The position numbers and the translations under genes were made by a program. The notes under the pieces were generated by a model that was not told where the DNA came from, did no database searches, and was given only the letters and a program-made list of their open reading frames with translations. A stretch of DNA of 64,000 nucleotides from Eledone cirrhosa (taxonomy: Eukaryota): the NCBI GenBank assembly GCA_964016885.1, contig OZ024741.1:158472001-158536000 (forward strand), given 5' to 3'. Numbering within the stretch: position 1 is the stretch's first letter; every line of letters starts with the position of its first letter. Below, piece by piece: positions 1-64,000 of this stretch.

Positions 1-350
1 CAACCATCTTGTTCGGGGTCTACCCCTGGGTCTCTGCCGGTTGGTTTTGCCCGTAAAATATGTTCAGCGATTCTTTCCCGAGACATTCTAACCACATGTC
101 CATAGTATCGGAGCTGTGGTCTCTCAATTCGGAGAAGTAGCGGCTCTACCTGGAGTAACGTTACTCGATAAAGTAGTTCGGAGATCAGAGAATCACTCCA
201 GGTAGAGCCGCTACTTCTCCGAATTGAGAGACCACAGCTCTGATACTATGGCCATGTGGTTAGAATGTCTCAGGAAAGAATCGCTGGACAGATTTTACGG
301 GCAAAACCAACCGGCAGAGACCCAGGGGTAGACCCCGAACAAGATGGTTG
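1..350. repeat. Foldback inverted repeat: 1-156 is the reverse complement of 195-350
   Basis: caaccatcttgttcgggg... pairs with ...ccccgaacaagatggttg; the left arm may extend beyond the window start. Confidence 0.95.
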
Positions 351-557
351 GATAACATCCATGAGATTGGGGATCCAGCCGGATCAGTTGGAGATAGTTG
401 CTTCTGATAGGACCCGCTGGAAGGAGTGTTTGAGGACTCTGTCCCCACGATTATCTCAGGAAGAAGAAGAAGAAGAAGAAGAAGAAGAAGAAGAAGAAGA
501 AGAAGAAGAAGAAGAAGAAGAAGAAGAAGAAGAAGAAGAAAAAGAAGAAGAAGAAGA
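152..557 (+). mobile_element. 5'-truncated RTE-clade LINE 3' end with (GAA)n tail
   Basis: Frameshifted translation GVTLLDKV..SSEIRESLQVEPLLLRIERPQL*YYGHVVRMSQERIAGQILRAKPTGR matches the RTE ORF C-terminus; (GAA)n at about 460-557. Confidence 0.8.
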
Positions 558-726
558 ATATTGCAAGCAAATATCGCATATATATATAAAGACATAACGG
601 CTTCACGTGATAATGTTCAATGGGGTTACAGTTACCATGAGCAGATAAAATAAAAGGGGTGTAATTACATCGTTTGGCGCAATGCAAAGGTCTAATGCAT
701 GCGAAGTAAAATAAGCAGAATACTTG

Positions 727-908
727 ATGGATTGGCAGTATCGGTAGAGCGACAGACACCATGCTTTGCAGCATAGAGTTATGGCCCTTTGCGTTCTGAG
801 TTCAAATCATGCCGATGTTAACTTTGCCTTTCATCCTTACGGGGGCGATAAAATAAAGTACCAGTAATGTACTGGGTTATTGCTGGTCTTGTGCCAAAAG
901 TAGAAACA
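727..908 (+). mobile_element. tRNA-derived SINE, family A
   Basis: A-box TGGCAGTATCGG, B-box GAGTTCAAATC, conserved body ctttgcctttcatcc...gataaaataaagtaccag; more than 10 copies in the window. Confidence 0.85.
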
Positions 909-924
909 TTATTATTATTATTAT

Positions 925-1100
925 AAAGTGTCGTGGATTGGCACTTTTGGTAGAATGTCAGACAACATTCTTTTCAGTATAGAGTTACTACCTTTTACAT
1001 TCTGAGTTCAAATCTCACCGAGATTAGCTTTACCTTTCATCTTTACGGGGTCGATAAAATAAAGTACCAGTAATGCACTGGAATCAATTTAATCGACTTT
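925..1100 (+). mobile_element. tRNA-derived SINE, family A
   Basis: Same B-box and central motif as 727-908. Confidence 0.8.
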
Positions 1101-1744
1101 CATATTGAGCCCATTACTTATTTCACTCTGGTGTTTATTTTATTGAATGGCTCAGATGCTGCCCTGTCTATCTATCATAATCATTATCATCAACAACTTG
1201 CAGCAGTGGATTGAAGTGAAAGAGAGAGGGAGAGAGAGAGGTGTGAGAGAGAGAAGGAGGAGAGAGAATAACTGAGAGAGAGAAGGAGGAGAGAGAATAA
1301 CTGAGAGAGAGATGGTGGGTAGAGAATAATTGAGAGATAGAGTGAGCAAGAGAATAAGTGAGAAATAGATAGATAGAGAAAGAGAGAGAGGGAGAGAGGG
1401 GGAGAGTGAGAGAGAGAGAGAGAGAGAGGGAGAGAGTAAATGAGTGAGAAAGAAAGAAGGGAGAAGTACTCACGCAGAGACAAAGAGACATATAAAGAGG
1501 TATAAAATATCAAAATGAAGTGTGTGAATCTCACTATCACATATCTGATAACTAATATTTTAAATATCCTCACCATGTCAAGTTGAAAATCTAGAAGACA
1601 GTCAATTTATATCTGATATGCAATATCACACGTGGGGATATCCTTACTTACATACCAAGTTTCAAACACTCAACAGATAATTACTCGATATAGCCTCCCT
1701 TACAAAATAGTCTGAATAATTTCTGCTTGCAATACGTATGTATG

Positions 1745-2050
1745 CAGGGGCCTCGTTTGCCTTAAAAATATGAAGGGGACAAACCAACATTTGTTGATTC
1801 TTGAAGGAGCATGTTAGTATTGCTTATAGTGCCTTTCCCGGACCCTATCACATAAGTAACATTTTATGCTAATTAAAATTTATATATTCAAATGAAGTTC
1901 AGATATATAAAAATAAGCTTTAAAAGAATTTATTATATCAAATAAAGAAAAAAGAAAAGGTGGTTTGTCCCCCCGTTTCTGAAAAAGTGTGTGTGTGTGT
2001 GTGTAGGGGGGGGGACTTGTCCCCTGGTACCCCCTGAAACAAAGCCCTTG
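1745..2050. mobile_element. Non-autonomous TIR element (hAT-like MITE) inserted in (TATG)n
   Basis: Imperfect TIRs caggggcctcgttt / aaacaaagcccttg; TATGTATG on both flanks is compatible with an 8-bp TSD. Confidence 0.6.
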
Positions 2051-2295
2051 TATGTATGTATGTATGTATGTATGTATGTATGTATGTATGTATGTATATA
2101 TGTATGTATGTATCTATGTATGTATATACCTATATATATGTATATATGTATGTATGTATATACGTATATATGTATGTAGGTCTCTGTGTATGTAAATATG
2201 CAAATATGTATATATGTACGTATATATGTATGTATGTCTGCGTGCATGTAAGCATGTATTATGTATGTATGTATGTATGTATGTATGTATGTATA

Positions 2296-2700
2296 AGGAT
2301 GATCCCTTAGCCTTTGTCAAGGCAGAATTCTAGGAGAAGGAAAACTCTGATATAACACCTGCAACCCTGATGGTATCCAATGATGTTGACTTGTTCTTCT
2401 TTTTGGTAAATATCATCTTGGTTAAGAGAGTGGGACTGGCTTTGTGCAGTGCCTTTGCTCACTATAAAAGCTTCACGGCACCGGCATTGCTTTATATCTG
2501 GAGATCTCTCTGCACTTGTCATCACATGGTACCATGGCCCCGCACTATGTGTCAATAATTGTCACAAGTGTAGTGTTTGTACCTACCAGAGTTTTCAAGT
2601 CGCTGGCTGGACTAAAAATTCACACTCGTTCAGCGCATCGGTAGGGGTTCTCCTACATATAAAGTAGTGGCCGTACTCAAAAACGAGTTGGGAGCCACCA
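2296..2700 (+). mobile_element. Non-autonomous RTE-tailed retroposon (family B) ending in (TATG)n
   Basis: Near-identical to 26770-27172; 3' end gccgtactc...gcagccacca resembles the RTE 3' end at 15577-15610. Confidence 0.75.
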
Positions 2701-2771
2701 TGTATGTATGTATGTATGTATGTATGTATGTATGTATGTATGTATGTATGTATGTATGTATGTATGTATGT

Positions 2772-3395
2772 ATTGGAAAAAGGCCTCAACACAAACCGAA
2801 AATGAGGTACAAGGAGAGCACCAAGAACCACCTCAAAGAGCTGGCATTTGATATAAACAACTGGGAGGAGATAGCTCTAAATAGGGCTGAGTGGAGAAAG
2901 CGCATAAAGGGCAGTTGCAAAAGTTTTGTGGAATGTCGTCTAGAACATATACAACTGAAGCGTCAGCTCCGGAAGGGCTGTGCTCATAGTCTTGATGAAG
3001 TCATCAGTAGTCAGACATGCAATTTCTGTCAGCGTGTACTCCTCTCAAAGACTGGTTATGTTAATCACCTGAAGTCACATGAAAGGATAACCACCCGCAA
3101 CACCACTCAACAAAGACCTGGCGAAACAACGTGCGTGATATGCAACAAAGTGTGTAGAACTAGTTCCGGACTAAAAAAAACAACAGATGGTTGTACATAA
3201 AGATTGTGTCCCACAGGGTGACCCCCACCGGCGCTGTGCAAAGCACAACTATCTTCTGTCACTTGTGTCGTAAACCATGCAGATCTACAGCTAGCCTACA
3301 AAGTCATCTACGAAGTCATGGACGCGGATGCGATAAAAACGAAGAATCAATAAGAGACGGAAATCGTCTGTGAAGACGCTGCAATCCTCATGTAT
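2772..3395 (+). mobile_element. RTE LINE 3' fragment with C-terminal C2H2 zinc fingers
   Basis: [15 protein letters not shown]...WEEIALNRAEWRK is homologous to the 11769 ORF; fingers CNFC..H...H, CVIC.., CHLC..HLRSH; one frameshift. Confidence 0.85.
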
Positions 3396-3399
3396 GTAT

Positions 3400-3722
3400 G
3401 GTAAAGGCGTGTGGCTTAATGGTATTCGGTCCACAATCATAAGGTCGTGAGTTCGATTCCCTGAGGCATGCTGTATCCTTGAGTAAGACACTTTATTTAA
3501 CGTTGCTCAAGTCCATACGGCTGGCAAAAATGAGCTGTACCTGTAATTCTAACGGCCAGCCTTGTCACATTCTGTGTCACTCTGAATCTCGATGAGAACT
3601 ACCTTAAGAGTACGCGTGTCTGTAGAATGCTCAGTCACTTGCACATTAATTCCATGAGCAGACTGTTCCGTTGATTATATCAACTGGAACACACGTCGTC
3701 GTAACCGACGGAGTGCCAGTCG
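3400..3722 (+). mobile_element. tRNA-derived CORE-type SINE (family C)
   Basis: A-box TGGCTTAATGG, B-box GAGTTCGATTCC, CORE-like tccttgagtaagacactttattt. Confidence 0.75.
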
Positions 3723-3911
3723 TCTGTATGTATATATTCATGTGTGAATATATATATTTATTCGGTTTCTTACATACAAGTGCCATTGTCCAGTGTCCCA
3801 ACTTCTATCGGTGTGTTTACTTTTTTCCTCTTTTCCTTTTTTTCTTCTTCCTCTCTCTTCACTTCTTTCCCTCATGGCCTTTTCATGGATAAAAGGGCAT
3901 GGGCGCGCTAC

Positions 3912-4850
3912 AAATCGATGTTCTGTTTCAAGCGCCGAAACATCTATTATCTGTAGTAAGCAGCTGATGAAGGGATACTTTTCTTCTCTTGTTTACGTCC
4001 CGTTTACCTTCTAACACTTTGTTTTCAGTAAACACACAAGCCTGCCTCCTCACCTGTATTTTTTGTATATATATATATATATATTAAGTGTATTGAGTTA
4101 AAACTCAAGCATTCCTTTACAATGAAATAGCTCCAAGAAAAAGATATTTCTGAGCCGTGTAATAAATATAAATTAATATATATGATGAAACACAAATACC
4201 AACATATCTGTGTTTATATTGTAAAAGAAATTAAGTTAGCTAGAATGAAATATACTAATTATAATATTACAGCCTGCCTATATCGATTTAAAATAATAAA
4301 TCAACACAAACAAACAGTATTGGCAAATGGCCATGGTGTTTAGACAAATTTAAATTTCAAAATCAAACCTGTTCCGTAGATAAGTTTAAACTTTAAAATC
4401 CAAATATGTTTCGAGATAAATAAGTGTAAGGATATCTTGTCCAGCTCTCTTCACCCAGAACAAATTGATATGCTTCATTTCTAAATATTTTAAAAGACTG
4501 TTAACGCACATGGTTTTACAGTTTCTAGCCAGCCTCATGCGTTAAACAGTCTTTTAAAATATTTAGAAGTGAAACATATCAATTTGTTCTGGGTGTTTAC
4601 TGAAGAGAACGGGACAAGATATCCTTACACTTATTTATCTCGAAACATATTTGGATTTTAAAGTTTAAACTTATCTACGGAACAGGTTTGATTTTGAAAT
4701 TTAAATTTGTCTAAACACCATGGCTTGTGTGTTTACTGAAAACGAAGTGTTAGAAGGCAAACGGGACGTAAACAAGAGAAGAAAAGTATCCCTTCATCAG
4801 CTGCTTACTACAGATCATAGATGTTTCGGCGCGCTTGAAACAGAACATCG

Positions 4851-4853
<3 letters not shown>
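3912..4853. repeat. Nested foldback: outer arms about 3912-4041 / 4722-4853, inner arms about 4330-4508 / 4538-4724
   Basis: Direct reverse-complement matches; structure resembles a PLE terminal-repeat remnant. Confidence 0.9.
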
Positions 4854-4893
<40 letters not shown>

Positions 4894-4897
4894 TACG

Positions 4898-5312
<415 letters not shown>

Positions 5313-5461
5313 ACCTCATTACGCAATGGTTCAAGTAAACTACAATTTCCTCCTATATATATATATATATATAATGTAGGAGGTGAGTTTCATTGTAGTA
5401 CAATAAAGCAATGCAGATATCGGATAAGTAGCACTCTACAGTTTGTAGGACTGGAATATAA

Positions 5462-5742
5462 ATATATATATAAGATCAAAAGATGGTTAAAAGAGTTCCA
5501 TGTATTTTATTATGCGCTAACATTTATCATGCGATGACATTTGCGTTTTCGTCAGATAAAATAGGGAGACATGATATGAAGGTTATGTTGATTTAAAACT
5601 GCACTATTCACAAGTGTTTTTTAACCTTCATATCATGTCTCCCTATTTTATCTGACGAAAACGCAAATGTCATCGCATGATGATATTTGCTTTTGAAATG
5701 CGCATAATAAAATACATGGAACTCTTTTAACCATCTTTTGAT

Positions 5743-5750
<8 letters not shown>
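5462..5750. repeat. Foldback, arms about 5462-5584 / 5622-5750
   Basis: Reverse-complement match; right arm holds an intact HHR, left arm a copy that has lost GAAA. Confidence 0.9.
5644..5714 (+). ncRNA. Type I hammerhead ribozyme candidate
   Basis: TATTTTAT-CTGACGA-[AAAC GCAAATGTCATC gcat GATGATATTTGC TTTT]-GAAA-TGCGCA-TA^ATAAAATA: 8-bp stem I, long stem II, palindromic stem III; predicted cut after 5706. Confidence 0.85.
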
Positions 5751-5788
<38 letters not shown>

Positions 5789-6016
5789 GTCATTATCTGG
5801 AGCAATGAGAATAATTACAGGCAAAGACAAAACCACGTTTATGGTATAAATGAAGTCGTAGACTAATATTCTATTTAGGAAAGCGAATGATTCTCGGCTT
5901 CAAAGTTAAGAATAATTGTTTCTACTTTTGGCACAAGGCCAGCAATTACCCAGTGCATTACTGGTACTTTATTTTATCGACCCTGTAAGGATGAATGGCA
6001 AAGTTAAGAATAATGT

Positions 6017-6796
6017 AAATAAATTAGTAGAACGAAAATGACAGAGGTTATTGAAATCAACAATAATTAAATATATACATTCACGCATCCACGCATGTGT
6101 GTATACATATAATTATATAAACGTATATAAATATACACACTTAAATACGTAAATAACGCACACACATACCTACAGGTAAATACACATATGTTCACTAAAC
6201 TACGTCAACCAAAACACAAAGTACACATATTACACACCTTACATACGTGCAAACACGCATACACACACAAACACAAAATACACATATACGCATAACCATA
6301 TATGTACCAGTATATATATAATATATACACCTATAACAGTATATATAATATAATATATACACCTATAACAAATACAAGCAAATATACGTACCTTCACAAA
6401 ACATACGGGCAAGGTATACTTACCTATACAAATAAGTAATGGTATAAACATAAAATATACTTAGCTACCACATCAAGAAGTAAATTATCTGCGTATTGTT
6501 CGTACTATCCGTTAGGGTATAATGTGGGGCTGTAATACAGGAAAGTTTTATGCAATTTATGTTTACAAGCCGAAATTGCCTCAGATTTTTTGTTTAAGAT
6601 GTGGTCTTGGCGTAAAGTATTTCCAGGGCTTCAGTGGTGTAAAGATCGCATGGTCATTTAACGTATTTATGTGTGTATATTTATATACGTTTATATACTT
6701 ATATGTATACACACATGCGTGGATGCGTGTATGTATACATTTAATTATTGTTGATTTTAATAACCTCTGTCATTTTCGTTCTACTAATTTATTTAA
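6017..6796. repeat. Inverted repeat, arms about 6017-6152 / 6656-6796
   Basis: aaattagtagaacgaaaatgacagagg matches the reverse complement of cctctgtcattttcgttctactaattt. Confidence 0.9.
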
Positions 6797-6867
6797 TTTT
6801 TTTTTTTTTAATACCCATTGTTTAATCAGCTTCTACTACAGCGTAATATAATATCTGTATACAACAA

Positions 6868-7596
6868 CTACAACGGTACGCGATTGGACCCACCCACAGC
6901 CCTGGCGGACAGAATGGAGAAGGCGTTTCGCCGGAGGACGGCAAGGGAGACGCGCTGGAAAAGCCACTCCAACTTGCGGGGCTCACACCTGCGGCTGGCC
7001 AGCTCAGCGCCCATGGTGGTGAGTAAGGCGGTAGCCCTGGGGCCGAGGACACCAGAAGTCTCCACTGCCAGGGTTACGACCGCAAACCTGTCGGAGAGCG
7101 ACCGGTATTTGAGGAGTTTGGCCCCCTCAGCCCGACGTGCAGCAGAACCTGGGTCAGTCACAGACTGCACCAGGCTGCGGCTGCAGAAAGTGTCGGTGCA
7201 AGTGGCATCCCAGACGAGGGGTTTGCCACCGCGGAACGGGAAGATGGTCATGCCATCTGGCCTTTTGCCATCTCCTTGACCCAGCCCCACCGGCTCGAGC
7301 TGGGAAAGGAAGCCTGCAGCGTCCAAGTCATGCTTAATGACCTCGTTGAGGGCAGCATGGCGTGGAATGTGGCCGGCACTGTGGCGACAGGAAAGCGGGT
7401 GGAGGCCGAAAGAGTCCACGGTGGAACCGCAGCGACATTGGTGTGGCTAGCAGATCCGGAGGCCGAGCCTCAGGGAAACGCCGATTCGCAGGCTATGGTT
7501 GTCTAGCTGCGTGCCAGTGGAGAAGGAGGGCAGGGCATGGAGCCAGGCACCACTCTGGGGTTTGGAGGCCACACGAAAACAGGCAAGGCGGTGCAT
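6868..7596 (-). mobile_element. CRE-like non-LTR retrotransposon 3' fragment (zinc knuckle + restriction-like endonuclease)
   Basis: HPLSCRHSAGHIPRHAALNEVIK...EPVGL..GDGKRPDGMTIFPFRGGKPLVWDATCTDT (RH/PD..D motifs); GC-rich; paralogue at 62520. Confidence 0.8.
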
Positions 7597-7884
7597 ATTA
7601 AGCTTTTTATTTCTTATTATCCATTATATTGTTTTCTATATCATATTATAATTCTCATATTGTATTACCATGTTGTATTTCATGTATTTGTCTTTTATTG
7701 TTCTTTCAACGTGGGTTTGACATATTACTTGCTCTCCAGCCCTATAGTCTATATTTGCAAATGGTCATTTTTAACTTTAGCATGTCTTTCCATGATGTCT
7801 TTCCTAAGTTTTCATAAATATAAATTCCCTGTTCTTCTGAGTTTTGGCTTGTTTTGGCCGTTAATGCTTCTTGTCTCTTTGCTT

Positions 7885-7925
7885 GCCCTGATGAGTCCTT
7901 ATTAATGGGACGAAACATTGTCGGC
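7885..7925 (+). ncRNA. Minimal type I hammerhead ribozyme candidate
   Basis: GCC-CTGATGA-GTCCT tattaat GGGAC-GAAA-CATTG-TC^GGC; canonical core, GUC triplet, predicted cut after 7922. Confidence 0.8.
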
Positions 7926-8083
7926 TAATCAAGACTTTTGATGTATTGAAGGCTTCTTTGTTTATTTTTATAATTTTTCGGCTCTGTTGGATTACATTGA
8001 GCTATATCTTATACTGTCATTTCTCTAATACGACGAGTGTGTTTAACTCTAACACACTCAAGTATTTTGATCTTATATATATA

Positions 8084-8159
<76 letters not shown>

Positions 8160-8513
8160 CACACACACATATTTCTCCTCTTCTTTTCTTCACTTAATTT
8201 ATTCAGTCTTATACCTTTTTCCAGCTCCCATCCTCCCCCTCCCCACTTTACTCTCTTTAACTTCTTCAGTGCTGTTTAACAACTCCCCACATCTTGAATG
8301 AATGAAACCTGTAACACAGTGTGAACTACGTGTCAGAAATGGTTGATAGAAAATGCTTACATCCTGGGGAAATCTTTAGCAACTATAAAACGTTAACCCT
8401 TTTCATTCATACCAATCCTGAGGCTGTTATGTTGAGACTGCCCCCCGCCTCTCCACACAGTTTAATGATTAAAAAACCTTTCCTATTTTGAGGTGATCAT
8501 CATCGTCATTGTT

Positions 8514-8546
<33 letters not shown>

Positions 8547-9645
8547 TTCCCCCTCATCATCATCGACACCGTCGTCGTTGCCAGCGTCATAGATTTTATA
8601 TATCTGGTATGGTAAGATATAAGTTAGTGGAAGGGAAAGTCGATTATATCGACACCAGTATTTCATTCGTACTTTATTTTATAGACCTCGCTCAATCCAC
8701 CTCCCTTAAACCGCCTGGTAAACTTATAAAGCCATTAACTATGTATTTCTATGTGTTTAGCAGAAAGAAAAAGTGTGTTTGTAGTGATAGCCGAAAAAGA
8801 TGTTTGTAGCAGTAGATGTAACGTTGAAGTTATTATTTGGTTGTAGCTTGGTTGAAGGTTGTAGCCACGAAAGCAGATGAATCTTTAACATAGTTGTAGG
8901 CAAGTGGGTGAATGAAAATTAAAATCTCAGTGGGTCGAGATTTGCTATGTCCTATTTAAGGGAACGAAAACTGTATTCACTTGCCATGGTGAAATGATAG
9001 TACCTTGGGAAAAAGGATTTTCCCATATCACGTCAGACGTTATATTTTTAGTGTGTGCAGATTCATTGTTAGCAGAAATATCAGAAGGCTTTTAAACGTT
9101 TTTACAAAGTGTTTATTTACAACTGTACAAGATAACAATAAAATACTGCCGGCATGCCGCAAAAGTAAATGAAACAAAAATGAAGTGTTAGAAGAAAGAA
9201 GTTGGATCCTGGCCAAGAGGGCCAAAGGTTTTTTTTTTTACCGTTACATCTTGCTAGTATAGACACGGGAATGTAAAATGGTCTTGACTTCAAAGAGGGA
9301 AAGCAGCAACTGAATTGAAGTCAATAAAGGAAGCACGAATTTCTTTTAGCTGGGCGGAAGTTGTATATTCATGTGCGACTTACACGATTGGTCAACCGGT
9401 GACCAACTCGCGCATGAAAGATTGTTGTTGCGAGCTACGAAGTAATGCCGCAACATGTGAACAGGGGGAAATGTATACATCTCTGAGAATGACTCTAACG
9501 TGAGATCGTTCACTCAGTCTCTCACACAGATAAGTATGTATGTATGTATGGAGTCGCACGGACGTCGTCATGGCGTCTTGGGCACTTTTAAACCTGGCAG
9601 AGCCAATCCCATCTCCGGGCTGGAACAGCCGATTTCTACCAGAAA

Positions 9646-9715
<70 letters not shown>

Positions 9716-9731
9716 GAGAGAGAGAATCAAC

Positions 9732-9881
9732 TCAGTACTGGACTGTTTTTTTTTGTGTGTGTTTTGTTTTTTATCGACCTCAAAAGTATGAAAGATAAAG
9801 TTAACCTCAGCGAACGCAGAGACGGAAGGAATACCGCATAGTATTCTATCCGACGCTTTAACAACTCTGCCAATTTGCCGC
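9732..9881 (-). mobile_element. SINE family A, degenerate
   Basis: tttatcgacc...gaaagataaagttaacctc and ctgccaatttgccgc are reverse complements of the SINE body and head. Confidence 0.65.
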
Positions 9882-10284
9882 ACGTCTTGTAGAGATAAAC
9901 ACATGATAAATACACATGTTTACATAAGCCAGTCTATTTGTTTACACATTTATCTACATAGCTTTGGTTAAATTTTATACCGTTTCTCTTCAGAAAGGTA
10001 TTTATAGTATATCTCAGCTGCTTAGTGCACAATTTAGTAGCCAATTGAATTAGTTACCAGTTCGTGAGGAAATATGTAAAAAAAAAAAAAAAAAACACAC
10101 ATCTTTACTATGTCAGCATATTTATTTTCATACAACGCAGCTTCGGTTAAATATTGTAGTTTCTGTACAGTTATTTATTTATCCAGAAATGAAAATGTAG
10201 TTATGGAAATAAAAACCAAAAACCAAAAATGATTGAATAAAAAAAGAAAATACATAAATATCTTCAAAATATACAACATCTTTA

Positions 10285-10722
10285 CTCAGACTATAAATAG
10301 GCATTTGTGCCTGGTATCACATTTTATCAATATCTCAGACTATGGATGGGCAATTGTGCCTGATGCCACATTTTAACAATCCCTCAAACTATGGATGAAC
10401 ATTTGTGCCTGATATCACAGTTTAACAATCACTCAGAGTATGGATGGACATTCGTGCTTAGTATCACAATTTAATAATCTCTCAGACTATGGATGGACAT
10501 TCGCACCTGGTATCACATTTTAACAATCCCTCAAACTATGGATAAACATTCGTGCCTGGTATCACATTTTAACAATCCCTCAAACTATGGATGAAATGTT
10601 TGCCTGCTATTACATTTTAACAATTCCTCAAATTATGGATGAGCATTCGTGCCTGCTATCACATTTTAACAATCCTTCAAACTATGGATGAACATTTGTG
10701 CATGAAATCACATTTTAACAAT
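10285..10722. repeat. 49-bp minisatellite, about 9 copies
   Basis: Unit ctcaRactatggatgRacattYgtgcctggtatcacattttaacaatcc starts at 10285, 10334, 10383, 10432, 10481, 10530, 10579 and onward. Confidence 0.95.
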
Positions 10723-11111
10723 TGTGTTAACTATTATCTTCAGATGAGGTTTCCAGGCAGCATACATACAACACTTAACACGTGTTTTGCAAATGTAATC
10801 TAAAAAACGGGTAGGGAGTGATGAAAATATACAAAATATCTGAAGTTCAACATATGATAACTGATATATACACTAAGTGTTTTGATGTGTTAATGTCTGT
10901 ATACTGTGTTGTGATTGACACCTCTCTTATATCTGATTTGTGTTTAAAAATGCATATGTGTGTATATATATCCAAAATTAAGTTAAATTATGTATGTATG
11001 TATGTATGTATGTATGTATGTATGTATGTATGTATGTATGTATGTTTATCTCTTTCTCTTAATTTCGAGTATATTTTTTTTGACCGGCCACCTTTATGTA
11101 TGTATGTATGT

Positions 11112-11580
11112 CCCGCAGGATGACCGAGTATCACCCTCCTCACCAAGCACGTTTAGTCGCCGACGACCCGACCATGAGACAGGTTATACTGGGTTACATG
11201 TTACGAAGGGCGGAGGAACTCAGCAGAGTCAACGGCCATCCAAATATTTTTTTTTTTTTTCACCCGGGAGTGAAAGGTCCCCAGTTGTTGTCACAACACC
11301 TTTCTAAGTGAGAGAAACTCTGAAAAGAAAAAAAACCTGTGGCTTCGGAAGCATCCGATGATGTTGACCAGTTCTCCTTTTTGGGTAGTTTTTCGATGCT
11401 CAGAGAGTGGGATTGGTCGGGTCCAAGGCCTTTCCCCACTTAAAAAAACCTTCAAAGCGCAGACATTGCTTGTTCAGGATATGTTACAGGTTCGTGTGGC
11501 TGACCGTAGCCTAAAAATGTACTATTTTATGTAATCTGACAAGCGATTGCAATACTCTTAGCAGAGTTTGCAACCATCAT
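11112..11580 (+). mobile_element. Non-autonomous RTE-tailed retroposon (family B variant)
   Basis: Shares aagggcggaggaactc and catccRatgatgttgacc motifs and a (TATG)n tail with the copies at 15615 and 26706. Confidence 0.7.
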
Positions 11581-11665
11581 GTATGCATTCATGTATGTAT
11601 GTATGTATGTATGTGTGTATGTATGTATGTATGTATGTATGTATGTATGTATGTATGTATGTATG

Positions 11666-12927
11666 TATGGGTTAATGTCGGAGGTAATATGTCGGACCCT
11701 ATCTCAGTAAAAAATGGAGTGAATCAGGGGATGTTCCAGCACCGACCCTGTTTGCCATATACTTTGCAATGGTTTTCTATATTGCATTCAGGAATTGCGA
11801 GCATGATGTTTACATCCGATATCGAACCTCAGGCAGCATATTTAACATCAGGCGCTTTGCTGCAAAAACAAAAGTATTTACATCAACCATAAGAGACCTC
11901 TTGTATGCAGATGATTGCGATCTTGTAGCGTACACAGAGAGTGATATGCAGCACATTTTGAATGTATTTTCTGATGCTTGCACTGCCCTAGGATTGACTG
12001 TCAGTCTCAAGAAAACCGTCGTAATGTACCAACCTGCCCCTGGTAAGCAGTACAGTGAACCAAATATCTATGTGTATGGTAAACGACTTGGAGCGGTTGA
12101 TCAGTTTGTCTACCTGGGAAGCACTGTCAATCGATACAGCAACCTTGATAATGAAATCCCACTCAGGATTAGGAAAGCAAGTGATGCTTTCGGAAAGCTA
12201 GAAAGGCGACTCTGGGGTCGGCGAGACATATGCAAGAAGACAAAGGTAAAGGTGTACAAGGCATGTGTGCTCTCTTCTCTTCTTTATGCCTGCGAGACCT
12301 GGGTCACATATCGACACCACCTTAAGCAATTGGAGCGTTTCCATCAGATGTGTCTCAGACGGATCCATGGCGTTCACTGGAGGGACCACATCAGTGATGT
12401 CGAGATTTTGGAAAGCTCTATGTGTGACAGTATAGAAGCTCTTGTGCTTAAGCAACGTCTCCGTTGGAGTGGTCACCTTGCCAGGATGAAAGATTCTAGA
12501 ATACCAAAACAACTCTTTTATGGAGAGTTAGTTAAAGGAAAACGACCGCCACATAAACCAAAAAAGAGGTATAAGAATTCCTTGAAAGCCTCTTTGAAAG
12601 ACGCTAACATCTCTGCTGATACATGGGAAAATGTTGCTGCTGATCGTAATAAATGGAGAAAGAATGTATATGAAGGAAAAGTTACCTTTGAGGCATCTCG
12701 AATCGCATACGAGAAAGTAAAGCGGGATGTGAGGAAGGGCATTGCTGTTGCACTTCCAGACGGCGAGGGTCCTCCTATGGTGCTGACATGCAGCGTCTGT
12801 GCGAGACTCAGCCTAAGCAAAGCTGGACACGAAAGTCATCTTTGCAGTCATAAAGTAAGACCAGTGGTTGACTACCAGGCTGCTGTTGGAGATGCTACTC
12901 ATCATGCTTGCCAAGCATGTGGTAGAG
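11666..12927 (+). mobile_element. RTE LINE reverse transcriptase, C-terminal half (5'-truncated, split by a hAT insertion)
   Basis: ORF 11769-13001: DLLYADDCDL, FVYLGS, LLYACETW, RLRWSGHLARM; the last ~24 aa of the ORF are hAT-derived. Confidence 0.95.
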
Positions 12928-13398
12928 TAAAGGTTCTCAACGGGGGGCATATGAACCCCCGGGGGTGGGGGTGGGGGCGTTTGGAGCTGGAGGGGGGATA
13001 AGGGGGCGCTGGAAGGCTCTTTACTTTGGTAAGTTTATAAGCCATATTTGTATATCTTTGAGACAGCCAGTGTGAATGCATTTGAATGAGCTTGCAGACA
13101 GCATAACTATAGTCTGACCGCAGCTGTGAGCAGGTGTGCAGGTGTGTCCGGTAATTGAGACATTAACCGATAATTGAGATCCTAAAAATGGAAAAACCCA
13201 CAGTCAACTGGGTCAAGGACACTTTGAGTGCAGCCAGTTAGAATCTTATCTTTCCTTCACCGATAACAATGTATTTCATGTCTGAAATTATTGACTCAAC
13301 CGTAACGAGTTAACTAACACTATGTAGATCTATTTTATTCCCTATTGTATAAATAATATTACAAATAAAAAAAAGAAAAGAAAAAACAGAAGCGGGTA

Positions 13399-13510
13399 GC
13401 ACACACATCTAGGATCACATGCAACACATAAGCAGGTAATACACACATCTAGGACCACATGCAACACATAAGCAGGCAATACATACATCTAGGACCACAT
13501 ACAACACACA
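13399..13510. repeat. 40-bp tandem repeat, about 2.8 copies, inside the hAT
   Basis: acacacatctaggaYcacatgcaacacataagcaggYaat at 13401, 13441, 13481. Confidence 0.9.
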
Positions 13511-14574
13511 TTGTATCATGTGCTACGGACGATGCAAGAGCAATGGTTGGCCAACATAAGGGCTTCGTCACTCTTCTGAAGAGAGAAAATCTATAGGTAT
13601 TTGCTGTTCATTGTGTCATTCATCGACAACACTTGGCTGCGAAGAAACTCAGCAAGCCGCTGAGCAAGTCCTTGCAGGTGGCCATTGATGTCATCAATTT
13701 TATCAAACGGCATTCCCTCAATGAACGAATTTTCCGGCAACTGTGCCAAGATAATGACAAAGAATTTGTCAAGCTGCTCCTTCATACTGAAGTGAGGTGG
13801 CTTTCAAAGGGCAAGTGCTTTACTCACTTCTTTGAACTCTTCGACTCGATCATTGAGTTTCTGCGAGGATGCAACACAGAACTGTACAAGAAAACCCTAG
13901 ATGTGAGGCAAGATTGCGCCTACCTCACCGACATCTTCGAGAAATGCAATAGCGTCATTATGGCTTTGCAGGGGAAGAAGATCACCTTGCTTAAAGCAAG
14001 GAATGCTGTGAAAATATTCCTGGCCAAATTGAATGTCATCGAAAGGAATCTTTGTTGACGGGAATTCTATAATTTTCCTAGTGTCGCCAATGTTCAAAAC
14101 ATTGTTAGCGATGACCAACTCCAAATGTATACCTCTCACCTCCGTGCGCTACAAGACAACATGAGAGAACGGTTTGTCGACCTTTTGCCGATGGACATCC
14201 CAATGTAGATAGCAGATCCTTTCATAGCTAACGTCGACGATTTGGACGTTAAATTTCAGGAAGAATTCATTGAACTTCAAGCAGATGACATGATCAAAAT
14301 TAGATTTCCCAAAATAGATGAACCCCTTTTTGGAATGCAAGAGGAAATTCAGCGTTGATTTCCACACTTACATGCAGAGGCTAAGAGATTTGCTCTGCCT
14401 TTTCCAAGCTCATACTTAGTCGAGAGGAGGTTTGGTGTCGTTTCCAGATTGCACAGTAAGGCTCGCAACCGCTACAATGTAATTACACGTGGAGATCTCT
14501 GGCTACATCTTAGGAAAATTCAGCCTCACGTCAAAGAGTTAGCTAGACTCCATGAAGCTCAAGGGTCCCATTGA
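13510..14574 (+). pseudogene. Disrupted hAT/Buster transposase (ZBED5/SCAND3-like)
   Basis: VHCVIHRQHLAAK, LLLHTEVRWLSKGK, AYLTDIF and dimerisation motif LPFPSSYLVER; stops and frameshifts. Confidence 0.9.
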
Positions 14575-15237
14575 AATGAGTCAAAGTTAAAGTAAGTTGA
14601 TTTATCCGAAAACTTGGATATGCTATTGTTACAAAGCAAACTAACAATTTTTTTATTTGTAGTTGCAGTCTGACTGGACTGGAAACCATCTACTACAATT
14701 CAATTACTCATTTGTTGTATATATTTTACCATTTATTAATAAATATACCCTCCCGCGTGGTCATGAAAACCCTCTTCCGTGGTCTCTAAGCTCACAAAGC
14801 AGAGGGGACATCAAGTTAGATATCAACATTTATTCTGTCCGTTTCATTAAAGGGAAAATTGGAAAGCTTTGAAATGATATAATTGCCACTTTCTTCCAGA
14901 TAAGAGCACTCTTGGAATAGACAGAGTTGTTCTTGTATAAATGTTCAAAATAGTTGGTATCGCCTGGTGGGAATATAACAAATTCAACTGGTCCTTATTC
15001 ATAAAAAAGAACATTTATGTTCCTTTTTTTGAAATTTATATATTTCCTTTCAAGGAATGTATTTATACTCTCAGCTGCCTGCGATGGTATCTTTGGAATA
15101 TTGTTAATCAATTTTTTAGTAATCTACTGATATCAAAATCAGTAGTATATTGAAAAATGGAAAAATAGGGTAAGGGGCATTTTGTGATTTCAAGGGACAA
15201 AAGGGGGCGTTTGGCCTAAATGGGTTGAGAACCTGTG

Positions 15238-15409
15238 TGGTAGAGAATGTAAATCAGCAGGAGGGCTCAAACGACATGCAAAAGTACATGAACTCCAACC
15301 ACAGCCGGCTATTCCCAGTGAATGTTTTGGTTGCCGACTCTGGGCAAGACATTTTAGATCATTGGCTGGGCTAAAAAGCCACATTCGATCGCAGCGCTGT
15401 TATTTGCTA

Positions 15410-15444
<35 letters not shown>

Positions 15445-15612
15445 GACATGTTTATGTGTGTGCGTGTGTATGTATATATATATGTATATTATTATTGTTG
15501 TTGTTGTCGTTATTATTATTGTTGTTATTATTATTATTATTGTTATTATTGTTTTTTTGTTTTTTTCTCGTGCAATGGCCATACTCGATAACGAGGGGGC
15601 AGCCATCATGTA
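15238..15612 (+). mobile_element. 3' continuation of the RTE LINE (zinc fingers and 3' end)
   Basis: Removing the hAT restores CQACGRECKSAGGLKRHAKVH; ends ggccatactcgataacgagggggcagccatcatgtatg. Confidence 0.9.
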
Positions 15613-15614
15613 TG

Positions 15615-16120
15615 TAGTACTTCTTGGGAATGGTCGGGTCGTTGGCGATTAAACCGGCACCCCACTAAACCTGCTTGGCAAGGAGGGTGATTTTGGAAAC
15701 CCTGCAGGATAAAAAACAAAACCCATCAAAGGGCGGAGGAACTCAGGAGAGTCAACGGTCATCTAATAAAGTTTTTTTTTTGTGGAGTGAGAGTCTCCTA
15801 GTCTTCATTAAGACACCTCTCTAGGATAAGGTCACTCTGGTATAAAACCAGCGACTTCGTTTGCATCCAATGATGTAGACCAGTTCTTCTTTTGGGGTAA
15901 ATGCATTCGATGTTCAGAGAGTGGTATTGGCTCCTCTGCAAAGCCTTTCCTCACTTAAAAAAGATCAAGCACAGGCACCGCTTGATATGTGACATTTTTT
16001 GCGATGCTTGGTATTGCTGGCCATAGGCAAGACCCTAGCAGCGCTAAAAAGCTACGTCCGTGATGCTCATGCTTAAGTGCCAAGCGATGGCATTACTCGA
16101 AATCGAGTTGCAGCCATCAT
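15615..16120 (+). mobile_element. Non-autonomous RTE-tailed retroposon (family B, near full length)
   Basis: Closely matches the reverse complement of 58262-58705. Confidence 0.8.
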
Positions 16121-16124
16121 CATC

Positions 16125-16515
16125 TTGTATGATACTTCGATATCTTTTGTTGGTTCTGTTGATAGGAAACATGAAGATTGGTTTGATGAAAATGAGGAAG
16201 CGATTCAAATAATGTACTAGCAGAAAGCCCTACCTTTGTGAAAGTGGAATTGTCTGTAAAACAACTCAATAATGAAAAATCACCAGGGAGGGTGCTATTT
16301 GTGCTGATGTGCAGAAGTGTAGAAGTCTAAAAATTCTTCGATTTCTAACATACGTAAGGTTAGGGAGGGAGAAAGCGTTCCCCATGACTGGAAAAATGCA
16401 TTGATGGTGGTGCTTTATAAAAGAAACGGTGCAAAGGATAATTGTAGTAATTATCATGGGATAGTCCTCCTGCCAGTTCTGGGAAAAGTCTTGTGTAAGA
16501 TCATGCTGTACAGTT
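16125..16515 (+). mobile_element. Degenerate RTE LINE internal fragment
   Basis: RKHEDWFDENEEAI and DWKNALMVVLYKRNGAKDNCSNYHGIVLLPVLGKVLCKI (RT N-terminal motifs). Confidence 0.8.
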
Positions 16516-18871
16516 GCCAATTGCTAAGGATTGCACCCTCTGGTCCATCTATGAGGATTCGAGATACGCAACCGTTGTGTTTCTATCCCACGCCTCTCAG
16601 GACAGGTCGCAGCCCCATGGCCAGTTCTTTCAGGCCTGGATGGAGACTGGAATACATTTTCTCGAACAGGTCTTTCTACCTGATCGGGTCTCTTGTTACC
16701 CCACGCGAATAACGATGCAGTATGAATGCTATATTTCATTTAAACATATTGCAGTGTTTTGGTCGTCTTATTCACTCCAGTTATCAATTTGGTACTTTTC
16801 TCAGATCCGCGAAGTCTAGGCTGTTTTTGGGGTTTTTTTTTAGAAGTGGCCTTTACTTATCTCGTTGTCGCTACATCATTGGGTTGTGAGCGTTTTCTTG
16901 GGAGCTGTGTCACCCATTGCTCCATCTCTCCTAGTAGTTTACCTCTGTTGTTCCGCGGTTGCTTATTCGTCTGGCAGGAGCCTGCTTATATCGTCACAAA
17001 CCATCATATTTGGTGGCCGTATCGCTTTCCACCAACAGCTCTGCAGAGTATATATATATAGTATATATATATATATATACACAGATAAATCTACCAATCA
17101 ATGGTAGGGTCTAAACCGTATGAAGAACTCAATGTAATCCGTATGTATATGTCGTGAAGCAAAGTTTAAAATACAAAATTTTCAACGATATAATTCATTG
17201 GATACAGAGTCAAAAATAGAAATATTAAAACAATGAAATTAAACAAAAATGGTTAATTCATAGTAAAACTCATTATTTTACGATCGTTTCTGGAGGGTAG
17301 TTCCCCGTATGTCCATTCTATTATAGATCTATGTAAAATATATTATATATATATATATATACACATATATACATACATACATACATACATTACATATATA
17401 CATACATATATATACATACATTACATATATACATACTTACACACAAACACACACACATACATACACAAGATTCTGTATGCGTCTATATGAATATATGTGT
17501 GACTATATTTACCAAAGCTGGCTACAAACACACAAAGCCCCAACCCCGTCAGCTAACCCCAACAAATAATCTGTCTAAGTTGGTTTATCGTCTTCGGGTA
17601 GTTTATGCCTAGACTTAATTCCTCTTGGGAATTCAAGACTTACATTTGGAAATCTTTAACAGTTTTGTTAAACTATTAGCATAAAAAAAACTATTAACAT
17701 AAAAAATAGTAAGAATTAAAAGAACATGAGACAGAAATCTCAAAAATGTAGATTTTCAGAAATTTAACCTAATTCCAAAACTTAGGCCTTTGACATCTTG
17801 TCCGCGTGGTAGGCTGACATATAATAAATGCTTTTTTTTTAAATTTGAGATGTATGCGCTATGACTCAAATGACCAAAATAACAGTCGATCTCTATAAAT
17901 AATAGTTGAGAGAGTCGGGTAAAGTACTCCAAGATGGTGGGAAAAAGAGGGAGCTACGGCGATTTACATCAGTTATAATACTAATCTGTAATAGAGCTGA
18001 TAGGTTGCTATTTTTGTTTCATTAAAATGAGTACTCAGATGATAAGTGGGATATGTACAATGGTACAAAATGTAGGCCTAACATGTTCATGTTGAAAATG
18101 ATTTTTGGCAACGGCTTCAAATCACATACATTTTTATCAGTTAGTCTTGAGCACAACGCATATTTATTTATTTTCGTTGTTGAGAAAAATGCTCATAAAC
18201 GTATTCGCCTCCAAATATGGCCAGAGTTTGCAAAGATGAGGCAAACACTAACCTCTACATACTTTTGCATATTTAAATTTCTGTATATTTAACAAGCCGC
18301 TCTTAAACATTTTTGGGGATTTTCTATTTGTGTGTGTGTTTGTCATTTCAAGTACACCTTCCCCATGACAAAACTATTTCTTCTTACGGTATGAAACCAA
18401 ACAAATTTCCTCATGTTCGGTTATGAGTCTTAGTTATCTGTCATCTCAAGTACACTCTCCACGCCCATATGGGTTGTCAAATCTACACCTTCCTAAGTTA
18501 AGAAACAAAACAACTTCCTCGTGTTCTGTTGTGTGAGTTAGTTTTCTATAATATCAGTCATCCCTCCTCCGCAACACGTCTTTGAAACAAGCCGGTGTAG
18601 ACTTCACTATCGTTTTAGAATGTTTTTTTAATGTATATAAAATTGGAGACATATTTCTATTTTTTAAACTTTGATCTTGAAGTGAAAGCGACTAAAATAT
18701 TAAAGTACATTCTACGCTTCTCTAGAGAGAAACACGGTCACACCCTGGCTGACCTTAAAATTGATTGTCTATTTGCATTAAGTGCGCAGGCCAAGCTTAA
18801 TACTGCTGCTGTTGCTGCTACTGCAAGTGTATGGAAGACGTGAGGTAAAAATTTCTAAGTTTTAGGAAAAT

Positions 18872-19052
18872 AATTGTTTCTACTTTTGGCACAAGGCCAA
18901 CAATTACTCAGTGTATTACTGGTACTTTATTTTATCGACCCCGTAAGGATGAAAGGCAAAGTTAACCTCGGCGAGATTTGAACTCAGAATGGAAAGGGCT
19001 GTAACTCTTTGCGTCAAAGCATGGCGTCCGACCCTCTACCGATACTGCCAAT
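18872..19052 (-). mobile_element. SINE family A
   Basis: Reverse complement of the 727-908 consensus, including B-box gatttgaactc. Confidence 0.85.
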
Positions 19053-19114
19053 CGAAAATAATAGTTATGAAAATTGTTCTGCCGCGGGCCGCATGTTTGA
19101 GAGCCCTGGTATAG

Positions 19115-21625
19115 GGAGAGCAAGGTTGGAACACGTCTACATCTTCTGATATGTTCTTTTGATATACCCATCTGCACGAGTGCCACAGAACGGTCAAGAC
19201 GACCTAATTGTTTCTGTACCATCCACATAACTCTGCTTGGTACAGTGTCGAAAGACTCTTCGAGATCACAGAAGACAAGCAAGAGAGATTCCCTATTTTC
19301 AGGATGAGGTTGAATAGCATTCTTCTTAAAGACTAGCCACCATTTTGGATGAGCTCCAAAGGGTGTTGTCTTGTCTAAGTGACTTCCGTGGTTTCACTTT
19401 TTTGTAGCATCACTGAATTCACGAAAAGATAGAGGGTTCAATATCCATGGGTGAGGAGGATGCTGATGCTCTGGTCTAAGAAAATCAGCTACAGTGGTGT
19501 TTCTATTTAGGCAAGTATTAAAGTCTTCCTTCCAACAGTCCGGGGGGCTTTGACTGTCAGTGAGAATGTTGGCGTTGTCGTCTGTCTTCAAAAAGCCTGT
19601 TGAAGCTTAGGTTGAGCCATACAGTTCTTCGGTACAGTCATAGAAATTTCTAAGCCCCCCACCTCCGGCGTTTATATATTGTTGATCTCTTTTTTATCCA
19701 CCAGTTATTTAGAATTTCTCTGATCCGAGTTTGACTAATCCACCTGAGGTCTTGAAAGCTATTTATCTTTGTGTTTGAGGTTGGGTCAATTCAAGTGATA
19801 GGCATCTCTTTCAGCATTGATCAATTTGAAGATTTATTTCTTGTTTTCGTCGAATCAATCTTTGTTCCTTTTTGTGAAGCCAATGGTGCACTCAGCTGCT
19901 TCTAGATGTTTCGGATTGTTGCCTAATCTTCATTAGTGTCCTTGGTATTGACGGGGTTGTTTACCAGCTTTTCTTTGATGTATTCTTGGAATCCCTCTGA
20001 TTGGTCTTTAAGTTTCGATGTGTTAAACATTATTCTTGGCCGATATATTAAGTGAACCGGTGGTTTACGACGAACAGAATTTTGAGTCGGCTGATGAGGA
20101 GTTTATGGTCCGTCGAACTATCATCTGCCTTTCTTGGTGCCTTGGTTGTAGTGACGTCTTTATTGAGACATTGACGAGTGATGATGTAGTCAAAGATATA
20201 TTAATGTTTAGAACGTGGGTGCATCCACGTAGTTTTAAAACAGTTTGGAGTCGGAACTGAATGTTAGTAATGAAAAGTTCATGTTCTGCTCAGTGTCTGA
20301 GTAGTAACTGACCGTTTCCGTTGCAGTTTCCGATACCTTGATTTCACATGACGTTTTCCCACAAGATGTAGTTCTTTACGACCCTGTCATTAAAATCATC
20401 AAGCAATACGAGCTTGTCTTTAAGTGGTACTTTGGAGAGACCGGTGTTCAACTTCTGGTAAAATGTGTTCTTAATATCTTCATCGACGTCGAAATTAGGT
20501 TCATAGGTGGAGATGGAAGTGGTGAAGGTGTCCCTAGAGAGTCAGACACGAAGGGTCATTAGTCTTCCTATTGATGGCTGTTGAAGTGAGTTGATAGTCC
20601 TTCACCAGCCTTGTCTTCACAGCAAAACCAACTCCAAGAGGACAATTTTCTACTTTCCTTCCTTTACAAAAATGGTGTAAACTGAACCCGATTCTTCAAT
20701 TTTGTCTTCTCCTGGTCTCATCTCACTCAAGGCAGCAACATCGAAGTTCAGTCTAGCTATTTCTTGAGCCACAAAGTCTATTCTTTATTTTAGGTCGATT
20801 GTCATTTTCTTTTAGATCGAGCAAAGTTCTGATATTTCAAGTTTCGATCGTCATAACAGTAGGGTGTTTTCTTGTCATTTAAACCGCAACTAGGATAACT
20901 CCCTGGATGCAGTTACCCAGCCAGGTTTGAAGAGGCTAAATATGTTTAGCTCATATTTTCTAGGGCTTTCCCCATTTGTGGTAGGCAGTGGTGTTTCTAC
21001 ATAGACCTGCCCAGACACAGATGTAAGACTGAATTCCTGAACAATCTCCGGTATCAGAAAGGCGACCATCACACACCTGCCGCCAATAGGTAGGTCTGGA
21101 CCAAGAGCAGTTTCACCAAAATCTGCTCCCGTCATCTTTTGGACTTTGTATAGGAGGATGAAAGATGAGCAAAGATCAATGAAGAAATGCATGCGGCACA
21201 GTTTTGGTTAGAGTGAATCCCGGTTTGACAGGATGTGACCCACGCACTGTGGTCTCGAAGATGTCCTCTGCGGCACATGTCAAATGAAACTACAACGAAA
21301 TTGCAACGGACTGCCGTCAACCCAGGTGTAGATTGAGTCGCTCCTTCTTAGCCCGTTCATCTAGCAGTTCAACAGTTGAGATAATAGGTATTCATCGGAT
21401 TTTTCTGTCGTTGGGGGTATTTGGCCTATTTTATCAAGGTAGTCCCCTCAAGATCTGCCTAGATCCGTGGGAGTAGGCTTTCCTCACAAAGGTTTTAGCT
21501 GAGACGGTCTTGCTACTAAGTCAGAAATTCAGGTCTTTCTCTGAACATGACTGATTTCCTTGGAATGCGAGGACCAATAACCGAGGAGTGGTTTGATATT
21601 GCGCATCACACAGTGTTGGAGCCCA
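19115..21625 (-). mobile_element. Degenerate RTE LINE 5' half (5' UTR, AP endonuclease, start of RT)
   Basis: Minus-strand FDVAALSE..., GVGFAVKTRL, FCDLEESFDTV; many stops; boundaries approximate. Confidence 0.75.
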
Positions 21626-21784
21626 TATAGATACATGCTTACACACATGCATACAAACTTATTTACATACTCTCAGAAAGATTAAAAGCAGCGTTGACCA
21701 AGTAGGATTTGAACTCAGTATATGAAAAGCCGTAACGTAAAGCATAGTTTTCTGTTTTTACCTAACTACTACTGTTATAGATAG

Positions 21785-21855
<71 letters not shown>

Positions 21856-21994
21856 CCCCTTTTCTCACTATGTAAAACAGCGGTATGACAACCCTTACCA
21901 TCAAATGGAGTATTGTGGCAAAGGTGAAAGCCTACAACGGATGTGGCATGAGATGCCACTTATGTACCACTGTAAAAAAATATACCCTATATAT

Positions 21995-22850
21995 TCTATA
22001 GAGGGTTAGTACGTTACAAGTGCGACGACGTGCTCGGCGAGACTCTGGGCGCCGAAGACGACGAGCTCACCAGTCTTTGGTAGGACTTTCCACCTGGGAC
22101 CCATGGACTACTTCCAGACATCCCTGGCCTGGCAGTGCTACTGAGGAGCTCTACTAGTTCGAGGCAAGATCTACAGGCACGGACGCCTCGACAGGGATCC
22201 TCCCAAGAAGACGTGTCCAAGATGCGAGCAGGACATTGAAACCGTCTTGCATGCAATTGTACACTGCCCGGGCGTAACCGACCTGTGGAGTTACGCAGAA
22301 CAACTGCTGTCACGTAAGGATGAAACCGCCAACTTCTCTCAAAAACGAAAGAGAGGCGGTTTTCCTCTGTATAGTGGCTATGGTAAAAGAGATTATATGG
22401 TGGACGATATTCAGAGCACTGAGGACAGATGCCTTTCTCTCCGGGCAACAACTCATTCCCTTCTTTAGGTACCACTTTAGAAGGAGAATCAGAGTGGAGA
22501 GAGAGGCACTGCACCCCAGTAAATTTACTGAAAGGTGGGTGAATGTAGCAAAAATGGTCCGAGTGATTGGGCCTTCTCTGTATATAAACCAGTAGGTTGA
22601 AGATGAGAGCAAAAGAAGGAAAGGAGCACTTGCACAACACGCTCCTGGAGTTGAGGGTTGTTCTATCTACGGGGTATTAAATATCCCATTTGTAACGCCT
22701 CCCCCCTATTGGGGATTTCGATTGTTAAATTTGTTTGTTTTAATAATATTTTTACACGACTGTATATGTAAAATCCCCGGCACGTGTCTTTGTATTGTCC
22801 CCTTTTCTTGTGCGCCCTTGTGGCAAATAAAGAAATATATCTATCTATCT
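21995..22850 (+). mobile_element. L1/Tx1-like LINE 3' fragment, copy 1
   Basis: CPRCEQDIETVLHAIVHCPGVTDLW (CCHC zf-RVT); AATAAA followed by (ATCT)n tail. Confidence 0.8.
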
Positions 22851-22915
22851 ATTTATTTATATATCTATCTATTTATCTGTCTGTGTGTCTCTTTGTTTGT
22901 CTGTCTATCTATCTA

Positions 22916-23240
22916 ATTGAGAGTGGAGAGAGAAGTGCTACACCCCAGTAAATTTGCTGAAAGGTGGGTGAATGTGGCGAAAATGGCCAGAGGGAAGACG
23001 GGAACACCTACAAAACGTGCTCCTGGTGTTGAGGGTTGTTCTATCTACGGGGGTGTCAAACAACCCCGCAGTAACGTTCCCCCCTATTAGCGATTTCAAG
23101 TGTTTTATTTTATATATAGTTTATTGTGATTCATTATTGTTAAAGATTTATATGTAAAATCCCCGCCGTCACGTCCTGTAATGTCCCATTTTTGTACGCC
23201 TTTATGACAAATAAAGAAAGACATCTATCTAGCTATCTAT
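22916..23240 (+). mobile_element. L1/Tx1-like LINE 3' fragment, copy 2 (short)
   Basis: Same ORF end and 3' UTR, AATAAA and ATCT tail. Confidence 0.75.
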
Positions 23241-23250
23241 CTTTTGCAGC

Positions 23251-24158
23251 CCCGGCGATCAGTGGAGACTCCACTTCGTCATTCTATATAGGGTTGATCC
23301 GCAGAAAGTGCGACGATTTGCTCGGTGAAACTCTAGGCGTAGAGGAAGATGAACTGGCCAGTCTGTTCGGTAGGACCTTCAGCCCGGGACCGATGGACAA
23401 CTTCCCAAAGCCCCTGGCCTAGCAGTGCTACCGAGGAGCTCTACAAGTTCGAGACAAGCTCTACAGACATGGGCGCCCGGGCAGGGACCCTGCAAAAAAG
23501 ATCTGTCCGAGGTGCGTGCGAGACGAAGAAAACGTCGCGCACGCATTCATACACTGCCCGGGCGTCACCGACCTGTGGGGCTATGTAGAACGACTATTGT
23601 CGCGGGTGGGACCAATCCGGTTGACCACCGAGTCCATTGTCATGATCAAACCGCCACGCCCCTTCAAAAACGAAGGAGAGGCAGTTTTCCTTTGTGTGAT
23701 AGCTATGGCGAAAGAGGTTGTATGGTGGACAAGGTTGAAAGGGCTGAGGTCAGATACTTTTCTCTCCGGCCAACAACTGATTCTTTTTTTCAAATACCAC
23801 TTTGGAAGAAGAATCAGGATGGAGAGAGAGGTGCTGTACCCCAGCAAATTTTATGAAAAGTGGGTGAAAGTGGCGAGAATGGCCCGAGTGAATGGGCCTT
23901 CTCTCTATATCAGCCTGTAGGTTGAGGAAAAGGAGGAGGAGAGGAAAGGAGTGCAAACTCTTTGTACTCCTGGAGATGAGGGTTGCACATTTTTTCGGGG
24001 GTATGTGTTACCTATATGAACTGTCTCCCCCTATTGGGGAAAATCGACTAATTTTTAAATTGCATTTGTGATAATATTTTACACGTTTTTATTGTATGTA
24101 AACTTCCCCCTTTGTATTTGTCCCCTTCTTTTGTGCCCCTGTGGCTAATAAAGAAACA
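23251..24158 (+). mobile_element. L1/Tx1-like LINE 3' fragment, copy 3, with 13-bp TSD
   Basis: CPRCVRDEENVAHAFIHCPG; TATCTTTTGCAGC at 23238-23250 and 24159-24171. Confidence 0.85.
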
Positions 24159-24162
24159 TATC

Positions 24163-24302
24163 TTTTGCAGCATAGTTATGGCCCTTTGCGTTCTGAGTTC
24201 AAATCCGCCAAGGTTAACTTTGCCTTTCATCCTTACGAGGTCGATAAAATAAAGTACCAGGGATGAACTGGGGTAATCGCTGGTCTTGTGCCCAAAGTAG
24301 AA
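24163..24302 (+). mobile_element. SINE family A lacking its 5' head
   Basis: B-box GAGTTCAAATCC and central motif present. Confidence 0.8.
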
Positions 24303-25305
24303 CCTCTATAAAGAAAACGATGGGCGCCTGGCACATTGAATGCGGTCAGGCGCTCACAGTCCTCTGGCAAGCGGGCAGAGCAATCAGTGGAGACTCCACT
24401 TCGACATTCTATAGAGGGATTGTACGTTACAAGGGCGACGACGTGCACGGAGCGACTCTGGGCGTCGAAGACGATTAGCTCACAAGTCTGTTTGGTAGGA
24501 CTTTCCGCTCGGGACCTATGGACAACTTCCAGAGGTCCCTGGCCTGGCAGTGCTACCAGTTCGTGACATGATCTACAGGCACGGACGCCCCGACAGGGAT
24601 CCTTCAAAGAGGACGTGTCCAAGATGCGCGCAGGACATTGAAACCATACTGCACGCAATTGTACACTGCCCGGGCGTAACCGACCTGTGGAACTATGCAG
24701 AACAACTGCTGTCGCGTATGGGACAAATCCAGTTGACTGCCGAGTCCATAGTTAGGATCAAACCGCCAGCCTCTTTCAAAAACGAAAGAGAGGCGGTTTT
24801 CCTCTGAACAGTGGCTATGGTGAAAGAAGTTATATGGTGGACGAGATTGAGAGGACTGAGGACAGATGCCTTTCTCTCCGGACAATAATTGATTCCCTTC
24901 TTTAAGTATCACTTTAGAAGGAGAATCAGAGTGGAGAGAGAGGCACTGCACCCCAGTAAATTTACTGAAAGGTGGGTGAATGTGGCAAAAATGGCCCGAG
25001 TGATTGGTTCTTCGCTGTTTATAAGCCTGTAGGTTAAAGAAGAGAGCAAAAGGAAGAAAGGAGCACTTACACAACACGCCCCTGGAGTTGAGGGTTGTTC
25101 TATCGACGGAGTATTAAACAACCCATTTGTGGCGCTCCCCCACCCCTCCTATTGGGGATTTCGATTGTTATAATTGTTTGTTTTATATTTTTTACACGAC
25201 TGTATGTAAAATCCCAGGCATGTCTTTGTATTGTCCCTTTTCTTGTGCGCCCTTGTGGCAAATAAAGAAATCTATCTATCTATCTATCTATCTGTCTAGC
25301 TATCT
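24303..25305 (+). mobile_element. L1/Tx1-like LINE 3' fragment, copy 4
   Basis: CPRCAQDIETILHAIVHCPG; AATAAA and (ATCT)n. Confidence 0.8.
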
Positions 25306-25383
25306 ATGCAAAAATGTATATACAACTATATAAACACAGGAAAAGTCTATAAATTATTTATTCACTTGAAACCCAAAACTCCA

Positions 25384-25429
25384 GTACGTCACCACTCGGT
25401 GTTTAGCGTCTCGCACGTTCCTCAGGCAC
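25384..25429 (-). ncRNA. Degenerate hammerhead motif (two core mutations)
   Basis: Minus strand GTGC-CTGAGGA-aCGT gcgag ACGc-tAAA-CACC gagt GGTG-aC-GTAC; three stems retained, G12 and U16.1 mutated. Confidence 0.55.
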
Positions 25430-25574
25430 CGCCATTTTCTCTCTCGTGTGTGTGTTGATATAAACATCCATGCACGCGTGCGTACATATACATATACGTA
25501 TATATATATATACATATATATACACATATACAGTATATATATATATGTACATATACATACATGTATACGGTACA

Positions 25575-25614
<40 letters not shown>

Positions 25615-26081
25615 CGTTTACATAGACACCTTGTTAGTTTGGGAATATAGTCCAACATGTCATTGAAGAATTTGTTGTGACTAGAATGAGTTTGTTTTGG
25701 TGAATGTAAGCATGGCGGTAGAGAGATAGAGAAGAAGAATGACATATAGCTAGAGATAGTGAACGATGGAGAAGAAGAAGGGGGGGGGGGGGTAGAGAGG
25801 GGGGGGGGGTTGAGGGTAGAGTGAGGGTAGAGTGGGGGTAGAGTGGGGTAGCCTGAGGGTAAAGAGGTGGGCGTGACTTCATTGCCGAATGTTCAACATA
25901 AATGAATATTGACAGTTTGGTATGGACACCTCAGCTGCTAGGTGTGAAAATACTCCGCTTTAACATGGTAGACATATTACTGACCCACCCACACAAGCGA
26001 ATACACACACACACACGCGCGCGCGTGCGCGCGCACAGAACGACACACACATATACGCAGACACACACACACACATACGCA

Positions 26082-26122
<41 letters not shown>

Positions 26123-26676
26123 ACTCACACACATACCCACAGACACACACAGATACACACACACATACGCAGGCACACACACACACATATACGCAGGCAG
26201 ATGTGTATACTCGCACATACACATAAACAGATATGAACATGCGCACAAATACATGATACATACAAACATACCCACAAGCAAATACTCACACAACTATATA
26301 TAGACATATATGTATGAGTGTGTGTATGTGCGTGCATATGGATATACATACATACATACACACATACACACATACATACAAACATACACACACGCATATA
26401 TATATATATATATATACCCAATACACACATATCCGCGCTCGCACATACACCCACCACCCAACACCCACACACATTTGGCTGTGTTGACAGAAATGCTCCG
26501 TTGGTTTTTCTTGAATAAGGATCAAAGTTGTTTTTGTTATTTCTGTCATCAATTTGGCGAGAAATCTCAAAGGAGGTCATTTAACACAGCATGTCAAATG
26601 TACACTTTATGTATATACACATACACACGTATATAGTATGTATGTATGTATGTATGTATGTATGTATGTATGTATG

Positions 26677-26705
<29 letters not shown>

Positions 26706-26707
<2 letters not shown>

Positions 26708-27172
26708 CAAAACCTGTCAAAGGGCAAAGAAGCTCTTAAGAGTCAATGGCCATCCAAAATCACCGGGAGAGATGACCCCTTAGCCTTTGTCTAGGCAGAA
26801 TTATAGGAGAAGGAAAACTCTGATATAACACCTGCAACCCTGATGGTATCCAATGATGTTGACTTGTTCTTCTTTTTGGTAAATATCATCTGGGTTAAGA
26901 GAGTGGGACTGGCTTTGTGCAGTGCCTTTGCTCACTATAAAAGCTTCACGGCACAGGCATTGCTTTATATCTGGAGATCTCTCTGCACTTGTCGTCAAAT
27001 GGTACCATGGGCCCAGCACTATGTATCAATAGTTGTCACAAGTGTAGTGTTTGTACCAGAGTTTTCAAGTCGCTGGCTGGACTAAAAAGTCACTCGTTCA
27101 GCGCATCGGTAGGAGTTCTCCTACATGGATATAATGTAGTGGCCGTACTCGAAAACGAGTTGGCAGCCACCA
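26706..27172 (+). mobile_element. Non-autonomous RTE-tailed retroposon (family B) flanked by (TATG)n
   Basis: Near-identical to 2296-2700. Confidence 0.8.
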
Positions 27173-27682
27173 GTATGTATGTATGTATGTATGTATGTAT
27201 GTATGTATGTATGTATGTATGTATGTATGTATGTATGTATGGATGGATGGATGATTGTATGAATGTATGTATGTATGAATGTATGTAGGTATGTATCTTT
27301 GTGAGCATGTATGCATGTATGTATGCTTGTATGTATGTGTGTATGTATGTAAGCATGTATATATGTATGCATGTATGTATATATGTGTGTGTGCATGTAT
27401 GTGTGTGTGTATGCATGCATGTATGTATGCATGTATGTATGTGTGTATGTATGTTCTTCTGGTTTTATAATTTCACAATTTTTTCCCAATAGAGAGAGAG
27501 TCGGTTTCTAACATAGACACAAGACTCTCTCATTGGAATTTACACAACATCAACTAGGTAGATTATGTATGCATGCATGCATGTGTAGAAATGGATGTTA
27601 TTTTATGTGTGGATGTGTATGTTTTGAGTTGTATGTGTGCATGTGTATATGCTTTGTATCTGTACATGTCTATATGCCGTTA

Positions 27683-28240
27683 TTAGATGCAACATTTTTG
27701 GAATGTTTTACATATTTTTACTGTTCCATTAATGGATTGTACTTGTAATTTCCTAACTAGTTGTGTTCTTTCTGTTCCTGTGAAGCCTAGCTTCTCAAGA
27801 TTTGTATTGAGGCAGTTACTAACATACCCCAGTGCCTCAATAATCACAGGCATAAATCTGAAGGTGTAATCAGGGTGGAGTATCTGCAAATTTCTCATCA
27901 GTTCTGCATAAATGTTCTCCTTTTCGTTAATCTTTGATATTATATTGGCATCTGCTGTGCAGCTAATTTCCACTACTGTGCATGCTTTCTTCTCCCTGTC
28001 CCATATCATAATATCTGGTCTGTTATACCTGCATTTTATTGGGGTTTTTACTGGAACATTCCACCAGTACTCTTTCATATTATGTACGTGGATGTCTTCC
28101 ACATTGCTGTAGTTTTCAATGTGTTTATTATCGGGGCTATCTTTTTTACGAACTGCATTGTACAGTGTTTTGGCCACTACATCATGCCTCATGGGTAGAT
28201 AGTACCGCGATGACATCTTTGGACAGCTGCTGATGACATG
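27683..28240 (-). mobile_element. R4/Dong-like non-LTR retrotransposon 3' fragment (restriction-like endonuclease)
   Basis: HVISSCPKM..YYLPMRHDVVAK...YWWN...NRPDIMIWD....VVEISC...EKENIY. Confidence 0.85.
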
Positions 28241-28280
28241 CATGTATGTATGTATGTATGTATGTATGTATGTATGTATG

Positions 28281-28722
28281 TATGTATGTATGTATGTATG
28301 TTTTCTCTTTCTCTTAATTTTGAGTATATTTTTTGACCGGTCACCTTCCTGGTGGCAAGGTTGTAAAAGAAAAGAAATTGTCATCCCTTGAATCGCAAGA
28401 ATGTTTTGCAAATTTTGAAGGTGCCAGCTATCGCAGCCATTTGTAGACTATGAATTAGGGAGCTGCGCTTTTTGTCCGCAAATCCAAGTTCAGTCATACT
28501 TTGGTCCAAGCGGGTTGGTATATAACCCGTAGCACCAATAATGATGGGTATGAAGCTAAAGGTGTATCTTGGATACTGGATTTGTAAACTCCTCATCAAT
28601 GGTCCGTAGATGTCCTCCTTCTCCTGTATTTTTCTGACAACGTTTACATCAAGTGGGCAGCTGATCTCCACAACAGAACACGTTTTCAATGTGTGGTCCC
28701 AAACTACAATATCAGGCCGGTT
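28281..28722 (-). mobile_element. R4/Dong-like RLE 3' fragment, copy 2
   Basis: NRPDIVVWDHTLKTCSVVEISCPLD...EKEDIYG; 3' UTR runs into (CATA)n. Confidence 0.85.
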
Positions 28723-28869
28723 GATGTATGTATGTATGTATGTATGTATGTATGTATGTATGTATGTATGTATGTATGTATGTATGTTTGTATGTATGTA
28801 TGTATGTATGTATGTATGTATGTATGTATGTGAGCATGTATGTATGTATGCATTTATGTGTGTACATGT

Positions 28870-29487
28870 ACTCTCTCTTAATTTTGAGTTTATTTTTTGA
28901 CCGGCCATTTTCCCAGTGGCAAGGCTGCAAAGAAAAGGAAATTGTTGTCGTCACTTGTGCAACTATTCATCTCTTGAATCGTAAGAATGTTTTACAAATT
29001 TTGAAGGTTCTAGATATTGCAGCCATTTGTAGTCTATGAATTAAAGAGCTACGTTCCTTCTCCGCAAATCCAAGTTCAGTTATATTTTAGTCCAGGCGGG
29101 TTGGTATATAACCTGTAGCACCGATAATGACGGGTATGAAGCTGAACGTGTATATTAGATACTGGATCTGCAAACTACTCATCAATGGTCTGTAGATATA
29201 CTCCTTTTCTTACATTTTCCTTGTCACATTGACATCTAGTGCGCAGCTGATTTTAATGTCTGGTCCTAAACAACAAAATCAGACGAGTTGGTGGCGGTTC
29301 ATATTGTTAGGTCACACCAGTATTCCTATGAGCCATCAGTCTCAACATATTGGGCCCTATTTACTTTGATTTTCGTCTTCCGTATAATTTAGCTATTCCA
29401 GATCATTTAGCTATCATATCATGCCTCATGGGGAGCTAGTAACGAGAATACATTCTTTCACAGTTGGCAATAAATGTGGTTAACATC

Positions 29488-29488
<1 letters not shown>
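28870..29488 (-). mobile_element. R4/Dong-like RLE 3' fragment, copy 3 (degenerate)
   Basis: Nucleotide paralogue of copy 2; includes RY*LPMRHDMI. Confidence 0.8.
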
Positions 29489-29573
<85 letters not shown>

Positions 29574-29736
29574 ACACACACACACACACGCACACACAGA
29601 TACAGATATATATATATTTATATATCCGTATGTAGTTAAGGGACTAGAGAAAAGAGTACTAAATATTGAAGCAGAGTTTAAATATTCATTTATTATGGTT
29701 ATGTAGTGAGTTTTGTACTTAGCCGTAATAGATGAA

Positions 29737-29837
<101 letters not shown>

Positions 29838-29993
29838 GCATATGTATATATATATATACACATATACATATATATCTATATCTCTATATATATATATGTG
29901 TATGTATATGCATATGTATATATATATATACACATATACATATACATATATATCTATATCTATATATATATATATGTGTATGTATATGTATAA

Positions 29994-30064
<71 letters not shown>

Positions 30065-30335
30065 TATATATCTATATCTATCTATATATATATATACATA
30101 TACATATACATACATACACATATATATATATATATACCTACATATATATACATATATATATATATATATCATATATATATATATATATACATATGCATAT
30201 GCATACATATACATATATATATATATATATAGGAACAAGTATGACCCCGACGGCAGAGCTCAAGCCGTTTCGACGGCTAATTCTGGACACTTTGGTACGT
30301 TATGGTCCCTCTGGTTCCTTACCACATTTCCTTCG

Positions 30336-30406
<71 letters not shown>

Positions 30407-30719
30407 ACATACATTGTCGTAACACCTACATGACCACTTTGCAGTGTGGAGTGGGCGCTCATTGTCGTGACACCAAAATGACCACGTAATGGTGTAGATT
30501 GGGGACTTGAGTGGGCTAGATACATGAGAAATTGGTGACGTTGATCTAGGGGTGGGGGTGTTAGGACGTGGTTGGGTGATTACAATATGGGTGGTGTATG
30601 GGAGGGAAGGTGGTGAATACTAGGTGTAAGCCTCAGCCCTGAACATGGGAAGCGTGTCTGCTGTATTACTGCATAGCGCCAGAGATCACGGTCCTGTGTC
30701 ATCGCCTTTGAGAGGTGCA

Positions 30720-31155
30720 GTTGTGCAAGGTGAGCTTTTATCACCTCATCTCAAGTCTTCCCAGGTCTGCCCACTCCATAACTTCCATCAACTTTGAGCG
30801 CTCTGCAACTTTTTATACAGCTGTTATCCTTCATACGCATCACATTACAACGCAATTTCCTTTCCTGCACACTGCATCTGATCCCTCATGCCTAATTTCT
30901 CTTTTAGTTCGTTTATGCTTTGCCGTTCATTACTATTGCACATCCATCGAAACATGGAAGCTTCATTTCTTTCCAATATTCACAGGTCCTCTGTACACAG
31001 TGCCCAAGTCTCGCTACCTTGCAACATTGCTGTTCGTATACATGCATCATACAGTCTCTGCCCTTCATTTTGAGTTTTGAGGGAAAGACCTTTTGTAGTT
31101 AGCAGCGGTAGTAGCTCCCTGAACTTTCTCCGATTCGTTCTCACTCTGGCTACTA
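30720..31155 (-). mobile_element. RTE-type LINE 3' ORF fragment (different family)
   Basis: ARVRT..RKFRELLPLL...LYDACIRTAMLQGSETWAL...LERNEASMFRWMC. Confidence 0.75.
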
Positions 31156-31168
31156 TATATATATATAC

Positions 31169-31229
<61 letters not shown>

Positions 31230-31260
31230 CAAATGGAAACTATATTTATAAAACCATATT

Positions 31261-31325
31261 TATTTCATTATACATATTTCAAGGACACCAAGGAAAATTA
31301 TGGTGCGCTTTCATCAGATAAAATA
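31261..31325 (-). ncRNA. Type I hammerhead ribozyme candidate (same family as 5644)
   Basis: Minus strand TATTTTAT-CTGATGA-AAG cGCACCA...TGGTGTc CTT-GAAA-TATGTA-TA^ATGAAATA. Confidence 0.85.
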
Positions 31326-31398
31326 TAATATAGATCAGTTTTATAAATAAATATTGACATACCCTACCCTTAAAGAATGCGAGCATTTCTGTTGGAAG

Positions 31399-32558
31399 CT
31401 CCTAGCTGATTAACCTCAGTGTCACGTGATTGATTCTTTTGAATTTGCCACTTGACCAAGTAGGCAGTGAATTTTTCGATGTCTTGGAATCTAGCCCCGC
31501 TCGCTTTTTTCCATCCACTGAATTATTTTTATATAAGTTCCCAGTGTCCCCTCATTGCCTGGAAGCTTAGCTGAGAATAGACTCCCTGATGACGTAAGGC
31601 TTCTCTATGGATACACTCTGTAACCATATTTATCCCCTTACAGAAACTAATTAGTTGGAGTGAAATTTTAGTAAGTAAGTCAATTTTCATAACTTTCTTA
31701 TTTACGTCTTTCATATAATTGTTCTGCATCCCCTTGCATAGAACCACAAAGTTACTAAGACGAAACATATATATTTGCTAGCATAGGTATGCATCTGTAT
31801 ACATATGTCGGTAGATATATTAATTCTTTATAATTATCTCCAAATTATTTGTTGAGCAAAATTTGCCGAAATTACTACTGTGATTAATAGTAGTGGCTAG
31901 GCTCTGTCTTAATAGCACCCCCACTCCTAGCTGATTAACCTCAGTGTCACGTGATTGATTCTTTTGAATTTGCCACTTAACCAAGTAGGCAGTGAATTTT
32001 TCGATGTCTTGGAATCTAGCCCCGCTCGCTTTTTTCCATCCACTGAATTATTTTTATATAAGTTCCCAGTGTCCCCGCATTGCCTGGAAGCTTAGCTGAG
32101 AATAGACTCCCTGATGACGTAAGGCTTCTCTATGGGTACACTCCGTAACCATATTTATCCCCTTACAGAAACTAATTAGTTGGAGTGAAATTTTAGTAAG
32201 TAAGTCAATTTTCATAACTTTCTTATTTACGTCTTTCATATAATTGTTCTGCATCCCCTTGCATAGAACCACAAAGTTACTAAGACAAAACATATATATT
32301 TGCTAGCATAGGTATGCATCTGTATACATATGTCGGTAGATATATTAATTCTTTATATATATATATATACATATATATATAAAGAATTAATATATCTACC
32401 GACATATGTATACAGATGCATACCTATGCTAGCAAATATATATGTTTTGTCTTAGTAACTTTGTGGTTCTATGCAAGGGGATGCAGAACAATTATATGAA
32501 AGACGTAAATAAGAAAGTTATGAAAATTGACTTACTTACTAAAATTTCACTCCAACTA

Positions 32559-32559
<1 letters not shown>
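31399..32559. repeat. About 430-bp direct duplication (period 525) followed by an inverted partial copy
   Basis: 31399-31832 matches 31924-32357; 32377-32559 is the reverse complement of the unit's 3' part. Confidence 0.95.
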
Positions 32560-32598
<39 letters not shown>

Positions 32599-32645
32599 GA
32601 GTGGAAGGTTAATAAAATCGAAGTATGTATGTATATATACATATG

Positions 32646-32692
<47 letters not shown>

Positions 32693-32709
32693 GCATGTAT
32701 GTATGTGTG

Positions 32710-32774
<65 letters not shown>

Positions 32775-32823
32775 CAGATTAAAGTTTAAGCAAAGAATCG
32801 CTGCTTTCACCCTTAACGGTATC

Positions 32824-32885
<62 letters not shown>

Positions 32886-32963
32886 GTATTATTATTACTA
32901 AATAAAAAAAAATATAAAAAAATAAAAATAAAAAATAAAGGAAGAAAGCATTATTATTATTAT

Positions 32964-34561
<1,598 letters not shown>

Positions 34562-34944
34562 ACAGATAGAAACGTGCGCGCGCTAGCACACACATATATA
34601 TTGAGAATATATATGTATAAACACAACATACATGTGCGAGCGCGTTTCTATCTGTCTTACTATTTGTATATTGAATTGTGCATTAAGCATTTGAAATATA
34701 CGATAATTACTTATCTGTCAATTGAATATGAAGGCCCAGATCAAGGATAAGAGGAGAAAGTTTGTCGATTATGTTTACCCCTAGAGGGGCCAAGGACCTG
34801 AGTGAGTGAATCCATGAGTCAATGTATGTAAATGTTCTAAATATATGATGAAACTTATTAAAATTGTTAATTTTTTTCCTTCTACAAAATATCCTGGTAA
34901 ATTAGGGATGTGTCTTATACTGAGGACATTAGAATATGAAATCT

Positions 34945-35068
34945 AGTGCTTCACCGTATTAGATCCATCATTCTGCGTTCTCTTAGTTCAAATCCAGCTG
35001 AGGTCATCTTCGTCTTTCATCTTTTCGAGATTGATAAAATAAGTACCAGTCTACTACTAGGGTCAATT
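34945..35068 (+). mobile_element. SINE family A, degenerate
   Basis: agttcaaatcc...ctttcatc...gataaaataagtaccag. Confidence 0.6.
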
Positions 35069-35107
35069 CTTCCTCTATATATCTCCCCCCCCCCGTCTCT
35101 CTCACTC

Positions 35108-35154
<47 letters not shown>

Positions 35155-35842
35155 ACCTATCTATCTATCTATCTATCTCTCTCTCTCTCTCCTTGTCTGA
35201 TACGGAGAGGAGACTGACTCCGACCGGTAAAAATGCGTAAAACACGGCATATGCCAGGATGGTGCCCCTACGACTCCAACAACAATTACGGATCCATACA
35301 TACTTACTTATGTTGGAAAGAGGGGGAGGCACGTCTTTATGCTTACAAATACGGTAATTTTCGAGATAAAAGACGGAGTGGGTAGAGTATGGCAAAGTGC
35401 TGTTATTTTGAACCGATACACTCGTAAATAAACATCCACTCTCAAATGACCTTAAAATAAATACCACCTAATATGATACTTTAAAGAATTTGTAGAAAGT
35501 CTTGGAAATTCCTAATCTCATAATTAGACGGAATATACAAGTTGATTAGCTATCAAATGCTGTGATTGTATGATATGCTGGAGTGTTGATATAAGTGATA
35601 ATGAGTCCCAAGGGATATCATATGTTTTCTGTATTTAAACTGCTAGTATCCAGACATGGAAACTTTCTAAAGCTGTCGGCGAATTAAGCATATTCACCTG
35701 TTTATATTTATATTTACTGCTTTGTTTAAATACACAAAACTGGAAATCCCCCGAGGTTCATTATCACCAATAGATGCATATGCATGCACACACATGTATA
35801 ACATACATAAAATACATATATACGCACACACGCATAACATAC

Positions 35843-35913
<71 letters not shown>

Positions 35914-35915
<2 letters not shown>

Positions 35916-36512
35916 TGGCTGCCTCCTCGTTATCGAGTATGGCCATTGCACGATATACCATTATTAATAATTATTAATTAATTCTATCGTGCAATGCCTG
36001 TGCGTGAAGATATTTTTTAAAGTGAGGAAAGACTGTGCACTGAGCCAATCCCACTCTCTGAGGGACAGTAGCTATAACCCGAAAAGAAGAAAATATCAAC
36101 ATCATCGGTAACTACTAAGCCGCAGGTTTTATGTCTGAGTTATCCCAGTTTCCTGAGTTGCCTTCTCCTAGAAGAATGCTCTGACAAAAGCTAGGAGCCC
36201 TTCACTCCCAGTGGTTTAACCGCGCGATCGGGTATCTAGCCCGATTATTTCTATGTCCCTGCGCATAACATACATACATATATGGTGGCTGCCAACTCGT
36301 TTTCGAGTACGGCCACTACTCTATATCCATGTAGGAGAACCCCTACCGATGCGCTGAACGAGTGTGACTTTTTAGTCCAGCCAGCAACTTGAAAACTCTG
36401 GTACAAACACTACACTTGTGACAATTATTGACACATAGTGCTGGGCCCATGGTACCATGTGACGACAAGTGCAGAGAGATCTCCAGATATAAAGCAATGC
36501 CTGTGCCGTGAA
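35914..36512 (-). mobile_element. Two family-B RTE-tailed retroposon fragments (about 35914-36225 and 36283-36512)
   Basis: Reverse complements of the 15577-15610 and 27000-27172 3' ends. Confidence 0.75.
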
Positions 36513-36624
36513 GCATACATACATACATACATACATACAGACAGACAGAAAGACAGACAGACAGACAGACTGATAGACAGACTGGTAGATAGACATATAG
36601 GTAGACAGGCAGAGAGGCAGACAT

Positions 36625-36775
36625 AACAATTGACCTGATATTATTGTTTGGGACCACAGATTGAAAATATGCTCCGTTGAAGTCAGCTGCCCACTCGTTG
36701 TCAATCTATTAAGAAAGATACAAGAGAAAGAGGATATATACAGACCATTGGTGAAGAGTTTGCCGATCCAGTAGC
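36625..36775 (+). mobile_element. R4/Dong-like RLE fragment
   Basis: PDIIVWDHRLKICSVEVSCPL...KIQEKEDIY, preceded by (CATA)/(CAGA) repeats. Confidence 0.7.
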
Positions 36776-36777
36776 TG

Positions 36778-37590
36778 AGATCCCTGGCCTGACAGTGCTA
36801 CCGAGGAGCTCTACCAGTTCGAGACAAGATCTACAGGCACGGACGCCCCGGCAGGGGACGTGTCGAAGAGGACGTGTCGAAGATGCGAGCAGGACATTGA
36901 AACCGTCTTGCATGCAATTGTACACTGCCCGGGCGTAACCGACCTGTGGAGTTACGCAGAACAACTGCTGTCACGTATGGGACAAATCCAGTTGACTGCC
37001 GAGTACATAGTAACGATCAAACCGCCAACCTCTTTCAAAAGCGAAAGAGAGGCGGTTTGCCTCTGTATAGTGGCTATGGTAAAAGTGATTATATGGTGGA
37101 TAAGAATGAGAGGACTGAGGACAGATGCCTTTCTCTCCGGACAACAACCCATTCCCTTCTTTAGGTACCACTTTAGAAAGGGAATCAGAGTGGAGAGAGA
37201 GGCACTGCACCCCAGTAAATTTACTGAAAGGTGGGTGAATGTAGCAAAAATGATCCGAGTGATTGGGCCTTCTCTGTATATAAACCAGTAGGTTGAAGAT
37301 GAGAGCAAAAGAAGGAAAGGAGCACTTGCACAACACGCTCCTGGAGTTGAGGGTTGTTCTATCTACGGGTATTAAACAACCCATTTATAACGCCTCCCCC
37401 CTATTGTGGATTTCGATTGTTGAATTTGTTTGTTTCAATATTTTTACACGACTGTATGTAAAATCCCCGGCATGTGTTCTTGTATTGTCCCCTTTTCTTG
37501 TGCGCCCTTGTGGCAAATAAAAAATTAATCAATCTATCTATCTATTTGAATAAAGAAAGATATCTATCTATCTATCAATCTAGCTATCTA
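36778..37590 (+). mobile_element. L1/Tx1-like LINE 3' fragment, copy 5, plus a second tiny 3' end
   Basis: CRRCEQDIETVLHAIVHCPG; two AATAAA + ATCT tails. Confidence 0.8.
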
Positions 37591-37658
37591 CTTCTCTCTC
37601 TCTCTCTCCCTCTCTCTCTTTCTCTCTCCTCCTCCCCTCTCTCTCTCTCTCTCTCTCT

Positions 37659-37716
<58 letters not shown>

Positions 37717-38024
37717 TGTCTTTGTCCTGTGCACCCCCTGTTTTGAATTCATATACTTGAGATGTGGCCTTTTTTTTAAACTATCATATAATAGACATCA
37801 CACCGTCCGGTCTGTCTTCCCCTATTCCCCCTTCTTACTGACATTCTTTGTTTGAACATTGGGCTTTTTCTGGGGTTTTTTCTCTCCTTTCTATATTGTT
37901 CTTCTTTGGTAAGCCCTCGCGCACTATTCTCTCCCTTCTTTGTAAATTGACGCACTTAGGATACTTTTTCGTCTTTATTCGTGTAATTCACCGAAAGGTA
38001 TAGATTGTCCTGTCTTTGTCTCTT

Positions 38025-39235
38025 CTCTCGGGTCTCGAATAATCGTACCCCAACCCATTTATTAATTTTTCAGACACCCCACCCCGTTCTTATTCCAACC
38101 ACCCTACTTATTAAATTTTGCTAATCTCCGGCGAAATTTTATTTTAAGTGGTAATATTTTAGTGGTAATATTTTAGTGGTAATATTTTAGTGGTAATACT
38201 TTAGTGGTAATATTTTAGTGGTAATACTTTAGTGGTAATACTTTAGTGGTAATATTTTAGTGGTAATATTTTAGTGATAATATTTTAGTGGTAATATTTT
38301 AGTGGTAATACTTTAGTGGTAATATTTTAGTGGTAATACTTTAGTGGTAATACTTTAGTGGTAATATTTTAGTGATAATATTTTAGTGGTAATATTTTAG
38401 TGATAATATTTTAGTGGTAATATTTTAGTGGTAATATTTTAGTGATAATATTTTAGTGGTAATATTTTAGTGATAATATTTTAGTGGTAATATTTTAGTG
38501 ATAATATTTTAGTGATAATATTTTAGTGGTAATATTTTAGTGATAATATTTTAGTGATAATATTTTAGTGATAATATTTTAGTGGTAATATTTTAGTGAT
38601 AATATTTTAGTGATAATATTTTAGTGGTAATATTTTAGTGGTAATATTTTAGTGGTAATACTTTAGTGGTAATACTTTAGTGGTAATATTCTAGTGGTAA
38701 TATTTTAGTGGTAATATTTTAGTGGTAATATTTTAGTGGTAATACTTTAGTGGTAATATTTTAGTGGTAATATTTTAGTGGTAATATTTTAGTGGTAATA
38801 TTTTAGTGGTAATATTTTAGTGGTAATATTTTAGTGGTAATACTTTAGTGGTAATATTTTAGTGGTAACATTTTAGTGGTAATATTTTAGTGGTAATATT
38901 TTAAGTGGTAATATTTTAGTGGTAATATTTTAGTGGTAATATTTTAATGGTAACATTTTAGTGGTAATATTTTAGTGGTAATATTTTAGTGGTAATATTT
39001 TAATGGTAATGCAACAATTAATTTTCTTTATACATTAAAAACCATTACATATGACAAAAAAGCACATTACTAGAAATCCCATATGTTATAAAATAAATAG
39101 AATGGTTTGGGTATCTCAATATGTAAACTAAACGACTAATACGGGTTTTTAAAAAAATCAACGGAGACAACCTAGAAAAATTACCGACTCTCGCCCCCGC
39201 TTATTCCAAACCCCCTATTATTTGGGACTCGAGAG
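38025..39235. mobile_element. Non-autonomous TIR element carrying a satellite
   Basis: CTCTCGGGTCTCGAATAAT (38025-38043) vs reverse complement of 39217-39235, CTCTCGAGTCCCAAATAAT (16/19); shared subterminal cttattccaa motif. Confidence 0.6.
38146..39010. repeat. 14-bp minisatellite (AGTGGTAATATTTT)n, about 60 copies
   Basis: Directly visible; clustered variants AGTGATAAT.. and ..AATACTTT. Confidence 0.97.
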
Positions 39236-39638
39236 TACCTGTTTCGTTATGTCACAATGTGCACTGGAATGAATAGGACCAATCTTGATGCATCGAAACT
39301 GTAGTGATTTCCAGAGGTTGACTGAAAAAGTAAGGCTGTCCGTTTTTCTGTTGTTGTTTTTTTCCATTGTCTTTGTCCAGTGCGCCACCCCCTCCACCTT
39401 GTTTTGAATATAATATAAGATAATTGTTTCTACTTTTGGCAAAAGGCCAGCAATTATCCCAGTCTATTACTGGTACTTTATTTTATCGACAATATTATAT
39501 TATACGTGTGTAGTATGGAGGCAAATATCTTTGTGTCTACTCTGGGATTTATACATAACCTTACCTATTGAGTATGCTGAGATGCCACCGGTACTAGCAG
39601 GGAAACCTTATGCTAGTCCCGTTAACCTCTTATTGTTA

Positions 39639-39848
39639 GTGGATTGGCAGTATCGGTAGAGGATCGGACGCCATGCTTTGCAGCATAGAGTTACGCCCCT
39701 TTACGGTCTGGGTACAAATCCCGCCAAGGTTAACTTTGCCTTTCATCCTTACGGGGCCGATAAAATAAAGTAGCAGTAACGTACTGGCGTCGATTTAATT
39801 GCTTTCCCCTCACCCCAAATCACTGGCTTTGTGCCTATACTAGAAATC
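39639..39848 (+). mobile_element. SINE family A, full length
   Basis: A-box TGGCAGTATCGG, B-box-like GGTACAAATCC, central motif. Confidence 0.85.
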
Positions 39849-39910
<62 letters not shown>

Positions 39911-40219
39911 CATGTGTGTGTGTATATTACTCTATATATAAATTTCTATCCATCACCGGCCGGACTACTATTAGGAGTTGTGCTTTGTTGTTGTTGTCAT
40001 TCTTGACCGAAGATCGATACATTGGTAAATATACATAAACAGATACCTATAGGCCGACAGTCAGTGTGATAGATGGAGAGTTCGGTAGGTAGATACATAG
40101 ACAGTAGGTAAATAAATATACAGATAAAAAATATATAGATAAGTAGGTAGATAGACAGTTATGTACGTAGATACTTGAGATAGATAGTTAAGCTGGTAGA
40201 TAGAAAGATAGATATATAA

Positions 40220-40258
<39 letters not shown>

Positions 40259-40259
40259 T

Positions 40260-40297
<38 letters not shown>

Positions 40298-40306
40298 GGA
40301 TGGATG

Positions 40307-40365
<59 letters not shown>

Positions 40366-40454
40366 GGAATGATAGATAGACAGACTGACAAACAGACAGT
40401 TGTATTTTCTTCTACACACACGCATACACGCACGCACGCACGCACGCACGCACA

Positions 40455-40485
<31 letters not shown>

Positions 40486-40683
40486 CTTGAGACTGTTATA
40501 TATGTGTTGATTGTTACTGTCATCAAACTGATGGTGGTGTAGAAGTGAAACAGTAAAGCCATGTCGTTGAAGATAAGTTGGAAGCCCCTTGTTAGTGAGG
40601 CTGTCAATTTTCATTTGGTGAATAGTTATTTGTATCGTGACTATCTTAATGACATTGCGGTGACTGAAGTGGAACAGAAAGCC

Positions 40684-40975
<292 letters not shown>

Positions 40976-41132
40976 AGCTCTGATACTGAATCAATCTAAT
41001 CCATTCGGATTATTTTGTCCCAGTTATTCATAGAGCAACAACGGTTAAGGTTGGCACCACACAAATTCAGGGATATATGTGGATATATTCATGTATATGT
41101 ATGTGTTCGCATGTATCTGTGTATTTCTTTAT

Positions 41133-41191
<59 letters not shown>

Positions 41192-41279
41192 TGGCGGACT
41201 GGGTCTAAAAATATTGTTTGCCAGGAGATGAAGGGGTCCACCTACATATAGAATGCTATCATTTAATTTTTATAATGAA

Positions 41280-42508
41280 CTAGCATTAAAGCCCGGCGTT
41301 GCTCGGGGTCAGTAAGTTACCAAAGTTAGGTTGCACCACCCATTTTATGGCAGCACTTTTTTGTCTGCCAGGCACTGGGTGAATAAATTGCAGACCTGGA
41401 CTGCCGAAGCAGGAGTTGCGCCACCAGTGACAATTGTAGTTTCGCCTATGGATATTATCCCTGTGCAAAGAAATGTTGAAATTTATTGTTTCACAGTACT
41501 TGCGCAACACGCGCGTAGACGATGCCAGCCGAACAACAGAGCTGCGATGGAGTTGTTCTGCATGGTTGTCTAATGTGTGTTTTCTAAATTTAAGACAGTA
41601 GGGAGGGGTGTGATATGGGGGAGAGTTACCTGCTGTTGCTAGCAGGTTTAGTGACCTCATAGAGGATATGTGTTTTCTAAATTTAAGACAGTAGGGAGTG
41701 GTGTGATATGGGGGAGAGTTAGCTGCTGTTTCTAGCAGGTTTAGTAACCTCATAGAGGATATGTTTTCTAAATTTAAGACAGTAGGGAGTGGTGTGATTT
41801 GGGGGAGAGTTAGCTGCTGTTTCTAGCAGATTTAGCGACCTCATAGAGGATATGTTTTCTAAATTTAAGACAATAGGGAGGGGTATGATATGGGGGAGAG
41901 TTAGCTGCTGTTTCTAGCAGGTTTAGTGACCTTATAGAGGATATTATTGTGTATAGTAAATACACTGATACTTCTTTCTTCCACGTTCGTTGAGAGGTTT
42001 TAAAAAAGATTTATTGCTATTTTTTGTTGTTGAATAAATTTATCTGTTACTTTTGAATAATTGTTGTTTCGTATGAAATGTAATAAGTTCTCTTTGTCAT
42101 TGAAGTAAATAAATGTTTGACCGTTCCACACTCAAAAACAAACGTTCTCTCTCTCTCCCTCTCACTCTCTTCTCTCTCTCTCTTCGGCGTTCCTAAAGGA
42201 AGTTTGTAAGTTTAATCGTATATAAGAGAAAGTTGCAGCATGTATGTAGTTTTATCGAATTTTAAGGGGAGTAGAAAGAGAGAAAATCAGATTGTATTAG
42301 AGGGGTAAAGCGTCATATATTTAGTTTTATCGATTATTTCCGTAATTATGTGTGAGTTTGAATGAAATAAATAGTCGTTGACCTAAGTTAGACCATTTAC
42401 AACATTCTTACAGACTTTGAGTCGAATCAGTTTGAAATTGTGCAAATGTATAAACATGGAACATGCACACACACACAACAACAACAATCTGCCTTTTATA
42501 GATAATGA
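41280..42508 (-). mobile_element. Non-autonomous Helitron
   Basis: Minus strand starts TC, ends with hairpin CCCGAGCAACGCCGGG then CTAG; inserted at A/T with no TSD; empty site in the paralogue near 43230. Confidence 0.9.
41575..41945. repeat. 91-93-bp tandem repeat, 4 copies, inside the Helitron
   Basis: ttttctaaatttaagaca at 41580, 41673, 41764, 41855. Confidence 0.95.
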
Positions 42509-42971
42509 TAAATACCATTTTCGAAAAATACTTAAGTGGAAACAAAACAGTGCAATCAAATTTTTGCGGAAAAATATCTTAACTTCTCCAATAAAAAATA
42601 TGTATTTTGCGAAATCTAGGGACTTTCAATAATGACCAGAAGTCGACCCTAAATATTACTAATAGCTCTATGAAAGCCATGAACGACACCACATCTTTTC
42701 AACTTTGATTTTGAAAGTAGGTTTATAATTATCAATTTTCATTATACTTTTGTAGCTGTCACAGTGCCCTAATTGGAAGAATCATAGACGGTGGTGATCG
42801 TAGTCGGGAGTAGGGTTCCCAGTAAACCTTTTCAGTTTTTTTCTATTGGTTGTAAAATAAAAACTGAAAAAGGTTACTTGTACCTCTTGAACAGGATTGA
42901 ACCCAAGGTCAGGATCTCCACCGTCTCTAGTACCTACCGCTGTAATCCATGGTTCATTTCTCTTGCACCCC

Positions 42972-43005
<34 letters not shown>

Positions 43006-43088
43006 GTGATATTTGAATCTACTATGATTTGGGTTACCTTATTCCTATATGTATGTCTTTGCATGTCAGATTCAAACTTACAATGATT

Positions 43089-43145
<57 letters not shown>

Positions 43146-43388
43146 TGGCGGACTAGGTCTAAAAATATTAGTTGCCAGATGAAGGGAGTCCACCTACATT
43201 TAGAATGCTATCATTTACTTTTTATAATGAATAAATAACATTTTTTAAAAATACATAAGTGGAAACAAAACAGCGCAATCAAATTTTTGCGGAAAAATAT
43301 CTTACCTTCTCCAAATAAAAAAAATATTATGTATTTTGCGAAATCCAGAGACTTTCAATAATGGTCTTTGGTCTTTCACACTCACTCA

Positions 43389-43478
<90 letters not shown>

Positions 43479-43495
43479 CTCTCCCTATCTCCCTC

Positions 43496-43602
<107 letters not shown>

Positions 43603-43603
43603 G

Positions 43604-44254
43604 AGAAGAAAGAAATACTGCGTGGTTGCATATGGGTTACATATTATAAAATGAGTCCCTCGTCAGTAATTGGCCAACCATCATTGGTATTTCATCGCAT
43701 TAAAAATCATATACCTCAGGTTGGTGCGAGCAATAACTAAAAAAAGCTATTGGGACAAGTGAGTCGCGTAAAGCGAGTGAGACAAGTAAACAATATAGAA
43801 GGATAAAGGCAAATTGAAGATAGGAAAAAAAACAAGCAACGTGGTTATCCGGTCAGCATAATCTGGGTGAATTTCATGAGCGTTCAGAATACAGACCGTC
43901 CGACGTGAGTAAGATGTGAGAAAGAAGGAAAGAACCCCACTACCAACGAAACGGGAGGAAGTGAGAAGGGGAGAAACAGAGAGTGAGTGAGTGGAAGTGT
44001 GAGGAAGAGGTCAGTCGAGAGAAAGTGTAACTGACAGAGGGGGCGAAAGAAGGTGAGAGAAACAGAGAGAACGAGGGAGCAGTGAGAGAGAAAGAGAGAA
44101 ACAGACAACGCAGCCGAGGTAAATATGTATAAAAAACATTAGAAGAAAGAAATACTGCGTGGTTGCACATGGGTTACATATTATAAAATTAGTCCCTCGT
44201 CAGTGATTTGCCAACCAGCATTGGTATTTCATCGCATTAAAAATCATATACCTC

Positions 44255-44256
<2 letters not shown>
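43604..44256. repeat. 116-bp direct repeats (43604-43719, 44141-44256); third inverted copy at about 50088-50199
   Basis: Direct sequence match; both outer ends abut (TA)n. Confidence 0.9.
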
Positions 44257-44304
<48 letters not shown>

Positions 44305-44666
44305 TTGTATGTCTGTGTCTATATATGTATGTTTGCATGCATGAATAAATACACTAAGCTTTAGATTTAGTAGAATGTACAACCACTGATTCCAGTTATT
44401 TGTACTATCGTATATTTTGGTTTCTAGTAATTCCGTGGGGAATTGGTTGACCAAATGCTTTGCTTAATTGTTTTATTTATTTTAAAAAAAACTTTATTCT
44501 TTCTCTTAGATTTCAGTTATTTTTTTAAAGCAAAGCATTGGCCCCTAAAATACTACAGTCTGCCCTGCAAAGCTACTGTGGGCTCATGCAATGCTCCCGT
44601 TGTCCCTCTGGGACCCACTTTCCATTCGGCAGCCTGGTAATCTGGCCAGTCCGCCACTGTATATAT

Positions 44667-46600
44667 ATATATATATATGTTAAAGCAGAACAGAAAAACA
44701 ATAACGGAGAGTGCAGTAAAAAGTGTTAGTATTAGGCTCACGCTTGAGAGTGGGGGTGGGGGACTACGTTTCGGGCATAAGCCCTTCATCAGGAGAAAAG
44801 TGGGAAGGAAAAGAGTTCCGAGGGTGGGGGGGGGAAGACATTTAAAAAGGGGGGATTAAAGGGAAGGAAGACAAATTAAAAAGGGGGTAAAAAATTAAAA
44901 TGAGACAAGTGGTGAAAGGGTGTGAGGCGTGTGGGGTGGGGGTGGATGGAGGAGAGGGGAAAGGAAAACAGGGGTTTCGAGCGGGGAGGGCGGAAGGTGG
45001 TATGTGTGTAGTGTACGTGTGTGTGTGGATGTGAGTGTGAGAGTTTGGGGAAGAACGAGGTTCCACGTTCCGGTAATAGGAAAACCAGTGTGTACATGGA
45101 GTGGGGTTTAAGTCAGTGCATGTGGATGGAGAGGGGTCAGAGGGGTGGGGGAGATGGGGGTTCGGAGTCCGAAGGCCGAGTATGTGTATGTGAAGATACG
45201 CACATGTGTATGTGTGTGTTTTTGTGTGGGGTGGATACATGGGAACGTATGGTTCCATGTGTGCGAAACTAGTGTAAGTGTTTGTGTGTGTGTGTTCCGG
45301 AATGTTTTCCCGCAAAGTATAGGAAGAGATGGTGAAAAATCCGAGTATAACAGGGTGGATGTCTGGAGCGGTGTGACCAGTGGTGTAGAATTCGTGGATT
45401 GGTGCGGAGGAAGTAGAGAGTTGTGGGGTGCGCGCGCAAGAGGAAGTGGTCAAAAGGGTCAAGGCAGGGCGAAGGATGCGGGAGAGAGGAGATAGCATAA
45501 GGAGGGTGACAGACAGGCAGTAGTAGGGATGAAGGCAGTTAGGAGGATGGCAGACGGACGAGTATTAGGGATGGTCTGTATGTGTTGCGGAGGTGCGGTA
45601 GCCAGAGGAGGGGATGGGTATGTGTGAAAGGTTGAGGGAGAGAGTGGCGGTGTGTGTGGAGGTGTTGGTAGTGTGTGGGGAGAGAGAGAGAGAAGGTGCT
45701 GGGAACAGTATGAGTGAGTGTAATGTACTGGTGCGTGTGTGTGTGCGCGTGTTTGGGTATGAGTGAGTGTGTGAGTGGTAGAGTGGGTGTTAGTATTATT
45801 AGTGGTGAGGGGTTGAATGCGGGTATGAAAGTGGGGGTTAGTGGTGGTATGTGGTGTGGAGTGGGTGGTGTATCTGTGTGTACGTAGGTGGTGGTAGTAG
45901 GGAGTGTGAATAGTGTGAGTGAGTGGATATATGTACTGGTGGGTGTGTGCGTGTTAAGGGTGTGGGTGCGCGTTTGATAGGGGGATGGGTGGGGGTGTTA
46001 GTATTATTAGTATTGGGGTGGGCCAAGGGGTGGGATGCCTGGTAGTGGAGGAGACGGTGAATCTTGGGAGTGTTTTAGTGGCGTTATTAGGGAGGGTGTA
46101 GGGAAAGGGACGATAGAAGACTAAAGGAAGAGGGTGGGGAGTTCAGGCCGCCGGGTGTGTGGGTCTGTAGGGTGAAGATGGTGTGTTGCTCGACCCTAAG
46201 GCGGGTTGCGGGGTCCCATGGCATTCGATCAGGCCACAGACGGTGAGGTGGTGGGCGGAGTGTCCAGGGGAACCAAAGTGGCGGGCGATGGGGGAACTCC
46301 CGCCGAGACGAATATCTCAGAGGTGCTCCGTGAACCGATTCGCCAGGCGACGCCCGGTCTGTCCGGCATAAGTTGCGCTGTACTCCGTGCAGAGAAGTCC
46401 GTAGTCGACGTGGAGGAGGTGCAGCGGAAGGCGTGCCGGACAGAGAGAGAGTGGCCGTTTGGGACCCTGGAAGGTGGTGGTGTTGGTGATGTGTTACTTT
46501 TCTACATTCGATATATATATATAGTGAAAATTGGAACGGGAACAAAAACAGAGAGGCAGTACAAACAAAGGTTTATTAGTTTCACGCTCTTGAGAGTGTG
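44667..46600 (-). mobile_element. Penelope-like element 3' part: GIY-YIG remnant (about 46110-46490), long low-complexity 3' UTR, HHR core at 44761-44795
   Basis: VDYGLLCTEYSATYAGQTGRRLANRFTEHLRDI..PIARHF..PGHS and EQHTIFTLQTHTPGGLN; CTGATGA-AGGGC ttat GCCC-GAAA-CGTAG-TC with no clear stem I. Confidence 0.8.
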
Positions 46601-46627
46601 TGTGTGTGTGGGGGGGGGGTGATATAT

Positions 46628-46723
<96 letters not shown>

Positions 46724-46763
46724 TTCAAAGTATTAACAAAATAGATATTCTTGTGATCAAGTA

Positions 46764-46830
46764 TATTTTATTATACATATTTCAGAGGTACTGAGTTAAG
46801 TTCAACAGTACGTCCTCATCAGATAAAATA
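46764..46830 (-). ncRNA. Type I hammerhead ribozyme candidate (same family as 5644)
   Basis: Minus strand TATTTTAT-CTGATGA-GGA cGTACTG...CAGTACc TCT-GAAA-TATGTA-TA^ATAAAATA. Confidence 0.85.
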
Positions 46831-47913
46831 AGATGATGCATGACATACCCTGACATATTAGATGGTTAAGATTCAGTCATGGTAGTGATTAACATATGAC
46901 AAAACTAAATATTTATACCCTAATATTGAGAACATGAGTAAAATATATAATACAAACAATAGAGAGGGTGCGTGTAATACAGCTTAAAAAATACATGGCA
47001 TCAATATAACAGTTAAAAAATATTTTTAAATTTGAAACTACTGAAGAAAGAGGAAAGAAAGGAAAGCATAGAGGAAGAAACAGCTGATGTGATAATATAT
47101 TTAGTAGGTGCCTCGAAAAACAAATGAAAGATGATTAAAGAGAGAGAGAGACAAAGGGGAGTAATTTATGTTCAAGTTTATAGACAATTATCTATATATG
47201 CAATATATATCCAAACTTATTTAGTTGACTGTTAATATTCAAAATATTTAATTTAAGTTATTTCAGAGTAATGAGTAATATTTTAGGTTTTAAAAGTTAA
47301 TAGGTATCTGTATTAATATTATATTATACTATCAAGTTTAATTTCTAAAATTCAAATTTTATGAAAACAAATTTAAAGGATTTACGAAACACGAGAAAGA
47401 AAATATATAATGCTTTTATACCCTCACGAAGGTAATCTTTACCAAAATTATTTATAATATTGACAAGAATTTATATAATATAATTTATAAAATAATTATA
47501 GTTATAATTATTAAAGAATTTATGATTAAACAGTTTGAGTGCCTAAAGGATCAACCGGCCTTATAACTAAACTTAAAGAAGTCTGAATTTTTAATTATAT
47601 ATATGTGTTAATCAAAAAATACACAAGGATTATAATGTCTAAAGACTTAAGGTGATACTTTTCAAATATATATAACATAATACAATAATTCAATATAGTA
47701 AATAAGTTACTGAAAATATTGTTAAAAAATATATATTGTTAGAATATATTGTTAAAAAATTAATGTTTTATATCAATTATTTTCATTTAGTTGATATATA
47801 CTATAAATATATAAGTCAAAACTCTCTCGATATGCAAATTAGGCTGCTCAGCCGTTAATATGCATAAGGAAAGTATATACTTTCAGACGTTCAATCATCT
47901 AGCAGGAAGGTAT

Positions 47914-47956
47914 ACGTTGCTGACGATAGCTAATAAGCTTGAAACTAGTACAGCGT
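47914..47956 (+). ncRNA. Hammerhead candidate, unit 1
   Basis: ACGTTG-CTGACGA-tAGCT aata AGCTt-GAAA-CTAG-TA^CAGCGT; predicted cut after 47950. Confidence 0.8.
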
Positions 47957-48344
47957 TCCTTTGTCAGTGTTGAACAAATGAGCAACGATGGTTGCTAGAC
48001 ACTGTACGGCTTAATTCGGGATGTTTGTTTACAAACACACCGAGCATTATAATAAATGTTCAGTGAATCCATACGTACATATATATATGTGTGCATGTAT
48101 GTATATATATATATATACATACTACTGTACGTCTGTATACATATATGTATGTACGTATACATACTTATATTTAAGTAACAGCCGTACTAAGAGTGAGAAA
48201 TGAAATTTCGTTTCATTTTTTCCGTTTATCTTTTCGGTACCCCGGCCGATTAACTCACTCGATATGCAAATTAGGCTGCTCAGCCGTTAATATGCATAAG
48301 GAAAGTATATACTTTCAGACGTTCAATCATCTGGCAGGAAGGTA

Positions 48345-48389
48345 AACGTTGCTGACGATAGCTAATAAGCTTGAAACTAGTACAGCGTT
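48345..48389 (+). ncRNA. Hammerhead candidate, unit 2
   Basis: Identical core to unit 1; predicted cut after 48382. Confidence 0.8.
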
Positions 48390-48676
48390 CCTTTGTCAGT
48401 GTTGAACAAATGAGCAACGATGGTTGCTAGACACTGTACGGCTTAATTCGGGATGTTTGTTTACAAACACACTGAGCATTATAATAAATGTTCGGTGAAT
48501 CCATACGTACATATATATATGTGTGCTACTATGTATATATATATATATATACATACTACTGTACGTCTGTATACATATATGTATGTACGTATACATACTT
48601 ATATATATATATAAATATAAATTCAGCGAGAATCGCATTTCGGCGGGTAGAAAAAGCGAAACGTAACGCAAATTCA

Positions 48677-48712
<36 letters not shown>

Positions 48713-48721
48713 GTATGCTTA

Positions 48722-48801
<80 letters not shown>

Positions 48802-48844
48802 CATACATACACACACACATATATACATATATATATATACAGTA

Positions 48845-48885
<41 letters not shown>

Positions 48886-48900
48886 CGAATGTTGATATAA

Positions 48901-49092
48901 ATATATAAACAAATAGTAGAAAGGAAAAAGATTCTTTCAGTAGAAAATGGTGAAGAGATTTTTTCAGTGGGATATCAAAACATTAATTTATGTAAATTAT
49001 GTAAATTAATGTTTTGCTATCTCACTGAAAAAAATCTCTTCAACATTTTCTACTGAAAGAATCTTTTTCCTTTCTACTATTTGTTTATATAT
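48901..49092. repeat. Near-perfect foldback palindrome, arms about 90 bp
   Basis: atatataaacaaatagtagaaagg... / ...cctttctactatttgtttatatat. Confidence 0.95.
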
Positions 49093-49464
49093 GTGGCTGT
49101 CACTGAAATATATATAGCAGTATATCTATAATTTATAATAAACGAAGCCACATTTTACATATTTGACTTAATTATTTCATATATATATATGAAGGTAGAT
49201 AAGGTTTTGTTTATGTATATCAGAAATGAATGCTTAAACAAGAAATTACTGAATTGTACCACGTAGTGAATAGTTGAATTCCACAACTCTATAGGCTTTC
49301 TGATGAAGTGTAATAAATAATTAAGTATTGCATATGATTGAACAATATATATTGTAGTCACCATATGTAGACAATCTATAATAGACACGGAAACTTATGT
49401 CAAAGCAAATAAATTCATAATCTCTTCATACCGACGTCTTATTTTTCTTGGTGCAATATTTACT

Positions 49465-49564
<100 letters not shown>

Positions 49565-49860
49565 TGTATGTGTGCTTCTAGGTAACGCTCTTGATGTCGT
49601 CCTTCACTAGAAATAGTGAGGATCCCGATACATATATTAGACGGTTGGTTTAGGCAACCAACTGTGGATCTCGAGATGTATAGATAAAACCATGGCTAGG
49701 AATAGGATATTAAACGCTTTCTCTAAATATTTTCTTATTCTAGCCTTCATGCATACCTATGTGTGTGTGTGTGTAGTATGTATGTATGTATGTATGTATG
49801 TATGTATGTATGTATGTATGTATGTATGTATGTATGTATGTATGTATGTATGTATGTATC

Positions 49861-49931
<71 letters not shown>

Positions 49932-50206
49932 GCAAAAATTTCAGTAAATCCGAAGAAAACTTGCAGGGGTACCAAAGTCAGCACGCGATGTTAGAGGAGT
50001 GTGTGTGTGTATGTGTGCGTGTGTGTGTATATATATATATATATATATTTGTCCTAATAACTTATTTTAGTTGTTATCGCTCCAACGTGAGGTATATGAT
50101 TTTTAATGCGATGAAATACCCATGATCCTTTGGTAAATCACTGATGAGGGACTCATTTTATAACATGTTATCCATGTGCAACCAGCAGTATTCTTCTCAC
50201 CCATAT

Positions 50207-50243
<37 letters not shown>

Positions 50244-50252
<9 letters not shown>

Positions 50253-51533
50253 ATACTTTGGGAGGGTCATGTTGCCAATAAGAAACACACGCACCAGTTG
50301 CTTTCACTTCAATTTATTATAATAAATTTATAAATTTAGGAATTTATAAATTTCTGGTTGGTTGGTTGGTTCCACAACCAGATAGTTGTTTATATATTGT
50401 ATGCAGTTCTCTGGTTACAATCAGAGAGATAAAATCAGAGTGTATAGAGGAGCCAGAACCAAATGGGAAAAAATGGTAAATAATGACGCAAATGGGACCT
50501 GCCCCTTGTATAGGAGCACATTTTGGAATAGAATAGAAAGAACTAGGAATAAGACTAATAGAATAAACTCATGGTATGATAGCAATAAATACCAGAGTGT
50601 AATGTTCATCGATACAACCCCTAGAGGTGAATTAGCTTACAAATTTAGAAGGGCCCTAGATAAACATAAACTCAATATTAAGATAGTAGAAAGACCAGGT
50701 ACCTCCGTAAAAACACTTATTAGCAAGACATACCCTTTTCAAAGAGCCCCCTGTATAGATAAGAAATGTATAACCTGTAAAATAAGCCCCCATATTAACT
50801 GTAAAACTAGAAATGTAGTGTATAGCATAAGATGTACTGAAGGACAATGTAGAGTCAAAAATATAGTGTACATAGGTGAGACAGCTCGTAGTGTAGGGGA
50901 ACGGATAAATGAACACTGGCGAGACCTTCAAGATAGTAAAGAATCATCTGTACTCTACCAACATGCTAAAATAGAACATAATGGTAAATTAGAGAACATA
51001 GAAATAAAAATAGAATCTACACACAGAAAAGACGCAATGTTTAGACAAATCACAGAGGCAATAAACATAAAAGAATTACAACCAAAATTAAATAGAAAAT
51101 ATGAGTGGAACAGCAACATCACAAATTACAATTAAGGACAAAATGAAAACACACACGCACATAGAACAAACAACCAACCGGTAACATGTAAATAAACAAA
51201 TAAATAAACGTATATAAACACACGCCGACACCCGGATGTGGCGCATGCGCAGACTGAGCACACAACACACACACAGAAACAAAATGGCGTAGGACAGAAC
51301 AAAGGAGAGGCACAAAAACAAAGAAAAGAATCCCAAGTCACTGAAGAGGTCACAGAATGTGTGACGAAAGAACTTTGACAATATATAAACAACTATCTGG
51401 TTGTGGAACCAACCAACCAACCAGAAATTTATAAATTCCTAAATTTATAAATTTATTATAATAAATTGAAGTGAAAGCAACTGGTGCGTGTGTTTCTTAT
51501 TGGCAACATGGCCCTCCCAAAGTATAACAATAT
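50244..51533 (+). mobile_element. Penelope-like element, 5'-truncated, with inverted terminal repeat; open GIY-YIG ORF at 50386-51135
   Basis: C....CITC......CKTRNVVYSIRC...YIGETARSVGERINEH...LYQH...EAINI..LN; IR arms 50244-50400 / 51378-51533. Confidence 0.92.
51337..51379 (+). ncRNA. Hammerhead candidate in the PLE terminal repeat
   Basis: GTCA-CTGAAGA-gGTCAC agaatgt GTGAC-GAAA-GAAC-TT^TGAC; predicted cut after 51375. Confidence 0.75.
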
Positions 51534-51633
51534 CCGTTTCAACACACGTTTTCAGATAAAGAATCTTGCTAAACAAATTCAGAAACGAAATATATATATA
51601 TATATAATTTGGAAACTCTGCTTCGTAGAATCG

Positions 51634-51732
51634 AGACGTATCTGACGACCTTACGATTTCAGAGAGTCAAGTTCGATCATTACATCGATCGTGCCTCGAG
51701 CTGGTCGCCAGAGAAACGATTGTAATATGTCT
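51634..51732 (+). ncRNA. Hammerhead candidate with long irregular stem II
   Basis: AGACGTAT-CTGACGA-[64 nt]-GAAA-CGATTG-TA^ATATGTCT; 8-bp stem I and quasi-palindromic stem III; base of stem II mismatched. Confidence 0.65.
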
Positions 51733-51848
51733 AATACATTTTATTCGTCGCAACACTGATTCTCAATTTCTTTTGTACGTATATTTGCTTGTATATGTTA
51801 TAGGTGTATATATTATATTATATTATATATACTGGTACATGTGCATAT

Positions 51849-51895
<47 letters not shown>

Positions 51896-51902
<7 letters not shown>

Positions 51903-52006
51903 TAAAACATGTCTATAGAATCACCAGATAAAATAATGCCATTTCCTCTCCCAAGGAAATGCTATATATTTTATCTGGTGATTCTATAGACATGTTTTAT
52001 GATATA
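51896..52006. repeat. Foldback hairpin, arms about 40 bp
   Basis: atatcataaaacatgtctatagaatcaccagataaaata / tattttatctggtgattctatagacatgttttatgatat. Confidence 0.9.
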
Positions 52007-52152
52007 TAGCTCTGATTATTTAATTTATTAACTTTTCATTTAGCCACAAAGTGACCCGTTGCAAAACACGTATATGTATGTATGTGTATATATATATATA
52101 TATGTGTAAACCTTTATATATATATATATATATATACATAGATACAAACATA

Positions 52153-52485
52153 AAGATGCATGGTTTAATGGTTAGAGGGTTGGGGTTGCAATCATGTGAG
52201 TTCGATTATCGGACTGGGTGATGCATTGTGTCCTTGAGCAAAACACTTTATTTCATGTTGCTCCAGTTCACTCAGCTGCAGATGTCAGTTGCGACGTCAC
52301 TGGTGCCGAGTTGTACCGGCCATTGCCTTTCCCTTCGAAATATTTGGTGTGGAGAGGGCAGACTGGTATGCATGGGCAACTGCTGCTCTTCCATAAACAA
52401 CCTCGCCCGAACTTGTGCCTTGGAGAGGGAACTTTCTAGGTGCAAATCCCATGGTCATTCATGACCGAAGGGGGTCTTTTACCCT
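52153..52485 (+). mobile_element. CORE-type SINE (family C)
   Basis: TGGTTTAATGG, GAGTTCGATT, gtgtccttgagcaaaacactttatttc. Confidence 0.75.
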
Positions 52486-52585
52486 TGCAGGAACTAGCTG
52501 TTGAAACGGCAAGAGTTGGGTCGTCGGGTCCAGTCTCTTTATAATATAGCCATAATCTACTACTGTTTAAAAACTCCCCCCCCCC

Positions 52586-52641
<56 letters not shown>

Positions 52642-52789
52642 TATCATATATATATATAATATCATATATATATAATATAATATATATATATCATATATAT
52701 ATATATATATAATATCATATATATAAGTATATCTGATATTATATATGTATTTGTATATGAATTTATGTATGTATGAATCTCTCCTCTCC

Positions 52790-52895
<106 letters not shown>

Positions 52896-64000: not shown

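Follow-up and report, generated by a model that had tools for sequence, protein, structure and literature searches.

Results

Tandem hammerhead units in the Eledone cirrhosa window

The 64,000-nucleotide stretch of the Eledone cirrhosa genome analyzed here (contig OZ024741.1, positions 158,472,001 to 158,536,000, forward strand; hereafter, the window) harbors a 5'-truncated insertion, made up of a single arm, that spans 1.8 units of a 432-nt non-coding repeat (Table 1). Alignment of the two units (47820-48173 and 48252-48607) yields 96.9% identity, with 5 substitutions over the first 275 columns in addition to slippage at the TA/TG tract, and both units present a CUGACGA-stem II-GAAA core, an ACUAGU palindrome and a GUA triplet. 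The tandem hammerhead units described in the initial annotation were thus recovered, with both cores complete and the predicted cuts 432 nt apart, but the repeat starts at position 47820 instead of 47826. No credible ORF was found within the 432-nt unit, as had also been proposed for the sequence between the hammerheads: the ATG frames of at least 25 codons encode only 27-60 aa and, for the most part, read through microsatellite. The flanks of the insertion contain only a low-complexity near-repeat as a possible target-site duplication; (TA)n targets hide duplications. The window locus is an ordinary truncated daughter copy, and not a special dimer.

Several other repeats were observed in the window. 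At least six further, unrelated hammerhead-like motifs were detected (5652+, 7888+, 31317-, 31586+/32111+, 44792-, 46822- and 60627-), of which those at 31586 and 32111 stand in tandem, 525 nt apart, and have an oversized stem II. A 417-nt repeat is present in two copies of opposite orientation and 92% identity (7178-7594 and 62535-62951), and a 14-bp tandem array of 62 copies occupies positions 38140-39010.

Table 1. Features of the window copy and of the neighboring Penelope-like insertion. Unit position 1 corresponds to window position 47951.
Feature	Position	Strand	Remarks
Whole insertion, single 5'-truncated arm, 1.8 units	47820..48602	+	3' end at short site S (unit position 220), followed by (TA)n
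U6-type upstream element TATGCAAATTAGG, copy 1	47831..47843	+	Match to the element that 5 host U6/U6atac/MRP genes have at -77..-79
TATA box, copy 1	47874..47879	+	43 nt past the upstream element; 30 nt ahead of predicted start 47904
Type I hammerhead 1, extended stem I	47904..47962	+	Core 47920-47944; predicted cut after 47950
432-nt cut-to-cut monomer	47951..48382	+	Strong self-pairing predicted
Internal TA/TG microsatellite hairpin	48068..48170	+	Length differs among copies; S site at its end (48170)
59-nt tail between 3' sites S (unit 220) and T (unit 279)	48171..48229	+	Contains a hairpin
T6 run, possible Pol III terminator	48216..48221	+	Between the two ribozymes
U6-type upstream element, copy 2	48263..48275	+	In the second unit
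TATA box, copy 2	48306..48311	+	Predicted start 48336
Type I hammerhead 2	48336..48394	+	Core 48352-48376; predicted cut after 48382
Penelope-like insertion, two-armed, in (TA)n, separate from the unit	50248..51593	+	1.6 kb from the window copy; S/T layout, 60-nt one-sided tail

The unit belongs to a large family of dispersed copies

Searches of the host genome (3.0 Gb, microsatellite-rich) with the 34-nt core returned 5,653 exact matches, whereas the reversed control returned none, demonstrating that the hammerhead motif is not a chance occurrence. Sister subfamilies with an altered stem I account for 15,032 further copies, and the family is dispersed over many contigs. Either similarity or the core served to select loci L001-L090, and a pattern downstream of the cut served to select L091-L150, which comprise 60 of 65 new places. 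Counts of insertion ends are based on 139 loci, after removal of overlaps or duplicates (L007, L022, L099, L117 and L118) and of one long array (L085-L087). The median arm length is 428 nt, with 121 of 253 arms containing more than one unit and 22 more than two.

Copies of the repeat range from monomers to arrays of 10 and approximately 50 units. The latter spans 21 kb (L085-L087) and shows a 4-unit higher-order period in one of its halves. The 2- and 4-unit periods of the long arrays follow a pattern typical of DNA-level expansion, suggesting that some arrays grew later at the DNA level.

We also observed diverged sister repeats with covarying hammerhead stems (L114:1129-1454, L013:2929-3135, L137:781-968 and L138:1566), the first three at 62-67% identity to the unit. 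A distinct hammerhead family of 310 nt, also young, forms head-to-head arrays (L050, L063, L129 and L139); its stem II likewise has a basal U.U, and the 200 nt upstream contain no octamer-like element. Runs X4, X5 and X6, which like X1 consist of contigs and are labeled as three other organisms, yielded low-depth pieces of the unit.

The hammerhead is conserved in pairing, and the monomer is predicted to be strongly folded

Stem I of the hammerhead comprises 6-7 bp and, on the far side of an internal loop, 5 further bp, while stem II comprises 4 bp with a U.U mismatch at its base. The ribozyme thereby joins two traits described for axolotl hammerheads, the palindromic tetraloop on a 1-bp stem III (HHR_Amex1) and U.U at the base of stem II (HHR_Amex2). 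No Rfam hammerhead model matched at gathering score or E≤10, the hits obtained being microsatellite hairpins, and the isolated 61-nt motif folds no better than its shuffles (z about -1.1). The stems covary, with pairing maintained across subfamilies and self-cleavage as a prediction. One pair in stem I, U.G in most copies of the window type (142/154), reads G.U in most sister copies (29/33). Covariation was detected in 31 cells versus 12.6 (0/500), a comparison that is partly circular, as a pairing descriptor had been used to choose the 6 non-window rows. Among 64 unselected copies, 50 have an intact core.

The 432-nt monomer, in turn, is predicted to fold far better than shuffled sequences (z -8.39, 0/100 shuffles as good), and the corresponding values are -6.2 for the monomer without microsatellite and -4.0 for the reverse strand. 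In the predicted fold of the circular monomer, stems I and II form (p 0.47-1.0) and stem III does not; cleavage would therefore need a dimer, a requirement that has been reported for axolotl retrozymes. The initial annotation had envisaged that the two ribozymes dimerize in cis and excise a 432-nt RNA. The predictions returned the double hammerhead in only one of nine transcripts (47904-48394, p 0.17, versus 0.00 for 8 other start and end choices), and Pol III would terminate at the T6 run (48216-48221) without reaching the second ribozyme. Eight of nine retrozyme dimers showed no cleavage in vitro in the work reported by Li 2026 (10.64898/2026.07.22.740005).

Insertion ends bear the signature of Penelope-like elements

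Across the 139 loci, 217 of 256 3' ends map to two sites located 59 nt apart, with 116 at S (unit position ~220) and 101 at T (~279), while 5' ends are evenly spread along the unit. TA-rich stretches follow 89 of 121 S/T ends, as opposed to 10 of 35 solo 5' ends. The loci contain 88 head-to-head pairs, of which 66 have both ends at S/T sites, and 58 of these 66 present one arm at each site. The predominance of mixed S+T pairs was seen in two separately selected sets (31/36, p 6.5e-6, and 28/31, p 2.3e-6). In one two-armed insertion (L208 and L213; G000:C1:5540717-5543672), approximately 25 nt of flank past the TA run occur at both outer ends, in mirror orientation.

Penelope-like elements (PLEs) are reported to generate inverted 5'-truncated copies with a tail at one end only (Craig 2021, PMC8557442), and in vitro work has equated the PLE tail with the stretch between two internal sites of reverse transcription start, with both DNA strands being cut and extended and ribozyme cleavage being dispensable (Frangieh 2024, PMC11167929). 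The unit displays sequence traits of PLE-mobilized elements: two fixed internal 3' ends, a one-sided tail, an inverted 5'-truncated partner and AT-rich or (TA)n targets, together with the hammerhead that PLEs also carry (PMC8557442, PMC11167929). Unlike PLEs, it has no RT/endonuclease ORF; its 59-nt tail is longer than the 30-40 nt given for PLEs in these sources, and consists of non-coding sequence instead of the start of an ORF. The S/T 3' ends and the one-sided tail therefore support mobilization by a Penelope-like RT and, with it, the classification as a PLE-mobilized non-LTR retrozyme put forward in the initial annotation.

A neighboring Penelope-like family with a matching tail length

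The Penelope-like insertion located 1.6 kb from the window copy comprises a GIY-YIG-type ORF end (50386-51135) preceded by a C-X4-C-X2-C linker, together with a hammerhead-like core of its own (51341). Its short arm, which is inverted, runs from 50248, and the end of its long arm lies 60 nt beyond that of the short one. This 60-nt tail encodes the start of the element's own ORF. Its endonuclease fragment was not recognized by Pfam, but the element is 94% identical to an RT-bearing ORF in L068 that aligns with a Pfam-confirmed RT+GIY-YIG ORF. As a positive control, the PLE group to which it belongs shows two-armed insertions with a short and a long arm in five out of five cases, with tails of ~60 nt in four and ~46 nt in one. 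Apparent end spacings in other hammerhead families of the sampled loci are ~68-117 nt. The correspondence between the 59- and 60-nt tails therefore makes the neighboring family a candidate helper, by tail length only; low-stringency BLAST of the unit against masked loci detected no sequence shared with any helper and matched only sister repeats. On the reverse strand, positions 46229-46501 hold a fragment that looks like the endonuclease end of a different PLE family; L084 has a similar motif.

The unit carries a putative U6-type promoter

Five host U6, U6atac and MRP genes share the element TATG(C/G)(A/T)AAT(T/G)AG at -77 to -79 and a TATA box at -30. Under a promoter model based on these five genes, retained from 12 loci after the seven lacking the element had been excluded post-viewing as likely retrocopies, the upstream element of the unit scores 20.7 bits, compared to 12.8-17.7 for host genes left out, and the combined score of element and TATA box was reached by none of 1,044 control flank windows. 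The predicted start, 30 nt from the TATA box, falls on the first base of stem I in both units, 47 nt ahead of the cut. The upstream element is retained in sister repeats that are just 62-64% identical, and an octamer-like element was observed 98-100 nt before the core in L114, L013 and L138. The unit therefore combines the upstream element and TATA box of U6-type (type 3 Pol III) promoters, but its spacing between the two is 43 nt (123/126 copies; 22/22 sister copies) instead of the 47-49 nt of host genes. In 37 of 126 copies, 8 nt are missing after the TATA box.

A promoter of the U1/U2 type (Pol II snRNA) was considered and rejected, with the TCAG of the unit at -56 scoring -6.2 against 3.7-19.2 for host genes. 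The T6 run is present in 187 of 244 copies and the inserted arms cross it; template RNAs must therefore read through, and plain Pol III termination is an insufficient account. From sequence, the unit likely carries a U6-type promoter captured from the host's own genes, with Pol III use as a candidate. Among the host genes themselves, those of the Pol III snRNA type (L166-L168, L181 and L187) show the octamer-like element at -78 and a TATA box, those for U1 and U2 (L151-L153 and L188-L195) show TCAGT at -57, and the U1, U2 and U6 genes lie in long tandem arrays.

Hammerhead repeats with internal promoters have been described in newt satellite 2, of snRNA type for Pol II, and in a schistosome satellite, for Pol III (cited in PMC2220036). 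The unit resembles both in this arrangement, and differs from them, as far as these accounts describe them, in matching the element and TATA box of host U6/U6atac/MRP genes, with a spacing 4-6 nt shorter, and not those of U1/U2.

Insertions are probably copied from circular or uncut multimeric templates

A linear cut monomer was rejected as the main template, since the expected pile-up of 5' ends at the cut is absent (6/254 observed versus 7.1 expected). Among unselected matches, only 1 of 71 ends at the cut and 67 extend past it. That 5' ends ignore the cut site indicates that the templates are circles or uncut multimers. Within the window subfamily, rare variants are shared by units of the same short arm (12/319) and of opposite arms (21/529) 20-fold more often than between insertions (3.8-4.0% versus 0.19%). 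Eight insertions of a young sister subfamily, with 22 units in total, showed 0.96 differences per 160 nt within the same arm and 0.40 between opposite arms, versus 9.14 between insertions. This within-insertion identity fits reverse transcription around one circle from both ends of a break, and fits a homogeneous linear multimer equally well.

Conflicting subfamily markers occur within 9 of 56 short arms and between the arms of 12 of 63 insertions, a pattern that is not explained by a single circle. Single insertions with arms or units from different subfamilies were observed at L147, L120, L121, L049 and L054. Such mixed insertions suggest that two RNA templates were used at a single break, or that the template was switched there. 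Dimer circles, considered on the basis of two ABAB arrays (L083 and L047), were discarded because the end units differ from the inner units and because the 4-unit period of the 21-kb array resembles that of DNA-level expansion. Rare variants showed no excess of A-to-I editing scars (A>G/T>C ratio of 0.93-1.18), with a weak site-level signal (p 0.04).

Discussion

Alternative explanations

The initial annotation had named an ordinary PLE partial tandem terminal repeat as the alternative, in which the unit would be the pseudo-LTR of an autonomous PLE and the window locus its 5'-truncated partial tandem. The tail, the inversions, the TA targeting and the hammerhead are indeed all PLE traits, and 24 of 57 Xenopus retrozyme families are reported to resemble known transposable elements, 21 of 22 of which are PLEs (Li 2026, 10.64898/2026.07.22.740005). 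Against this, no joined RT and GIY-YIG ORF was found in a sample of ~140 loci, drawn from thousands. Among 79 solo 5' flanks compared with a library of 31 local ORFs, a same-strand PLE-like fragment lies within 800 nt in only five, each with its best match to a different ORF and at a different distance, and three of the five stand across the TA run. No ORF shared across these flanks adjoins the unit, which is therefore, in this sample, not an ordinary pseudo-LTR; a rare autonomous relative may exist elsewhere. Beyond the T site, moreover, the unit runs on into itself, whereas the neighboring PLE runs on into its ORF; none of the 10,479 contig records obtained on the unit in run X1 continues into unlike sequence, and arrays reach ~50 units. 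We therefore regard this explanation as very unlikely. More improbable still is a plain satellite, propagated by DNA-level duplication and carrying a fossil hammerhead. The higher-order periods of the long arrays, the proportion of unselected copies with an intact core and the lack of an Rfam match would agree with it, but the dispersal over multiple contigs, the fixed 3' ends, the randomly placed 5' truncations and the S+T rule are features left by target-primed reverse transcription, and not by unequal crossing over. The satellite reading holds only for later array growth and is largely refuted for the origin of the insertions.

A third account retains the same element and the Penelope helper, but has uncut linear multimers, read through from homogeneous arrays, as the template, with the ribozyme and circles playing no part in copying. 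It departs from our preferred explanation only at the step of cutting and circle ligation, and we consider it possible, if doubtful. Insertion by an anole PLE has been reported to be unaffected by hammerhead mutants, with unprocessed RNA as its main substrate (PMC11167929), and 5' ends that ignore the cut, the mixed subfamilies inside some insertions and the weakness of the predicted double hammerhead all agree with such a template. Conversely, each young insertion has its own haplotype, common to all its units and both arms, rare variants are markedly more shared within insertions than between them, and the pairing of the ribozyme stems has been kept across subfamilies, none of which is decisive against a multimer template.

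A probable PLE-mobilized retrozyme

The explanation that we favor, with a probability of roughly 0.8, is that the insertion in the window is one truncated member of an abundant family of non-LTR retrozymes, non-coding and with a predicted hammerhead and a likely U6-type promoter. A Penelope-like RT/endonuclease likely placed it in (TA)n, with circular RNA or uncut multimers as the probable template. On sequence grounds, the unit belongs with the non-LTR retrozymes, which are delimited by tandem repeats of ~150-450 bp with one type I hammerhead per unit (here, a 432-nt period), non-coding sequence with no LTR retroelement or PLE ORF attached (79 solo 5' flanks) and a self-paired monomer (here, by fold prediction). 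It shares with the metazoan non-LTR retrozymes described to date (PMC7229834; 10.64898/2026.07.22.740005) the non-coding tandem unit of a few hundred nt with a single type I hammerhead each, the low GC content, the self-paired monomer, the thousands of copies and the presence of PLEs in the same genome. The one-sided tail, the two-armed insertions and the internal promoter, by contrast, do not appear in the portions of these works covered here. For known retrozymes, PLE mobilization was proposed from co-occurrence and pseudo-LTR similarity (Cervera and de la Pena 2020, PMC7229834; Li, Clavereau and Pollet 2026, 10.64898/2026.07.22.740005), whereas no pseudo-LTR similarity was found for the unit. 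Non-autonomous Chlamys elements such as MRC1 are likewise PLE-mobilized and form multicopy head-to-tail insertions but, as described in PMC8557442, they share 3' sequence with their autonomous partners and mostly lack canonical hammerheads, while the unit has no such shared sequence. Our literature search, confined largely to the main texts of open-access papers, returned no report of a PLE end signature or an internal promoter in a retrozyme.

Under the favored explanation, the first base of the transcript would be that of stem I of the hammerhead, and the read-through RNA would be cut. As a lone stem III is too weak, cutting would probably involve a hammerhead dimer. The cut RNA may then be ligated into a 432-nt circle, stably folded and resistant to self-cleavage. 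A Penelope protein would cut both strands of a TA tract, and reverse transcription would begin at a separate internal RNA site for each strand and proceed back over the ribozyme junction until it falls off, with some arrays presumably expanding later at the DNA level. The window copy would represent one such arm, primed at site S.

More tentatively, these elements can be joined into a single picture, conceivable but short of probable, of a self-contained RNA parasite. Its captured U6-type promoter would start exactly at stem I, the sole condition (one of nine transcripts) in which the double hammerhead is predicted; the circle would carry its own promoter and two Penelope priming sites; and a Penelope dimer, with the neighboring 60-nt-tail family as helper, would copy one circle from both ends of a break, 59 nt apart. 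If true, this would constitute genomic proof of rolling-circle retrotransposition from circular RNA.

The transcription and copying of animal retrozymes have been proposed, but not demonstrated, in the reports covered here (PMC7229834; 10.64898/2026.07.22.740005). The family described in this work supplies exact, testable coordinates in the form of a predicted start site, two predicted sites of reverse transcription start and a candidate helper whose tail is of corresponding length; for Penelope proteins, an in vitro assay is available (PMC11167929). The family would also connect the Penelope tail with both ends of a single break.
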